In this document: piece after piece, positions 1 to 11,053 of the stretch
Numbering within the stretch: position 1 is the first letter of the stretch
Layout of the letters: the number at the start of each line of letters is the position of its first letter
Source of the DNA: a virus
Lineage: Duplodnaviria > Heunggongvirae > Uroviricota > Caudoviricetes
Virus record (IMG/VR): IMGVR_UViG_2585427766_000020
Coordinates: 1-11,053 of that record
Strand: one strand, 5' to 3'
Length of the DNA: 11,053 bases
The notes under the pieces: model-generated
The model's database searches: none
Told to the model about the DNA's origin: nothing
What the model saw: only the letters and a program-made list of their open reading frames with translations
Position numbers and translations under genes: made by a program

Positions 1-273
1 CCGACTGCGGCCTGAGTTTTTTAAGTGACGTAAAATCGTGTTGAGGCCAACGCCCATAATGCGGGCAGTTGCCCGGCATCCAACGCCATTCATGGCCATA
101 TCAATGATTTTCTGGTGCGTACCGGGTTGAGAAGCGGTGTAAGTGAACTGCAGTTGCCATGTTTTACGGCAGTGAGAGCAGAGATAGCGCTGATGTCCGG
201 CGGTGCTTTTGCCGTTACGCACCACCCCGTCAGTAGCTGAACAGGAGGGACAGCTGATAGAAACAGAAGCCAC
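1..273 (-). CDS. insA: IS1 InsA (transposition regulator), 91 codons; stop codon lies just outside the window
   Basis: Minus-strand translation from GTG at 271-273 gives [18 protein letters not shown]...[12 protein letters not shown], matching InsA as I remember it. The 90-302 ORF in the supplied track is a different frame and is not InsA. Confidence 0.88.
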
Positions 274-301
274 TGGAGCACCTCAAAAACACCATCATAC
301 A

Positions 302-1096
302 CTAAATCAGTAAGTTGGCAGCATCACCTGAAAACGCTTTGTGGATTTTACCCATTTCTTCGACTTTTGCAGCACGCAGTTGATCCATTACTTTGTCATA
401 AGAGAATCCAGAAGAGTAGATACGATACCCTTTCAGAAACTTTTCATGCAGACGCTGAATATTGTCCAGTAAATAAGCGAATACTAGAGGTGAATCAATT
501 CCATCACTAACTGCTTGGATACTTTCAATCAGAATATCTAGCTTCTGATCCTTATGGGTATCATCATTGAAACAAGCTATAAGGTTATCAAGATACTCTC
601 TTTGCAAATTTTGTACATTTTCTGCAGCGAAGTGCGGTAATAGCTTGATAACTTCTTTTTTCAGAAAAACTAACTGACAAGTTGAGTTATCAAAGTAGGC
701 CGCGGCCTCTTTTAGCAGGTTAACGAACTCGAGAATCTTCCGGTAGTTGCTGATGAAAACGGGGATATCTTCATCATCATTACGAAACTTTGTTTCTAGG
801 ATGAAGTAATTAGCTGGCTCAAGGCACTGATGCTTTGGAGCATTTAGCAATTTTTCATGGGTGGAAAACACAAGTCCCAGTCCACTCCGTGGTGACGTCA
901 CACGTAGGATGATCGTGTTACCTGGAGCGATAGTGCCTGTATCAATAGAAAGACCATATTCACGAGGATCATCAAGCAAAGTATCAACCAGATCACAATC
1001 GGACTGATCTAAGAGCAACAGCGAACCGACACGAAACCCCTCTTGGAATTCCATACGACGATACAGATCTGTCAGCATCTCAAATGAAATCGCCAC
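302..1096 (-). CDS. Hypothetical protein, second gene of the YejK-like operon; C-terminus truncated by IS1 (last 8 codons GDAANLLI + stop are encoded by the IS1 repeat)
   Basis: GTG start at 1094-1096 with GAGG Shine-Dalgarno 7 nt upstream, 2-nt gap to the upstream gene's stop (translational coupling). Low GC. No domain recognisable by eye. 302-328 is IS1 sequence. Confidence 0.7.
   Translation of the reverse strand: MAISFEMLTDLYRRMEFQEGFRVGSLLLLDQSDCDLVDTLLDDPREYGLSIDTGTIAPGNTIILRVTSPRSGLGLVFSTHEKLLNAPKHQCLEPANYFILETKFRNDDEDIPVFISNYRKILEFVNLLKEAAAYFDNSTCQLVFLKKEVIKLLPHFAAENVQNLQREYLDNLIACFNDDTHKDQKLDILIESIQAVSDGIDSPLVFAYLLDNIQRLHEKFLKGYRIYSSGFSYDKVMDQLRAAKVEEMGKIHKAFSGDAANLLI
306..328 (-). 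repeat. IS1 terminal inverted repeat (insA-proximal end, 23 bp)
   Basis: Direct read: atcagtaagttggcagcatcacc on the + strand, the reverse complement of the IS1 IR. Confidence 0.9.
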
Positions 1097-1098
1097 GA

Positions 1099-2106
1099 TT
1101 AAACCTCAGTCATCCACATTTCCCTAAATTCTTCAGGTACATTACGTAGGGTGATAATATTTGTTTCCGGATCATAATCAATATAGCCTTCAGTTTTCCC
1201 TTCCCGGTCAAACTTAAGTTCCCAATATTTAGACTTGCCTTTAAAAGATACCAGAGCCCGAATGACTCGACCATCAGGAACGAAGCCATCCGATAACTCC
1301 AACTCTTCAGCAGCAAGTTTACCAGATAACTCCTCGGGAGCCTGGGGCCAAATGGCATTAACAAGGGTTTCAAGACTAAGTGGTTCACCAGCCTTACTTA
1401 GTGCATGTAAGTGTTCAAACGCACTCTTAAGAAATGCATCTTTTTCAGCGCCGTCAAGTCCTTTCTCTGCCGCAAATGCTTTTAAAACGTCACGTAACTT
1501 TTCAGACTCTCGTTTGGCGATTAAGACATCATTACAGCCGAGGAACTGTTTAAAATAGTTTGAAACATTACCTTGCCCCTTAAGAAAACTGATATAGCGC
1601 TCTGCGCCACTTTCCCACGCGGTTAAGTCAATGCGCCCAGCCATACGCAGCTTAGCAATATCAAGATAGGTACTATCTTGGATGTTAAAATCATCTGTGA
1701 CAGTGGATCCAATGGTAGCGCTTACAATAGCTATCAACAGGTGTTCATTGTGTCCTATCACGATATTTGCAAAAAGAACATAACCACCAGTAGCCATGTT
1801 TTCTCGCTGAGAACGTTCCGTCAGGTGATGCATCATTCGGCAGGAACTTTGGTAGAAATCATCAACACCTTCGAGAAAGTCCCCAGCCATTCGTTCCATA
1901 GGATAGTTATCCGTATCGCCTTCAAAATAGCCATAACCTTTACCTGTGCGTCCTGCATATTTTGCACAAATATCGTTTATAAGGCGCTGGGAGGCTTCAG
2001 TAACTAGACCTTCTTCAGGACTCAATCTCTCAGAAGCGTCTCCATTTTGTTGTTTGTCTAAAATGTGAACTACAACGTGTTTAACTTCAATGGTCTGCTC
2101 AGACAT
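1099..2106 (-). CDS. YejK/NdpA-family (NA37) nucleoid-associated protein homolog, 335 aa, mobile-element-borne divergent copy
   Basis: Same length as E. coli YejK (335 aa). Core TYLDIAKLRMAGRIDLTAWESGAERYISFLKG matches the remembered YejK block [20 protein letters not shown]...RYLTFLKG; C-terminal YIDYDPETNIITL resembles IFWDPATDTLTI. SD AAGGTGGA 6 nt upstream of ATG. AT-rich codon usage unlike the neighbouring phage genes. Confidence 0.8.
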   Translation of the reverse strand: MSEQTIEVKHVVVHILDKQQNGDASERLSPEEGLVTEASQRLINDICAKYAGRTGKGYGYFEGDTDNYPMERMAGDFLEGVDDFYQSSCRMMHHLTERSQRENMATGGYVLFANIVIGHNEHLLIAIVSATIGSTVTDDFNIQDSTYLDIAKLRMAGRIDLTAWESGAERYISFLKGQGNVSNYFKQFLGCNDVLIAKRESEKLRDVLKAFAAEKGLDGAEKDAFLKSAFEHLHALSKAGEPLSLETLVNAIWPQAPEELSGKLAAEELELSDGFVPDGRVIRALVSFKGKSKYWELKFDREGKTEGYIDYDPETNIITLRNVPEEFREMWMTEV

Positions 2107-2176
2107 TAGCTATCCACCTTATTTTTTATTGCTTAATGGCAAATAATTTCTGCTATATGTTCTCGTTAGGAACACA

Positions 2177-2584
2177 TTAACCCACATTTTTTAACCGCTC
2201 AATCGTTGCGGATAATTCCTTCAGTTGTTTTTCCATCTCAATCACACGCTGTTTTTCTTCAGCGCCTCGCATGAGATCTCGCCGAACCTCAGGATCTAAC
2301 TGGTTTAGAAGTTCAAGCATTTTAAGGTCTGACGGGCTGAATTGATGTTGTGTTGGTACAGCAACAATTTCTTTAGATGGAATATGTTCTTTACCGGTAA
2401 GTAGCCAATCGATCGATACACCCAAATGGGTGCTTAGCGCAACAAGAGCCTCTGCGTTTGGTTCTCTCTCTCCACGCAAATAGTTTTGAAGTGAGCGATA
2501 TGGAATTTTTGATAAGTTAGATAATGCCTTTATTGTCATGCCATTAGCATCCATCACTTCACGCAATCTCTCTTTTGTACTCAT
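2177..2584 (-). CDS. Phage repressor, XRE/CI-type HTH DNA-binding protein (135 aa) with coiled-coil C-terminal half and no S24 peptidase domain
   Basis: MSTKERLREVMDANGMTIKALSNLSKIPYRSLQNYLRGEREPNAEALVALSTHLGVSIDWLL is a typical HTH_XRE fold signature. Leftward, divergent from the early operon. ATG at 2582-2584 chosen over the 2680 start, which would overlap the rightward gene and promoter. Confidence 0.8.
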   Translation of the reverse strand: MSTKERLREVMDANGMTIKALSNLSKIPYRSLQNYLRGEREPNAEALVALSTHLGVSIDWLLTGKEHIPSKEIVAVPTQHQFSPSDLKMLELLNQLDPEVRRDLMRGAEEKQRVIEMEKQLKELSATIERLKNVG

Positions 2585-2600
2585 TTGAACATATCTCAAT

Positions 2601-2628
2601 TTGACACACTCATTTGGGTGTGTACAAT
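2601..2628 (+). promoter_or_regulatory. Sigma70-type early promoter for the rightward operon: TTGACA (2601-2606), 16-bp spacer, TACAAT (2623-2628)
   Basis: Near-consensus hexamers read directly, about 45 bp upstream of the Cro/Ner-like start. Confidence 0.55.
2604..2623. promoter_or_regulatory. Candidate repressor operator: inverted repeat ACACAC-N8-GTGTGT inside the early promoter spacer
   Basis: Perfect 6-bp arms read directly; lies between -35 and -10 where a repressor would occlude RNA polymerase. Confidence 0.45.
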
Positions 2629-2672
2629 AGACCCAATAGAGTACATCATAACCTAACAGGAACACGGTGCAT

Positions 2673-2897
2673 ATGAACAAACAACAAGTTCGGGCACGGC
2701 TGGTTGAACGAGGCAGTAGCTTGCGCCAGTTCGCGCTTAACGCGGGCTATGAACCACGAACAGTCACCCAGGCAGTCAGTCGCTGGGCTGGTAAAAGTGA
2801 ACTACCTCGCGGTCGTTTGACTTATCGGATTTTGCGAGATCTATCGGTTGCAATAGGTAAAGAAGTTACCCCCGGTATCCTTAAGGAGGCGTCATGA
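2673..2897 (+). CDS. Cro/Ner-like small DNA-binding protein (about 74 aa)
   Basis: First rightward gene after the switch. RLVERGSSLRQFALNAGYEPRTVTQAVS resembles the Mu Ner HTH region in pattern. ATG 2673 preferred; GTG 2667 is an alternative. Stop overlaps the next start (ATGA at 2894-2897). Confidence 0.6.
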   Translation: MNKQQVRARLVERGSSLRQFALNAGYEPRTVTQAVSRWAGKSELPRGRLTYRILRDLSVAIGKEVTPGILKEAS

Positions 2898-3202
2898 ATA
2901 AACCAAATACATCAAGCTCAGGTACCCGTATTTTGCGCGTTCTTAAGGCCTTACGTGGCCACGCTTTGAACGGTGTTTCTAACGGGGAACTAGCGGTTGC
3001 ACTGCACGAATCACCGGCAAACATCAACCGGGCACTTAACACGCTCATTGAAGAAGGGTTGGCTCTGAAACTAGAAAACGGGCGTTTCGCACCAGGCATC
3101 CAGTTGCTGCAGATCGCCATGGCCCACAGTAACGAGATGGCACGTGCACAGGATCGCATTAACGAAATCAACCAACGTGTTATTTCAGGTAGTCGTTTGT
3201 AA
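2894..3202 (+). CDS. Winged-helix HTH DNA-binding protein (102 aa), hypothetical
   Basis: Strong SD AAGGAGG at 2883-2889. ILRVLKALRGHALNGVSNGELAVALHESPANINRALNTLIEEGLA looks like a MarR/IclR-type wHTH. Confidence 0.6.
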   Translation: MNKPNTSSSGTRILRVLKALRGHALNGVSNGELAVALHESPANINRALNTLIEEGLALKLENGRFAPGIQLLQIAMAHSNEMARAQDRINEINQRVISGSRL

Positions 3203-3212
3203 GGAGTAATCA

Positions 3213-4124
3213 ATGGGACGCACCAAATCACCGGTTAGCACTGAACTGAACGTCGAGGTACCGCTGTCGGATGATCTCAATGTCAGTCTAAACGCCATGA
3301 CACAGCATCGCATGGAAATCATGCAACAGTTCGGCGATGGTCTGCCCTATGAGCGCGATCGTGTTGTCCATGAGGCACGCTTTTATATGGCACAGAGCGC
3401 TGAGGCCATGCTGGAGGCAGGTAAGCGGCTGATAATCCTTAAGGAAAATGAACCACACGGGGAGTTTATAAAGATTCTTGAAAGTGAGTTGGGGCTGGCA
3501 TACCGGACATCTGTGAGAATGATGCAAGCATCGACAAAATACTTATCCCCGGCGCTGAAACCAAATGTGCCAACGTTGGCACATTTGGGAAAAGCCAAAC
3601 TTTTCGAATTAATGACAGAAGACGACGAAGAGCTTGCCGAACTGGCCGACGGCGGCACAGTTGCCGGCCTGACGCTTGACGACGTTGATCGCATGTCAGT
3701 ACGTGAATTGCGTCAGGCCCTGCGCGAAGCGCGCGAAACCAACGCAGCACAACAGCGCGTACTCGCTGACAAAAATGAAAAAATAGACTCACTCTCCACC
3801 AGACTGGAGAAGAAATCCCGTATTCAGCCGCCTGAGCCTGATGAAGAGGTTAAGAAGCTGCGGGCGGAAGTGACAGCATTAGCGGTTGAGGCGGAATCTG
3901 CTATCGCCGTTCGACTGTCCAGCGCTTTTGAGACGCTGTGCGCATATTGTGCTGAAAACATGATTGATACCCCCAGAGACTTCATGGCAGGCCTGGTCTG
4001 TCAACTGGAAAGCACAGCGCGTAGCCTGCGCTCCACATTTGACCTGCCGGATGAGCCAACAGGCAATGCCGCGCCTTCATGGCTGACTGAGCCGACGCCA
4101 CAGATTAACGGGCTGGAGGCATAA
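3213..4124 (+). CDS. Hypothetical coiled-coil protein (303 aa) located between the regulators and the transposase
   Basis: SD AAGGAG at 3201-3206. Long intact ORF in the operon; C-terminal half has heptad-like charged repeats. No family confidently recognised. Confidence 0.6.
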   Translation: MGRTKSPVSTELNVEVPLSDDLNVSLNAMTQHRMEIMQQFGDGLPYERDRVVHEARFYMAQSAEAMLEAGKRLIILKENEPHGEFIKILESELGLAYRTSVRMMQASTKYLSPALKPNVPTLAHLGKAKLFELMTEDDEELAELADGGTVAGLTLDDVDRMSVRELRQALREARETNAAQQRVLADKNEKIDSLSTRLEKKSRIQPPEPDEEVKKLRAEVTALAVEAESAIAVRLSSAFETLCAYCAENMIDTPRDFMAGLVCQLESTARSLRSTFDLPDEPTGNAAPSWLTEPTPQINGLEA

Positions 4125-4127
4125 CCA

Positions 4128-5897
4128 ATGAATGCTGCCCTGACTGAACGACTGGTTTATGTCGCCCGCGCGGCACGTGACGCGGGGCATGGTAAACGCG
4201 GTGCAATATACGACGCTGCCTGTGCTGAACTTGGCATGTCCCGCGCCACTCTGCTGCGCAGGCTGAAGGAGGTCTCTGTGACTGATAAACGCAAAAAACG
4301 CGCTGATGCCGGACGCAGCGCCCTGACCCGCGACGAAGCCGCGCTGATATCTGCCACACTGCGTGAGGCCACCCGCAAGAACGGTAAGCGTCTCTATTCC
4401 ATCGCGGATGCAGTGGAAACCCTGCGGGCTAACGGCTTTATCTCCGCAGGCAGAACAGATGAAACCACCGGTGAGTTTTTCCCGTTGTCCGAAGATGCCA
4501 TCAGTCGTGCCCTGCGTAACTATGGCCTGCACCCGGAACAACTGGATGCTCCTGCGCCGCATACCGAAGTGGCCAGTCTGCATCCCAATCATGTCTGGCA
4601 GATTGATGCCTCGCTCTGCACGCTTTACTACCTGAGCAATGGACACAAAGGGCTGCAGGTGATGGACAGCGCGAAGTTCTACAAGAACAAACCCGCTAAC
4701 CTTGCCCGTATCGCCAGTGACCGCGTGTGGAGTTACGAGATTACCGACCATGCCAGCGGCTGGATTTACGTTGAGTATGTGACGGGTGCGGAATCCGGTG
4801 AGAACCTGTGTTCTGTGCTTATCAACGCCATGCAGGAGCGTGGCGGCGCAGACGTGCTGCACGGCGTGCCAAAAATACTCTATCTCGACCCCGGTTCGGC
4901 AAACACCGCGGGTATGACGAAAAACATGTGCCGCTCACTGGGCATTGACCTGATAGCGCACAAGCCGCATAACGCCCGCGCCACCGGACAGGTGGAAAAG
5001 GCGCGTGACATTATCGAACGCAAGCTGGAGCCGGGTCTGAAGTTCCGGCCGGTTCACAGTCTGGAAGAACTCAACGCGCTGGCCGCGAAATGGCGCAGCC
5101 ACTTTAACGCCACGGCTGTTCACAGCCGCCACGGTAAAACCCGCACGGATATCTGGCTGAAGATTACTGCTGAGCAGCTGAAAAAAGCGCCTTCCGTTGA
5201 GGTATGTCGTGAACTGGCTGTGGCGGCACCAGAACTCCGCAAAGTCACGCCAAAACTTCGTGTCTCGTTCCGGGGCACTGAATTTGACGTATCAACGGTA
5301 CCGGGCGTACTGGTCGGTGAAAAACTGATGATTACCCGTAACCCGTGGCGCAGCGATGTGGCACAGGTGGTTCTGACCGGTGAGGACGGCCACGAGACGT
5401 TCTTCCTGGTCGAAGAGGTCAGAAAGAACGAGTTTGGCTTTGCTGAAGGCGCGGCGGTATTTGGCGAAAGTTACAAAGCCCTGCCGGAAACCCCGGCGCA
5501 GATGGCGGCAAAAGAAACCGAAGCGCTGGTCACCGGTACAGACAACGCCGCAGATGCAGCTGCCGCACGCAAGGCGAAGGCGCTGCCGTTCGGCGGGCGG
5601 CTTGACCCGTATAAACATATTGATGACGCCACACTTCCGGCCTATATGCCGAAGCGAGGTCAGGCCTCTGACGTACGCGGACCGCGCACTGAACAGCGTC
5701 CCATGACTCATGTGGAGGCCGCGAAAGCCCTGCGCGGGAAGTTCAGCGCCAACGGCCTTACCTGGACGCCGGAACATTACCGCCAGTTAACGGCACAGTA
5801 CCCGGACGGCGTACCGGAAGCCGCACTGGATGAAGTCATGGCCACGCTGACCACGCCGGCCCGCAGCAGTGTTATCAGCATTGTTAACGGCAACTGA
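4128..5897 (+). CDS. DDE transposase of a transposable phage (Mu A-like, rve/integrase-core family), 589 aa
   Basis: SD GGAGG at 4115-4119. HPNHVWQIDASLCTLYY is typical of the first catalytic-Asp region of rve-type transposases. Followed by a B-like ATPase and by gam, gemA-like and mor. Confidence 0.8.
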   Translation: MNAALTERLVYVARAARDAGHGKRGAIYDAACAELGMSRATLLRRLKEVSVTDKRKKRADAGRSALTRDEAALISATLREATRKNGKRLYSIADAVETLRANGFISAGRTDETTGEFFPLSEDAISRALRNYGLHPEQLDAPAPHTEVASLHPNHVWQIDASLCTLYYLSNGHKGLQVMDSAKFYKNKPANLARIASDRVWSYEITDHASGWIYVEYVTGAESGENLCSVLINAMQERGGADVLHGVPKILYLDPGSANTAGMTKNMCRSLGIDLIAHKPHNARATGQVEKARDIIERKLEPGLKFRPVHSLEELNALAAKWRSHFNATAVHSRHGKTRTDIWLKITAEQLKKAPSVEVCRELAVAAPELRKVTPKLRVSFRGTEFDVSTVPGVLVGEKLMITRNPWRSDVAQVVLTGEDGHETFFLVEEVRKNEFGFAEGAAVFGESYKALPETPAQMAAKETEALVTGTDNAADAAAARKAKALPFGGRLDPYKHIDDATLPAYMPKRGQASDVRGPRTEQRPMTHVEAAKALRGKFSANGLTWTPEHYRQLTAQYPDGVPEAALDEVMATLTTPARSSVISIVNGN

Positions 5898-5907
5898 GGA
5901 GGAAAAC

Positions 5908-7074
5908 ATGCTGGTACTGAAGCAGCAACTGAAAGAGGCCCGTATTTCACAGGCGGTGGTGGCGAGAGCTGTCGATGTTTCTGAGGCCACGCTGGCCCAG
6001 ATTGTGAATCATAACGCGTGGCCCCGCACCAGCCCCGGAGAAGTGCGCCGGCGTCTTGCGTCCTGGCTGGAAAGTCAGGGGATTGATACAGCGAAGAGTT
6101 TTGATGCTGTACAGGGCGCGGCCACGCCCCGTACATCGGGTACCACAGATAAAACGAGCCTCAGTGAGGAAGAGAATATGTTACTCAAAAAACAGGTGTT
6201 ATTTCCAGCAACCAAAAAAGCGTTTGGTCTTTTCCGTGACCCGTTCGCCGACGAAGCCATGCAGGGTTCTGATGATGTGTTCACCACCCCGGACATTCGC
6301 TACGTGCGTGAGGCGTTGTACCAGACAGCACGTCATGGTGGGTTTATGGCCGTCATCGGTGAGTCCGGTGCGGGTAAATCCACGCTGCGCCGTGACCTGA
6401 CTGAACGTATCAACCGCGAGAATGCGCCAGTGATTGTTATCGAGCCATACATCATCGCTATGGAAGACAACGATGTGAAAGGGAAAACTCTGAAGGCAGC
6501 AGCGATTGCCGAAGCCATTATCAGTACCATCGCACCACTGGAAAGCATCAGACGCAGTCAGGACGCCCGCTTTCGCCAGTTGCATCGCGTCCTGAAAGAC
6601 AGCAGCCAGGCGGGGTTCAGCCACGTTCTGGTGATTGAGGAGGCCCACAGTCTGCCCATTCCGACACTGAAACACCTCAAACGCTTTTTTGAGCTGGAGT
6701 CCGGTTTCAAAAAACTGCTGTCCATCGTGCTAATTGGTCAGCCGGAACTGGCGACAAAACTGTCTGAACGCAATATGGAAGTCCGTGAAGTCGTTCAGCG
6801 CTGTGAGGTGGTCGAACTTCTGCCTCTGGACAATAACCTTGAAGAATTTCTGACGTTCAAACTGCAACGGGCCGGTAAACAACTGACGGACATTATGGAC
6901 GCCAGCGCAGTGGATGCCATACGTGCCCGCCTGAGCAATCCGGGAAGTCATCGTAAAAATATGGTCAGCCTGCTGTATCCGCTGGCCGTCAGTAACCTGG
7001 TAATAGCCGCCATGAATCTGGCTGCTGAAATCGGGGTTCCACAGGTCAACGCTGACGTTGTCAAAGGGGTTTAA
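5908..7074 (+). CDS. AAA+ ATPase, transposition target-DNA activator (Mu B-like/TniB-like), 388 aa
   Basis: SD GAGGAGG at 5896-5902, ATG 5908. N-terminal HTH-like segment, then Walker A GESGAGKST and Walker B-like HVLVIEEAH. Sits immediately after the transposase as in Mu A-B. Confidence 0.8.
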   Translation: MLVLKQQLKEARISQAVVARAVDVSEATLAQIVNHNAWPRTSPGEVRRRLASWLESQGIDTAKSFDAVQGAATPRTSGTTDKTSLSEEENMLLKKQVLFPATKKAFGLFRDPFADEAMQGSDDVFTTPDIRYVREALYQTARHGGFMAVIGESGAGKSTLRRDLTERINRENAPVIVIEPYIIAMEDNDVKGKTLKAAAIAEAIISTIAPLESIRRSQDARFRQLHRVLKDSSQAGFSHVLVIEEAHSLPIPTLKHLKRFFELESGFKKLLSIVLIGQPELATKLSERNMEVREVVQRCEVVELLPLDNNLEEFLTFKLQRAGKQLTDIMDASAVDAIRARLSNPGSHRKNMVSLLYPLAVSNLVIAAMNLAAEIGVPQVNADVVKGV

Positions 7075-7076
7075 TA

Positions 7077-7346
7077 ATGAAATCCACCACAGGTATCAAC
7101 CAGCAAATCAGCAAAGTGCAGTCAGCCATTATGGCGCTTAAGGCGACGAACACGGATGTACAAAGCATCACCATCAGGGGGAACAAACCTGTCATCCGCG
7201 TTTCCCGGAGTGCGCATTGCATGCGCATGCTTGAGCAGGGAAAGGCCTGTTATCTGTATACCGGACATGACCACAGGGGATATTTCCGTCAGGGCGTTTT
7301 CGAACTGCACGGCTGTCGCGTCGTGTGGCCGGAATCTTTGTGGTAA
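7077..7346 (+). CDS. Hypothetical early protein (89 aa)
   Basis: Intact ORF 2 nt after the B-like stop, same strand and operon. No family recognised. Confidence 0.5.
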   Translation: MKSTTGINQQISKVQSAIMALKATNTDVQSITIRGNKPVIRVSRSAHCMRMLEQGKACYLYTGHDHRGYFRQGVFELHGCRVVWPESLW

Positions 7347-7373
7347 TCAGCACAACCGGAGAAATCATAAAAA

Positions 7374-7904
7374 ATGGCAAAAAGTACAAAAGGTGCAAAA
7401 CGTATCAAGGCCGCAGCAGCACTCTGGGTGCCGGGGACACGTGAAGAGGTCATTGAGGGCATCAGACTGCTCGGTGACGCACACCGTGAACTGGTCAGGG
7501 CTGAAACAGAAATGAATGACGCCATTGGCGATATCACCGCACGTTATGCCCCGCTCACCGAGAGCCTGAAAAAACGCATGGCCGAACTGCAGTCCGGTAT
7601 TCAGACATGGTGTGAGGCACACCGTGATGAACTGACCGGCAACGGGAAGGTGAAGTTCGCTAACCTCACCACCGGCGAGGTGCAGTGGCGAAACCGTCCG
7701 CCATCAGTCAGTATCCGTGGGGCGGATAATGTTATTGAATTACTGAGACGTCTGGGGCTTGAGCGCTTTATCCGTGTAAAGGAGGAAATAAATAAAGACG
7801 CTATCCTGAATGAAAAGGACGCCGTGAAAAATATTCCCGGTATTACCATAAAAAGTGATATTGAGGATTTTTCAATAATTCCTTTTGAGCAGGATGTGCA
7901 GTAA
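7374..7904 (+). CDS. gam: Host-nuclease inhibitor protein Gam (Mu Gam family; binds DNA ends, protects against RecBCD)
   Basis: 176 aa. Blocks ETEMNDAI, WCEA.RDELT, PPSVSIRG and GIT.KS.IEDFSIIPFEQ match Mu Gam (174 aa) as I remember it. Confidence 0.9.
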   Translation: MAKSTKGAKRIKAAAALWVPGTREEVIEGIRLLGDAHRELVRAETEMNDAIGDITARYAPLTESLKKRMAELQSGIQTWCEAHRDELTGNGKVKFANLTTGEVQWRNRPPSVSIRGADNVIELLRRLGLERFIRVKEEINKDAILNEKDAVKNIPGITIKSDIEDFSIIPFEQDVQ

Positions 7905-8001
7905 ACACACCACGTTAATTATTTAATAAAAACATTTTCTTTTTTATTCCGGCGTCAGCGCCGTGGGCTTCTGCACGCCGGAAACAGAGGAGAATTAAAT
8001 T

Positions 8002-8196
8002 ATGATATTTAAATGTATTCAGTGCGAGAGGGATATAACAGCCCTGCGTTTTCACAGCGCCATCGCCGTGATGTCCGGTAAATACCACATCCCTGCGGTA
8101 CGCGTCACCCTGGTCTGCCCGTACTGCAGCCAGCATTTTTCGGCAGACGTGCCCGTCATGGAATTCTCCCGCCCTGACAGGGAGGACTCGCAATGA
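8002..8196 (+). CDS. Small zinc-ribbon-like protein (64 aa), hypothetical
   Basis: Two CxxC pairs (CIQC...CPYC). SD GAGGAG at 7987-7992. Stop overlaps the next start. Confidence 0.5.
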   Translation: MIFKCIQCERDITALRFHSAIAVMSGKYHIPAVRVTLVCPYCSQHFSADVPVMEFSRPDREDSQ

Positions 8197-8465
8197 TTAC
8201 CCCACAGGAAGCACGACAGCGCACCCGAACCCTTGTTGAACACTATGTCAACGAGTGTGAATGCCGCGACCTCACCGATGTGAAGCACGTCCTGACGGCG
8301 CTAATCAGCATGACCGCTCAGGCCATTGTGGCGACCAACGGAAAGGCGGCTGCCCTGCAGGTACTGGTGAACACACTAACCCACACGGCAGCGCATGAGG
8401 TGCCGTACCGGATGGAAACCACTGCAGAAGGCGGTCTGCACATCACCGTCAGCCGGAATCACTGA
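8193..8465 (+). CDS. Hypothetical protein (90 aa)
   Basis: ATGA start/stop overlap with the upstream gene; GC-rich coding-like composition. No family recognised. Confidence 0.5.
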   Translation: MITPQEARQRTRTLVEHYVNECECRDLTDVKHVLTALISMTAQAIVATNGKAAALQVLVNTLTHTAAHEVPYRMETTAEGGLHITVSRNH

Positions 8466-8474
8466 GGGCGCAGC

Positions 8475-8780
8475 ATGACACGGTACACCATACTCACCCG
8501 CACCGCCCTCTACCGTCTGGCCCTGCAGCGTTTCGGGCCGGACGCACAGGCCCTGAAACTGACAGAAGAGGCCGCTGAACTGGCAGCCTGTGCTGCCCGC
8601 AACCTGAACGGACAGGGCAGTGAAAGTGACCTCGCGGCAGAGCTGGCAGACGTGGAAATCATGACAGAGCAGTTGCGCCTTCAGGGGATGGACCGGCTGA
8701 TTGACTTCCACAAACAGAAAAAACTGGAACGCCTTGCCGCACGGCTGGGCGTCATGTACACCGGAGATACTGAACAATGA
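8475..8780 (+). CDS. MazG-like nucleotide pyrophosphohydrolase family protein (101 aa)
   Basis: LKLTEEAAELAACAARNL...ESDLAAELADVEIM resembles the EExxE / ELADV helical signature of small MazG-like all-alpha NTP pyrophosphatases. Assignment from motif pattern only. Confidence 0.6.
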   Translation: MTRYTILTRTALYRLALQRFGPDAQALKLTEEAAELAACAARNLNGQGSESDLAAELADVEIMTEQLRLQGMDRLIDFHKQKKLERLAARLGVMYTGDTEQ

Positions 8781-9460
8781 CAGACTTGGATAAACACATT
8801 GAAAAACTGAAAAAGTTGCTGGCGCTGGCAGCATCCGGCAACCCGTATGAGGCTGCTCTGGCACTGCGCCGCGCCCGTAAACTGATGGATGTTCACGGCA
8901 TCACACATTCCGACATTGCCATGAGTGATATTGATGAAACCATCAGTCATTACTGGCCGACAGGCAGTCTCCGTCCACCGCGCTACATGCTGGGCCTGAT
9001 GAACATCATCCGCGAGGCATTTGGTGTTAACTCCATAATTCACCCCGGCACATATCCGGGTGTGGGGTTCTACGGCAACCGGGAACGGGCCGCACTGGCT
9101 GCGTACACCTGGGAAGTGCTGGCCCGCCAGCTGAAAAAGGCGCGTCAGCAGTATATCAGCGCACAGAACAAAAGAATAAAAACTGCCACCCGTACCAGCC
9201 GTGGTGACCAGTTTGCTGAAGGCTGGGTGCTGGCCGTTATCAGTGAAATACAGTCCTTCGCCCTGACCGATGACGAACGTGAACTGATGCAGCAGTGGCT
9301 GGAACATAAATACCCGCAGACGCAAACCACCAGGGCGCGTAAACCGGGAAGAAGCCGCAATGGCGACGCCTCGCGCTATGCGGGGTTTCGTGAAGGGCAG
9401 AACGTCAGACTGCACCGCCCGGTCAGTGGGCAGGAACAACAGAAACTGGAGGCCAGATGA
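8777..9460 (+). CDS. DUF2786-like phage protein (227 aa)
   Basis: N-terminal IEKLKKLLALAASGNPYEAALALRRARKLM is the characteristic DUF2786 motif, common in Mu-like and other phages. ATGA overlap with the upstream stop. Confidence 0.65.
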   Translation: MTDLDKHIEKLKKLLALAASGNPYEAALALRRARKLMDVHGITHSDIAMSDIDETISHYWPTGSLRPPRYMLGLMNIIREAFGVNSIIHPGTYPGVGFYGNRERAALAAYTWEVLARQLKKARQQYISAQNKRIKTATRTSRGDQFAEGWVLAVISEIQSFALTDDERELMQQWLEHKYPQTQTTRARKPGRSRNGDASRYAGFREGQNVRLHRPVSGQEQQKLEAR

Positions 9461-9687
9461 TTACGCTATCAGGTAACAGCCGGAAATTAAAAGCCTGCCG
9501 AATATCTGCCAGATACCTTTTTGCCCGCGCCTTTTTTAAGAACGTAAGGCCGGGGATCACAATTGGTGTTATTGCCGGACGCGAACAGGTTGAAAAATAC
9601 ATGTCAGGTGCATGGTGGAATAACGACCCTGTCATTGCTGCCCGTAATATTCATATCAGTTGGGGGGATATTCAGAATGACGGCTGA
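9457..9687 (+). CDS. Hypothetical protein (76 aa)
   Basis: ATGA overlap with upstream gene; in-operon ORF. Confidence 0.45.
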   Translation: MITLSGNSRKLKACRISARYLFARAFFKNVRPGITIGVIAGREQVEKYMSGAWWNNDPVIAARNIHISWGDIQNDG

Positions 9688-9892
9688 ATCTGTTGTATGT
9701 GCCCTGTTCTGGTATTGTTTTGTCGGTTGGTGTACTGCTGAACTGCACCGCCGTTCAGGGTTTTATTCACGTTACAGTGGTGCCGGCTACTGGATTAGCT
9801 GGTCGGTGATGTTCCTGTGCTGGCCTGTGGCGCTTCCTTTATATGTCGATTATATCGGTGGCGCAGGTAAAAGGAGCAACGATGATGACTAA
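9677..9892 (+). CDS. Small membrane protein with two predicted transmembrane segments (about 71 aa)
   Basis: Internal ATG at 9677 of the 9563-9892 ORF chosen to minimise overlap. Hydrophobic stretches VVCALFWYCFVGWC and YWISWSVMFLCWPVALPLYV. Confidence 0.45.
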   Translation: MTAESVVCALFWYCFVGWCTAELHRRSGFYSRYSGAGYWISWSVMFLCWPVALPLYVDYIGGAGKRSNDDD

Positions 9893-10334
9893 ACAACGTC
9901 TTATCCAGCTCATTCATATTGCCCGTAATGAACTGGGTATGGATGAAGACACCTACCGCCAGATGTTACAGGGGCTGACCGGTAAAGCCTCAACCAAAGG
10001 AATGGATACCACACAACTAAACTGCGTGCTGGAATCCATGAAAAGGAAAGGCTTTCGCGTTAAGCCTGCCAGAAAAGCCAGCTCCGGTTTACCGCTGGAT
10101 AACCATCCGCAGTCCAGGAAAATCCGTGCGCTATGGCTTGAAATGGCTGCTGCCGGCATTGTTCGTGACCGTTCAGAAAATGCATTAGCGCGGTGGATCA
10201 AGCGGGAAACGGGCATCAGCGCCCTGCGCTGGCTCAATACTGAACAGGCAAGCAGTGTTATTGAGAAACTGAAGAAGTGGCAGCACAGAGCTGCGGGAGT
10301 AAAACATGAGCGACCTGAATCAGTTTCGAAGTAA
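9882..10334 (+). CDS. gemA: GemA/gp16-like protein (Mu-like prophage gp16 family, DUF1018)
   Basis: SD AAGGAG at 9871-9876, ATG 9882. RLIQLIHIARNELGMDEDTYRQMLQGLTGKAS matches the remembered N-terminal signature of the Mu gp16/GemA family. Sits immediately upstream of mor as in Mu. Confidence 0.7.
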   Translation: MMTKQRLIQLIHIARNELGMDEDTYRQMLQGLTGKASTKGMDTTQLNCVLESMKRKGFRVKPARKASSGLPLDNHPQSRKIRALWLEMAAAGIVRDRSENALARWIKRETGISALRWLNTEQASSVIEKLKKWQHRAAGVKHERPESVSK

Positions 10335-10695
10335 AGGGCCGGAACTCCTGGTGGAACTGGCACAGCATACCTCTGAGACCGTTCGCGAGATTATTGATAT
10401 TGAGCCCGCAATTGCCGACCAGATTGGTCAGGCCGTCGCGAACCGCATGATGCAGGTCTGGGGCGGGCAAAACGTTTATTTCCCGATGGGCATGGTATGG
10501 AAGGTCAGTCAGCGCGACCGGGAAATCTTCAGGGAGTTTAACGGACGTAACCACCATGAACTGGCCCGCAAATTTGGTGTTTCGCTTCAGTGGGTCTACA
10601 GCGTGGTTAAGCGGGTAAGAAAAGAAGAACTGGATCGGATGCAGGGCAAGCTATTTGCTGATGAACCCGATGTAGATACGGAGAAAAAAGAGTAA
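10306..10695 (+). CDS. mor: Middle operon regulator Mor (Mor/C family transcription activator), 129 aa
   Basis: Same length as Mu Mor. VYFP and FNGRNHHELARKFGVSLQWVYSVVKRVRK match the Mor/C-family conserved FNGRN...Y and HTH region. Overlaps the gemA-like 3' end by 29 nt. Confidence 0.85.
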   Translation: MSDLNQFRSKGPELLVELAQHTSETVREIIDIEPAIADQIGQAVANRMMQVWGGQNVYFPMGMVWKVSQRDREIFREFNGRNHHELARKFGVSLQWVYSVVKRVRKEELDRMQGKLFADEPDVDTEKKE

Positions 10696-10724
10696 TATCT
10701 GCAATCAGGCTGGAGCGAGTTCTG

Positions 10725-11053
<329 letters not shown>

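Follow-up and report, generated by a model that had tools for sequence, protein, structure and literature searches.

Introduction

Two described anti-phage systems resemble the locus analyzed here most closely, and both make use of YejK-like proteins. DS-1 (D390; WP_000355468.1 and WP_000150292.1) is an experimentally validated anti-phage system of E. coli, reported with DefensePredictor (Science 2026; PMC13092281), and it lowered the plating of Bas1, Bas26, Bas3, T3 and T5 (PMC13092281, Table S7). Type II PANGU (bioRxiv 10.64898/2026.04.06.716658) is bicistronic and consists of a YejK-like nucleoid protein, Pag2A, and an effector, Pag2B, whose N-terminal domain is acidic and whose C-terminal domain is transmembrane. 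According to the same preprint, this type is widespread and horizontally transferred, and both Pag1A and Pag2A localize to the nucleoid. Once the host chromosome is degraded, the nucleoid-associated protein departs from it; activation of the membrane effector by this protein is then proposed to abort the infection. In PANGU-Ecu the released DNA-binding protein binds the acidic DNA-like domain with a KD of 19 nM; the published trigger, T4 EndoII, was established for type I.

Here we analyze a pair of genes at one end of a viral DNA stretch of 11,053 nucleotides, which as a whole is referred to as the window. The initial annotation, made from the letters of the sequence, had suggested a prophage-borne defence cassette of an undescribed kind and had stated that defence systems based on an NA37 protein were not known. 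The second statement, and with it the word undescribed, is out of date in view of DS-1 and PANGU. The defence reading itself is supported, and we consider it likely that the two genes form an abortive-infection cassette of the DS-1/type II PANGU kind, which a Mu-like transposable prophage carries as accessory cargo.

Layout of the locus

The features of the locus are collected in Table 1. The Mu-like character of the prophage in the window is evident from an rve transposase, an AAA_22 ATPase, Gam, GemA and Mor. GC content of the module is 0.38-0.44 vs 0.50-0.63 in the transposition genes, which bears out the earlier view that its composition is foreign to the phage core. The two co-oriented genes had also been described as translationally coupled across a 2-nt gap, and this was confirmed: the partner ORF starts with a GTG at 1096, 2 nt past the stop codon of the NA37 gene, and an RBS-type GAGG sits within the 3′ end of the latter. 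The promoter on the opposite strand is directed at the Mu-like early (transposition) operon; its position was converted from L001 6100-6073 (window position = 8701 - L001 position). An Rfam scan of the whole window found no RNA elements.

Table 1. Positions of the features discussed, in window coordinates unless an accession is given.
Feature	Position	Strand	Basis or remark
IS1A element end	1..328	-	sequence reading; interrupts the partner gene
Truncated putative effector (partner) gene, DS-1B-like, resembling Pag2B	302..1096	-	NCBIfam, PHROGs
Intact NA37/YejK-like gene, 335 aa, putative sensor, DS-1A-like, resembling Pag2A	1099..2106	-	
Spacer between repressor and NA37 gene, 70 nt, RBS AAGGTGG	2107..2176	-	
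Prophage repressor, 135 aa from the annotated ATG, HTH_3/CI-repressor-type HTH	2177..2584	-	Pfam; RefSeq annotation of identical sequence
Strong sigma-70-like promoter TTGACA-16-TACAAT, 11/12	2601..2628	+	points away from the repressor
Intact pair copy, example	NZ_CP086627.1:1584186-1586401		

The NA37 gene and its partner

The product of the upstream gene matched Pfam NA37 (PF04245) end to end (E=1e-80), as well as PDB 9be2 (YejK; E=7e-30), phrog_3767 (E=7e-117) and NCBIfam DS1_1_antiphage (NF053868; E=1.4e-17). It has the same length as E. coli K-12 YejK (b2186), 335 aa, and is 28% identical to it over the full length, in agreement with its first description as a complete YejK paralog. The possibility that this is simply the chromosomal yejK locus was rejected on two grounds: the score of 186 bits does not reach 341, the NCBIfam cut-off for YejK equivalogs, and the neighbours are not rplY/yejL, the context being that of a prophage. 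The gene also differs from host yejK in being prophage-borne, low in GC and operon-coupled to a gene for a membrane protein. Of 5426 complete E. coli genomes, only 19 contain it, and the same count applies to the module as a whole.

Intact copies of the partner are 401 aa long. Hydrophobicity and AF2 helices predict three C-terminal membrane helices (aa 262-280, 285-311 and 356-378), and the N-terminal part is acidic and predicted to be cytoplasmic, with a net charge of -11 and a pI of 5.0 for aa 1-255. Elsewhere the net charge of this part is -7 (median of the partner family) and -9 (DS-1B). The best-conserved element is the helix entering the first membrane span (aa 249-275), with a column identity of about 90%. 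The partner had been thought to lack any recognizable domain; this holds for Pfam, but not for NCBIfam, where it matched DS1_2_antiphage (NF053869; E=3e-21), or for PHROGs (phrog_5023; E=6e-143). No model of PADLOC v2 recognizes either gene of the pair.

Two other affiliations of the partner were considered and rejected. Its C-terminus matched KwaA of Kiwa (PADLOC, E=8e-5), yet only 3-4 of the 59 family members do so, and the adjoining gene encodes an NA37 protein, not KwaB (DUF4868). The KwaA match looks like a reflection of membrane-helix composition and not of kinship. As for a CorA-type channel, the combination of a CorA fold with a GMN motif ending the first membrane helix was not found.

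Relationship to DS-1 and type II PANGU

Both proteins of the window are distantly but unmistakably homologous to those of DS-1 over most of their length. BLASTP aligned the NA37 protein with DS-1A over 196 aa with 23% identity (E=8e-9) and the partner with DS-1B with 23% identity (E=6e-10). When the partner family was compared with the DS-1B family by hhalign, a probability of 99.2% and E=2.8e-19 were obtained over 353 columns, and the DS1_2 profile (NF053869) matched all 59 partner-family members. The two systems share their gene order, with an NA37/YejK-domain gene followed by that of a protein of about 400 aa with C-terminal membrane helices. They further share the 2-nt gap (221777/221780 in DS-1; 1099/1096 in the window), and relatives of DS-1 use the same lambdoid Q-holin slot as the lambdoid members of the window family. 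There are also differences. An N-terminal zinc-ribbon extension of about 40 aa (CxxC...CxxC) is present in DS-1A and missing from the window protein, members of the two families fall into distinct sets in the protein database, and the window proteins score far below the DS-1 equivalog cut-offs (63.7 vs 330 bits for NF053868; 75.9 vs 315 bits for NF053869). Judged by its sequence, the window pair is a related subfamily that has diverged from DS-1, and not an equivalog.

Likeness to type II PANGU was assessed from its published description; the names of cluster members gave no strain clue for a match to PANGU-Ecu. Both are two-gene systems with a YejK-like protein. The PANGU effector has an acidic, DNA-mimicking N-terminal (DMK) domain that binds the nucleoid-associated protein; in the window family the N-terminal part of the putative effector is acidic by net charge and may mimic DNA. 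C-terminal membrane helices like those of the PANGU effector are predicted in intact copies of the family and are absent from the window copy, which is interrupted by IS1. The preprint systems were found by defence-island linkage, with prophages unmentioned, whereas the window family occurs mainly in prophage cargo slots.

Truncation by IS1

The terminal inverted repeat of IS1A, GGTGATGCTGCCAACTTACTGAT in minus-strand reading, begins at 328, and thousands of plasmids carry IS1A copies with 100% identity to the IS1 end in the window. The ORF of 264 aa is chimeric: 256 native codons (1096 down to 329) are followed by eight codons derived from IS1, and its stop is also provided by IS1. What is retained, codons 1-256, specifies the acidic cytoplasmic part; the insertion removed each of the three predicted membrane helices, which lie within aa 262-378 of the 401-aa protein. 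Since the cut falls within the most conserved block of the partner family and removes all membrane helices, the window copy of the pair should be non-functional, and it could provide at most a sensor and a soluble decoy domain. Every one of the 19 module-carrying complete E. coli genomes is free of an interruption at this site. An allele of the same 264-aa length is recorded on 49 contigs; this IS1-truncated form would be a natural null and could be used as a negative control.

Distribution and genomic slots

A search for co-occurrence of the two genes, as proposed in the initial annotation, revealed that they are kept as a unit. Among 48 viral loci, 46 have the NA37 gene directly upstream of the partner, and the remaining two are cut by a contig end; the same order was seen in four of four further contexts. 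The two proteins diverge in step with each other (r=0.97). The family comprises 166 clusters at 90% identity, and the wider profile 1302 clusters at 50% identity. Among cultured phages, megablast gave a match in the repressor region only, and tblastn found partner homologues with at most 40% identity in Klebsiella phage Kp4865-4, Sinorhizobium phage phi2LM21 and a few others.

In Mu-like phages the pair is found in one or the other of two slots flanking the dam gene, and in a related prophage the slot taken by the pair in the window is filled by a different gene. The slots around dam in 21 related Mu-like loci hold at least 15 different cargo families. Ten representatives of this cargo were scanned with PADLOC and NCBIfam for known defence systems, and a single weak SLATT-like match was obtained; the slot is variable, but the scan did not establish an enrichment in defence genes. 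In lambdoid phages the pair is located between Q and the lysis genes. Overall, the pair is mobile accessory cargo found mainly in the slots of Mu-like and lambdoid prophages. DS-1 homology of both genes, conservation of the pair and its place in variable accessory slots of temperate phages therefore support the defence reading.

These locations also bear on the proposal that the pair serves the life cycle of the phage itself, either by tethering or reorganizing the nucleoid for replicative transposition or by timing lysis together with holin and endolysin. Such a role would suit the Mu-like nature of the prophage in the window, and the pair does adjoin the lysis cassette in both phage types, being co-directional with and directly upstream of the holin gene in some phages (L004, L015-L025). 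Most lambdoid copies, however, are antisense to the late/lysis operon, and close phage relatives lack the pair and fill that slot with unrelated cargo. Copies are found outside phages as well, beside a gene for an Mrr-like restriction enzyme, and the homologous DS-1 protects from a plasmid without any phage genes (PMC13092281). Because non-transposable phages and a chromosomal island also harbour the pair, the transposition helper suggested earlier is disfavoured, and we regard a life-cycle role as a whole as very unlikely.

Linkage to the repressor

The repressor, which matched HTH_3/Phage_CI_repr in Pfam, ends on the same strand as the pair, 70 nt from the NA37 gene. We searched this gap for a terminator-like site and found none; a small AU-rich hairpin within it does not exceed shuffled sequence in stability (z=0.23). 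The earlier reading of a same-strand repressor linkage with no convincing terminator is therefore upheld at this locus. The only candidate for a promoter of the pair's own is a 9/12 match inside the repressor gene, which is no better than chance. In the phage of the window, expression of the pair in the lysogen probably comes from read-through of the repressor gene, as presumed from the terminator-less 70-nt gap, and co-transcription with the repressor is plausible there.

The arrangement is reminiscent of lambda cI-rexA-rexB, with which it had been compared: in both cases a prophage repressor is followed on its own strand by two genes, one of them for a membrane effector, and the outcome, here a proposed one, is abortive infection. 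Unlike Rex, the putative sensor of the window is paralogous to a nucleoid protein of the host, and no Rex-like match for the pair was present in PADLOC or Pfam. Nor is the repressor linkage a conserved property of the window family. An oppositely oriented dam gene separates repressor and pair in the related Mu-like phages L015 and L025, and in lambdoid phages the pair is found in the Q-lysis slot, mostly antisense to the lysis genes. About 50 nt nearest to the NA37 ATG accompany the cassette in other phages.

Proposed mode of action

For an intact copy of the cassette, the following sequence of events may be envisaged. The 335-aa protein would coat the host chromosome, as suggested by its homology to YejK and by the nucleoid localization of Pag1A and Pag2A. 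The 401-aa partner is predicted to be anchored in the inner membrane by its three C-terminal helices, with the acidic N-terminal part in the cytoplasm. Degradation or remodelling of host DNA by an infecting phage would release the NA37 protein, which, by analogy with PANGU-Ecu, would bind the acidic DNA-like domain. Binding would switch the membrane domain on, probably by oligomerization into a pore or leak, and growth of the infected cell would stop before the phage cycle could be completed.

A membrane protein encoded by a prophage could instead act at entry, excluding superinfecting phages by a block of DNA injection with no abort after damage sensing. The predicted location of the partner and its carriage by prophages would allow this, and the PANGU authors left undetermined how Pag2A activates Pag2B. 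However, type II PANGU-Ecu requires both genes, Pag2A exits the nucleoid only post-infection, and cultures carrying PANGU-Ecu did not collapse at MOI 10 but showed scant growth and reduced phage titres, which the authors read as abortive infection (bioRxiv 10.64898/2026.04.06.716658). A block at entry would also have no need of a nucleoid protein that co-evolves with the membrane protein. Exclusion at entry is accordingly an unlikely explanation.

The pair was also compared with a toxin-antitoxin or addiction module that stabilizes the prophage, in which the membrane protein would act as toxin and the NA37 protein would counteract it as antidote. The tight coupling of two genes, of which one encodes a potentially toxic membrane protein, fits this scheme, and IS1 within the putative toxin gene would represent a tolerated loss. 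On the other hand, neither Pfam nor PADLOC gave a TA-family match for the pair, and in PANGU the NA37 component acts as an activator, not as an antidote. As none of the PANGU constructs was toxic, single-gene constructs included (bioRxiv 10.64898/2026.04.06.716658), the toxin-antitoxin alternative raised in the initial annotation is disfavoured, and we find it highly improbable.

There is a small chance that the prophage-borne subfamily differs in function from the published systems, as a new type of channel gated by a nucleoid protein and/or as a sentinel specific to the lysogen. A CorA-like layout of the effector, with an alpha/beta domain, a long stalk helix and C-terminal membrane helices, is weakly suggested. 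Where the pair stands behind the repressor in Mu-like phages, it could be a lysogen-specific sentinel that tolerates or responds to the replicative transposition of its own prophage.

Significance

The principle of this class of systems is that a copy of a housekeeping chromosome-binding protein is reused as a sensor of infection. The class was recognized in the initial annotation from raw sequence alone and was reported experimentally only in 2025-26. The value of the finding for the field is modest but concrete: a sizeable, separate family homologous to DS-1, missed by PADLOC v2 and scoring below the NCBIfam cut-offs, has its main home in prophage cargo slots and not in defence islands of the PANGU type. 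The co-varying divergence of its two proteins, together with the sharply conserved juxtamembrane block of the partner, is useful for working out how the effector is switched.

Organization of the window

The window proved to be a segment of the E. coli chromosome. It contains part of a Mu-like transposable prophage, from whose early operon the repressor, the NA37 gene and its partner diverge. The last phage gene, mor, lies within about 150 nt of a host gene that resembles dkgA, and this boundary (10696-10850) marks the prophage end. The chromosomal position of intact copies of the phage differs between strains, as expected for a transposable phage. The repressor and the ner-like gene diverge from an 82-nt intergenic stretch that holds a near-consensus sigma-70 promoter, TTGACA-16-TACAAT; this promoter presumably drives the early operon and is itself under repressor control. 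Just past gam, at 7650-8100, GC content drops to 0.41 (0.52-0.62 in the rest of the early operon); a 64-aa ORF with two CxxC pairs (8002-8196), which may be another small cargo gene, falls in this region.

Features identified in the window
Feature	Position	Strand	Remark
IS1A element end	1-328
264-aa partner ORF	302-1096	-	divergent from early operon
335-aa NA37 gene	1099-2106	-	divergent from early operon
CI-type repressor	2177-2584	-	divergent from early operon
Putative early promoter	2601-2628	+
Early operon	2667 to about 10700	+	Mu-like transposable prophage
Ner-like regulator		+	early operon
rve-type transposase	4128-5897	+	early operon
MuB-like AAA ATPase	5869-7074	+	early operon
Gam	7374-7904	+	early operon
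GemA	9843-10334	+	early operon
Mor	10306-10695	+	last phage gene
Aldo-keto reductase gene	at 10850	opposite to mor	host

The NA37 gene and its linkage to the repressor

All anatomical statements of the initial annotation held up. It had taken the first gene of the pair for a complete YejK paralog. This was borne out, as Pfam NA37 matches it end to end (E=1e-80), with 28% identity to K-12 YejK over the full length. It is not the chromosomal yejK itself, because it scores 186 bits against an equivalog cut-off of 341 and has different neighbours. The tight coupling of the two genes was also confirmed, the partner starting with GTG 2 nt past the NA37 stop and GAGG lying within the upstream gene, and so was the foreign composition of the module (GC 0.38-0.44 versus 0.50-0.63 in the transposition genes). 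No terminator-like site is present in the 70-nt gap between the repressor and the NA37 gene, where a small hairpin does not surpass shuffled sequence in stability; expression of the pair in the lysogen via read-through from the repressor gene is plausible. The initial annotation had presented the pair as linked to the repressor. In some Mu-like phages (loci L015 and L025) an oppositely oriented dam parts the repressor from the pair, and the linkage is therefore a trait of this phage lineage and not of the system.

About 50 nt 5′ of the NA37 start codon (2107-2160 in the window; L015:4940-4990) are conserved with the cassette even where dam intervenes. This stretch contains an imperfect palindrome, perfect in L015 (ACTGTTTG-TCAT-CAAACAGT), with a possible role as operator or leader hairpin; in the window its stability does not exceed that of shuffled sequence.

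Conservation and genomic contexts of the pair

The partner family comprises 166 clusters at 90% identity, mostly from Enterobacterales, with members in Shewanella and Paraburkholderia; a wider partner profile covers 1302 clusters at 50% identity. The pair is conserved as a unit: in 46 of 48 IMG/VR loci the partner is directly preceded by an NA37 gene of the same orientation, the other two being cut by the contig end, and the arrangement recurs in four more contexts at identities as low as 22%. Over 35 loci the two proteins diverge in step (r=0.97), a pattern that fits an interacting pair.

The contexts were sorted into three groups. In Mu-like prophages the pair is flanked by the repressor or dam on one side and by the holin-transglycosylase lysis genes on the other; lambdoid prophages carry it in the interval from antiterminator Q to the lysis genes, mostly antisense to the latter and sometimes co-directional; in a Paraburkholderia chromosomal island it is found near an Mrr-like restriction enzyme. 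A function in transposition, suggested earlier as an alternative, or in lysis is unlikely, given that the pair is also found in phages that do not transpose and away from phages altogether, that it generally runs antisense to the lysis genes, and that sister phages can dispense with it.

One phage whose repressor region is 82% identical has an unrelated 175-aa gene in the slot of the pair. Related Mu-like prophages (L062-L082) have two neighbouring slots of variable cargo, one between holin and dam and one between dam and the repressor, in a region corresponding to the window left of 302, past IS1, and the NA37 pair is able to occupy either. Across 21 related phages these two slots hold at least 15 different, unrelated and uncharacterized cargo families; among them are a SLATT-like 2TM protein (L065:313-861), a P-loop-like 247-aa protein and a number of small membrane proteins. 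When ten cargo representatives were scanned for known defence families, only one matched, a weak SLATT-like hit.

Truncation of the partner gene by IS1

The module was found in 19 of 5426 complete E. coli genomes (at least 99% identity in 18 of the 19), and in all 19 the IS1 site is uninterrupted. The intact partner in these genomes has 401 aa (WP_001007985.1), whereas the window ORF consists of native codons 1-256 followed by 8 codons of IS1. In the AF2 model of the intact protein (pLDDT 82) an alpha/beta N-terminal domain (approximately aa 1-175) precedes a helical region, in which a long helix (aa 213-275) is predicted to enter the membrane; hydrophobic helices span aa 262-280, 285-311 and 356-378. 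With a net charge of -11 and a pI of 5.0 the cytoplasmic part is acidic, in contrast to the basic C-terminal part. The IS1A cut, after aa 256, falls within the best-conserved block of the family (aa 249-275, approximately 0.9 column identity). Judged from its sequence, the window almost certainly holds a dead copy of the system, since IS1 has removed every membrane helix. Database records show a chimeric allele of the same 264-aa length (WP_249402568.1) on 49 contigs, which suggests clonal spread of the dead allele.

Relation to DS-1 and PANGU

The partner had been described as lacking a recognisable domain. This holds for Pfam, and a PADLOC and Pfam search recognised nothing, but NCBIfam DS1_2_antiphage matches it with E=3e-21; the NA37 protein matches DS1_1_antiphage, "nucleoid-associated anti-phage protein" (E=1.4e-17), both scores being far under the equivalog cut-offs. 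In DS-1, which originates from the DefensePredictor study (PMC13092281), a 391-aa YejK-domain protein (WP_000355468.1) is paired with a 404-aa protein (WP_000150292.1) whose gene begins 2 nt later; cloned in MG1655 with its native promoter region, the system reduced plating of five phages, with -log EOP of 7.6 for Bas1, 2.7 for Bas26, 1.7 for Bas3 and T3 and 1.0 for T5 (PMC13092281). By BLASTP both window proteins are 23% identical to those of DS-1 (E=8e-9 and E=6e-10). Profiles of 59 partner relatives and 33 DS-1B relatives align over 353 columns, nearly the whole protein (probability 99.2%, E=2.8e-19), and the DS1_2 model matches all 59 partner relatives. This evidence argues for homology of the window pair to DS-1, a close relative of which occupies the very same Q-lysis slot of lambdoid prophages as this partner family.

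At those lambdoid loci (L006:4690-4950, L060:5560-5823 and others) the partner family and DS-1 relatives both lie antisense between Q and holin and have a common upstream backbone motif, ACGATAGTTTTTGCGTACGC..., which may be the phage late-promoter/qut region; if so, the cassettes would insert between Q and Q's promoter.

In architecture the window pair is exactly like type II PANGU (bioRxiv 10.64898/2026.04.06.716658, April 2026). The PANGU YejK-like protein resides on the nucleoid, is released by phage degradation of host DNA (T4, via EndoII) and binds the acidic DNA-mimicking domain of the effector. The type II effector has an N-terminal acidic domain, which on its own binds the nucleoid protein (KD 19 nM), and a C-terminal transmembrane domain; both genes are needed, the phenotype was interpreted as abortive infection, and the mode of effector activation was left open (same preprint). 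A toxin-antitoxin pair, another reading proposed initially, is disfavoured because no published PANGU construct, single-gene ones included, is toxic.

By homology, the NA37 protein would bind the chromosome, and the partner is predicted to be held in the inner membrane, its acidic domain facing the cytoplasm. Phage-induced DNA damage would free the NA37 protein to bind this domain, as published work has demonstrated for homologues with this architecture, and the membrane part would then compromise the cell and abort infection. That pairs of this subfamily instead block phage entry is improbable, as it leaves the co-evolving nucleoid protein unexplained.

The initial annotation made a good inference in proposing a defence system, but the literature has overtaken its novelty, this kind being already known (DS-1, 2025-26; PANGU, 2026). 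On sequence comparison with DS-1 and on architecture, the window pair is a divergent, putative member of the DS-1/PANGU kind, housed in prophage cargo slots.

Follow-up and report, generated by a model that had tools for sequence, protein, structure and literature searches.

The question raised by this locus is whether a short open reading frame (ORF), which lies directly behind the gene for a YejK-like nucleoid protein and whose product looks like a soluble orphan, is a real gene, and what it might do together with its neighbor. The window analyzed here is an 11,053-nt stretch of DNA, positions 1 to 11,053 of IMGVR_UViG_2585427766_000020, and the ORF covers 264 codons at positions 302-1096 on the minus strand. 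The original prediction, which was made from the sequence alone, described an acidic orphan protein with no membrane segment, tightly coupled to the YejK-like gene and possibly forming a sensor/effector pair with its product. The explanation favored in this study, which is considered probable by analogy with recently described systems, is that the ORF makes up the 5' two-thirds of the downstream gene in a two-gene antiphage module, carried as cargo by a Bcepmuvirus-like prophage and disrupted by IS1, in which a nucleoid-protein sensor would be coupled to a membrane effector. The sensor/effector reading was largely right, but it was anticipated by published work. The features at this end of the window are as follows:

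Positions 1-328, minus strand: left end of IS1, with the terminal inverted repeat GGTGATGCTGCC... from 328, followed by the 5' part of insA, which is cut off by the window edge at position 1 (sequence reading).
Positions 302-328, minus strand: IS1-encoded tail of the ORF, residues 257-264 (GDAANLLI, 8 codons), with a TAG stop at 304-302 (comparison with the intact L001 gene).
Positions 329-1096, minus strand: native part of the putative effector gene, DS-1B/Pag2B-like, codons 1-256 (100% identical there to P0001/WP_001007985.1).
Positions 1094-1107, minus strand: translation start region, with GAGG at 1107-1104, a 7-nt spacer and GTG at 1096-1094 (sequence reading).
Positions 1099-2106, minus strand: gene for a YejK-like nucleoid-associated protein of 335 aa, DS-1A/Pag2A-like (Pfam NA37, PF04245, E 1e-80, full length).

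The 5' end of the ORF reads exactly as the original prediction had it. The GTG at 1096-1094 is also the start codon annotated by RefSeq in intact copies of the gene (WP_001007985.1), and the N-terminus is conserved in an alignment of the family. The YejK-like gene stops with TAA at 1101-1099, leaving 2 nt (1098-1097) before the GTG, and the GAGG falls within the last codons of the YejK-like gene, an arrangement also found in loci L001-L005. The product is acidic as claimed (pI 4.96, net charge -12). When the ORF was compared with a 90%-identical copy from E. coli, dN/dS was 0.031/0.390, or about 0.08, and the partner ORF is therefore under purifying selection.

The original prediction had doubted that the ORF ends at the true C-terminus of the protein, and this doubt was correct, as the last 8 codons and the stop codon belong to IS1. 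The terminal repeat of the element reads GGTGATGCTGCCAACTTACTGAT... from 328 downwards and is followed by the start of insA, and the intact L001 gene reads ...KAFS-DIQNHILGIPV... across the insertion point. The junction is ambiguous by 1 nt because the G at 328 also equals the target base. Among 5,426 complete E. coli genomes, 4,966 carry features annotated as 'IS1 family transposase' that match positions 1 to about 346 of the window, and the median copy number is 10 per genome. Eighteen genomes without IS1 at this site match the window at 99.6-100% (six of them at 100%) only from 328 onwards, and a nineteenth, also without IS1, gives a 90.5% match from 330. Since the IS1-free genomes match only from 328 and the stretch from 1 to about 346 matches IS1 features, GDAANLLI and the stop codon are IS1 sequence.

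The window's IS1 junction was carried by none of the complete E. coli genomes compared. The exact truncated 264-aa product is on record from 49 contigs (KEL41317.1/WP_249402568.1), and draft assemblies of E. coli hold a 255-aa N-terminal fragment together with 146- and 147-aa 'partial' C-terminal fragments that start with SDIQNH or FSDIQNH. Because the N- and C-terminal fragments overlap by 'FS', they indicate that IS1 simply inserted, duplicating a short target, and split the gene without deleting any of it. Given the 49 contigs and the matching fragments within the same assemblies, the disruption is no assembly error, and at least one lineage of E. coli carries it as an established allele. 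P0337, P0340 and P0342 come from such drafts, where the N- and C-terminal 'partial' fragments that match each other are found at the ends of contigs within the same assemblies.

An untruncated ortholog, which had been proposed as the way to find the true C-terminus, was found in genomes without IS1, and one intact copy of the two-gene operon spans 1584186-1586401 of NZ_CP086627.1. There the partner gene is 1,206 nt long and encodes a protein of 401 aa (WP_001007985.1, P0001 in this study), which past residue 256 reads DIQNHILGIPVASVIVATQFK... and so has its C-terminus well beyond the IS1 cut. Helices at about 290-310 and 356-378 are both strongly hydrophobic and conserved across the partner family, and a weaker hydrophobic stretch is found at 262-280 of the intact protein. 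The native codons 1-256 of the window encode the whole acidic globular N-terminal domain (residues 1-230) and the first half of a conserved juxtamembrane helix, whereas the transmembrane part, codons 257-401, is absent from the window. The lack of a membrane segment noted in the original prediction is thus true of the truncated ORF only, and it arises because IS1 cuts the gene after codon 256. The insertion point falls within the most conserved stretch of the family, for which the consensus is KGYRxFVSGFSYDKVxDQLRxAKxEExGKIHKxFSDIQNQILGIPVATVIVATQMK, with F231, S232, Y233, K250, D257, Q259 and P266 invariant.

The intact partner is a membrane protein made up of an acidic N-terminal globular domain, a highly conserved juxtamembrane motif and two conserved transmembrane helices, and the helices are most likely its killing part. 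The N-terminal domain of the intact partner (1-230) has a pI of 4.83 and a net charge of -12, and its C-terminal part is basic (pI 9.1). Across the family the median pI of the N-terminal domain is 5.1 and its net charge ranges from -15 to +2, so that some members are near neutral. An AlphaFold2 model of the intact protein (mean pLDDT 81) predicts an alpha/beta domain over residues 1-230 followed by long helices at 233-274, 285-331 and 333-378, and the N-terminal domain modeled alone reached a pLDDT of 94.6 and a pTM of 0.89. Structural searches with this domain gave no Foldseek match at E <= 0.001 against viral predicted structures, and neither the PDB nor the viral structure library that was searched offered a structural neighbor. 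Profiles fared similarly, as the partner family found nothing better than E 0.77 among PDB sequences, and full-length members produced only noise against Pfam (E above 0.02, scores below the cut-off). The domain has a confident model and no known structural relative.

The description of the protein as an orphan did not hold. A word-indexed search returned 166 homologs of the partner, and an exhaustive profile search raised this to 1,305 representatives (50% identity level), of which 957 scored below E 1e-10; the family corresponds to phrog_5023. In contigs taken as one genome per species, 59 partner loci were found in gamma-, beta- and alpha-proteobacteria, and single metagenome-assembled genomes (MAGs) labeled Thermoanaerobaculia and Candidatus Yonathbacteria were also among them. 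In 56 of the 59 loci the gene immediately upstream, on the same strand, is YejK-like. The distance from the YejK-like stop to the partner start has a median of -8 nt and is at most 20 nt in 56 of 58 loci, which makes the tight coupling seen in the window a property of the whole family. The two proteins have also diverged together, with pairwise identities of the YejK-like protein and its partner correlated in a mirror-tree comparison at r = 0.92 overall and at 0.81 among divergent pairs. Together with the YejK-like gene, the partner forms a widespread gene pair carried by prophages.

The three exceptions to the pairing are all loci from Cupriavidus (L051-L053), in which nothing but the C-terminal half of the partner is present. 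There, at 6992-7618, a 208-aa ORF with the conserved motif and the transmembrane helices sits amid unrelated metabolic genes, and no YejK-like gene was found nearby. A separate architecture was considered for these loci and rejected; they are probably gene remnants.

The surroundings of the pair bear on what it might be for. Beyond the YejK-like gene the window contains the following features:

Positions 2177-2584, minus strand: prophage repressor gene, HTH_3/CI-like (Pfam HTH_3 and Phage_CI_repr; RefSeq coordinates transferred from L001).
Positions 3213-11053: prophage early region, with a DUF3102 gene, a DDE transposase (4128-5897), an ExeA-like ATPase (5869-7074), Gam (7374-7904) and a Mor-like gene (10306-10695).

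Together with a Ner-like regulator, the repressor, the DUF3102 gene, transposase, ExeA-like ATPase, Gam and Mor-like gene mark the window as the early region of a Bcepmuvirus-like transposable prophage, and its early genes are 97% identical to those of Escherichia phage PhiKM, a phage from uropathogenic E. coli. The repressor is directly upstream of the YejK-like gene on the same strand, across a gap of 70 nt in which a promoter and terminator scan predicted no terminator. The longest ORF for the repressor starts at a TTG at 2680 (167 aa, 2177-2680), compared with a 135-aa RefSeq product whose start at 2584 comes by transfer from L001. The GC content of the pair is 40-44%, against 52-60% for the phage backbone, and the related phages PhiKM and KP12 do not have the pair at the slot beside the repressor.

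This slot, between the repressor and the dam/lysis genes (noted at 2107-2176 in the window), varies in content among closely related phages. It holds the YejK pair here, a single 177-aa hypothetical gene in KP12 (L068, 4407-5024) and other small genes in PhiKM (L069, 4342-7317). This suggests a hotspot for cargo, in which a search for further defense genes may pay off. In intact prophages a DNA adenine methylase gene, found beyond the IS1 site at 4804-5574 of L001, converges on the partner gene with a 3' overlap of 11 nt.

Outside this phage type, the pair in Salmonella and Citrobacter (L062-L065) is carried by lambdoid prophages, where it lies on the opposite strand with the antiterminator gene Q on one side and the holin gene on the other, and in Paraburkholderia it is found in an island with a Mrr-type nuclease. 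This is the pattern that would be expected of mobile accessory cargo such as prophage defense genes. In Citrobacter, the neighborhood of the pair also includes, at a distance of a few kb, a colicin-domain gene and a Schlafen/AlbA_2 gene.

The upstream protein of the pair is a clear relative of a housekeeping nucleoid protein. It aligns over its full length (residues 4-330) with YejK (NdpA) of E. coli, PDB 9be2, at E 6.8e-30, and it is a member of phrog_3767. The housekeeping yejK gene stands alone on the chromosome, whereas the YejK-like gene of the window is mobile, low in GC and always coupled to a membrane partner. No PADLOC match was found for the YejK-like protein at E <= 0.1, and PADLOC-DB v2 (2023) contained no model that matched either the YejK-like protein or its partner convincingly. 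Within the pair, the YejK-like protein is presumed to be the sensor.

An experimentally validated relative of the pair was found in a recent survey. DefensePredictor (Science 2026, PMC13092281) reports 42 new E. coli defense units that were validated, and it describes DS-1 (working name D390) from E. coli GCF_003886375.1, in which DS-1A (391 aa, WP_000355468.1) carries a zinc finger ahead of an NA37 domain and DS-1B, a 404-aa hypothetical protein (WP_000150292.1), is encoded 2 nt after the DS-1A gene (PMC13092281). DS-1 protects E. coli when cloned alone, outside any phage, and it reduced plating by about 7.6 logs for Bas1, 2.7 for Bas26, 1.7 for Bas3 and T3, and 1.0 for T5 (PMC13092281, Tables S6-S8). 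When the partner-family profile was aligned with the DS-1B sequence using hhalign, the probability was 96.3% (E 1.9e-9), and with an alignment of 36 DS-1B family sequences it rose to 99.2% (E 6.6e-20) over 351 columns, nearly the full length. Both the partner and DS-1B also fall in phrog_5023 (E 5.6e-143 and 2.3e-158, respectively), and the YejK-like protein matches DS-1A by BLASTP at E 8e-9 with 23% identity. These profile matches indicate that the partner family is homologous to DS-1B.

DS-1 and the intact copies of the pair share a YejK/NA37 gene followed on the same strand by a gene of about 400 codons whose product has a C-terminal transmembrane and coiled-coil region; in L001, a 335-aa protein is followed after a 2-nt gap by the 401-aa protein with its two transmembrane helices. 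Differences exist as well. The second gene of the window keeps only codons 1-256 because of IS1, and identity between the partner and DS-1B is about 19-22%. DS-1A has an N-terminal zinc ribbon, with NA37 occupying residues 42-382 of 391, and this ribbon is absent from the YejK-like protein of the window, where NA37 starts at residue 12 of 335 and so leaves no room for a zinc ribbon of about 40 residues. In the parts of the DefensePredictor tables that were covered, the accessions of the window gene pair were not found. From the homology with DS-1, we infer an antiphage role for the divergent subfamily to which the window pair belongs.

How such a pair could work is suggested by PANGU, a group of two-gene systems built on a YejK-like nucleoid protein, for which candidates were picked by their linkage to defense islands (bioRxiv 10.64898/2026.04.06.716658). 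Type II PANGU from uropathogenic E. coli consists of the nucleoid protein Pag2A and of Pag2B, whose N-terminal domain is acidic and 'DNA-mimicking' and whose C-terminal domain is transmembrane; the system requires both genes and shows an abortive-infection phenotype (10.64898/2026.04.06.716658). Pag2A binds the acidic domain of Pag2B with a KD of 19 nM, and Pag2A-GFP is found on the nucleoid before infection and leaves it upon infection by T4 (10.64898/2026.04.06.716658). The locus studied here resembles this system in having a bicistronic operon with a YejK-like nucleoid protein (NA37, E 1e-80; a 2-nt gap in the window) and, in the intact ortholog, an acidic N-terminal domain and two transmembrane helices, though the acidity is moderate (pI 4.83) and the DNA mimicry putative. 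The likeness is therefore one of architecture and of proposed sensor-effector logic, and the partner is likened to Pag2B as that protein is described. The window copy differs in being prophage cargo and in missing its membrane part.

If the analogy with type II PANGU holds, the YejK-like protein would sit on the nucleoid in a healthy lysogen. An infecting phage that degrades or remodels host DNA would free it, and the freed protein would then bind the acidic, DNA-like N-terminal domain of the 401-aa inner-membrane partner. We infer that this binding would switch on the transmembrane part and damage the membrane. The infected cell would stop growing before the phage cycle is completed, which amounts to abortive infection. 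In the window itself, the system should be dead: with the transmembrane part lost to IS1, what is left is an intact sensor gene plus a fragment of the partner that comprises its N-terminal region and is soluble. The original sensor/effector proposal is supported by the linkage in nearly all loci, the co-divergence, the homology with DS-1B and the findings reported for type II PANGU, but the copy for which it was made is probably non-functional because its partner gene is disrupted. The window pair would be a divergent, IS1-inactivated copy of a subfamily that presumably works like type II PANGU.

One alternative is that the direction of signaling is reversed, as it would be in a Kiwa-like system. 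The membrane protein would sense attachment, DNA injection or membrane stress; in resting cells it would hold the YejK-like protein through its DNA-mimic domain, and upon infection it would free it to coat incoming phage DNA, blocking replication or late transcription, and death of the cell would not be required. In Kiwa, the partner of the membrane protein KwaA is KwaB, a dimer that binds DNA and that a DNA mimic blocks (10.1101/2023.02.26.530102), and the pair studied here shares with it the combination of a membrane protein and a DNA-binding protein whose DNA site a DNA mimic can occupy. An acidic domain that binds a DNA-binding protein would suit sequestration as well as activation, and residues 262-394 of the intact partner (P0001) gave a weak PADLOC match to KwaA (E 8e-5). 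However, this match was found in only 3-4 of 57 members of the partner family and was absent at the profile level against PDB sequences, and the YejK-like protein matches NA37 and not KwaB/DUF4868. The gene order is reversed relative to Kiwa, and the partner has a large cytoplasmic domain whereas KwaA is without one. In addition, Pag2A is on the nucleoid and not at the membrane before infection, and the phenotype is abortive (10.64898/2026.04.06.716658), which leaves the Kiwa-like scheme rather unlikely. The KwaA match of the C-terminal region was also set aside as a lead in its own right, as it was not robust across the family.

The remaining alternatives would give the locus some role other than defense, or none. 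The pair could serve the prophage life cycle by tethering or compacting prophage DNA, modulating transposition or tuning the timing of lysis, and it does adjoin holin and endolysin genes in two unrelated types of prophage, the Bcepmuvirus-like and the lambdoid. Nucleoid proteins are cofactors in Mu-type transposition, and NdpA2 reportedly controls transfer of an integrative element in Pseudomonas. Closely related phages are without the pair, though, so it must be dispensable for the phage; in lambdoid prophages the pair is on the strand opposite the late operon; it is also found in non-phage islands; its homolog DS-1 protects in the absence of any phage genome around it; and an IS1-disrupted allele persists on 49 contigs. 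A life-cycle role is judged improbable on these grounds. Less likely still is a new function for the truncated 264-aa product, which would act as a soluble decoy that mimics DNA and titrates the YejK-like sensor or other proteins that bind DNA, so that the IS1 allele would have been kept and not merely tolerated. The truncation removes precisely the membrane part, the confidently folded N-terminal domain is left whole, and the same truncated protein is the one recorded on 49 contigs. However, a single clonal lineage would explain those contigs, IS1 is highly active in E. coli (the median of 10 copies per genome given above), the cut lies inside the most conserved helix and may destabilize the product, and there was no sign that the truncation has recurred independently. 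Finally, the original prediction had named a lack of conserved orthologs, or of conservation in frame, as what would mark the ORF as spurious, and a spurious ORF or a functionless, lineage-specific orphan might be suspected from a 264-aa product that matches nothing in Pfam or PADLOC. The 1,305 family representatives, the low dN/dS, the synteny across proteobacterial classes and the confident fold prediction refute the spurious-ORF reading, and this last explanation is almost certainly wrong.

With the membrane-effector module preferred over these alternatives, a more specific proposal can be made, although we regard it as unlikely. The phrog_5023 proteins may form a class of their own, that of membrane effectors gated by a nucleoid protein, in which the invariant juxtamembrane motif (FSYDKV...KIHKxFSDIQNQILGIPVATVIVATQ) and the two transmembrane helices would form a pore only upon docking of a YejK-like dimer to the N-terminal domain. 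Still more speculatively, the soluble N-terminal domain left by the IS1 truncation could persist as a decoy that silences the sensor.

That a YejK-like nucleoid protein can serve as the infection sensor of a defense system has been known since 2026. What this locus adds is a divergent and widespread subfamily of the membrane-effector type, present in alpha-, beta- and gamma-proteobacteria and in two MAGs, and a module that travels as prophage cargo at classic accessory-gene sites, beside the repressor in Bcepmuvirus-like prophages and, in lambdoid ones, in the interval from Q to the lysis genes. It also holds a lesson for annotation, as the apparently soluble orphan was an artefact of truncation. 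The IS1 allele is a natural knockout that parts the putative sensor-binding domain from the membrane part.

Follow-up and report, generated by a model that had tools for sequence, protein, structure and literature searches.

A probable remnant of a mobile, PANGU/DS-1-like two-gene anti-phage cassette downstream of the repressor of a BcepMu-type prophage

Introduction

The window analyzed here is a stretch of 11,053 nucleotides, positions 1 to 11,053 of the IMG/VR record IMGVR_UViG_2585427766_000020 (Caudoviricetes). Near its left end, two genes with low GC content lie next to the repressor gene of a transposable prophage, and the transposition genes of the same prophage are much richer in GC. 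A first-pass annotation of the sequence had taken this step in base composition, placed at 329-2176, as the mark of a moron-type horizontal acquisition that is distinct from the phage backbone. Two questions are raised by this locus. First, was the gene pair acquired separately from the phage that carries it? Second, what could the pair do for its carrier? Our reading is that the segment 329-2156 is the remnant of a mobile two-gene anti-phage cassette of the PANGU/DS-1-like kind, inserted downstream of a BcepMu-type repressor, and we give this reading a probability of about 0.7.

Results

Organization of the window

The window includes the following parts, from left to right.

1-328, minus strand: end of an IS1 copy; 51.7% GC, terminal inverted repeat at 306-328, InsA frame from 273 to the window edge
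329-1096, minus strand: truncated gene of the candidate effector, codons 1-256 of 401; 40.9% GC
1099-2106, minus strand: intact gene of a putative nucleoid-associated protein (NAP), 335 aa, Pfam NA37; 42.7% GC, GC3 0.35
2107-2176, minus strand: 70-nt spacer from the stop of the repressor to the start of the NAP gene; 31% GC
2177-2584, minus strand: prophage repressor, c-like HTH protein of 135 aa, Pfam HTH_3 and Phage_CI_repr; 41% GC
2585-2897, plus strand: divergent promoter region and ner-like gene (2673-2897); contains a composition change point at about 2690
2894-10856, plus strand: early/transposition arm of a BcepMu-type prophage, assigned from Pfam and the annotation of an intact relative; 54% GC; genes for an HTH protein, DUF3102, DDE transposase (4128-5897), ATPase B (5908-7074), Gam (7374-7904), small ORFs, a GemA-like protein and Mor (10306-10695), with the element terminus ...TAATCA at 10856
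10857-11053, minus strand: 5' part of host dkgA, interrupted by the prophage end; the ORF at 10850-11053 is recognizable as E. coli DkgA

The backbone had Pfam matches to rve, AAA_22, Phage_Mu_Gam and Mor. The terminus at 10856 is common to the copies inserted in dkgA, hyf, ycaL/cmk and flgE, and homology with three relatives at other chromosomal sites stops exactly at this position. The backbone is a Mu/BcepMu-type transposable prophage, with DDE transposase, ATPase B, Gam, Mor, a CA terminus and unrelated insertion sites.

The left end of the window belongs to IS1. The translation of 273..1 matched the N- and C-terminal InsA domains of Pfam (1e-21 and 5e-31), and this part of the window had a median of 10 matching places per E. 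coli genome. Homology with the intact relatives begins at 328/329, where the IS1 end interrupts the effector gene after residue 256. The truncated frame continues into IS1 for 8 extra codons and stops at 302. The position 329 had been given as the left limit of the module, but it is no natural edge of the cassette: 328/329 is the IS1 end inside the second gene. The interruption of the module by IS1 had been overlooked in the first-pass annotation. The same truncated allele is found in other E. coli assemblies (family P0026, 27 member sequences), and the sequence L005 is 100% identical to window positions 331-11053. The assembly GCA_012619285.1 is one carrier of the IS1 allele. The IS1 junction was found in none of the complete E. 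coli genomes searched.

Base composition of the AT-rich segment

The spot counts on which the separate acquisition had been proposed were reproduced exactly, with 33.3% GC at 481-540 and 56.7% at 4261-4320. The first of the two is an extreme line: the 60-nt lines of the module ranged from 28% to 52% GC with a mean of 41.6%, and the lines of the transposase gene had a mean of 58.8%. When whole features were compared, the GC content was 41.5% for 329-2176, 58.6% for the transposase gene and 54.1% for the rest of the element (2681-10700), and the module differed from the rest of the element with p=2e-22 (chi-square). Only 3% of the 300-nt windows from the rest of the element had a GC content as low as that of the highest module window. 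In addition, GC3 was 0.35-0.39 in the two cassette genes vs 0.5-0.68 in the backbone genes. In the intact relative L001, the low-GC block (cassette, repressor and adjoining spacers) had a tetranucleotide signature that correlated with that of the backbone at r=0.52-0.54, and size-matched backbone chunks gave 0.68-0.83.

We give practically no weight to the idea that the AT-rich segment is a mere fluctuation of 60-nt spot counts or a piece of flanking host DNA. It is true that the value of 33% came from one extreme line of a module that spans 28%-52%, and that the left part of the window ends in an IS element, which hides how the segment is placed with respect to the prophage. However, the GC difference holds over 1.8 kb at the above significance, and the entropy segmentation score was 6.5 times that of the best shuffle. 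Flanking host DNA was rejected as the source of the segment: the cassette is internal in the intact relatives, and the prophage itself lies at differing chromosomal sites.

The borders of the segment are another matter. Segmentation gave only one strong change point, at about 2690 (score 91 vs a shuffle maximum of 14), which is the divergent promoter region between the repressor and ner, and not at 2176, where the right border had been drawn. The repressor gene had been described as intermediate in GC; its GC content is 40.7-41.4% and its GC3 0.34, the same as those of the module (chi-square about 0). The sharp discontinuity claimed for 329-2176 is real as a difference in composition, but neither of its two borders holds. 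In the intact relatives, the low-GC block extends as far as the 3' end of the convergent dam gene. Furthermore, the repressor alleles of the relatives have 41-46% GC and their alternative cargo genes 42-43%. Since the repressor and the alternative cargo are as AT-rich as the cassette, the GC step delimits a larger hypervariable block and not the module. This block consists of cargo and immunity genes, and its right end in the window is at about 2690-2893. Inside a phage of 54-58% GC, the cassette makes up a single AT-rich block (~41% GC) together with the repressor/operator region, and low GC alone does not distinguish it from the repressor gene. A step in GC content can correctly reveal accessory cargo in a prophage and still put its borders in the wrong place, and comparative breakpoints are therefore needed.

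Variability of the slot among relatives

The backbone, searched by its transposase, was present in 639 of 5426 complete E. coli genomes (about 12%, ST131 included), and 19 of the 639 (about 3%) carried the cassette. In the intact relatives, the cassette is flanked by the repressor on one side and by the dam, lysis and virion genes on the other. An intact copy of the cassette is present, for example, in E. coli RIVM_C036569 (NZ_CP086627, 1584186-1586401). In the KP12-type relatives (L003/KP12), which have the same repressor type, an unrelated gene for a 175-aa protein replaces it. The right breakpoint of this replacement is at 2156/2157, with homology found again from 20 nt beyond the stop of the repressor (L001 13830 = window 2157); the left breakpoint is at the 3' end of dam. 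The repressor gene of these cassette-less relatives has 78% nucleotide identity with that of the window over the gene and 81.6% over a wider match of 548 nt. The interval between repressor and dam is empty in the ST131-type relatives (L017), and in L018 the slot includes genes for proteins of 328 aa and 193 aa. L017 and L018 are 96-99% identical to the window elsewhere, and their homology starts at window 2893-2894. The block in which the window departs from these closest backbones ends on the right at 2893 and includes the repressor and ner.

The acquisition is not of recent date. A second lineage, L004, carries the cassette at 91-93% nucleotide identity, and most of the changes are at third codon positions; the cassette is therefore under purifying selection and diverged together with its phage.

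The same gene pair in other elements

The pair was also found outside this prophage family. For instance, it separates the Q antiterminator from the lysis genes in lambdoid prophages of Proteus, Salmonella and Citrobacter, lies between int/xis and recT in a Plesiomonas prophage, and occurs in the Sinorhizobium phage phi2LM21, on a Pseudomonas conjugative plasmid, and in a Paraburkholderia genomic island close to an Mrr-like nuclease. The Salmonella and Proteus pairs also matched the NCBIfam DS1_1/DS1_2 anti-phage models. In 3 of the 3 phage backgrounds measured (E. coli Mu-like, Proteus lambdoid and Salmonella lambdoid), the GC content of the pair was below that of its flanks (0.33 vs 0.37-0.41; 0.38 vs 0.48-0.49; 0.41 vs 0.54-0.58).

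These comparisons bear on a second reading, in which low GC is a trait of the whole immunity/regulatory region, AT-rich and often recombined, and no separate acquisition of two genes took place. The cassette indeed shares its AT-richness with the repressor gene and with the divergent promoter region, and the lone strong change point lies at about 2690. All repressor alleles of the relatives fall in the low range given above, and the block not homologous to the closest backbones takes in the repressor and ner, up to 2893. Nevertheless, the cassette alone was swapped within one immunity type, between breakpoints at 2156/2157 and at the 3' end of dam, and the pair is found without this repressor in unrelated phages and on a plasmid, which contradicts a constant linkage to the repressor allele. 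We regard this reading as rather unlikely when it is set against a separate acquisition. It accounts for the position of the GC step but not for the origin of the cassette, and in this sense both descriptions are true. With regard to the moron-type acquisition proposed earlier, the cassette is present, replaced or absent at the same position among close relatives, and its composition is unlike that of the backbone, although the repressor gene of the backbone is equally low in GC. The proposal is supported by the comparison with relatives (19 of 639, swaps of the slot, the pair elsewhere), but composition alone is insufficient for it and misplaces the boundary.

The two proteins

The 335-aa protein matched Pfam NA37 at 1e-80 over residues 12-327 and belongs to PHROG 3767; its residues 4-330 matched a solved structure of YejK (9be2_A, 7e-30). 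The protein scored 186 bits against the NCBIfam YejK model (cut-off 341) and 63.7 bits (1.4e-17) against DS1_1_antiphage (NF053868), for which the equivalog cut-off is 330. On these matches, we assign it as a YejK/NA37-family nucleoid-associated protein, Pag2A-like or DS-1 component-1-like, and a putative sensor.

The start of the effector gene follows the NAP stop after a gap of 2 nt, and an identical gene order with tight spacing was found in 10 other contexts. The full-length effector is encoded in L001 (11564-12769, 401 aa). It matched NCBIfam NF053869 (DS1_2_antiphage) at 3e-21 with 75.9 bits (equivalog cut-off 315) and PHROG 5023 at 6e-143. Its N-domain is acidic (pI 5.0, net charge -11), and hydrophobic segments are located at residues 262-280, 285-311 and 356-378. 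A Pfam search with the 401-aa protein gave nothing beyond a sub-threshold match to a TM anchor, and the profile of the effector family had no match among PDB sequences. A fold search with the AlphaFold2 model (pLDDT 83) returned generic helical-bundle matches only. Neither the NAP nor the effector had a match in PADLOC (2023). The effector is best described as a Pag2B-like or DS-1 component-2-like protein, in which an acidic N-domain is followed by predicted membrane helices at the C-terminus.

The copy in the window has lost the three hydrophobic helices, and what remains of the effector is the acidic soluble N-domain. The window copy yields at most the sensor and a soluble effector stump. 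Since none of the membrane helices is left beside the IS1 end, the effector is probably inactive, and the cassette of the window is most likely non-functional as a defence. The recurrent IS1-truncated allele is probably a natural effector-null variant.

Discussion

Expression and proposed function

The 70-nt spacer between the repressor and the NAP gene carries the Shine-Dalgarno AAGGTGGA but no promoter-like or terminator-like site, and a minus-strand scan found no terminator-like hairpin in 2107-2176. A promoter-like TTGACA-16-TACAAT is located at 2601-2628. Terminator-like hairpins were seen 3' of the pair in Proteus and Plesiomonas. Promoters and terminators were scanned for in four contexts, and the counts were near chance level. 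The repressor is probably the first gene of a leftward transcript that includes the cassette. Since the spacer is free of a terminator and the cassette genes are 2 nt apart, we infer that in a lysogen the transcript from the repressor promoter would read through the cassette, as rexAB is read from lambda cI.

From homology and architecture, the pair may work like type II PANGU or DS-1. The YejK-like protein would coat the host nucleoid, and it would be released when an invading lytic phage degrades the host DNA. The freed NAP could then bind the acidic N-terminal domain of its membrane-anchored partner, and the transmembrane helices of the partner would damage the membrane, so that the infection is aborted.

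In another reading, the pair serves the phage itself: the NAP could, for example, organize or silence prophage or host DNA during transposition, and the membrane protein could act in superinfection exclusion or in the timing of lysis. Mu-type transposition relies on host nucleoid proteins, and this need gives the idea some appeal. Furthermore, the slot has the lysis genes as neighbours, and the pair of the lambdoid phages lies between Q and the holin. However, just 19 of 639 backbones have the cassette, which is dispensable for the phage on this count, and copies of the pair lie on a plasmid and in a non-phage island beside a restriction-type nuclease. In addition, both proteins match models built from a validated anti-phage system. 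Thus, on these points, we consider a service to the phage to be very improbable, and we prefer the anti-phage cassette.

The interval between repressor and holin in this E. coli prophage family might even be a dedicated hotspot of defence cargo, a suggestion that we make tentatively and with some doubt. Its other occupants are a 175-aa protein, a pair of a Flk_N-like 328-aa and a 193-aa protein, a DUF2441 protein, and small ORFs in ST131; none of them matched a known defence family in the libraries scanned (PADLOC for some of them only). If the suggestion is true, these occupants would be undescribed anti-phage genes that are expressed from the repressor transcript. A NAP sensor of nucleoid destruction would suit a phage of this kind, which replicates by transposition, leaves the host chromosome intact and would not trigger the sensor. 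In any case, the interval is a place to look for further defence genes in a common prophage family of E. coli.

Comparison with known systems

The locus is an ordinary example and leaves the current understanding unchanged. By our assignment, a member of the recently described DS-1/PANGU type II family of defence systems with NAP sensors is carried here by a transposable prophage and is probably expressed together with the repressor.

The carrier itself resembles BcepMu/KS10-type phages in the gene set, terminal CA and unrelated insertion sites described above. As in those phages, the early arm is inverted relative to Mu, which places the repressor and the lysis genes internally; the inverted left part has been described for KS10 (PMC2628397). 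Unlike them, the family studied here is a lineage of E. coli whose interval from repressor to holin is hypervariable, and its copy in the window is interrupted by IS1.

Type II PANGU consists of a NAP and an effector with a TM domain at its C-terminus and an acidic, DNA-mimicking N-domain; the system requires both genes and acts by abortive infection against T4 (10.64898/2026.04.06.716658). The present pair is likened to Pag2A/Pag2B by architecture only: it is bicistronic, with a YejK-like (NA37) NAP first and then an acidic-N-domain/C-terminal-TM partner, and the gap of 2 nt is under the 40 bp allowed for PANGU effectors. The full-length relative of the effector, with its N-domain of pI 5.0 and charge -11 and its three helices within 262-378, is consistent with a PANGU effector, and DNA mimicry is predicted at most. 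Both are found in E. coli and on mobile elements, and the proposed logic of a NAP that comes off a degraded nucleoid and acts on a membrane effector is also the same. In contrast to PANGU, the pair here is carried by a transposable prophage, in a slot downstream of the repressor (the word 'prophage' is absent from the main text of the preprint), and the copy of the window is without the transmembrane part.

DS-1 is a YejK-domain system with experimental validation of its anti-phage activity (PMC13092281); it was defined by DefensePredictor as WP_000355468.1 plus WP_000150292.1 and corresponds to NCBIfam NF053868/NF053869. Like DS-1, the pair has two genes in the E. coli accessory genome, one of them for a YejK-domain protein, and each of the two proteins matches its DS-1 model over most of its length. 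However, the scores are far under the equivalog cut-offs, which neither protein reached (64 vs 330 bits and 76 vs 315 bits). The DS-1 NAP is 391 aa long with the NA37 domain at residues 42-382, that is with about 40 residues ahead of it (PMC13092281, Table S8), whereas the NAP here has 335 aa. By these sequence comparisons, the pair is a distinct, remotely related subfamily (PHROGs 3767 and 5023) and not DS-1 proper.

Finally, the cassette recalls lambda rexAB and the lambdoid morons. It is likewise accessory, AT-rich and non-essential, lies directly downstream of the repressor, is probably expressed in the lysogen, and occurs in some related phages and is missing from others. As with rexAB, protection would likely be by abortive infection via a membrane protein that is switched on by a cytoplasmic sensor. 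On the other hand, there is no sequence similarity with rexAB, and no promoter or terminator of its own was shown here in the Mu-like context. The putative sensor is a nucleoid protein in place of RexA.

Layout of the phage and position of the two genes

The features of the window are as follows.

Features of the window (coordinates, strand, description)
1-328: end of an IS1 (InsA frame 273..1), InsA domains detected; median of 10 matching places per E. coli genome
329-1096, minus: truncated effector gene
1099-2106, minus: gene for a YejK/NA37-family nucleoid-associated protein (NAP) of 335 aa (Pfam, 1e-80)
Between the NAP and repressor genes: spacer of 70 nt within the minus-strand run
2177-2584, minus: c-type HTH repressor gene
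Remainder of the phage, plus: early arm of a Mu-like phage (Pfam: ner-like, HTH, DUF3102, DDE transposase, ATPase B, Gam, small ORFs, GemA-like, Mor)
10856: element terminus (...TAATCA), inside a host gene that we take to be dkgA, interrupted at about codon 66

An intact relative prophage in E. coli RIVM_C036569 (L001) matched window 328-2700 with 100% identity. Its gene order is virion and lysis genes, a convergent dam, a 401-aa gene, the NAP gene, the repressor, and the early arm reading outward to the phage end. Thus, the early arm is inverted relative to that of Mu. BcepMu has the same layout, with an inverted arm like that of KS10. The inverted left part of KS10 has been described (PMC2628397).

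The two-gene module lies internal to the phage. The possibility that it is flanking host DNA is ruled out by its internal position in L001.

Separate acquisition of the two-gene cassette

The first-pass annotation had proposed, from base composition, that the two genes were acquired separately, and comparative genomics bears this out far better than GC content does. KP12-type relatives carry a repressor of the same type, with 78% nucleotide identity to that of the window over the gene (81.6% over a wider 548-nt match), and their slot is occupied by one unrelated 175-aa gene. Homology to them ends 19 nt ahead of the dam stop and restarts 20 nt past the repressor stop (window 2156/2157). In ST131-type relatives, the gap between repressor and dam is empty. 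In addition, the slot of a river isolate holds two genes, of 328 aa (Flk_N-like) and 193 aa, and a Pectobacterium relative has Flk_N-like and 314-aa genes stacked ahead of the NAP pair. Compared with the closest backbones (flanks 96-99% identical), the non-homologous block extends as far as window 2893. The repressor and ner fall within it, and it exceeds the cassette-only swap of the KP12-type. Thus, there are two nested mosaic layers, an immunity-plus-cargo block and, within one immunity type, a cargo cassette that is exchangeable alone.

The acquisition is not recent. The cassette of a second E. coli lineage had 91-93% nucleotide identity, a divergence comparable to that of the backbone, and changes at third codon positions were 4-9 times as common as those at positions 1 and 2.

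The pair keeps its order and tight spacing in other elements. In lambdoid prophages of Proteus, Salmonella, and Citrobacter, it lies between the Q antiterminator gene and the genes for lysis, and in a Plesiomonas prophage between int/xis and recT. It was also found in Sinorhizobium phage phi2LM21, on a Pseudomonas conjugative plasmid, and, near a Mrr-like nuclease, in a Paraburkholderia island. In all three phage backgrounds measured, its GC was 4-17 points under the flanks. Furthermore, a convergent adenine DNA methyltransferase gene lies directly downstream of the pair both in L001 (10804-11574, 11-nt overlap) and in phi2LM21 (2882-3718). This adjacency may be a coincidence, because dam in E. 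coli is a backbone gene that is present without the pair.

Base composition and its borders

The spot counts of the first-pass annotation were correct on recounting (33.3% GC at 481-540 and 56.7% at 4261-4320). However, two lines overstate the contrast, for GC varied between 28% and 52% among the 60-nt lines of the module (mean 41.6%). Over whole features, GC was 41.5% (329-2176), 58.6% (transposase gene), and 54.1% (rest of the element, 2681-10700). The difference between module and rest is much larger than chance would give (chi-square p=2e-22). Of the 300-nt windows in the rest, only 3% came down to the level of the highest window of the module. In addition, the two cassette genes had a third-position GC of 0.35-0.39, against 0.5-0.68 for backbone genes and 0.56-0.57 for host genes nearby. 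The tetranucleotide correlation with the backbone was r=0.52-0.54 for the AT-rich block of L001 (cassette, repressor, and adjoining spacers), against 0.68-0.83 for size-matched backbone chunks.

The discontinuity is therefore real, but its right border lies about 500 nt past the limit first proposed, which takes in the repressor gene, and its left border is the IS1 junction. Entropy segmentation gave a single strong change point at about 2690 (score 91, shuffle maximum 14), in the divergent promoter region between repressor and ner. The repressor gene (2177-2584) had been called intermediate, whereas its GC (about 41%, GC3 0.34) equals that of the module. All repressor alleles of the relatives had 41-46% GC, and all alternative cargos 42-43%. 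The GC step follows the outer mosaic layer of immunity genes and cargo.

A second low-GC dip (41%) was seen at window 7651-8100, spanning the gam 3′ end together with its downstream spacer. KP12-type relatives have a DUF3164 gene in place of gam, with a homology break between window 7318 and 7933, which makes this a further mosaic joint in the early arm.

Spread of the backbone and its variable slot

The transposase (window 4128-5897) has counterparts of 95-99% identity in 616 complete E. coli genomes, O25b:H4-ST131 among them, and thus this Mu-like prophage family is common in E. coli. Of 5426 complete E. coli genomes, 639 had the backbone transposase and 19 the cassette. In other strains, phage copies in hyf, ycaL/cmk, and flgE had an identical terminus every time. 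The same terminus at different sites is the signature of random transposition. Meanwhile, OM835952.1 ('Klebsiella phage KP12 clone KP12_2') is filed under Vequintavirinae, but its sequence is that of a Mu-like transposable phage, and in the region shown its layout is nearly coordinate-for-coordinate that of the E. coli CFSAN051542 prophage. The record probably represents a prophage contig, co-purified or induced, and not part of a Vequintavirus.

The intervals from repressor to holin are variable (3827-5982 in the KP12-type L003, 1832-3154 in the ST131-type L017, 2342-4514 in L018, and 4331-5871 in L019). Their uncharacterised occupants differ by strain and include the 175-aa protein, a DUF2441 protein, the Flk_N-like 328-aa and 193-aa pair, and small ORFs. 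All occupants measured were under backbone GC, and the libraries scanned (PADLOC for part of the occupants) gave no match to known defence families. This hypervariable slot of a common prophage family may be a defence hotspot, which is the most interesting lead from our analysis.

Truncation of the window copy by IS1

The IS1 junction (328|329) splits the most conserved family motif (...KAFS|DIQN...) in the middle, so that the effector keeps its first 256 residues. Every membrane helix is lost, and eight IS1-encoded residues are gained (tail GDAANLLI*). With the membrane helices lost, the window copy of the cassette is most likely inactive. Further E. coli assemblies share this truncated allele (255 aa; P0026, 27 member sequences), and one contig (L005) matches window 331-11053 at 100% identity. 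The junction was absent from the complete E. coli genomes searched. The window begins inside IS1, and the event may have been a simple insertion or an IS1-mediated deletion that took away dam and the lysis and virion genes.

Comparison with known anti-phage systems

The NAP matched NCBIfam NF053868 ('nucleoid-associated anti-phage protein', 1.4e-17) and the effector matched NF053869 ('anti-phage protein', 3e-21), the components of DS-1. Salmonella and Proteus pairs also matched both families. DS-1, a two-gene system of the E. coli pangenome that includes a YejK domain, has been validated by experiment (PMC13092281). Both cassette proteins scored far below the DS-1 equivalog cut-offs, and thus they form a subfamily remotely related to DS-1 (PHROGs 3767 and 5023). 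In addition, the NAP aligned end to end with the solved YejK structure 9be2_A (7e-30).

PANGU systems were defined in a 2026 preprint (10.64898/2026.04.06.716658). Type II consists of a YejK-like NAP (Pag2A) and a partner, Pag2B, whose N-domain is an acidic DNA mimic and whose C-terminal domain is transmembrane. It requires both genes and acts by abortive infection, and Pag2A quits the nucleoid when T4 degrades host DNA. Residues 1-256 of the 401-aa protein have a pI of 5.0 and a net charge of -11, followed by hydrophobic helices at 262-280, 285-311, and 356-378. Its AlphaFold2 model (pLDDT 83) shows an alpha/beta N-domain and then four long helices. This architecture is consistent with that of Pag2B. 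The most conserved stretch in the family alignment (A1), residues 223-275 (GYR.F.SGFSYDKV...KVEEMGKIHK.FSDIQNQILGIPVA), is a candidate switch region. These residues straddle the boundary between the soluble domain and membrane helix 1.

In a lysogen, the repressor promoter would drive repressor, NAP, and effector as one transcript, as the 70-nt spacer has a good Shine-Dalgarno and no terminator (scan at chance level), and the cassette genes are 2 nt apart. Reading of cassette genes together with the repressor gene resembles cI-rexAB of lambda. By analogy with PANGU, the NAP would be bound to the nucleoid, and a lytic phage that destroys the chromosome would free it to engage the acidic N-domain of the effector, whose membrane part would then kill or arrest the cell. 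Thus far, the comparison indicates that the cassette belongs to the recently recognised NAP-sensor class of anti-phage systems. The class itself is already known, and the window cassette adds a probably disabled example to it.

Follow-up and report, generated by a model that had tools for sequence, protein, structure and literature searches.

A prophage NA37 gene as the probable sensor half of an IS1-broken, PANGU-like two-gene anti-phage cassette

The window analysed here, the whole 11,053-nucleotide stretch of the IMG/VR virus record IMGVR_UViG_2585427766_000020, carries a complete gene of the NA37 family, to which the chromosomal DNA-binding clamp YejK (NdpA) also belongs. The question raised by this locus is whether such a protein acts on a mobile element as a nucleoid protein in its own right, as the original prediction had it, or serves a different system. 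The gene is probably the NA37 part of an anti-phage pair of the DS-1/Type II PANGU kind, which travels as cargo of a BcepMu-like prophage and has been broken by IS1 in this copy. The features of the window are collected in Table 1.

Table 1. Features of the window, with coordinates and strand
Feature	Position	Strand	Remarks
IS1 terminal part	1..327		end ...ggcagcatcacc directly adjoins the cut partner gene
Truncated partner (putative effector), DS-1B/Pag2B-like	302..1096	-	native residues 1-256 (329-1096); last 8 residues and stop from IS1
NA37/YejK-like gene, presumed sensor (DS-1A/Pag2A-like)	1099..2106	-	intact, 335 aa, identical to WP_000003711.1
Spacer between repressor and NA37 gene	2107..2176	-	70 nt; NA37 Shine-Dalgarno AAGGTGG
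Prophage immunity repressor, HTH_3/CI-type, 135 aa (RefSeq)	2177..2584	-	directly upstream of the cassette, common strand
Divergent early operon, BcepMu-like transposable prophage	2667..10695	+	Pfam matches; identical contig L087
Early operon start	2667..	+	ner-like, HTH and DUF3102 genes
DDE transposase	4128-5897	+	Pfam rve
MuB-like AAA ATPase	5908-7074	+	Pfam AAA_22
Gam	7374-7904	+	Phage_Mu_Gam, E=1e-40
DUF2786 and GemA-like genes	between Gam and Mor	+	early operon
Mor	10306-10695	+	Pfam Mor, E=1e-43
Prophage end	10696..10856		...CA at 10855-10856
Host dkgA 5' part, split by the prophage	10857..11053	-	100% identity to E. coli dkgA from 10857; ORF 10850-11053

The reading frame of the NA37 gene opens with an ATG (ORF listing), and its product has the same length as E. 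coli K-12 YejK (335 aa), with which it aligns end to end. The Pfam NA37 profile (PF04245) covers residues 12–327, corresponding to profile positions 1–324 of 325, with E=1e-80 and a score of 272.1 bits against a gathering cutoff of 24.6. The protein also matches the PHROGs family phrog_3767, “nucleoid associated protein” (E=7e-117), and the YejK structure 9be2_A (E=7e-30). Its identity to YejK is 28% over the whole length (BLASTP, E=4e-34), and it scores 186.2 bits with the NCBIfam YejK equivalog NF001557, for which the cutoff is 341 bits. The protein is thus a divergent full-length paralogue, neither a fragment of yejK nor a simple duplicate of it, as the original prediction stated. The central core proposed to be retained, YLDI...ARIDLT.WE...FLKG, is indeed present, but it reads YLDI...GRIDLTAWE...FLKG, with G in place of A, and the divergence, which had been placed in the outer thirds, is spread through the whole protein.

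The gene is accessory. While yejK is present as one copy in each of 5426/5426 complete E. coli genomes, the NA37 gene of the window was found in 19/5426, and it lies in a prophage, outside the single-copy rplY-yejK-yejL neighbourhood of the housekeeping gene. Its GC content is 42.7% and its GC3 34.8%, against 52.3% and 58.9% in yejK; the NA37-partner block is likewise AT-rich by comparison with the prophage core (GC 50–59%). The AT-rich composition claimed earlier is confirmed and the horizontal acquisition supported, and the carriage of the gene on a mobile element is borne out by the Pfam matches of a Mu-like prophage and by the insertion in dkgA.

The stop codon of the NA37 gene is located 2 nt before the GTG start of a second gene, with GAGG just 5′ of the GTG. 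In its intact form (WP_001007985.1; L001:5567-6769, a prophage locus related to that of the window) this partner is a protein of 401 residues, which matches phrog_5023 (E=6e-143). Three hydrophobic segments (262–280, 290–308 and 356–374) are found by a Kyte-Doolittle scan in the intact partner only. The N-terminal domain is acidic in 69/69 members, the window copy having a charge of -12 and a pI of 4.8, and AF2 gives a pLDDT of 91.3 for this domain and of 82.5 for the full partner. No relative of the N-domain fold was found in the PDB. The family comprises about 1,300 representatives at 50% identity and is without a Pfam model.

The two genes belong together. In 73/76 informative loci, which span Alpha-, Beta-, Gamma- and “delta”-proteobacteria, the NA37 gene is directly upstream of the partner and co-oriented, with the genes mostly overlapping or a few nucleotides apart; 10/10 viral contigs of IMG/VR show the same pairing, as do 6 deposited phage genomes. 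Around 71 non-Mu loci no conserved third gene was found, as the 113 neighbours are heterogeneous, with at most 3 per Pfam family, which led to the rejection of a three-gene system. A Dam methylase gene beside the partner was also considered as a core component and rejected: the carriers in E. coli, Mixta, Brenneria and phi2LM21 have it, several other Mu-like carriers do not. On gene order and conservation, then, the NA37 gene opens a tight operon of two genes, the second encoding a membrane protein of about 400 residues, and does not stand for a nucleoid protein acting alone; the original prediction had missed this context. PADLOC v2 has no match for either protein; the system is newer than that library.

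In the source strain the second gene is interrupted. The IS1 part of the window matches IS1A-family transposase loci in 73,309 places in 4,965/5,426 E. coli genomes at 99.4% identity (megablast), and in all 19 homologous prophages the match to the window begins only at 328. The first 256 residues of the window partner are those of the intact 401-residue allele, and the two diverge after that point. The cut falls inside the most conserved motif of the partner. What remains is the first half of this motif together with the acidic cytoplasmic N-domain; none of the three hydrophobic helices is left. Because the truncation removes every membrane helix, the two-gene system is probably inactive here. 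Between the NA37 gene of the window and its counterparts in intact, functional-looking operons the DNA identity is still 100%, which suggests that the IS1 event is recent. Every contig that shares the truncated allele (P0026) breaks off at the IS1 repeat, so a simple insertion and a deletion of the late region look alike. The annotation “nucleoid-associated protein” is misleading for what is probably half of a defence operon, broken by IS1 in the source strain.

A function for the pair is suggested by DS-1 (working id D390), a validated anti-phage pair of DS-1A (WP_000355468.1) and DS-1B (WP_000150292.1) reported with DefensePredictor in Science in 2026 (PMC13092281). DS-1 protects E. coli against Bas1 (-log EOP 7.6), and also against Bas26, Bas3 and T3 (PMC13092281, Table S7). 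The NA37 protein of the window matches the NCBIfam family DS1_1 (NF053868) with E=1.4e-17 and 63.7 bits, below the equivalog cutoff of 330, and the partner matches DS1_2 (NF053869) with E=7.6e-12 and 45.0 bits, below the cutoff of 315. With significant E-values and scores far under the cutoffs, the window pair is related to DS-1 but is no equivalog of it. Direct comparison gives E=8e-9 for NA37 against DS-1A (BLASTP), and for the partner 23% identity to DS-1B over 302 residues (BLASTP, E=6e-10) and a probability of 95.8% over 272 columns in hhalign. By profile and pairwise comparison both proteins are distant homologues of DS-1A and DS-1B, at about 23% identity. An NA37 protein closer to that of the window, WP_077474557.1 (40% identity), is listed by DefensePredictor as a “predicted novel defense gene” with log-odds of 11.7 (PMC13092281).

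The Type II PANGU systems, described in a bioRxiv preprint of April 2026, consist of a nucleoid-associated protein, Pag2A, and an effector, Pag2B, which combines a DNA-mimic domain with a transmembrane region; PANGU-Ecu from uropathogenic E. coli needs both genes and has an abortive phenotype (10.64898/2026.04.06.716658). Upon T4 infection Pag2A leaves the nucleoid, and it binds the DNA-mimic domain of Pag2B with a KD of 19 nM, while T4 denA mutants escape the system (10.64898/2026.04.06.716658). The homology of both window proteins to DS-1, together with an architecture like that of Type II PANGU, makes a role in defence likely. The NA37 protein is likely the sensor half of the pair, and the outcome likely abortive infection.

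By homology to, and shared architecture with, these related systems, the following course of events can be proposed. The NA37 dimer would rest on the host nucleoid. A superinfecting lytic phage that degrades host DNA would release it, and the freed NA37 would bind the membrane partner, at the acidic N-terminal domain by which the partner would mimic DNA. With the C-terminal helices of the partner impairing the membrane, the cell under infection would die or stall before phages are released.

The first step of this scheme must be considered in the light of the DNA-binding residues of YejK. The pore of YejK is lined with basic residues that support DNA binding, R173/R176/K177 and R276/R280/K284, and the triple mutation of R173/R176/K177 abolishes saturable binding (PMC11229321). 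In the window protein the first cluster, located just after FLKG, is lost, and Q-GN is found in its place. Among 70 partner-linked NA37 proteins, R176 is replaced by G in 36/70 and K177 by D, N or E in 56/70, so that the clade is without two of the three N-domain pore residues required by YejK; nucleoid binding by these proteins is therefore not to be assumed. The C-domain basic patch (R276/R280/K284 in YejK) is kept or enriched in the window protein and in the partner-linked proteins. A doubtful extension of this observation is that partner-linked NA37 no longer encircles DNA in the manner of YejK, its pore having been re-tuned so that the acidic domain of the effector competes effectively with DNA; if this were true, the threshold at which the system is triggered would be set by the re-tuned pore. 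On the same doubtful reading the cassette, which temperate phages carry next to the repressor and the lysis genes, could be a prophage-owned “host-genome integrity alarm” that kills a lysogen when a lytic phage with DNA-degrading activity attacks it, and the orphan NA37 protein left by IS1 in the window may retain some activity of its own, on the nucleoid or in regulation. If the intact version protects, the loss of the cluster would be a concrete sequence signature by which NA37 proteins coupled to an effector could be told from the housekeeping and the solo ones, which is useful for annotation.

The carriage of NA37 genes by mobile elements is already documented, by Pnd of pCAR1, NdpA2 of PAPI-1, gp13 of F116 and PHROG 3767. 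Pnd, acting with Pmr, influences how stably the plasmid is kept and how it is transferred (PMC6606824), and NdpA2 of the integrative and conjugative element PAPI-1 acts with TprA against MvaT (PMC8565334). A partner homologue is missing in 61/67 phage records with NA37, and the solo NA37 of F116-like phages adjoins RdgC, SSB and an exonuclease, in recombination and replication modules.

These cases lend some weight to the explanation closest to the original prediction, in which the NA37 protein would be a mobile-element nucleoid protein acting on DNA itself, by tuning prophage or host transcription, countering H-NS-type silencers or aiding the choice of transposition targets, with the membrane partner functionally separate. 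In the source strain the orphan NA37 protein might then go on acting in this way. The regulatory roles of Pnd and NdpA2 and the module setting of the F116-like proteins are in line with it, as are the intact NA37 reading frame of the window and its position next to the repressor gene. It is nevertheless unlikely. The NA37 proteins of this clade are almost never solo (73/76 loci and 10/10 viral contigs), with genes that overlap or lie 2 nt apart, and validated defence homologues exist for both members of the pair. The pore residues of YejK, lost in the clade, are kept in the solo F116-type protein, which reads GKGGRK at this place. The cassette is dispensable for phage regulation and transposition, since a related prophage does without it, and nothing in the analysis speaks for silencing or target choice. 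Among the roles originally suggested, the sensing of foreign DNA comes closest to the reported action of the related systems, while xenogeneic silencing and target-site selection find no support.

The preferred reading, a defence cassette, also has to account for the place of the pair in its carrier. The DDE transposase, MuB-type ATPase, Gam and Mor, and the occurrence of the element in dkgA, hycH and ycaL, mark the carrier as a Mu/BcepMu-like transposable prophage. Its homology to the copies in hycH and ycaL stops at about 10857–10860, and that to dkgA begins at 10857. In L001 the repressor gene is divergent from the early operon, and the lysis and late genes lie beyond the repressor. The repressor, whose annotated length is taken from L001 and L087, matches HTH_3 (E=4e-11) and Phage_CI_repr (E=5e-6) and has a GC content of 41%, resembling the cassette.

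No terminator-like structure was found between the repressor and NA37 genes, and this absence is the sole use made of the promoter/terminator scan, which did no better than with shuffled sequence; with the same reservation the scan marks a weak promoter-like site at 2241–2212, inside the end of the repressor gene. The lack of a terminator points to probable co-transcription of the cassette with the repressor. The lysogen probably expresses the cassette, which lies directly downstream of the repressor gene, on a common strand and with no terminator between.

In BcepMu-like prophages the pair is located directly upstream of the holin/SLT lysis genes on a common strand, and a related prophage carries an unrelated 175-residue gene in the same slot. 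In a lambdoid prophage the pair occupies the moron slot between Q and holin, on the strand opposite to the late operon. About 70/80 genomic loci of the pair lie outside such prophages, among unrelated and varied genes of the sort that is typical of mobile elements or defence islands. Plasmids seldom carry the pair (6 records). Within prophages, as these neighbourhoods indicate, the pair is cargo of variable slots beside the lysis genes.

Such a location could also be expected if the pair served the prophage life cycle at the membrane, in lysis timing as an antiholin-like function or in superinfection exclusion, with NA37 as a regulator. The three-helix partner and the lysis-gene neighbourhood in both the BcepMu-like and the lambdoid prophages are consistent with this role, which is nonetheless improbable, somewhat more so than independent action of NA37 on DNA. 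Most of the loci lie outside such prophages, closely related prophages lack the pair, and in the lambdoid prophage it runs against the late operon. Moreover, both DS-1 (PMC13092281) and PANGU-Ecu (10.64898/2026.04.06.716658) protect E. coli K-12 when cloned alone, in the absence of any prophage. Very improbable is a toxin-antitoxin-like addiction module, in which a membrane toxin and an NA37 inhibitor would stabilize the prophage and defence would be incidental: two translationally coupled genes with the membrane protein second, carried on mobile elements, would suit it, and the loss of the presumed toxin with retention of the presumed antitoxin is compatible but undiagnostic, but neither Pfam, NCBIfam nor PADLOC yields a match to a toxin-antitoxin family.

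The reading as a defence cassette would have consequences beyond this locus. If the intact version protects, “genome-integrity” sensors based on nucleoid-associated proteins would be extended to a large partner family that is without a Pfam model. The sensor class would also reach temperate phages, in the variable or moron slots of Mu-like and lambdoid prophages.

Among the known systems, chromosomal YejK (PDB 9be2; PMC11229321) shares with the window protein the Pfam family, the length and a full-length alignment, in which the core hydrophobic elements and those of C-domain dimerization correspond. Unlike yejK, the window gene is accessory and AT-rich and stands in an operon with a membrane-protein gene. 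The solo NA37 proteins of mobile elements (the F116 gp13 group, those of Vibrio phages, pCAR1 Pnd and PAPI-1 NdpA2) are of the same family, PHROG 3767, but they have no partner, are found in recombination/replication or regulatory modules, and their documented roles are regulatory.

The window pair resembles DS-1 in gene order, with NA37 first, in the 2-nt gap and in the length of the partner (401 residues when intact, 404 in DS-1B). The conserved motif FS..K...L......KI....S..Q...L.IP precedes the hydrophobic region in both partners. DS-1A differs by an extra N-terminal zinc-ribbon, which brings it to 391 residues and which the 335-residue window protein does not have, and the hydrophobic segments of DS-1B score lower in a Kyte-Doolittle scan than those of the intact partner. 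Protection by DS-1 is measured, while that by the window clade is predicted, through the 40%-identical protein.

Compared with Type II PANGU, the window copy is without the entire transmembrane region, and the N-domain basic cluster of the YejK pore is not conserved in its clade. It is here the cargo of a prophage, a word that occurs 0 times in the text of the PANGU preprint (10.64898/2026.04.06.716658). Otherwise the likeness lies in the architecture. Both are bicistronic, with a YejK-like NA37 gene first, and both occur in Pseudomonadota, often close to defence or mobile genes. PANGU operons are defined by an intergenic distance of < 40 bp (10.64898/2026.04.06.716658), and the gap in the window is 2 nt. 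The intact partner has, like Pag2B, an acidic cytoplasmic N-domain and a C-terminal membrane region, in its case of three hydrophobic helices. The logic proposed for Type II PANGU, in which release from the nucleoid leads to effector binding and abortive infection, is the best available model for the cassette.

The 335-residue NA37 protein has the same length as YejK of E. coli K-12 and aligns with it end to end at 28% identity (E=4e-34). It covers nearly the whole Pfam NA37 profile (E=1e-80) and matches PHROG 3767, "nucleoid associated protein" (E=7e-117), and the solved YejK structure 9be2 (E=7e-30); with the NCBI YejK equivalog model it scores 186 bits against a cutoff of 341. The GC3 of the gene is 35%, compared with 59% for yejK and 51–64% for neighbouring prophage genes. 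While yejK is present in exactly one copy in each of 5,426 complete E. coli genomes, the window gene occurs in 19 of them. The original prediction of a full-length, divergent, AT-rich and horizontally acquired paralogue is borne out by these values. The central core motif that it described is indeed present, but reads GRIDLTAWE, and the divergence, which had been assigned to the N- and C-terminal thirds, is spread across the entire protein.

The partner encoded directly downstream is a 401-residue protein in its intact form (WP_001007985.1), with hydrophobic segments at residues 262–280, 290–308 and 356–374. The window product contains 256 residues identical to this form, followed by eight IS1-derived codons, and has none of the three segments. 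Every homologous prophage matches the window only from position 328. The IS1 cut lies inside the most conserved stretch of the partner family, between GFSYDK..AKVEE.GKIHK.FS and DIQNQILGIPVATVIVATQ.K. The same truncated allele is found elsewhere as a 255-residue "partial" E. coli protein cluster (P0026, 27 members), all contigs of which stop at the IS1 repeat. Because the effector is left without its membrane part, the system is most likely inactive in the window, and the NA37 DNA, still 100% identical to the copies in intact operons, points to a recent event.

No Pfam domain was found in the partner, which belongs to PHROG 5023 (function unknown in PHROG) and has ~1,300 representatives at 50% identity in a library of 1.84 billion proteins. 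Its N-terminal domain is acidic in all 69 aligned partners (charge of -12 and pI of 4.8 in the window) and is followed by the membrane helices.

Features of the window and their coordinates
Feature	Position	Strand	Remarks
End of IS1 element	1-327		abuts partner codon 256
Partner ORF	start at 1096	-	GTG start preceded by GAGG; starts 2 nt past NA37 stop; 264 aa in window
NA37 (YejK-like) ORF	1099-2106	-	ATG start; 335 aa
CI-type repressor	2177-2584	-	
Early genes			divergent from repressor: ner-like, DUF3102, DDE transposase, MuB-type ATPase, Gam, DUF2786, GemA, Mor
Interrupted dkgA (2,5-didehydrogluconate reductase A)	10850-11053		sequence resumes at 10857
Prophage end ...CA	10856		inside host dkgA

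Outside IS1 and the pair, the window covers the early region of a transposable prophage of the BcepMu-like type. Near-identical copies reside in hycH and ycaL of other strains, a spread that agrees with transposition and indicates that the element moved recently. The order in complete relatives is repressor, NA37, partner, a convergent Dam methylase, holin/SLT lysis genes and late genes. The Dam-type adenine methyltransferase stands convergent directly after the partner in an E. coli prophage (L001, 4804–5574) and in the Sinorhizobium phage phi2LM21 (L003, 2882–3718); several other Mu-like carriers have no such gene and the holin follows the partner directly. Given the gene order after the repressor, the good Shine-Dalgarno sequence and the absence of a terminator between repressor and NA37 in a sequence scan, the pair is probably expressed in the lysogen.

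The longest repressor ORF (2177–2680) would encode 167 residues from a TTG start, while RefSeq relatives have 135 residues and start at position 2584. The repressor has a GC content of 41%, as AT-rich as the cassette, and is only ~82% identical to that of the related prophage in E. coli G5, whereas the adjacent ner-like product is identical (WP_001041677.1), suggesting that immunity and cargo were exchanged as one block. The repressor-NA37-partner block has 41–43% GC versus 50–59% for the element.

A degenerate-pattern scan for the partner, with one genome per species, gave 80 loci in Alpha-, Beta-, Gamma- and "delta"-proteobacteria. Upstream sequence was available for 76 of them, and 73 of these have an NA37 ORF directly before the partner on the same strand, in most cases with an overlap of a few bases. 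The other three are fragments from Cupriavidus, where the match is limited to the C-terminal half of the partner. Cupriavidus carries a stand-alone 208-residue homologue (10001–10606 in L048, L049 and L051; 4535–5140 in plasmid NZ_CP082864.1) comprising only the conserved-motif-plus-membrane half, with no NA37 gene nearby. An intact partner of 393–408 residues is present in all ten IMG/VR contigs with close NA37 relatives. In the phage collection it occurs in six records (Klebsiella Kp4865-4, Sinorhizobium phi2LM21, Acinetobacter and gut phages), each time adjoining NA37; the remaining 61 phage NA37 genes (F116 group, Vibrio phages) are solo, within recombination modules. No conserved third gene was found among 113 neighbours of non-Mu loci. 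NA37 and its partner are a conserved unit.

This unit behaves as cargo. It occupies the same slot of BcepMu-like prophages at seven of the 80 loci, in six further genera, and is rarely plasmid-borne. In the G5 prophage (L086, 6455–6982) the unrelated 175-residue WP_001228474.1 stands between repressor and dam in place of the pair; this alternative cargo weakly matches phrog_10002 (function unknown). Another Mu-like prophage (strain A35) has a more divergent pair immediately before the holin, and in a lambdoid prophage of E. coli JX21CE8 (L101, 3406–5608) a divergent NA37 (344 aa) and partner (392 aa) separate antiterminator Q from a lambda-family holin and are encoded on the opposite strand.

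The pore of the dimeric YejK clamp is lined by R173/R176/K177 and R276/R280/K284, and YejK needs these residues to bind DNA (PMC11229321). Among 70 partner-linked NA37 proteins (loci L006–L085), R176 is replaced by Gly in 36 and K177 by Asp, Asn or Glu in 56, while the C-domain basic patch is kept or enriched. KGRVGRK of YejK reads KG-QGN in the window protein, and the N-domain basic cluster directly after FLKG is not kept; solo F116 phage NA37 retains GKGGRK. The region concerned is residues ~173–182 (window 1570–1590). Loss of the pore cluster may set effector-coupled NA37 apart from housekeeping and solo forms, as a candidate diagnostic signature, and calls for caution in presuming YejK-like DNA clamping. 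The partner-linked NA37 of Acinetobacter pragensis (L083, 8594–9799) contains an insertion of ~26 residues, an acidic (QED)n repeat, immediately ahead of the FLKG-equivalent motif.

The intact pair is rather likely to be an abortive-infection system of the DS-1 or Type II PANGU kind. By analogy with the latter (10.64898/2026.04.06.716658), NA37 would be released from the nucleoid and bind the acidic domain of the partner, which would then damage the membrane. Three rival readings each have some support: a self-standing nucleoid regulator of mobile elements, comparable to Pnd and NdpA2, a phage lysis or exclusion module, and an addiction module. All three account less well for the conserved coupling of the two genes, for their homology to DS-1 and for their behaviour as cargo.

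MGE-borne NA37 genes and NA37-based defence have both been described before. DS-1 (working id D390; WP_000355468.1 and WP_000150292.1) was validated in the DefensePredictor study, with -log EOP of 7.6 for Bas1, 2.7 for Bas26 and 1.7 for Bas3 and T3 (PMC13092281, Table S7). The window proteins match the NCBIfam models DS1_1, nucleoid-associated anti-phage protein (NA37, E=1.4e-17), and DS1_2, anti-phage protein (partner, E=7.6e-12), both far below the equivalog cutoffs. Pairwise, NA37 is 23% identical to its DS-1 counterpart over 196 residues (E=8e-9) and the partner 23% identical to DS-1B over 302 residues (E=6e-10); a profile of 69 partners and DS-1B align across 272 columns (probability 95.8%). 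The two pairs have the same gene order and the same 2-nt gap. Another NA37 protein, WP_077474557.1, 40% identical to that of the window, is among the predicted (untested) defence genes of the same study (PMC13092281).

PANGU systems were defined in an April 2026 preprint (10.64898/2026.04.06.716658). Type II pairs a YejK-like NAP, Pag2A, with Pag2B, a transmembrane effector whose acidic N-terminal domain mimics DNA; both genes are reported to be required and the phenotype to be abortive. According to the preprint, infection by T4 takes Pag2A off the nucleoid, the affinity of Pag2A for the mimic domain is 19 nM, and T4 escapes through inactivation of endonuclease II. The NA37-partner pair has the same architecture, an acidic N-domain and then membrane helices. 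The window pair, with its predicted defence role, would be a distant member of NA37-based defence, carried as prophage cargo and disrupted here.

Follow-up and report, generated by a model that had tools for sequence, protein, structure and literature searches.

The predicted immunity switch of a BcepMu-like transposable prophage of Escherichia coli and an operator-like site within its repressor gene

By gene content and comparison with related prophages, the region described here is identified as the immunity (lysogeny) switch of a BcepMu-like transposable E. coli prophage. The window, i.e., the whole 11,053-nt stretch of DNA that was analysed, contains a single high-scoring early promoter, Pe, and four operator-like palindromes, O1, O2, O3 and OD, of which OD is located in the repressor gene (Table 1). 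The sequence comparisons, taken together, moderately favor a model in which Pe, O1–O3 and OD act as the immunity control of the prophage. In a more specific reading, the codons for the repressor DNA-binding domain would also carry the site of that domain, OD, held there by synonymous selection within a self-contained cassette of ~300 bp; this design would recur in at least three unrelated operator specificities, and a bridge between OD and the promoter would set both the strength of repression and autoregulation. This fuller reading may hold, and is put forward tentatively.

Table 1. Features of the predicted switch and the early operon (positions in the window)
Feature	Position	Strand	Remarks
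Repressor gene, 135 aa	2177..2584	-	HTH_3 (Pfam); ATG at 2584
Immunity cassette, ~300 bp	2335..2638		OD, codons for the DNA-binding domain and linker, O3, Pe, O1, left half of O2
OD, distal operator-like site	2419..2432		Perfect palindrome CACCCAAATGGGTG; in the repressor gene, codons 51-56
O3, weaker operator-like site	2578..2591		TACTCATTTGAACA; overlaps the repressor start codon (CAT 2582-2584); third-best match
GAGA, weak Shine-Dalgarno-like tract	2594..2597	-	9 nt before the repressor ATG; read from the sequence
Leftward promoter of the sequence-only reading	2599..2627	-	TTGTAC 2627-2622, 17 nt, TCAAAT 2604-2599; judged a chance match
Pe, early (lytic/transposition) promoter	2601..2628	+	TTGACA 2601-2606, 16-nt spacer, TACAAT 2623-2628
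O1, main operator	2604..2623		20-bp palindrome, 8/10 pairs; core CACTCATTTGGGTG at 2607-2620; in the Pe spacer
O2, operator-like site	2630..2643		GACCCAATAGAGTA; covers the predicted Pe start; centre 23 bp from O1; fourth-best match
Best-conserved candidate repressor -10	2645..2650	-	TATGAT; convergent with Pe; weak candidate
First early gene, 74-aa Ner/Cro-like small DNA-binding protein	2673..2897	+	phrog_8503, E=5e-35
Remaining early operon under Pe	2894..7074	+	
IclR-like HTH protein	2894-3202	+	
DUF3102 protein	3213-4124	+	
rve transposase	4128-5897	+	
AAA_22 transposition ATPase	5869/5908-7074	+	

The region and its early promoter

A previous reading of this DNA, made from the sequence only, took the region for a lysogeny switch, and this assignment stands: an HTH_3 repressor gene is located on the left, and a Ner-like gene with a transposition operon on the right. 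The rve transposase of the window is 98% identical to that of Escherichia phage PhiKM, and 68.7% identical, over 98% of its length, to that of BcepMu. The prophage is placed in the BcepMu-like group by its rve transposase and AAA ATPase, which are related to gp09 and gp08, and by the core early-gene order common to both phages (repressor, small HTH protein, IclR-like regulator, DUF3102/gp10, transposase and ATPase); the order in BcepMu differs by the extra genes gp15, gp14, gp13 and gp11 interspersed among these. The 74-aa protein encoded by the first early gene, for which GTG 2667 is an alternative start, matches Pfam HTH_35 (E=0.004, 17.6 bits) and NCBIfam BcepMu_gp16 (29.1 bits) below the respective cutoffs of 25 and 34.

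Related prophages are present in ~630 of 5,426 complete E. coli genomes; related loci that were compared with the window are labeled by L-numbers (L005, L012, L023, etc.). A literature search on the switch of BcepMu, PhiKM and phiE255 found no study of a BcepMu-group control region; the switch belongs to a known kind, of which this BcepMu-group representative is uncharacterised. Within 2000–3300, an Rfam scan with E up to 1 gave no match and a terminator scan found no terminator.

The rightward TTGACA-16-TACAAT of Pe, which had been proposed as a promoter, is confirmed letter by letter. It scores 11/12, and neither strand of the 11-kb window has another match reaching 10/12; a random 88-nt spacer would contain an 11/12 match with P=0.00075. 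Transcription is predicted to start near 2635 and to run rightward. Pe is kept in every relative examined: both hexamers are retained in all type-1 relatives, down to ~42% repressor identity, with the interval between the Pe -35 and the repressor ATG always 15–18 nt. BcepMu itself has TTGACA-17-CATACT, located 19 nt from the gp17 ATG. Pe is very probably a strong sigma-70 promoter with O1 as its operator.

Operator-like sites and the immunity cassette

A matrix built solely from the O1 sites of other phages, this phage being excluded, ranks OD, O1, O3 and O2 as the top four among ~22,000 positions of the window (15.9, 14.8, 11.9 and 11.7 bits, respectively; 9.3 bits for the next best). The numbers expected per random 11 kb are 0.09 for matches of at least 15 bits and 1.4 for those of at least 11 bits. 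When 12 loci including L038 and L039 are scanned, O1 is present in all 12, and matches at the other relative positions are found in 11 loci (+46), 7 loci (-6) and 10 loci (-165).

The dyad of O1 (ACACAC at 2604–2609, N8, GTGTGT at 2618–2623), the letters of which are confirmed, is weak by itself: 17% of random 88-mers contain a perfect 6+6 inverted repeat whose arms are at most 12 nt apart, and 2.7% a 20-bp palindrome with 8/10 pairs. Comparison with relatives nevertheless validates it as a conserved operator-like element. The dyad is kept in the variants of relatives, including a paired change of A..T to G..C at 2612/2615, and three heteroimmune relatives each have a palindrome of their own in the Pe spacer, the fourth, L007, having a weak dyad only. 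These spacer palindromes, together with the switching of the operator sequence with the repressor DNA-binding domain (see below), bear out the original suggestion of a palindromic operator. The accompanying suggestion of a single dimer acting on both promoters is an oversimplification, because about four operator-like sites exist, one of them over the repressor ATG and another 188 bp off in the repressor gene.

O2 is among the top matrix matches of 11 of the 12 loci, with L038 as the exception, and O3 among those of 7 of the 12. In L023, O3 is a near-full site, TGCTCATTCGGGTG, of 16.1 bits, and in several relatives the left half of O3 tracks that of O1. Given the number of chance matches of at least 11 bits per 11 kb, the argument for O2 and O3 is one of position and conservation, and part of the conservation of O3 is protein-driven because it overlaps coding sequence and the translation start. 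Even so, both sites are probably bound by the repressor.

OD, the centre of which is 188 bp from that of O1, 159 bp from O3 and 211 bp from O2, outscores O1 as the window's best match to the matrix of foreign O1 sites. A high-scoring match is found at the OD position in 10 of the 11 related loci scanned, L039 having none in its top matches. The codons at OD are constrained: Leu54 is TTG in 13/13, Gly55 is GGT in 10/11 and Ile56 is ATA in 9/10, and six other conserved Leu columns use 4–6 codons each. Where Leu54 is replaced by Met (ATG), as in L174 and L175, nTGGGT is yet retained.

Part of the conservation of OD is protein-driven, as a conserved protein motif is encoded there. It is conceivable, if rather unlikely, that OD is not an operator at all and that the palindrome is a by-product of the conserved peptide T-H-L-G-V/I, with codons fixed by translation (a rare-codon pause ending the DNA-binding domain) or by shared ancestry. 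In line with this, TTG and ATA are uncommon in E. coli, Gly55 is changed to Asn (AAC) in several relatives with destruction of the right half of OD, L012, L159 and L163 use GGC, and no clear site is seen at the OD position of L039 and L176, which are distant relatives. A by-product would hardly be expected, however, to match the O1 matrix of other phages better than O1 does, to stand out from neighboring conserved Leu and Gly columns that are saturated with synonymous change, or to keep its DNA motif when Met replaces Leu. Also, in types 2 and 3, which have unrelated domains and operators, each repressor gene includes a copy of its own operator 175–228 bp from O1. On balance, these comparisons favor OD as a functional operator. 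The OD–O3 distances of the three types correspond to 15.1, 13.9 and 18.9 helical turns, all near whole numbers, and the OD–O1 distances to 17.9, 16.7 and 21.7 turns, those of types 2 and 3 not being whole; helical phasing of OD with O3 is suggestive only.

Two heteroimmune types, with operators unrelated to each other and to that of the window, have sites at the repressor ATG and in the repressor gene, and one of the two has the O2 site as well. Sites of the type-2 operator, TTATTCAnnnTGAATAA, are located at -175, -29, 0 and +23 in all eight members with an assignable O1, and a ninth member, L074, has the same site spacing. Those of the type-3 operator, TGCTCATAATTATGAGCA, are located at the ATG and 228 bp inside the repressor gene. 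In both types the repressor ATG is embedded in a copy of the operator of that type. Operators and DNA-binding domain switch together against a constant Ner-like gene and a constant repressor C-terminal domain; for this reason, we infer that the sites belong to the repressor. In an alignment of the window with the type-2 locus L035, homology of ~90% extends to roughly 2330–2345 and resumes at 2639, and the sequences between are unrelated. With common sequence on both sides of this cassette, a single recombination event could exchange immunity.

GAGTAC, the right half of O2, does not vary between immunity types, nor does the sequence to its right; both go together with the Ner-like gene, and this segment may well be a Ner-type site; in type-2 phages, the left half of O2 is changed to TTATTCA with GAGTAC and the Ner-like gene unchanged. 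This could be taken to mean that the palindromes are bound by another protein, such as the Ner-like protein, the IclR-like early protein or a host factor. Such a binder is highly improbable, in that O1, O3, OD and the left half of O2 all change with the repressor domain when the Ner-like gene, the IclR-like gene and the host are the same, and the sole protein-coding sequence in the swapped cassette is that of the repressor N-terminal domain.

The repressor and its promoter

The repressor start is also ATG 2584 in RefSeq; its N-terminus, M-x-I-K-E-R-L, is conserved, and homology ends upstream of the ATG. The protein consists of a DNA-binding domain of the HTH_3 (XRE/Cro-CI) family (residues 1–65; Pfam PF01381, E=3.9e-11, 43.3 bits against a cutoff of 23), a linker (66–83) and a helical C-terminal domain (84–132), and PHROG transcriptional repressor families match it at E ~1e-15. 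The AlphaFold model has helices at 3–13, 18–25, 29–36, 44–54 and 58–63, which make up the five N-terminal ones, and at 84–94 and 98–132; hydrophobic residues 117/121/124/128/131/134 show heptad spacing in the C-terminal domain, which includes the long 98–132 helix. A PDB sequence search returned weak Xre-family matches alone (ImmR of ICEBs1 and DdrO), and nothing for the C-terminal domain. As noted at the outset from the sequence, an S24 peptidase domain is lacking: a Pfam search of the repressor gave no Peptidase_S24 match, which sets it apart from self-cleaving repressors (LexA/lambda-CI), and LexA-type self-cleavage is not the induction route. S24 is nonetheless present in L040 and L078, relatives that share this DNA-binding domain (PF00717, E=6e-20 and 4e-22).

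The repressor gene was initially described as having no Shine-Dalgarno sequence. This is correct for a canonical one, but the GAGA tract at 2597–2594 is aligned with AGGAG or GGAGA in the distant relatives L076, L170 and L175. Folding of a putative 79-nt repressor leader gave no structure beyond that of shuffled sequences (z=0.13). A mini-ORF, ATG TTC AAA TGA, has a stop codon overlapping the repressor ATG; coupling of the two is probably incidental because that form occurs only in the window and L024.

In the sequence-only reading, the repressor is transcribed from TTGTAC-17-TCAAAT, so that Pe and the repressor promoter would be fully overlapping and divergent, the -35 of each lying on the -10 of the other; one dyad would lie in both spacers, one dimer would block both promoters, and the mRNA from ~2592 would be nearly leaderless. 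The arrangement was called face-to-face, but starts near 2635 (rightward) and 2592 (leftward) point apart, which makes it back-to-back. Both hexamers exist as described. With TACAAT in place of TATAAT the opposite strand reads TTG, and most close relatives retain this hexamer; an RNA started at A2592 would open with the AUG of the mini-ORF; and no canonical Shine-Dalgarno sequence precedes the repressor ATG. An overlap of pC2 and pE has been predicted in B3-family phages (PMC9936078), and plasmid pLS20 is reported to combine divergent promoters that overlap with DNA looping.

As a promoter, however, this leftward pair scores at chance level and is not conserved. It matches at 8/12 with C at the near-invariant -11 A, is not called by a promoter scan and is equaled or exceeded by others among the 147 matches of 8/12 or better in the window; by an approximate sigma-70 matrix used for minus-strand scores it obtains 5.2, a score that 26% of random 100-nt pieces cut from the window attain. 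In six relatives (L014, L023, L024, L038, L039 and L040), the leftward -10 reads TCAACG or TCAAAC and the -35 is lost, with Pe and the operators persisting. The transcript would be devoid of the GAGA tract, which aligns with real Shine-Dalgarno sequences of distant relatives, and with a single operator for both, a very strong promoter and the repressor's own weak one would have to be repressed together. Moreover, the repressor ATG of the L005 type sits inside the Pe -10, so that at least one relative must have its repressor promoter on the far side of Pe, in a convergent arrangement. An overlapping divergent repressor promoter is, on these grounds, quite unlikely. A leaderless promoter with its -10 at -12 to -7 before the repressor ATG was rejected as well: it fits on paper in L024 (TAATAT) and L073 (TAATGT) and is absent from L023 and L039, and the window reads AGATAT, with G at -11, which is not an acceptable -10.

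The best-conserved candidate for the repressor -10 is on the other side of the Pe -10 and faces Pe. TAnnnT is kept at the positions aligned with 2650–2645 (TATGAT, TATTGT, TATCAT, TATTAT, TAATAT and TAGACT), with L040 as the exception, and the candidate is the top minus-strand match in the window, L012, L016, L023, L024 and L073 and the second in L014. It scores 6.5 by the same approximate matrix, which 8% of random 100-mers reach, and no conserved -35 was found for it in the relatives compared. Transcription would start near 2638 with a leader of ~54 nt, and would pass through repressor-bound O2 and O1. A repressor promoter convergent with Pe at this position is adopted here as a possibility, with caution.

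Alternatively, the main repressor transcript might originate far to the right, at a distal promoter that reads antisense through the Ner-like gene and those after it, with no functional repressor promoter within 2585–2672. RNA-seq of an Fc02 lysogen indicates such a case: a ~1,700-nt transcript originates at pC1, traverses ner and gene 10 in antisense orientation and enters the repressor gene (PMC9936078). The transposases of Fc02 and the window share 57% identity, and no intergenic minus-strand promoter of the window rises above chance. Yet the minus strand of 2673–4300 has no convincing promoter, the best being TTGGTT-17-TATTTT (3564–3536; score 8.3), and no olg-like antisense ORF as in Fc02 is conserved, ORF 2881–3231 not being kept in relatives. 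A distal origin of the repressor transcript is unlikely here.

The switch might operate as follows. Pe drives the Ner-like gene and the transposition operon rightward. The repressor would shut Pe by binding O1 in the Pe spacer, and probably binds the weaker O2 at the Pe start too. Repressor dimers, joined via the helical, heptad-bearing C-terminal domain, could bridge OD and the promoter-proximal cluster, which would sharpen repression of Pe; O3 might mediate negative autoregulation. Looping of this type between OD and the cluster, comparable to that of the lac and gal auxiliary operators or the flanking sites of phage 186, is possible and is proposed tentatively. The 16 bp that hold O2 separate the candidate convergent repressor -10 from the Pe -10, and, with the promoters so arranged, polymerase at the strong Pe would keep the repressor promoter idle until the repressor blocks Pe.

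This proposal provides a testable map with one strong early promoter, four putative repressor sites spaced 29, 23 and ~160–210 bp, and a swap-ready cassette. The case of OD illustrates that a regulatory site may be maintained in coding sequence by selection of synonymous codons. If the intragenic operator loops, the region would be a compact, genetically tractable model of action at a distance in a transposable phage, and would also explain the origin of heteroimmune variants; if it does not, this would be an ordinary phage switch.

Comparison with known switches

The switch resembles those of phages 186 and P2 in having operator-like sites clustered at the lytic promoter and a candidate distal site, OD being 159–211 bp from the cluster. 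The convergent start sites of 186 are 62 bp apart, whereas the candidate starts here are ~3 bp apart. The weak lysogenic promoter of 186 faces a strong lytic one, through which it transcribes into the repressor gene; the best-conserved candidate here likewise faces Pe. In 186, distal operators ~300 bp from its convergent promoters assist repression and relieve the lysogenic promoter (PMC3675496). Two such operators, FL and FR, are present in 186, whereas one distal site is found here, and the 186 CI protein forms a 14-mer wheel, unlike the 135-aa HTH_3 protein with its short helical C-terminal domain.

Like Mu, the prophage is a transposable phage in which a leftward repressor gene faces a rightward operon for a small Ner-like protein, a transposase and an ATPase, several putative repressor operators are present, and the Mu repressor likewise escapes RecA-dependent cleavage. 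In Mu, one type of DNA-binding domain is common to the repressor and the N-terminus of MuA. In this prophage, BLASTP of the repressor against the transposase revealed no similarity (best E 1.0), and the transposase aligns to the phage transposase profile phrog_310 only from position 129. The operator of Mu doubles as an enhancer ('O/E, operator/enhancer'; PMC3820752), a parallel to which the sequence-only reading pointed; as the transposase shows no similarity to the repressor domain, a Mu-type enhancer role is without support. In addition, the repressor is HTH_3 here and a winged helix in Mu, and the switch is not near the prophage end, lysis genes being located on its left.

Fc02, a related B3-family transposable phage of Pseudomonas, also has a short intergenic region between the repressor gene repc and ner (106 bp), where a proximal pC2 is predicted to overlap pE; in the lysogen, the repressor is transcribed from the distal pC1, which is convergent with pE (PMC9936078). 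The Fc02 promoter positions are mostly predictions, and operators were not analysed in that study (PMC9936078). Unlike in Fc02, neither a distal promoter nor a conserved antisense ORF was found here.

As in lambda, the repressor gene is divergent from the early operon, operators are graded with one possibly autoregulatory, a distant operator may loop, and the repressor start region is poor in Shine-Dalgarno sequence. The lambda CI protein has an S24 domain and undergoes RecA-stimulated self-cleavage, whereas the repressor here has no S24 domain. PR and PRM are back-to-back and not overlapping, and the cI mRNA is leaderless, whereas the conserved Shine-Dalgarno-like tract here argues against a leaderless start.

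The auxiliary operators of lac and gal, which act by looping, are the closest parallels to OD in one respect: O2 in lacZ and OI in galE are intragenic operator copies 100–400 bp from the main one that are kept despite coding constraint. Those sites are located in the regulated structural gene, whereas OD is located in the codons for the repressor's own DNA-binding domain.

The prophage and its early promoter

The window belongs to an E. coli prophage: its positions 2100-3300 match several complete E. coli chromosomes at 100% identity, and related sequence is present in 630 of 5,426 complete E. coli genomes. Transposase identity is 98% with Escherichia phage PhiKM, 68.7% with Burkholderia phage BcepMu and 57% with the Pseudomonas B3/Fc02 group. 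Because of these identities and the core early-gene order common with BcepMu, which has a few extra genes interspersed, the phage is assigned to the BcepMu-like transposable phages. The gap separating the repressor gene from the early operon is 2585-2672.

Features of the window, with operator-like sites scored by a position matrix
Feature	Position	Strand	Sequence	Score (bits)	Location or description
HTH_3 repressor gene	2177-2584	-			
OD	2419-2432		CACCCAAATGGGTG	15.9	inside repressor gene, codons 51-56
O3	2578-2591		TACTCATTTGAACA	11.9	over repressor start codon
Pe	2601-2628	+	TTGACA-16-TACAAT		early promoter
O1	2607-2620		CACTCATTTGGGTG	14.8	Pe spacer; main operator
O2	2630-2643		GACCCAATAGAGTA	11.7	over predicted Pe start
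Candidate repressor -10 hexamer	2650-2645	-			ends 60-62 nt upstream of repressor ATG
Ner-like protein (74 aa)		+			
IclR-like HTH protein		+			
DUF3102 protein		+			
rve transposase					among window genes
AAA_22 ATPase					among window genes
Gam					among window genes

Positions 1-327 are the end of an IS1 copy that interrupts a prophage gene of 401 aa; NZ_CP086627, to which the window is identical from 328 onwards, has this gene intact. The cargo from the repressor gene to the DNA adenine methylase (302-2106) varies among relatives (L002-L008): the window carries an NA37 nucleoid-associated protein (1099-2106) and the IS1-truncated gene, and other phages carry unrelated ORFs. For the Ner-like gene, GTG 2667, with AGGA (2658-2661) 5 nt earlier, is a possible start instead of the annotated ATG 2673; in L014 and other relatives the 6 extra nucleotides are missing and an ATG takes the place of the GTG.

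The same region was gathered from annotated E. coli genomes and phages, 61 viral contigs, 80 species-representative genomes and 35 metagenome contigs. The type-1 relatives, which have the same repressor DNA-binding domain as the window, comprise about a dozen clearly different switches with repressor identity down to about 42%. All the motifs named in the sequence-only reading were found where it had placed them. Pe matches at 11 of 12 positions (probability 0.00075 in a random 88-nt spacer) and is the sole match of at least 10/12 on either strand of the window. Its hexamers are kept in all type-1 switches, the -35 lying 15-18 nt from the repressor ATG. BcepMu (L150, 742-870) has TTGACA-17-CATACT at 19 nt from the gp17 repressor ATG, and an inverted repeat, GATTACC-N17-GGTAATC, brackets the -35; its gp14, a small minus-strand gene, is annotated antisense near gp15 and gp16.

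Operator-like sites

A dyad in the Pe spacer had been proposed as the operator. Of random 88-mers, 17% contain a perfect 6+6 inverted repeat; for the dyad taken as a 20-bp palindrome with 8/10 pairs, the probability by chance is 2.7%. The palindrome yAC(C/T)C(A/G)-ww-TG(G/A)GT(G/A) is always present in type-1 Pe spacers, and a paired change at 2612/2615 in close relatives (A..T to G..C) keeps the symmetry. Heteroimmune E. coli relatives, which have other repressor domains, carry dyads of their own in this spacer, TGCTCATAATTATGAGCA in L008, GAGAAC-aata-GTTCTC in L005 and TTATTCAtttTGAATAA in L035, and only a weak one in L007. The type-1 palindromes and these heteroimmune dyads bear out the dyad as an operator and make an operator in the Pe spacer a family trait.

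The idea of a single dyad did not hold. When whole loci (n = 12) were scanned with a position matrix from eleven distinct O1 sites, O1 was found at +23 relative to the repressor ATG in 12/12 loci, and other sites at -165 (10/12), +46 (11/12) and -6 (7/12). With the window's own O1 left out of the matrix, the top four of about 22,000 window positions are OD, O1, O3 and O2, the fifth scoring 9.3; random 11-kb sequences contain 0.09 matches of at least 15 bits and 1.4 of at least 11 bits. Type-2 heteroimmune phages (consensus TTATTCAnnnTGAATAA) likewise have the four-site spacing in nine loci, with at most 2-3 mismatches. In the 8 loci with an assignable O1, the sites lie at -175/-174 (inside the repressor gene), -29/-28 (over its ATG), 0 and +23 relative to O1. 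In type 3, O3 and O1 have identical left halves, and a copy that is intact in both arms sits 228 bp away within the repressor gene. The design with an intragenic site recurs in types 2 and 3, whose operator sequences are unrelated.

Four type-2 loci (L033, L035, L036, L075) have a fifth operator-like site (e.g., TTATTCGATATAAATAA; 2-3 mismatches) past the repressor gene, about 796-802 bp left of O1. L176, a distant relative on a marine metagenome contig, carries a different palindrome, mACCTTwTwAGGTk, in four copies ahead of its repressor homolog: near the ATG, upstream of the -35, in the Pe spacer and at +1. None is inside the gene. In the window, the 8-mer ATATGTTC occurs at 2155-2162, 2382-2389 and 2587-2594, as two plus-strand copies and one reverse complement, which sits within the O3 right half.

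As OD is intragenic, it might be an operator or a by-product of coding. In 14 diverged repressor genes, the OD columns are constrained at the codon level: Leu54 is TTG in 13/13, Gly55 is GGT in 10/11, Ile56 is ATA in 9/10, and Thr52 is ACC or ACT only, matching a C/T-degenerate operator position. By comparison, six other conserved Leu columns use 4-6 codons each (majority at most 0.54) and other conserved Gly columns use 3-4. Two metagenomic relatives have Met (ATG) for Leu54, a change that preserves nTGGGT, and their OD is the perfect palindrome TACTCATATGGGTA. Against an operator role, Asn55 (AAC) destroys the OD right half in several lineages, a few relatives have a GGC codon, and the distant relatives L039 and L176 have no site at the OD position. 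The change from Gly55 (GGT) to Asn (AAC) takes three base changes and is seen in two separate lineages (L013, L019, L039, L071, L155); it turns the OD right half (2419-2424) into TTGAACATA, the O3 right-half sequence, as if there were two alternative half-site states.

The immunity cassette and the repressor

The window and a type-2 phage are about 90% identical over the repressor C-terminal domain, to roughly 2330-2345; identity returns at 2639 and extends to the right, and the sequence in between is unrelated. The swapped block, about 300 bp, holds OD, the codons of the DNA-binding domain and linker, O3, Pe, O1 and the O2 left half. The Ner-like and IclR-like genes and the repressor C-terminal domain are common to types 1 and 2. 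Because the repressor N-terminal domain is the sole coding sequence that changes along with the operators, the repressor is the probable ligand of the sites. The O2 right half (GAGTAC) and the sequence after it are constant and accompany the Ner-like gene, whose product may use them, or they may be part of a promoter.

In Pfam, the repressor matches HTH_3 only, in agreement with the reported lack of an S24 peptidase domain; the point that induction is unlikely to depend on RecA autocleavage therefore stands, as an inference. In relatives L040 and L078, the type-1 domain is fused to Peptidase_S24. A single-sequence AlphaFold model (mean pLDDT 72.8) has five N-terminal helices, a disordered linker (64-83) and C-terminal helices at 84-94 and 98-132. 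Hydrophobic residues 117, 121, 124, 128, 131 and 134 form a heptad pattern in the last helix, which is compatible with a coiled-coil oligomerisation module. The repressor is modular: its C-terminal helical domain (residues about 82-135; window 2170-2340; about 90% DNA identity) is also found on repressors with an unrelated N-terminal DNA-binding domain (L004, L026, L035, L074).

The repressor promoter and comparison with known switches

The sequence-only reading placed a leftward promoter, TTGTAC-17-TCAAAT, over Pe. It matches at 8/12 positions, with C in place of the nearly invariant -10 A; the window has 147 equally good matches, and it is absent from the promoter-scan output. Its score of 5.2, by an approximate sigma-70 matrix, is reached by 26% of random 100-nt window pieces. 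As the rightward start would fall near 2635 and the leftward one near 2592, the geometry is back-to-back divergent, not face-to-face as worded. When three candidate positions were compared over relatives, this -10 was TCAAAT in close relatives only, TCAAAC in L014 and TCAACG in L023, L024, L038, L039 and L040, and the -35 was lost wherever the Pe -10 is not TACAAT. The central scheme of overlapping promoters, a shared dyad and a near-leaderless mRNA is unlikely to hold: the promoter match that it depends on is at chance level and is not conserved.

Placing the -10 at -12 to -7, for a leaderless repressor mRNA, suits L024 and L073, and the window hexamer there, AGATAT, is unsuitable. A mini-ORF, ATG TTC AAA TGA (2581-2592, -), whose stop overlaps the repressor ATG, has the same form in L024 and is missing from most relatives. 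The 3' portion of the repressor gene contains a promoter-like site on the minus strand, TTGAGA-18-AATTAT (2241-2212).

The 2650-2645 hexamer keeps T, A and the final T, and its inner bases vary (TATGAT, TATTGT, TATCAT, TATTAT, TAATAT, TAGACT). It is the top minus-strand match in the window, L012, L016, L023, L024 and L073, and the second in L014; the candidate scores 6.5 in the window, a value reached by 8% of random pieces, and 9.5 in both L024 and L073, with no conserved -35 across the compared relatives. It is convergent with Pe, the -10 hexamers being 16 bp apart with O2 between, which leaves about 3 bp between the predicted starts. In L005-type switches the repressor ATG lies inside the Pe -10, and the repressor promoter must therefore be beyond Pe. 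GAGA (2597-2594), which would be missing from the near-leaderless transcript, aligns with canonical SDs (AGGAG, GGAGA) in L076, L170 and L175. RNA-seq of a lysogen of the related Fc02 shows transcription of the repressor from a promoter convergent with pE (PMC9936078). The L005 ATG, the GAGA alignment and Fc02 favour an upstream repressor start; no good distal repressor promoter was found here. A 116-aa antisense ORF over the IclR-like gene (2881-3231, -) is reminiscent of Fc02 olg1/olg2; L002-L008 conserve neither its length nor its position.

The repressor bound to O1, with help from O2, would block Pe, and O3 on the start codon would enable autoregulation. OD, 159-211 bp away, would add cooperativity through bridging. 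If the convergent candidate is the repressor promoter, the strong Pe would keep it inactive as long as Pe itself is not repressed, and repression of Pe would result in indirect self-activation. The sequence comparison establishes the motifs and their conservation, the constraint on codons and the limits of the cassette; the proposals on binding, looping, autoregulation and promoter position are inferences from it.

In Mu, an operator can serve as an enhancer as well because the N-terminus of the transposase has the same DNA-binding domain as the Mu repressor. PMC3820752 describes the Mu region as operator and enhancer in one. Comparison of the window repressor with the transposase revealed no similarity, and the latter has no counterpart to the first 128 positions of the phage transposase profile; the suggested Mu-type enhancer role finds no support.

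No description of the control region of the BcepMu-like phage group was found in the literature searched. The switch and its operator are real, and the actual architecture is richer than claimed: it has four sites, of which OD is intragenic, and an immunity cassette that is ready to be swapped. lac and gal have intragenic auxiliary operators, which OD would parallel. OD bridging would have another counterpart in phage 186, where the distal sites FL and FR help to repress pR and modulate pL (PMC3675496). The system is of a known kind: phage switches that have several operators, among them a distal auxiliary one.

Follow-up and report, generated by a model that had tools for sequence, protein, structure and literature searches.

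In the 11,053-nt stretch of viral DNA analysed here (the window), the two genes ahead of the transposase gene appear to belong to a fixed four-gene transposition module, and we put at about 50% the probability that the second of them, ORF2, forms an internal cis control of transposition together with a 28-bp palindrome inside its own coding sequence. The presence of this palindrome in ORF2 and its tracking of the recognition helix predicted for the encoded protein are a new result; a full-text literature search found no mention of a palindrome in B3-like phages, although earlier genome descriptions may contain one. Judged by its gene content, the window contains the early part of a transposable prophage of B3/BcepMu type, not a Mu derivative with two added genes. 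The features on which the analysis turns are these:

2177 to 2584, minus strand: Cro/C1-type (HTH_3) lysogeny repressor, divergent; RefSeq start at 2584
2601 to 2628, plus strand: candidate early promoter, TTGACA-16-TACAAT, in the repressor/ner intergenic region
2673 to 2897, plus strand: small HTH protein of Ner/Cro type, encoded by the first early-operon gene; RefSeq coordinates
2894 to 3202, plus strand: ORF1, 102 aa, winged-helix protein limited to an IclR-type DNA-binding domain and a C-terminal helix
3213 to 4124, plus strand: ORF2, 303-aa DUF3102-family protein with N-terminal helices, a predicted ParB/KorB-like HTH and a C-terminal three-helix coiled-coil region
3456 to 3542, plus strand: predicted helix-turn-helix, ORF2 codons 82-110, from the secondary structure of both AF2 models
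3561 to 3588, no strand: perfect 28-bp palindrome, half-sites CCAAATGTGCCAAC and GTTGGCACATTTGG with zero spacer, ORF2 codons P117-G126; proposed ORF2 binding site
4128 to 5897, plus strand: TnpA, 589-aa DDE (rve) transposase of B3/BcepMu (Tn552-related) type
5908 to 7074, plus strand: TnpB, AAA+ (AAA_22/ExeA-like) transposition ATPase; RefSeq start at 5908

Both open reading frames that the sequence-only reading had placed ahead of the transposase are present, at 2894-3202 and 3213-4124, and the ORF1, ORF2, TnpA and TnpB genes are translationally linked. The ORF1 ATG overlaps the stop codon of the ner-like gene (ATGA), the ORF2 ATG lies 10 nt past the ORF1 stop, and the tnpA ATG (4128) lies 3 nt past the ORF2 stop, with AAGGAGG, AAGGAG and GGAGG, respectively, ahead of the three start codons. 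The candidate early promoter matches the consensus at 11 of 12 positions, a call made by consensus scan alone in a region whose match count is no higher than shuffles lead one to expect. The divergent repressor was recognized through Pfam HTH_3 (3.9e-11) and Phage_CI_repr, and the Ner-like protein through phrog_8503 (5.4e-35), with weak matches to HTH_35 and BcepMu_gp16.

ORF1, described earlier as a winged-helix protein, indeed matches HTH_IclR above the Pfam cutoff (24.8 bits versus 22; 1.8e-5; residues 12-57), as well as phrog_1368 (1.7e-44); the C-terminal effector-binding domain of IclR proteins (about 150-200 residues) had no Pfam match in its 102 aa. ORF2 matches DUF3102 (PF11300; 30.5 bits versus a cutoff of 24.4; residues 65-172), as do 107 of its 122 relatives, and phrog_1748 over residues 1-301 (1.2e-139). 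Its AlphaFold2 model (pLDDT 91.5) is all-helical, with two long helices at the N-terminus and further long helices at residues 163-204, 209-248 and 255-275; the earlier description of ORF2 as a coiled-coil protein holds in this model for the C-terminal half and not for the rest. Neither protein matched a well-characterised unrelated family in the domain search.

TnpA contains a Pfam rve core (residues 152-282), aligns with positions 129-687 of the 696 in phrog_310 (7.6e-148), and shares 57% identity with its B3 counterpart and 69% with that of BcepMu; in NCBIfam it gave weak IS481/IS21 matches. In Pfam, rve alone was matched and no MuA domain was found in TnpA. MuA was also missing from the PDB sequence matches of TnpA and, overall, from PDB sequence and fold matches, and HTH_Tnp_Mu_1, the MuA I-alpha/Mu repressor N-terminal domain, had no Pfam match in ORF1, ORF2 or TnpA. 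This transposase type has been termed Tn552-related (PMC5977238, PMC8705779). Because TnpA belongs to that lineage and lacks MuA domains, the earlier remark that it is shorter than MuA (589 versus 663 aa) draws a comparison without meaning. TnpB matches Pfam AAA_22 (3.6e-20) and phrog_296 (3.9e-94), with 55% and 59% identity to its B3 and BcepMu counterparts, and the element also encodes GemA and Mor. In the complete prophage L001, the holin, lysin, terminase and portal genes lie to the left of the repressor and run leftward. The prophage in the window is truncated, its left arm replaced by IS1, and the remaining end, ...TCTAATCA, lies at position 10856 and conforms to the TG...CA pattern; in such an IS1-truncated remnant the ORF2 system may be idle.

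The wHTH-DUF3102-TnpA-TnpB block is kept in B3, BcepMu, phiE255, KP12 and about 135 other loci. The order ORF1-ORF2-TnpA-TnpB recurs in annotated phages, 80 IMG/VR loci and 55 species-representative genomes from many genera (contigs scanned with a profile from a four-sequence alignment), and it was seen in every relative examined; the description of the two genes as "inserted" between the Cro/Ner-like gene and the transposase was thus an interpretation that the identical order does not bear out. The pair is ancestral to the B3/BcepMu-type lineage, and repressor and ner modules are freely exchanged around the conserved block. The comparison with B3-like early regions proposed in the sequence-only reading does recover the pair, as the standard equipment of the B3/BcepMu type rather than as an addition. 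ORF1 is 56% and 35% identical to its orthologs B3 ORF14 and BcepMu gp12, and for ORF2 the identities are 52% with B3 ORF13 and 41% with BcepMu gp10.

Direct searches with ORF2 returned almost exclusively Enterobacterales homologs, 82-100% identical, and one Burkholderia protein at 54%; a search of cluster representatives, used to capture its diversity, delineated a family of about 1,650 clusters at 50% identity, and the gene is present in 290 of 5,426 complete E. coli genomes. No ORF2-transposase fusion occurs among the 150 best cluster representatives, which argues against simple gene fission, the alternative named at the outset. Longer ORF2 homologs (430-545 aa) are extended at the N-terminus by a Cys-rich region that matched nothing in Pfam, and the elements encoding them lack ORF1, yet the ORF2-TnpA-TnpB order persists. 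Residues 177-280 of ORF2 match JBD25-type proteins, relatives with a different N-terminal domain, and in PM105- and SS2019XII-type relatives the N-terminal half has diverged and there is no in-gene palindrome. In the B3-like early operon, functions have been assigned only to TnpA, TnpB, GemA and Mor (PMC9936078); a full-text search found no functional literature on DUF3102, and in the records and literature covered the B3 and BcepMu orthologs of ORF1 and ORF2 carry no function and figure as conserved hypothetical early genes.

The palindrome is unique within the window and had 0 matches in 200 shuffles. In 124 of the 145 related loci, a near-perfect zero-spacer palindrome occupies these same codons; it is the longest and unique one in the B3, BcepMu and PhiKM genomes, and across 1.46 Mb of related loci 97 of the 101 long palindromes without a spacer are the ORF2 site or its copies. 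Sites are degraded in about 15% of loci. Mae-JY22 has two extra copies of its own palindrome, inside an unrelated nuclease-like gene. From the palindrome it is 540 bp downstream to tnpA, about 950 bp to the promoter and some 7-8 kb to the nearer end of the genome. In its distance from promoter and genome end the site is unlike the Mu enhancer (IAS), which counts against a parallel with that element. Half-sites were absent at up to 2 mismatches near the genome ends and elsewhere in B3, BcepMu, PhiKM and L001, and the end-binding role that had been envisaged for the two proteins therefore finds no footing.

Such a sequence might instead act as a nucleic-acid structure, either a DNA cruciform or an RNA hairpin (attenuator, terminator, RNase site or ribosome pause), with its covariation with the helix reflecting linkage only. 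Consistent with this possibility, the palindrome differs among relatives in both of its arms, a free energy of -24.7 kcal/mol (z = -4.2) is predicted for the RNA hairpin, and the succession of A-tract, GC-rich stem and T-tract resembles a bidirectional intrinsic terminator. However, the outer TTTTGG is accounted for by conserved Leu-Leu-Gly codons, the would-be loop is always self-complementary (the central four bases in all cases), and AACGTT <-> AGCGCT switches at the centre recur as double changes; single-mismatch variants show no bias toward G.U and do not favour it over A.C, and copies of the palindrome occur in other genes, also in opposite orientation. Because the centre switches doubly and G.U bias is absent, a double-stranded DNA dimer site is favoured over an RNA hairpin, and we consider a structural role unlikely. 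As for a terminator specifically, the terminator scan did not flag the site.

In the AF2 models, the HTH of ORF2 comprises a first helix at residues 82-92, a turn around G94 and a predicted recognition helix, R98-T99-S100-V101-R102-M103-M104-Q105, that extends to residue 108. Residues of this helix track the half-site, a covariation confounded by the tight linkage and shared ancestry of helix and site; moreover, the bases of the half-site double as codons for residues 117-126, and these residues could be evolving jointly with the helix within the protein. Where half-site position -4 is C, residue 102 is Arg (39/39), and where it is A, residue 102 is not Arg (38/38). Residue 101 is Gln with GC at -8/-7 in 42 of 45 cases and Arg with CG in all 18; and Thr at residue 99 goes with C at -5 (45/46). 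Residues 101 and 102 vary independently of each other, giving 13 pairings, and by our own arithmetic, which takes these pairings as independent units, a perfect partition would arise by chance about once in 1,700. Column 101 has the highest mutual information among the columns not encoded by the palindrome, and residues 101 and 102 follow separate half-site positions where nearer, more variable columns do not, a pattern that also speaks against a purely structural palindrome. The same helix-site code predicted the half-sites in two distantly related long-form homologs from metagenomes.

ORF2 diverges faster than any other gene of the block, with 76-91% identity between elements whose TnpA is 98-100% identical, and near-identical prophages diverge only within ORF2 residues ~84-142. 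TnpA and ORF1 were both rejected as specificity determinants, the former being 98-100% identical across differing palindromes and the latter having an identical HTH segment across elements with 8 different palindrome cores. From these comparisons, site-specific DNA binding by ORF2 is very probable, with a single cis site inside the element near the regulatory region, and the case that ORF2 binds the palindrome is strong. Being about 50 nt apart, recognition helix and site would travel together as a specificity cassette, and at least a dozen cassette types are found while ORF1, TnpA and TnpB remain almost unchanged. The palindrome cores include TGTGCCA in the window, AGCGCAA in the KP12 type and ACGGACA in the B3 type.

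The HTH domain of ORF2 (residues ~48-160) appears ParB/KorB-like in the predicted fold. A Foldseek search of the model against the PDB gave no match with E below 0.5, and ORF1 and ORF2, compared with PDB chains as single sequences and through a 122-sequence profile, returned nothing meaningful; the best PDB sequence match, MafG (E = 0.12), was dismissed as compositional or motif-level, reflecting an 'MSVRELR' motif and a coiled coil. No ParBc or related Pfam match pointed to an N-terminal ParB/Srx (CTP-binding) domain in ORF2. The ParB-like fold would suit a task outside transposition, be it ParB/KorB-like DNA organisation, lysis-lysogeny control (anti-repressor or CII-like) or host takeover, in which case adjacency to tnpA would merely reflect a compact early operon; the CII-like gene just upstream in B3 and the rapid divergence of ORF2, as under conflict or incompatibility selection, are consistent with such a task. 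Yet this divergence is concentrated in the helix-plus-site cassette rather than spread over the protein, there is neither a ParA partner nor a ParB N-terminal domain, and each genome has one site. Moreover, ORF2 and tnpA are neighbours in about 145 loci and likewise in long-form elements, where ORF1 is missing, while flanking regulatory genes vary. A role unrelated to transposition seems improbable to us, and nothing was found in support of the anti-repressor pair that the sequence-only reading had suggested.

In four loci (L128, L129, L132 and L134), the leftward repressor is a fusion of a DUF3102 domain with HTH_3, and these repressors carry the helix and palindrome of their own element's ORF2 ortholog, representing four different specificities. 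In the symbiont clade with such a DUF3102-bearing repressor, where the fused repressors belong to Symbiopectobacterium and Arsenophonus elements, palindrome sites flank the promoter region on both sides. By analogy, the fusion suggests, as indirect support, an enhancer-type or regulatory role; this part of the initial functional guess is favoured by the predicted DNA binding of ORF2 and by the repressor fusion, and the end-binding and anti-repressor parts are not. A purely transcriptional role could accommodate the same observations: ORF2 bound to the palindrome would block elongating RNA polymerase and thereby keep down the synthesis of full-length ORF2 and the expression of tnpA, tnpB and the early genes beyond them, without acting directly in transpososome assembly. 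Known cases of an operator within a gene that acts as a roadblock include that of PurR at purB. Here, the single site lies within the early operon, downstream of the candidate promoter and upstream of tnpA; the predicted ORF2 fold resembles that of KorB, a repressor; and the symbiont-clade repressor with the same domain, and sites on both sides of the promoter region, would suit looping or a roadblock. Such autoregulation provides no obvious reason, however, for the invariant position beside tnpA across distant hosts, and leaves unexplained the large conserved C-terminal domain, which is kept even where the N-terminal domain differs. We regard it as possible but rather doubtful.

For the internal cis control of transposition, we infer binding, dimerisation and an effect on transposition from the computed gene block, palindrome, helix covariation and repressor fusion. 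An ORF2 dimer would read the single 28-bp palindrome within its own gene, with the C-terminal three-helix region (163-275) serving for dimerisation and/or partner contacts, and ORF2 and its site would control transposition-replication as the counterpart of the Mu enhancer (IAS) and MuA I-alpha, the enhancer-binding function being supplied as a separate polypeptide rather than as a transposase domain. ORF1 could be a constant-specificity partner or regulator. More tentatively, the missing enhancer system for transposition in Tn552-type transposable phages might consist of DUF3102 proteins and their intragenic palindromes, with a simple readable code (residues 99/101/102 versus positions -5/-8,-7/-4), private specificities and repressor capture.

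B3/BcepMu-type transposable prophages are common, and these results provide a DUF family with a concrete candidate function, that of a DNA-binding protein with an exact site and specificity residues. They also hint at how a Tn552-type transposase, which lacks the MuA N-terminal enhancer-binding domain, might come under internal-site control. If true, the helix-site code would amount to a set of orthogonal protein-operator pairs and offer a handle for mini-B3 or mini-BcepMu transposition tools; if the enhancer reading is true, each phage would activate only its own copy, and captured repressors would silence transposition.

In Mu, the repressor and MuA domain I-alpha share a domain, both bind the operator/enhancer, and the IAS overlaps the operators. 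Binding of MuA to the enhancer has been described (PMC5977238). Like the Mu IAS and MuA I-alpha, the system proposed here would join an internal cis site in the early region to a dedicated DNA-binding domain of the transposition module, and, as with the Mu repressor c, the repressor of one clade shares the domain and so should compete for the site. Unlike MuA I-alpha, this domain is a separate 303-aa protein outside the transposase, without sequence similarity to the I-alpha winged helix, and the resemblance would be functional only; unlike the Mu operator cluster, the site is one perfect palindrome within a gene, with about 950 bp between it and the promoter. In ParB/Spo0J-parS, KorB-OB and SopB-sopC, ParB-superfamily HTH domains bind spacer-less palindromes; ORF2 differs from these proteins in having no ParBc CTPase domain, ParA partner or detectable sequence similarity, one site per genome, and other flanking helical regions. 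ORF1 shares the IclR-type winged HTH with IclR regulators, but consists of a ~60-residue DNA-binding domain and one helix; because the effector-binding domain is absent, it is not functionally an IclR-type regulator. Among the close comparisons are also B3 and BcepMu, which have the orthologs in the same order directly upstream of tnpA/tnpB and, at the corresponding codons, a palindrome. The CII-like gene of B3 and the extra gp11 of BcepMu are both missing from the enterobacterial element, and the palindrome core and the recognition helix differ between these phages and the element in the window.

We examined the two genes that lie between the ner-like gene and the transposase gene (tnpA) of a prophage spanning 328-10856, which is 98–100% identical to prophages sitting at differing chromosomal places in 18 complete E. 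coli genomes. Its main features are as follows:

1-327, minus strand: IS1 end with InsA, running off the window start (Pfam 4.7e-31 and 1.3e-21)
Leftward genes, minus strand: truncated hypothetical gene; NA37 nucleoid-associated protein gene; Cro/C1-type repressor
Rightward genes, plus strand: Ner-like gene, ORF1, ORF2, rve transposase (TnpA), AAA_22/ExeA-like ATPase (TnpB), Gam, several small genes, GemA, Mor
2894-3202, plus strand: ORF1, 102 aa
3213-4124, plus strand: ORF2, 303 aa
3561-3588: palindrome inside ORF2
10856: prophage right end (...TCTAATCA), adjoining a host gene

The IS1 end abuts the prophage at 328 and leaves 264 aa of a gene that encodes 401 aa in intact copies. In L001, an intact copy, the genes for lysis, terminase and portal proteins are found on the left side of the repressor and read leftward, the layout of B3 and BcepMu (PMC5977238, PMC8705779); this late-gene arm has been replaced by IS1 in the window, so the prophage here is a remnant. 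Beside the repressor lies a gene for a 335-aa NA37/YejK-type nucleoid-associated protein (1099-2106, minus strand, Pfam 1e-80), also present in L001 and an unusual cargo for a transposable phage. Inverted repeats in and around the repressor/ner intergenic region (2418-2432 with 2607-2621, and 2576-2587 with 2634-2645; ACACCCAAATGGGTG and CACTCATTTGGGTGT are 93% complementary), one arm of which falls between the -35 and -10 hexamers of a candidate early promoter, are possible operators, and TCTTCCCAT, occurring twice, 20 bp apart (about 10785-10793 and 10805-10813) and within 75 bp of the prophage end, is a candidate transposase-binding repeat.

Both ORFs, described in the sequence-only reading as a winged-helix gene and a coiled-coil gene, were confirmed. 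Each has a good Shine-Dalgarno sequence; the ORF1 start overlaps the ner stop, and gaps of 10 nt and 3 nt separate ORF1 from ORF2 and ORF2 from tnpA. Domain searches identified ORF1 as an IclR-type winged helix-turn-helix (HTH) protein without an effector domain and ORF2 as a DUF3102 protein. An AlphaFold2 model of ORF2 from a 122-sequence alignment (pLDDT 91.5) is all-helical: helices at 20-40 and 48-79 precede a compact domain of helices (82-160), and long helices follow in the C-terminal part at 163-204, 209-248 and 255-275; the predicted HTH comprises helix 82-92, a turn at G94 and a recognition helix from R98. Residues ~152-170 (3666-3719) form the highly conserved LTLDD(V/I)DRMSVRELRxALR, which weakly resembles the SAP domain (in 9 of 122 relatives, best E 0.03) and the Maf extended homology region (E 0.12); the resemblance may reflect a further small motif in contact with DNA, or chance.

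The proposal that these genes were inserted relative to Mu was not borne out, as both have orthologs at the same position in Pseudomonas phages B3 (ORF14/ORF13), PM105 and SS2019XII, Burkholderia phages BcepMu (gp12/gp10) and phiE255, a Stenotrophomonas phage, Klebsiella phage KP12 and Escherichia phage PhiKM. The order ORF1-ORF2-TnpA-TnpB is shared by 80 IMG/VR loci and by 55 found in species-representative genomes, including Pantoea, Serratia, Photorhabdus, Xenorhabdus, Brenneria, Pectobacterium, Burkholderia, Bordetella, Iodobacter, Cellvibrio, Moraxellaceae and Rubrivivax, while the flanking repressor and ner genes are often unrelated between loci. The transposase carries the Pfam rve core only, with weak NCBIfam IS481/IS21 matches, and no MuA match to it was found among PDB sequences; the systems are thus non-orthologous, and comparing gene order with Mu and transposase length with MuA was misplaced. 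Clustering at 50% identity divides the ORF2 family into 1,649 groups, almost all of them proteins of about 300 aa, and none of the 150 best cluster representatives is fused to a transposase. The few members of 430-545 aa (metagenomic homologs P0236, P0314, P0322, P0299; L148 6001-7599) are instead extended by a Cys-rich N-terminus of some 240 residues, in which Cys motifs recur and which has no Pfam or PHROG match. Long forms still lie directly upstream of the transposase gene, in one case that of a 593-aa transposase with an AAA_22 ATPase; long-form elements lack the IclR-type ORF1. Separately, an extra ~350-bp segment lies between the DUF3102 gene and tnpA in loci L034, L042, L055-L060, L072, L077, L083 and L084, and in PhiKM (L092 27544-27861) such a segment is annotated as a 105-aa hypothetical gene. 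In several of these loci (L034, L055) the C-terminal tail of ORF2 has diverged as well.

A repeat scan revealed a perfect 28-bp palindrome without spacer at ORF2 codons 117-126. Almost every relative has a palindrome of 24-30 bp at the same codons, differing in sequence:

Palindrome half-sites, 5' arm / 3' arm
Window: CCAAATGTGCCAAC / GTTGGCACATTTGG
KP12: CCAAAAGCGCAAGC / GCTTGCGCTTTTGG
B3: CAAAACGGACAAC / GTTGTCCGTTTTG
phiE255: CAAAACGGACAGC / GCTGTCCGTTTTG
BcepMu: TTCAAAAGCGGCGTT / AACGCCGCTTTTGAA
Mae-JY22: CCAAAACGGGCGGC / GCCGCCCGTTTTGG

A zero-spacer palindrome scoring at least 9 (matches minus twice mismatches) occupies this position in 124 of 145 loci. No perfect palindrome in the complete genomes of B3, BcepMu and PhiKM is longer; the site occurs once in each, and no further half-sites were found there at up to 2 mismatches. 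Across 1.46 Mb of related loci, 101 palindromes have no spacer and arms of 10 nt or more, and 97 of them are the ORF2 site or its copies. Conservation of the outer TTTTGG follows from the Leu-Leu-Gly codons conserved in the 3' arm, and the 5' arm codes for a variable stretch whose amino acids are dictated by the complement. A second element, a stem of 9-13 bp with a 6-nt CGCCAA-like loop, lies at a conserved position about 215 nt into tnpB in Pseudomonas, Stenotrophomonas and Bordetella relatives (L003 7926-7955; L005 6378-6407; L008 6320-6349; L107 6292-6323; L007 6336-6359); its stem varies in both arms, and it is absent from the window, BcepMu, phiE255 and the enterobacterial loci checked.

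As RNA, the palindrome folds well (-24.7 kcal/mol). The central four bases, the would-be loop, are nevertheless always self-complementary and alternate between ACGT and GCGC by double changes in several backgrounds; single-mismatch variants include G.U, A.C, A.A and A.G in similar numbers, and a terminator scan did not flag the site. We therefore favour a symmetric double-stranded site over an RNA hairpin.

ORF2 itself probably binds this intragenic palindrome, as a dimer, a reading to which we assign a probability of roughly 0.8. In near-identical prophages (ORF1 93-97%, TnpA 99-100%), ORF2 divergence is restricted to residues ~84-142, that is, the predicted HTH and the palindrome. Across 77 non-redundant protein-segment/half-site combinations, residue 101 had the top mutual information among columns not encoded by the palindrome (1.0 bits with half-site position -8, 1.4 bits with -7), residue 102 captured all information at -4 (1.0 bit) and residue 99 shared 1.1 bits with -5; columns nearer the palindrome and more variable gave lower values. 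The associations read like a code:

Residue 101 and -8/-7: Gln with GC (42/45); Arg with CG (18/18); Val/Ala/His with (G/A)T; Tyr with TT
Residue 102 and -4: Arg with C (39/39); Val/Leu/Lys/His/Met with A (38/38)
Residue 99 and -5: Thr with C (45/46)

Residues 101 and 102 form 13 distinct pairings, each half-site position tracking its own residue independently. By our own arithmetic, the perfect residue-102 partition has a chance of ~1 in 1,700 with the 13 pairings as independent units, although linkage and shared ancestry inflate such associations, and the half-site also encodes ORF2 residues 117-126, which possibly co-evolve with the helix within the protein. The code gave correct half-sites for two distant long-form homologs found later. 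A purely structural nucleic-acid element is less likely. Two other specificity determinants were ruled out: ORF1, whose recognition helix is kept across its family, occurs with an identical HTH segment alongside eight different cores, and TnpA is 99-100% identical where ORF2 helix and palindrome diverge.

Three elements carry extra copies of their own palindrome. In Mae-JY22 ('Microcystis phage', L009), two perfect copies (1305-1328 and 1349-1374, 45 bp apart) lie 2.9 kb upstream, on the opposite strand, in an unrelated secreted nuclease-like gene, implying that the DNA sequence itself is what is kept; the peptide KRAAPPVL is repeated, once per copy. The other two elements, prophages of Symbiopectobacterium and Ca. 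Pantoea bathycoeliae, have their second copy within the leftward-transcribed repressor gene, which is a fusion: ~190 N-terminal residues that nearly duplicate the ORF2 DNA-binding region (PF11300 27.7 bits; phrog_1748 2.4e-77) precede a Cro/C1 HTH_3 domain. Two Arsenophonus genomes also have this fusion, and Sodalis has fragments of it. In all of these elements the repressor copy shares its recognition helix and palindrome with the ORF2 ortholog of that element, and between them they cover four specificities.

Fusion repressors in prophages of insect-associated Enterobacterales
L129: 1699-2679, minus strand
L134: 1699-2679, minus strand
L128
L132

Literature searches found DUF3102 mentioned only in passing, in three papers, and the Fc02 transcriptome paper leaves early-operon ORFs mostly unassigned beyond transposase A/B, gemA and mor homologs (PMC9936078). 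No link between B3-like phages and a palindrome was found in a search that did not extend to the B3 genome paper or the 2018 Tn552-type survey. The ORF1-ORF2 pair is in itself ordinary, consisting of genes conserved in this lineage that have carried 'hypothetical' annotations since 2004, but the intragenic palindrome, co-varying recognition helix and repressor fusion appear to be new, and all three are directly testable. They lend indirect support to the DNA-binding accessory role suggested earlier.

A transposition control element is the best fit, since ORF2 and its site hold a constant place in the transposition module, the C-terminal domain is conserved, and the DNA-binding region recurs fused to a repressor domain. 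The reading of the site as a transcriptional roadblock, limiting expression of the tnpA and tnpB genes that follow it, has to be taken seriously as a rival; a function outside transposition is less likely. In Mu, a DNA-binding domain is common to the repressor and domain I-alpha of MuA, which compete for binding at the operator/enhancer, and the domain shared by the fusion repressor and ORF2 mirrors this arrangement. MuA binds the enhancer (PMC5977238); as a transposition control element, ORF2 and its site would act like the Mu enhancer, but with the binding function on a separate polypeptide.

Follow-up and report, generated by a model that had tools for sequence, protein, structure and literature searches.

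The gene for the transposition-helper ATPase of an E. coli Mu-like (BcepMu-like) prophage, which follows directly on an rve transposase gene, is probably read from two in-frame starts, giving isoforms of 42.8 and 33.1 kDa. Comparison with relatives indicates that the internal ATG, an SD at working distance, the rare codon TTA in second place and a weakly structured mRNA are maintained across the family by selection at the nucleotide level. Positions refer to the window, that is, the whole stretch of 11,053 nucleotides that was analysed, and the features are collected in Table 1.

Table 1. Features of the transposase-ATPase region, in window coordinates
Feature	Coordinates	Strand	Remarks
rve-family (DDE) transposase gene	4128..5897	+	589 aa; ORF list; Pfam rve E=1e-08
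Primary SD GAGGAGG	5896..5902	+	5 nt 5' of ATG 5908; anti-SD duplex -12.1 kcal/mol
ExeA/AAA_22-family AAA+ ATPase gene ('B-like' transposition protein)	5908..7074	+	long form 388 aa, 42.8 kDa
N-terminal helical HTH-like domain, residues 1-69	5908..6114	+	AlphaFold2 model; weak HTH_3 match
Hypervariable linker, predicted disordered, residues 71-90	6118..6177	+	pLDDT <50; alignments vary in sequence and length
Internal translation-initiation region (predicted), codons 86-100	6163..6207	+	synonymous-constraint peak; least structured, A/U-rich mRNA
Internal SD core GAGGA	6166..6170	+	7 nt 5' of ATG 6178
Internal in-frame ATG (Met91)	6178..6180	+	ATG in 151/152 aligned loci
Nested ORF, predicted short isoform (AAA+ module only)	6178..7074	+	298 aa, 33.1 kDa

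Both starts can be read directly from the sequence, with the positions and spacings that the earlier note had given. The primary one consists of GAGGAGG (5896-5902), aaaac and ATG (5908-5910; MLVLKQQLK) and is the start used by the PGAP and GenBank annotators. The internal one consists of GAGGA (6166-6170), agagaat and ATG (6178-6180; MLLKKQVL) and lies inside the annotated CDS, in frame and 270 nt downstream (6178-5908). The SD-like stretch coding for EEEN that had been remarked before each ATG is present in frame in both places (GAG GAG GAA AAC and GAG GAA GAG AAT); the first copy, upstream of ATG 5908, overlaps the transposase stop and is untranslated in the ATPase protein. That stop codon (TGA, 5895-5897) also overlaps the primary SD. 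The anti-SD energy of the internal SD, -6.5 kcal/mol, is moderate and much weaker than that of the primary one. The nested ORF is there as described, with a product of 298 aa instead of the 'about 299 aa' first stated, whose predicted N-terminal peptide would be (f)MLLKKQVLFPATK. The idea that the internal site duplicates the primary initiation region found no support: the two regions align locally with a score of 11, while scores of up to 11 are reached by the internal region against unrelated starts in the window, and one of 15 by the primary region against the start of another gene. Their likeness is thus no greater than that between unrelated start regions, and a duplication was rejected.

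Conservation of the internal ATG and its SD

The annotated genes of the window contain 73 internal in-frame ATGs, and at 5.4% of their codon positions the duplex with the anti-SD is predicted at -6.5 kcal/mol or below, so that about 4 sites combining SD and ATG are expected, against 2 seen, 6178 among them. Judged from this sequence alone, the internal site is within chance expectation, and whatever significance it has comes only from the comparison of orthologues. This comparison, which the earlier note had proposed as a check, was run and indicates that the internal SD and ATG are both conserved as nucleotides, and more closely than the amino acid sequence alone would demand. The main sample comprised 61 dereplicated relatives with 52-94% amino acid identity, the representatives being below 85% amino acid identity, and the internal ATG was kept in all of them. 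In a wider set of 152 aligned loci from Enterobacterales, Pasteurellaceae, Thiothrix, Gallionella, Burkholderiales, Methylomicrobium and IMG/VR viral contigs, the Met91 column was ATG in 151, the sole exception being a frameshifted pseudogene, and among 151 representatives at 40-67% identity 111 had Met at the boundary column. Since Met91, Leu92 and Leu93 are all invariant among close orthologues, some of this conservation of the ATG may reflect what the protein itself needs. An SD core, defined as GGAG, GAGG, AGGA or AAGG at a spacing of 3-11 nt, precedes Met91 in 61/61 representatives compared with 11% of the gene's remaining codons, with the consensus G-A-G-G-A at -12 to -8, and the other conserved methionines, M185 and M369, are without it (0-2%). 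The mean anti-SD energy of the 61 representatives was -8.1 at the internal site, compared with -8.6 for the annotated start and with an average of -2.1 (sd 1.6) over the gene.

A site of this kind could be a by-product of the protein sequence, or of chance, in which an E/D-rich patch followed by the hydrophobic MLL happens to spell GAGGA and then ATG. Acidic residues are indeed common at positions -4 and -3, and the count in the single window sequence agrees with such an origin. Synonymous choice, however, is biased towards an SD: the Glu codon at the internal SD is GAG in 35 of 38 cases against 49% gene-wide (p = 1e-8, a nominal value which, like the one below, overstates independence because the compared sequences share descent), the Lys codon is AAG in 10 of 11, and G occupies position -10, the last letter of its codon, in 90% of cases, whereas over the gene as a whole the share of G in third positions is 32%. 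When synonymous codons were resampled, the SDs obtained were weaker, with a mean of -4.6 versus the observed -7.5 kcal/mol (Wilcoxon 1e-7). Furthermore, the SD is kept in the 61 representatives across 52 different upstream pentapeptides and 53 distinct 12-mers, and the non-acidic contexts QECEP, LEVHD, KKAVD, VMEAR and PEGID still encode GGAG or AAGG. The alignments thus appear largely to refute a by-product or chance origin, which we regard as highly improbable.

The nucleotide-level signal extends past the ATG. Leu92 is encoded by TTA in 45 of the 61 relatives versus 9% gene-wide and by CTG in a single one versus 54%, and the mean folding energy of 45 nt at the site is -4.8 versus -9.8 kcal/mol, columns 87-100 being the least structured in these 61 relatives. 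These observations bear on a second alternative, a translational pause, by which the SD-like sequence would pair with the anti-SD of ribosomes in elongation and slow them where the two domains meet, aiding folding of the N-domain, Met91 being structural only. The place of the motif, at the end of a disordered linker, and a Met-Leu-Leu in which all three residues are invariant, as for a protein motif, would both suit a pause. Nevertheless, a pause site needs no ATG 4-9 nt downstream, no rare A/U-rich second codon and no minimum of mRNA structure, and the three together are the signature of an initiation region. In addition, homologues do initiate at the same boundary, as described below, and whether SD-like sequences make elongating ribosomes pause is in general disputed; we consider this explanation quite unlikely.

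Within the ATPase gene, synonymous constraint is strongest at codons 86-92, with a codon-identity ratio of 1.56 in the 7-codon window from residue 86 (gene mean 1.00, sd 0.12). An overlapping gene in another frame was rejected as the source of this constraint, because in some relatives the reading frames across the site are free of stops for as little as 7 and 13 codons. A constraint that peaks exactly at the junction, together with N-terminal domains that differ among relatives and alignments that begin at about residues 70-94, might also be expected of a recombination boundary, where a short conserved nucleotide stretch between modules acts as the crossover point for N-domain swaps in mosaic phages. 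What is conserved, however, is a degenerate functional motif, as the variety of 12-mers attests, and not a run of identical sequence of the length that homologous exchange would need; ATGTTACT, the part that is conserved, measures just 8 nt. A crossover point seems to us extremely improbable.

The domain boundary and relatives that begin there

In the AlphaFold2 model of the ATPase (mean pLDDT 90.8), the N-domain is made of five helices (pLDDT 87-97) and is followed by the disordered linker, and residue 91 is the first ordered residue, from which the AAA+ module runs onward. According to this model, the internal start coincides with a structural domain boundary, which bears out the proposal that a product begun at 6178 would lack an N-terminal HTH-like domain. 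The HTH_3 match of the ATPase itself is weak, and a PF01381 match is precomputed in Serratia orthologues; N34, H35, W38 and P39 are the conserved residues of the N-domain.

Homologues that have no N-domain and begin at the boundary exist in nature. Stand-alone, HTH-less ATPases of 285-286 aa, encoded directly after the transposase, start with a canonical SD at the boundary Met of a second sub-family (40-45% identity), in which an SD core precedes that Met in 32 of 34 representatives. The boundary Met of this sub-family and of the stand-alone forms belongs to a different column, about 6 residues downstream of Met91: the distance to the FxLFxDPF motif is 9-10 residues from the start of the stand-alone homologues and 15 residues from Met91. 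In two Lonsdalea species without the N-domain, the beginning of the ATPase ORF lies 4 codons ahead of the equivalent of Met91, and this Met is preceded by an SD of its own (ggagg, 4 nt upstream). Two database proteins starting with MLLKK were discarded as evidence for the short form, since P0120 is truncated where its contig ends and P0075 where its scaffold has a gap of Ns. The four short representatives P0125, P0187, P0198 and P0215 are known from protein sequence alone.

Stand-alone ATPases that start at the boundary with a canonical SD, in a family where many relatives have the N-domain swapped or absent, are also what would be expected if the gene had arisen by fusion of an HTH gene with a stand-alone ATPase gene, whose former SD and ATG were left behind as a relic no longer used. 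Such a fusion would have to be old, since a homologous N-domain is common to sub-families only 40-45% identical. At this distance synonymous sites are near saturation (codon identity 0.32-0.61), yet the SD core persists in 61/61 and 32/34 representatives through many codons and peptides, and so do TTA as the second codon and the weak folding of the mRNA, whereas an unused relic would have decayed. Therefore, a fusion scar is in our opinion very unlikely.

Relation to Mu B and other transposition ATPases

The ATPase matches Pfam AAA_22 (PF13401) over residues 142-285 with 73.1 bits, against a gathering cut-off of 27 (E=3.6e-20), and PHROG 296, 'DNA transposition protein', over residues 1-387 (E=1.3e-93; N-domain alone, E=4.4e-16). 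Its description as 'B-like' in the earlier note stands for position and architecture and fails for sequence. In Mu B, an HTH-like N-domain is flexibly linked to an AAA+ module (PMC11292022), and the same architecture is found here, again in a gene directly downstream of the transposase. By contrast, BLASTP gave no significant similarity to Mu B (E = 2.3), by which membership of the Mu B family by sequence was rejected, and both proteins merely touch a generic profile of the TIGR03015/AAA_22 type. Pfam returned no match at E <= 0.01 to Phage-MuB_C, the C-terminal DNA-binding domain of Mu B, and the transposase partner is of the rve/Tn552-like type and not MuA. At the N-domain/AAA+ boundary of Mu B, an internal Met analogous to Met91 is absent.

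The closest transposition-related solved folds are of the TnsC/TniB type. In Foldseek, 8fcu_Q (E = 1.7e-7), 7ufi_1 (6.5e-7) and 7m99_A (1.3e-6) were matched with TM 0.45-0.65 and 14-17% identity, but Cdc6/Orc1 and RuvBL rank equally, so that the resemblance is one of fold only. At about 260-310 aa, TnsC/TniB proteins are similar in length to the predicted short isoform, and we know of no internal start described for proteins of this type. A PDB sequence search with the ATPase was uninformative, returning solely P-loop/Walker-A matches to ABC transporters.

A proposed two-isoform model

Taking these observations together, we infer that ribosomes initiate at 6178, and we hypothesize that both starts would be used on the same early-operon mRNA. 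From ATG 5908, whose GAGGAGG abuts the transposase stop, the 388-aa protein with HTH-like N-domain, flexible linker and AAA+ module would be made, and from ATG 6178, with its GAGGA, 7-nt spacer and unstructured A/U-rich stretch, the 298-aa AAA+ module alone. A simple consensus scan of 5700-6400 gave no sigma-70-like promoter from which the short form could be transcribed by itself. AAA+ transposition ATPases act on DNA in oligomeric form, so that the long and the short subunit may co-assemble, and their ratio could then tune the number of N-domains on the assembly and, with it, target capture, immunity or contact with the transposase. The function thus given to the short isoform is entirely inferred, co-assembly and the logic of the ratio being borrowed by analogy from ClpB95/ClpB80 and T7 gp4A/gp4B. 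It is possible, and we suggest it tentatively, that all BcepMu-like transposable phages, together with their relatives in Gammaproteobacteria and Betaproteobacteria, obligatorily make both forms of the ATPase and that the ratio in mixed oligomers is a built-in control of target choice, immunity or transposase activation, which would amount to a natural 'N-domain dosage' experiment on the part that this domain plays in Mu B-type proteins.

Two-start devices of this kind are known. ClpB (ClpB95/ClpB80) and ClpA of E. coli are AAA+ proteins in which an internal in-frame start gives an isoform without the N-domain. ClpB resembles the ATPase in being an AAA+ ATPase with its second in-frame start at the N-domain/AAA+ boundary, so that the short form keeps the oligomerising ATPase, loses an N-terminal accessory domain and is expected in mixed oligomers. 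The ClpB of M. tuberculosis is another case of such a start (PMC6168691). ClpB belongs, however, to an unrelated AAA+ clade and acts in protein disaggregation instead of DNA transposition, and its two products have been demonstrated experimentally, whereas the pair proposed here is predicted. In phage T7, gene 4 gives gp4A (63 kDa) and gp4B (56 kDa), both from one mRNA. This is likewise an oligomerising NTPase of phage DNA metabolism, with an internal in-frame SD and ATG that yields a form without the N-terminal DNA-recognition (zinc) domain, but it is a RecA-type helicase-primase and not an AAA+ transposition ATPase, and its two forms are experimentally established. The Tn5 inhibitor (Inh) and the double starts of IS21 IstA share with the present case a mobile element and an N-terminally shortened in-frame product, devoid of the DNA-binding part, that could modulate transposition. 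Tn5 Inh is made from its own transcript. A regulatory or inhibitory role, as the earlier note had suggested by analogy with truncated transposase variants, would be conceivable for the short ATPase, but none of the observations points to inhibition. Since the transposase is shortened in those elements, and here it would be the accessory ATPase and not the rve transposase (4128-5897), ClpB and T7 gp4A/4B are closer analogies than truncated transposases. In a literature search that covered few subscription journals, no report was found of an internal start or of two isoforms in BcepMu-like, ExeA-like, TniB or MuB proteins, or in 'Eha' of Edwardsiella; the device is therefore of a known kind, with no report found for this ATPase family.

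Accessory AAA+ ATPases (MuB, TnsC, TniB, IstB) determine the place and the timing of DDE transposase activity. If the two-isoform reading is true, a large family of such ATPases makes subunits with and without the HTH-like N-domain, whose role in Mu B-type proteins is explicitly called unresolved (PMC11292022). Should the gene give no short form, the conservation at the nucleotide level itself needs another explanation. Annotation pipelines record one product for the ATPase gene, named 'ExeA family protein' by PGAP, which calls the transposase an 'integrase catalytic domain-containing protein'; early literature took the ATPase gene to encode an ExeA-like factor of secretion or virulence (PMC2628397, with reference to the BcepMu paper). 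The ATPase family was found in 637 of 5,426 complete E. coli genomes and also in many other genera.

Initiation signals at the two start sites

In the ATPase gene, whose start is ATG 5908 in all annotations, a second in-frame ATG at 6178 forms codon Met91. As the earlier note had described, both sites carry a Shine-Dalgarno (SD) sequence at the spacing listed in the feature table and are preceded by EEEN-reading codons, while the nested ORF encodes 298 aa rather than about 299. The proposal that the initiation region had been duplicated was rejected, since the similarity of 5908 and 6178 scores no higher than that of unrelated start regions of the window, and their likeness reflects features common to start regions generally. 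Judged from the window by itself, the internal start is unremarkable: an SD as good as its own (-6.5 kcal/mol) occurs at 5.4% of codon positions in the window's genes, so that about four such sites are expected among their 73 internal in-frame ATGs, and two were seen. The other one, ATG 8412, lies towards the end of an ORF of 90 aa, behind the SD-like sequence catGAGGtgccgtaccggATG (-6.9 kcal/mol).

Orthologous loci were gathered from GTDB genomes (80 loci, from Enterobacterales, Pasteurellaceae, Thiothrix, Gallionella, Burkholderiales and Methylomicrobium) and from IMG/VR (160). The earlier note had looked to orthologues for the internal SD and ATG, and both are kept: of the 152 loci aligned, 151 have ATG in the Met91 column and the other is a frameshifted pseudogene, and when anti-SD pairing was scored upstream of every codon in 61 representatives (<85% amino-acid identity), all had an SD core before Met91. 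The ATG-anchored consensus, G-A-G-G-A at -12 to -8, has the same geometry as the window. Frameshifted or truncated ATPase copies in Symbiopectobacterium and Erwinia tracheiphila (loci L047, L019 and L022) fit a picture of decaying prophages in host-restricted bacteria.

Anti-SD pairing in the 61 representatives
Position	Mean anti-SD energy (kcal/mol)	SD core at 3-11 nt spacing
Annotated start	-8.6	72%
Met91	-8.1	100%
Gene-wide column mean	-2.1 (sd 1.6)	11%
Conserved M185	-0.8	0%
Conserved M369	-0.4	2%

Upstream of Met91 we found 52 different five-residue peptides (for instance SEEEN, EGDDN, IKDEI, QECEP, LEVHD, KKAVD, VMEAR and PEGID), every one of which spells an SD core. G stands at position -10, a third codon position, in 90% of representatives, compared with 32% over the whole gene; Glu at this codon is GAG in 35 of 38 cases (49% gene-wide; p = 1e-8, nominal because the compared sequences share ancestry, although synonymous sites are near saturation at these distances), and Lys is AAG in 10 of 11. 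Synonymous-codon resampling of the six upstream residues gave a mean of -4.6 kcal/mol, compared with the observed -7.5. Leu92 is encoded by TTA in 45 and by CTG in one of the 61 representatives, whereas leucines in the same genes use TTA at 9% and CTG at 54%. Sliding codon identity peaks in the 7-codon window from residue 86 (ratio 1.56; mean 1.00, sd 0.12), and the mRNA is least structured and richest in A/U over codons 87-100 (45-nt folding energy -4.8 vs -9.8 kcal/mol). At the nucleotide level, these putative initiation signals are not explained by the protein sequence alone, and a complete set of them is shown to be under selection at the domain boundary. An overlapping gene in an alternative frame was also considered and discarded, as no such frame is conserved across the 6178 site.

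The domain boundary and natural N-domain-less forms

In the AlphaFold2 model of the ATPase (mean pLDDT 90.8), five helices fill residues 1-69, the linker (71-90) falls below pLDDT 50 and a confident AAA+ module starts at residue 91; the product of 6178 would therefore lack the HTH-like N-domain, in agreement with the original proposal. Among solved structures, the closest folds are those of Cdc6/Orc1, RuvBL and the TnsC ATPases of transposons (8fcu, 7ufi, 7m99), all at 12-17% identity. The description of the ATPase as 'B-like' stands for architecture, given that Mu B also tethers an HTH N-domain flexibly to its AAA+ module (PMC11292022), but not for sequence relationship (E = 2.3). Mu B, the role of whose N-domain is called unresolved in PMC11292022, further differs in having no Met at its own N-domain/AAA+ boundary.

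Across 150 cluster representatives (40-67% identity) and the window protein, Met occupies the boundary column in 111 of 151 sequences, and in many relatives, which have a different N-terminal domain, homology starts at residues 70-94. A second sub-family (motif PExEML[ST]) has an SD core before the boundary Met in 32 of 34 representatives, this Met lying 9-10 residues from the FxLFxDPF motif, against 15 for Met91. Stand-alone ATPases of 285-286 aa (45-46% identity to window protein residues 103-388) directly adjoin the 3' end of the transposase gene and begin at a boundary Met of the second type, preceded in non-coding DNA by a canonical SD. Two Lonsdalea species have unrelated GC-rich DNA, about 200 nt long, in place of the HTH N-domain, their ORF opening four codons before the Met91 equivalent with ggagg 4 nt upstream of that Met, and a Lelliottia wanjuensis element has only 19 residues ahead of its equivalent (then MLL...). 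The AAA+ module from the boundary is thus a natural, self-sufficient gene product.

The region before the boundary Met is highly modular, unrelated or much longer extensions replacing the 90-residue HTH and linker; examples are representatives P0128, P0141, P0170, P0179 and P0239 and loci L187, L188 and L192 (N-extensions of 360-380 aa). The 1045-aa P0266, with ATPase homology at C-terminal residues 676-1042, may be a transposase-ATPase fusion or may result from a missed stop or frameshift.

Two probable products from one gene

The reading with the best support is one gene nested in another, in which ribosomes would initiate at 6178 and the same mRNA would yield a long form of 42.8 kDa and a short form of 33.1 kDa; a simple consensus scan of 5700-6400 detected no promoter-like site between the two starts. 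That the site is instead a fusion relic out of use, a pause site for elongating ribosomes, a by-product of the protein sequence or a recombination boundary is unlikely, even taking the four together, since each fails on some of the evidence, and any further reading is very improbable. Under two-product expression, long and short subunits may co-assemble and so tune ATPase action, a proposal modelled on ClpB and T7 gp4A/4B rather than on truncated transposase inhibitors. The device of an in-frame internal start is well known; its occurrence in this ATPase family is apparently new, no report having been found in the open literature, of which our coverage was incomplete, and it bears on how MuB/TnsC-type regulators use their N-domains.

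Element and gene setting

The window comes from a BcepMu-like (Bcepmuvirus) transposable prophage of E. coli and corresponds to its early region; it matches E. coli DLI.5a at 100% identity and phage PhiKM at 98%. Of 5,426 complete genomes of E. coli, 637 have the stretch 5600-7100, which spans the ATPase gene. PGAP calls the product of the ATPase gene 'ExeA family protein', the PhiKM annotation calls it 'Eha protein', and PMC2628397 discusses its BcepMu homologue as a possible toxin-secretion factor; both the location of the gene and its PHROG family point to a transposition ATPase rather than a secretion factor.

Features of the window and of related loci
Feature	Position	Strand	Remark
DUF3102 protein gene	3213-4124	+	gene order
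rve-type transposase gene	4128-5897	+	gene order
ExeA/AAA_22-family ATPase gene	5908-7074	+	388 aa; Pfam E = 3.6e-20; PHROG 296 'DNA transposition protein' E = 1.3e-93
Primary SD, GAGGAGG	5896-5902		5 nt before ATG 5908
Internal SD, GAGGA	6166-6170		7 nt before ATG 6178
Internal ATG	6178		270 nt downstream of 5908, in frame
CDS containing ATG 8412	8193-8465		
Mor	10306-10695		last phage gene (DLI.5a annotation)
Natural N-domain-less ATPase versions	L037 2989-3936; L050 3064-3969; L052		Lelliottia wanjuensis and two Lonsdalea species

Downstream of the ATPase, the + strand carries a small ORF, then Gam, and continues to Mor. The stop codon of the transposase gene, TGA 5895-5897, shares nucleotides with the ATPase SD, and the next ORF opens at 7077, 2 nt past the ATPase stop; such tight packing at 5895-5910 and 7072-7079 suggests translational coupling, and the absence of an SD core at the annotated ATPase start in 28% of relatives fits coupling to the transposase. 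In the annotation of the identical DLI.5a region, a truncated host sodium:solute symporter pseudogene follows within about 160 nt of Mor (window about 10696-11053), which places the prophage end and host junction inside the window, and early operon transcription runs towards this junction.

Follow-up and report, generated by a model that had tools for sequence, protein, structure and literature searches.

The DNA analysed here, hereafter termed the window, is a stretch of 11,053 nucleotides from a virus of the class Caudoviricetes (record IMGVR_UViG_2585427766_000020). It contains a small gene that a first-pass annotation had described as a MazG-like NTP pyrophosphohydrolase located together with Gam in a Mu-like early operon. 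The gene, its sites and its surroundings comprise the following features:

2667-10695, plus strand: early-gene string of a BcepMu-type prophage, with same-strand genes that overlap or are separated by short gaps
7374-7904, plus strand: gene of a Gam-like host-nuclease inhibitor (Pfam Phage_Mu_Gam E=1e-40; PHROG 491 E=9e-73)
8464-8468, plus strand: Shine-Dalgarno sequence GAGGG, read from the sequence, 6 nt 5' of the pyrophosphatase ATG
8475-8780, plus strand: gene of a predicted small all-alpha NTP pyrophosphatase (MazG-like) of 101 amino acids, identical to RefSeq WP_000199400.1
8565-8579, plus strand: codons of E31-E32-A-A-E35 (EExxE), predicted first half of the metal-binding site on helix 1, from conservation and alignment to EEmGEL of Bacillus MazG
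8640-8657, plus strand: codons of E56-L-A-D59-V-E61 (ExxD), predicted second half of the metal-binding site on helix 2, from conservation and alignment to EELGDV of Bacillus MazG
8712-8732, plus strand: codons of K80-Q-K-K83-L-E-R86, a conserved basic patch, from conservation and coevolution
8777-9460, plus strand: DUF2786/DUF7168 gene, 3' of the pyrophosphatase gene (Pfam DUF7168 E=6e-26, DUF2786 E=2e-9)
10846-10856, no strand: right prophage terminus (...AAGTCTAATCA), where three genomes are identical to 10856 and then diverge

The open reading frame at 8475-8780 represents a genuine gene that evolves under purifying selection and not a chance ORF. It starts with ATG and comprises 101 codons, the preceding gene stopping at 8465, 9 nt ahead of the start codon. 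The frame is kept in Escherichia phage PhiKM (93% amino acid identity), Klebsiella phage KP12 (68%) and Kp4866-3 (44%), and in the comparison with PhiKM and KP12 third codon positions hold most of the differences, with Nei-Gojobori dN/dS ratios of 0.24 and 0.22, respectively. Close homologues amount to 46 enterobacterial protein clusters, and a tblastn search of 50,697 phage records detected homologues only in PhiKM, KP12, Phi06_2974 B and Kp4866-3. At its 3' end, the stop codon overlaps with the start codon of the DUF2786/DUF7168 gene (caATGAca, 8777-8780), so that translational coupling of the two genes is possible.

The immediate neighbours and the homologues themselves show some variation. 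A 90-aa ORF (8193-8465; PHROG 3691, function unknown) separates the zinc-ribbon ORF from the pyrophosphatase gene in the window and is absent from KP12, where the latter two genes abut. KP12 also carries a different gene at the position of the DUF2786/DUF7168 protein (8777-9460), which belongs to PHROG 421 (function unknown). Three enterobacterial homologues of 166-169 aa (P0011, P0029 and P0030) contain about 70 extra residues at their C-terminus (LPxRELLEDWCGAVP...), two (P0025 and P0036) are annotated as fused to the preceding zinc-ribbon ORF, which corresponds to window 8002-8196, and another (P0001) contains an internal duplication of 10 aa.

Positions 328-10856 of the window share about 99-100% identity with a portion of a prophage that 18 complete E. 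coli genomes carry in differing chromosomal locations. In these genomes, the lysis, terminase and portal genes occupy the other strand further to the left, and the early operon points outward, with the end of the phage just past Mor. A DNA adenine methylase gene is found between the two prophage arms (positions 1-6000 of the E. coli prophages L001 and L002, and 2667-10695 of the window). The right end of the prophage (...AATCA) lies at 10856 and is followed, from 10857 to 11053, by host dkgA, which is interrupted after about codon 66, whereas other genomes carry the same prophage near yidL or near yhfW, the differing insertion sites being as expected of a transposable phage. At the other end, positions 1-327 constitute the end of an IS1 element, matched at 100% identity in thousands of E. 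coli genomes, which cuts off a prophage gene (302-1096, minus strand) in a junction that, within the window, would look the same for an insertion of IS1 and for an IS1 accompanied by a deletion of late genes.

The truncated gene is part of a two-gene cassette beside the repressor and on the same strand as the repressor (window 302-2106, minus strand; 5564-7779 in L001). Its first gene encodes a protein of 401 aa with a soluble N-terminal part and about three transmembrane helices, which shows a weak PADLOC match to KwaA (E=8e-5) in the part missing from the window, and its second gene a homologue of the nucleoid-associated protein NA37 (Pfam E=1e-80); in the Kiwa paper, NA37 is not linked to KwaB. 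The cassette could be cargo expressed during lysogeny, possibly a defence system that combines a membrane sensor with a DNA binder.

Within the early-gene string, regulators are followed by DUF3102, an rve transposase, an AAA+ transposition protein, an 89-aa ORF, Gam, the zinc-ribbon ORF, the 90-aa ORF, the pyrophosphatase, DUF2786/DUF7168, two small ORFs, GemA/gp16 and Mor, an order that is identical in L001, L002 and PhiKM. Since PhiKM, a relative that has been isolated, is a classified member of Bcepmuvirus and BcepMu shares the same layout, we assign the element to the BcepMu type and not to Mu proper. The initial description of a Mu-like early operon thus holds with respect to position, as the pyrophosphatase gene lies between the transposition genes and Mor, which corresponds to the semi-essential early region of Mu, and with respect to Gam, which is encoded on the same strand 570 bp 5' of the gene, but it does not hold for the identity of the element. 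In phage Mu itself, tblastn among the same phage records detected no counterpart of the gene. Co-transcription of Gam and the pyrophosphatase, where the largest nearby gap measures 97 bp and follows Gam, is plausible and is something that we infer from the packing of the genes, since promoter and terminator consensus sites in the window were no commoner than in shuffled sequence and thus argue neither for nor against it.

On the level of sequence, the encoded protein can be placed in the all-alpha NTP pyrophosphatase superfamily (MazG/HisE/DCTPP1/dimeric dUTPase). Its residues 2-100 match positions 114-214 of the 218 positions of PHROG 2245, 'nucleoside triphosphate pyrophosphohydrolase' (E=3.4e-33), as likewise does the homologue from Kp4866-3, and the identical RefSeq protein is named NTP pyrophosphohydrolase, although the names in PHROG, RefSeq and BFVD stem from automated annotation and not from experiment. 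RefSeq and PHROGs already list the gene under this family label, and its discovery adds little. Searches of the protein against Pfam MazG (PF03819), MazG-like (PF12643) and PRA-PH (PF01503) gave no match even at E-values up to 1, and in NCBIfam only the PRA-PH domain of hisI was detected, with 13.7 bits against a cut-off of 42.7. When the sequences of the PDB were searched by phmmer with the protein and by hmmsearch with a profile of 14 sequences, chance matches only were obtained (IWS1, KaiA). A later profile search of the PDB returned weak matches including 5ie9, 2q73, 2q5z, 2gta and 1vmg, where the best NTP pyrophosphatase was of the 5ie9/2gta type (Bacillus MazG/YpjD) with E=0.0094.

The family around the protein is large. 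A search of 1.84 billion cluster representatives with a profile built from close homologues detected 10,784 at E<=1e-3 and 2,133 at E<=1e-10, with most of the members found in this way being 90-110 aa long. Among 74 diverse members, 21 match Pfam MazG (PF03819), three MazG-like and three PRA-PH, and the member P0170, which matches the profile of the window's family with E=2e-16, passes the gathering score of Pfam MazG (25.1 bits against 22). For a comparison between profiles, we built an independent alignment from PF03819 proteins of the Bacillus MazG/YpjD type, to which hhalign aligns the family over 46 columns with a probability of 88.8% and E=2.5e-6, placing EEAAEL on EEmGEL and AELADV on EELGDV. 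Comparisons of this kind are informative only with profiles on both sides, since single-sequence targets such as E. coli MazG, the probable Atd1 discussed below and gp06 of BcepMu constitute a weak test; in this weak test, the family profile found nothing in E. coli MazG (probability 0.7%). Because the Pfam and NCBIfam models and the comparison with E. coli MazG all fail, we regard the protein as representative of a distant, uncurated subfamily and not as a canonical MazG. Judged from its sequence, this subfamily is large, phage-specific and outside the coverage of Pfam. The designation as MazG-like NTP pyrophosphohydrolase is therefore appropriate for the superfamily, where it is backed by PHROG 2245, the profile alignment and the acidic residues described below, but not for MazG in the strict sense, and one of the outcomes that the first-pass annotation had named as refuting it, the lack of a significant MazG-family profile match, did occur if taken literally, in Pfam and NCBIfam.

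The acidic residues that would be expected to coordinate a metal ion, to which the first-pass annotation had also drawn attention, are indeed present and either invariant or nearly so. Among the 74 diverse members, E31, D59, Q66 and L87 are invariant and E32, E35, E56, K83 and R86 are conserved in at least 90%, and K80 is invariant among close homologues. The Mg2+ ligands of MazG from Mycobacterium tuberculosis were identified by structure and mutagenesis as E119, E122, E138 and D141, and those reported for the dUTPase of Campylobacter jejuni are E46, E49, E74 and D77 (PMC10014863). Both share the E-x-x-E/E-x-x-D spacing found in E32-x-x-E35 and E56-x-x-D59, and the four acidic positions that characterize the superfamily are located on facing helices in the model of the window protein. 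A similar picture emerges from coevolution, where the top pairs include E35-D59, E35-E56 and E32-E56, and where K83 couples with E32, E35 and E56 and K80 with E61. By analogy to Lys and Arg residues of the C. jejuni dUTPase (PMC10014863), the basic patch comprising K80, K83 and R86 may bind phosphates. Since K80 and K83 would be too distant from their acidic partners within a single straight hairpin, the patch would presumably complete the active site from a neighbouring subunit or after folding back of the chain. Taken together, it is very likely that the protein belongs to the class of Mg2+-dependent (d)NTP pyrophosphohydrolases, as predicted from these features.

An AlphaFold2 model obtained with the alignment of the 74 sequences (pLDDT 95.6, pTM 0.81) consists of a straight hairpin of two long helices encompassing residues 9-44 and 50-90; a first model from a shallow alignment had a pLDDT of 77.6 and gave no significant match in a fold search. 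Foldseek comparison of the better model with the PDB, which rests on a monomer that cannot display an oligomeric bundle, gave no significant match either (best E=0.16, TM <=0.5, rmsd 5-8 Å). All-alpha NTP pyrophosphatases account for 18 of the 22 top matches in this search, including DCTPP1 (7mu5), the PRA-PH domain of MtHISN2, 5ie9, 1vmg, 2gta, 2oig and 4qgp, and further down the list are MazZ of phage S-2L (7ody, E=2.8) and E. coli MazG (3cra, E=3.3). Solved MazG enzymes form a compact four-helix monomer, in contrast to the straight hairpin of our model. In BFVD, a collection of predicted viral structures, significant matches (E=1e-4 to 8e-4, TM 0.72-0.79, rmsd 1.1-3.0 Å) are to models of phage proteins named NTP pyrophosphohydrolase, and the hairpin is thus a feature of the models of the subfamily.

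The register of the hairpin was compared with mean-field coevolution in 261 near-gapless sequences, whose effective depth is only about 196; an earlier run had been discarded, as it was dominated by gap artefacts. The pairs 36-60, 35-59, 26-71, 23-73 and 12-84, for which the sum of both positions amounts to 94-97, fit the register with an enrichment of p about 0.01, which we count as supportive only, because the range was picked after viewing the data. Two other ranges of this sum, 139-144 (p=0.09) and 114-118 (p=0.05), were not convincing.

When related to known systems, the protein has in common with Bacillus MazG/YpjD (5ie9, 2gta; PF03819) a single domain of about 100 aa and the motifs EExxEL and EExxD(V) on antiparallel helices. 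It differs in that only 46 core columns align and it scores below any Pfam MazG match, in a shorter linker between the motifs, where Gly-Pro alone joins the first and second helical segments, and in its straight hairpin, which superimposes on 5ie9 with a TM of about 0.4. DCTPP1/RS21-C6 and the integron enzyme iMazG (7mu5, 2oig, 2q5z), tetrameric house-cleaning dNTP pyrophosphatases, are of similar size, all-alpha and carry the same pair of acidic motifs. DCTPP1 (7mu5) is the best structural neighbour in the PDB (E=0.16, probability 0.95, TM 0.49), although matches of this type are not significant, with an rmsd of about 8 Å, and the residues determining substrate specificity could not be aligned. 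With E. coli MazG, a protein of 263 aa that is linked to mazEF and contains two domains in tandem, the single 101-aa domain of the window protein shares the type of motif that defines the superfamily.

Within its own lineage, a counterpart in location is provided by gp06 of BcepMu, named 'pyrophosphatase' (2668-3105 of the BcepMu stretch L010), which is encoded at the equivalent position two genes past the transposition ATPase, contains the motif pair SEVAEAME ... EVELAD and falls into PHROG families termed 'pyrophosphatase'. With 145 aa and no Pfam match, it is longer than the 101-aa window protein, to which it displays no detectable similarity, including in hhalign against the single sequence, a weak test. 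Phages of the BcepMu lineage seem to retain such an enzyme here, recruited from different subfamilies.

Further insight into a potential role is provided by the genomic context of distant family members. All seven that were located on contigs reside in early replication and recombination modules of phages or prophages, upstream of the terminase genes. Genes near them include SSB, ERF or RecT, replisome organisers, DNA polymerase A, primases and DNA methylases, as well as Mu-Gam-like proteins, ThyX and PAPS-reductase-like genes (two cases each). On one of the contigs, a Com-like zinc-ribbon gene directly follows the family member (6278-6442 of L016), echoing the zinc-ribbon neighbour in the window, and an NA37 protein is encoded, in addition to a family member, on a contig of a Firmicute phage (8100-9107 of L019). 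The location of relatives in replication modules, although genomic context is indirect evidence of function only, speaks for an enzyme that acts on the (d)NTP pool while the phage synthesizes its DNA. Such a role accords with the properties of MazG from cyanophage S-PM2, a phage enzyme of the MazG family that had once been proposed to reprogram the host via (p)ppGpp and was found to act on dNTPs, with a preference for dGTP and dCTP, and without activity towards (p)ppGpp (PMC6850273).

From these observations, we infer catalytic activity, substrate, the oligomeric nature of the active site and the physiological role as follows. The protein would be a minimal single-domain enzyme, in which two antiparallel helices juxtapose E32 and E35 of helix 1 and E56 and D59 of helix 2, and these four residues would bind Mg2+ and catalyse the conversion of an NTP to the monophosphate and pyrophosphate. 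K80, K83 and R86 probably complete the site, most likely as part of a neighbouring subunit in a dimer or tetramer. Presumably produced alongside the transposition proteins and Gam from the early operon of this BcepMu-type phage, it would most likely serve to cut back or clean up the (d)NTP pool when the phage DNA replicates, for instance through the removal of dUTP or of some other dNTP that is unwanted or in excess, in the manner of other small phage MazG-like enzymes. As a whole, this picture of a small predicted pyrophosphatase serving phage replication is the explanation that we consider best and, on balance, probable. The physiological part taken by itself, the service to phage DNA replication, is a tentative assignment. 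In the literature, we found no measured activity or substrate for any member of the subfamily.

The strongest of the alternatives, although in our view an unlikely one, assigns to the protein a function in anti-defence, by hydrolysis of (p)ppGpp, another alarmone or a signalling nucleotide early in lytic growth, which would blunt abortive infection wherever its pathways rely on nucleotide messengers or the stringent response. A precedent exists in Atd1 from the Pectobacterium phage PcCB7V, a MazG-like protein that hydrolyses ppGpp with a Km of about 50 µM and protects against TIR-STING and retron-TIR systems (bioRxiv 10.1101/2022.06.09.495361) and for which alone, among phage MazG-like enzymes, a role of this kind has been demonstrated. 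Early expression together with Gam, a known counter-defence protein, would fit such a function, and a Gam protein also inhibits Kiwa (PMC11785009). Like the window protein, Atd1 is a phage protein that is small, consists of one domain and displays an 'RFG ... EExxEL ... ExxD' pattern, yet the 86-aa protein QQG33500.1 of PcCB7V, which is encoded two genes from a nucleotidyltransferase and is probably Atd1, has only this motif region in common with it. QQG33500.1 is PRA-PH-like (Pfam E=0.0013) and belongs to PHROG 6408 instead of PHROG 2245, and neither BLASTP (E=0.23, in an irrelevant segment) nor hhalign (probability 0.5%) relates the two. PcCB7V is a lytic phage of 146 kb, unlike the prophage in the window, where the gene is devoid of nucleotidyltransferase or NAD-salvage neighbours and where a PADLOC scan provided no match for the protein or its neighbours. 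Furthermore, the seven sampled relatives are located in replication modules and not in anti-defence islands, and S-PM2 MazG, the other phage MazG that was assayed on (p)ppGpp, is inactive on this substrate (PMC6850273). The anti-defence or host-takeover role that had been suggested by the first-pass annotation thus finds no support in our analysis and is speculation. Less likely again is a combined scenario, in which the phage subfamily of PHROG 2245 with its more than 10,000 clusters would be a structurally distinct type of NTP pyrophosphatase, with one hairpin per subunit and a site completed across subunits by K80, K83 and R86, that in BcepMu-type phages might, independently of Atd1, serve early counter-defence by acting on an alarmone or signalling nucleotide.

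Nucleotide pools could also be reprogrammed in connection with DNA modification or a bias in base composition, where one canonical dNTP is destroyed so that another nucleotide is used, as is the case for the dCTPase gp56 of phage T4. MazZ of phage S-2L offers a model for this function and its structure (7ody) is among the structural matches of the window protein, although this match is weak (E=2.8). The presence of ThyX, PAPS-reductase-like genes and DNA methylases next to relatives, and of the DNA adenine methylase in the full prophage, point in the same direction, but the window contains no genes for base modification, whether PurZ-like, for a dNMP hydroxymethylase or for deazaguanine. Transposable phages use the replication machinery of the host and replicate within its DNA, which makes a wholesale replacement of bases unlikely, and we regard this possibility as improbable.

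The lowest standing among the alternatives is held by a function other than catalysis, where a helical hairpin would have kept the MazG-like motifs while acting as regulator or adaptor, or would moonlight, as do some phage dUTPases that act as derepressors. The short length of 101 aa, the plain two-helix model lacking a four-helix monomer and the TM values of at most 0.5 to solved enzymes would be compatible with this notion. Against it stands the fact that the strongest conservation across more than 10,000 clusters is found in E31, E32, E35, E56 and D59 and in the basic patch, which moreover co-vary, the pattern that is expected from selection for catalysis, and a non-enzymatic protein is therefore highly improbable. 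A role in defence as MazG-like NTP-depleting effector, reminiscent of some PUA-HAD systems, is unlikely for a gene that is part of the lytic early operon and is not located beside the repressor.

Returning to the favoured reading of a pyrophosphatase that would serve phage replication, small MazG-like genes rank with the most frequent accessory genes that phage replication modules carry, substrates have been measured for very few of them, and the published substrates of phage MazG-like enzymes disagree, with dNTPs described for S-PM2 and (p)ppGpp for Atd1. Since the related phage PhiKM has been isolated, the gene in the window offers a tractable example in E. coli. Finally, the retention of some pyrophosphatase at this position of the early operon in the BcepMu lineage points to a need for such an enzyme during replicative transposition.
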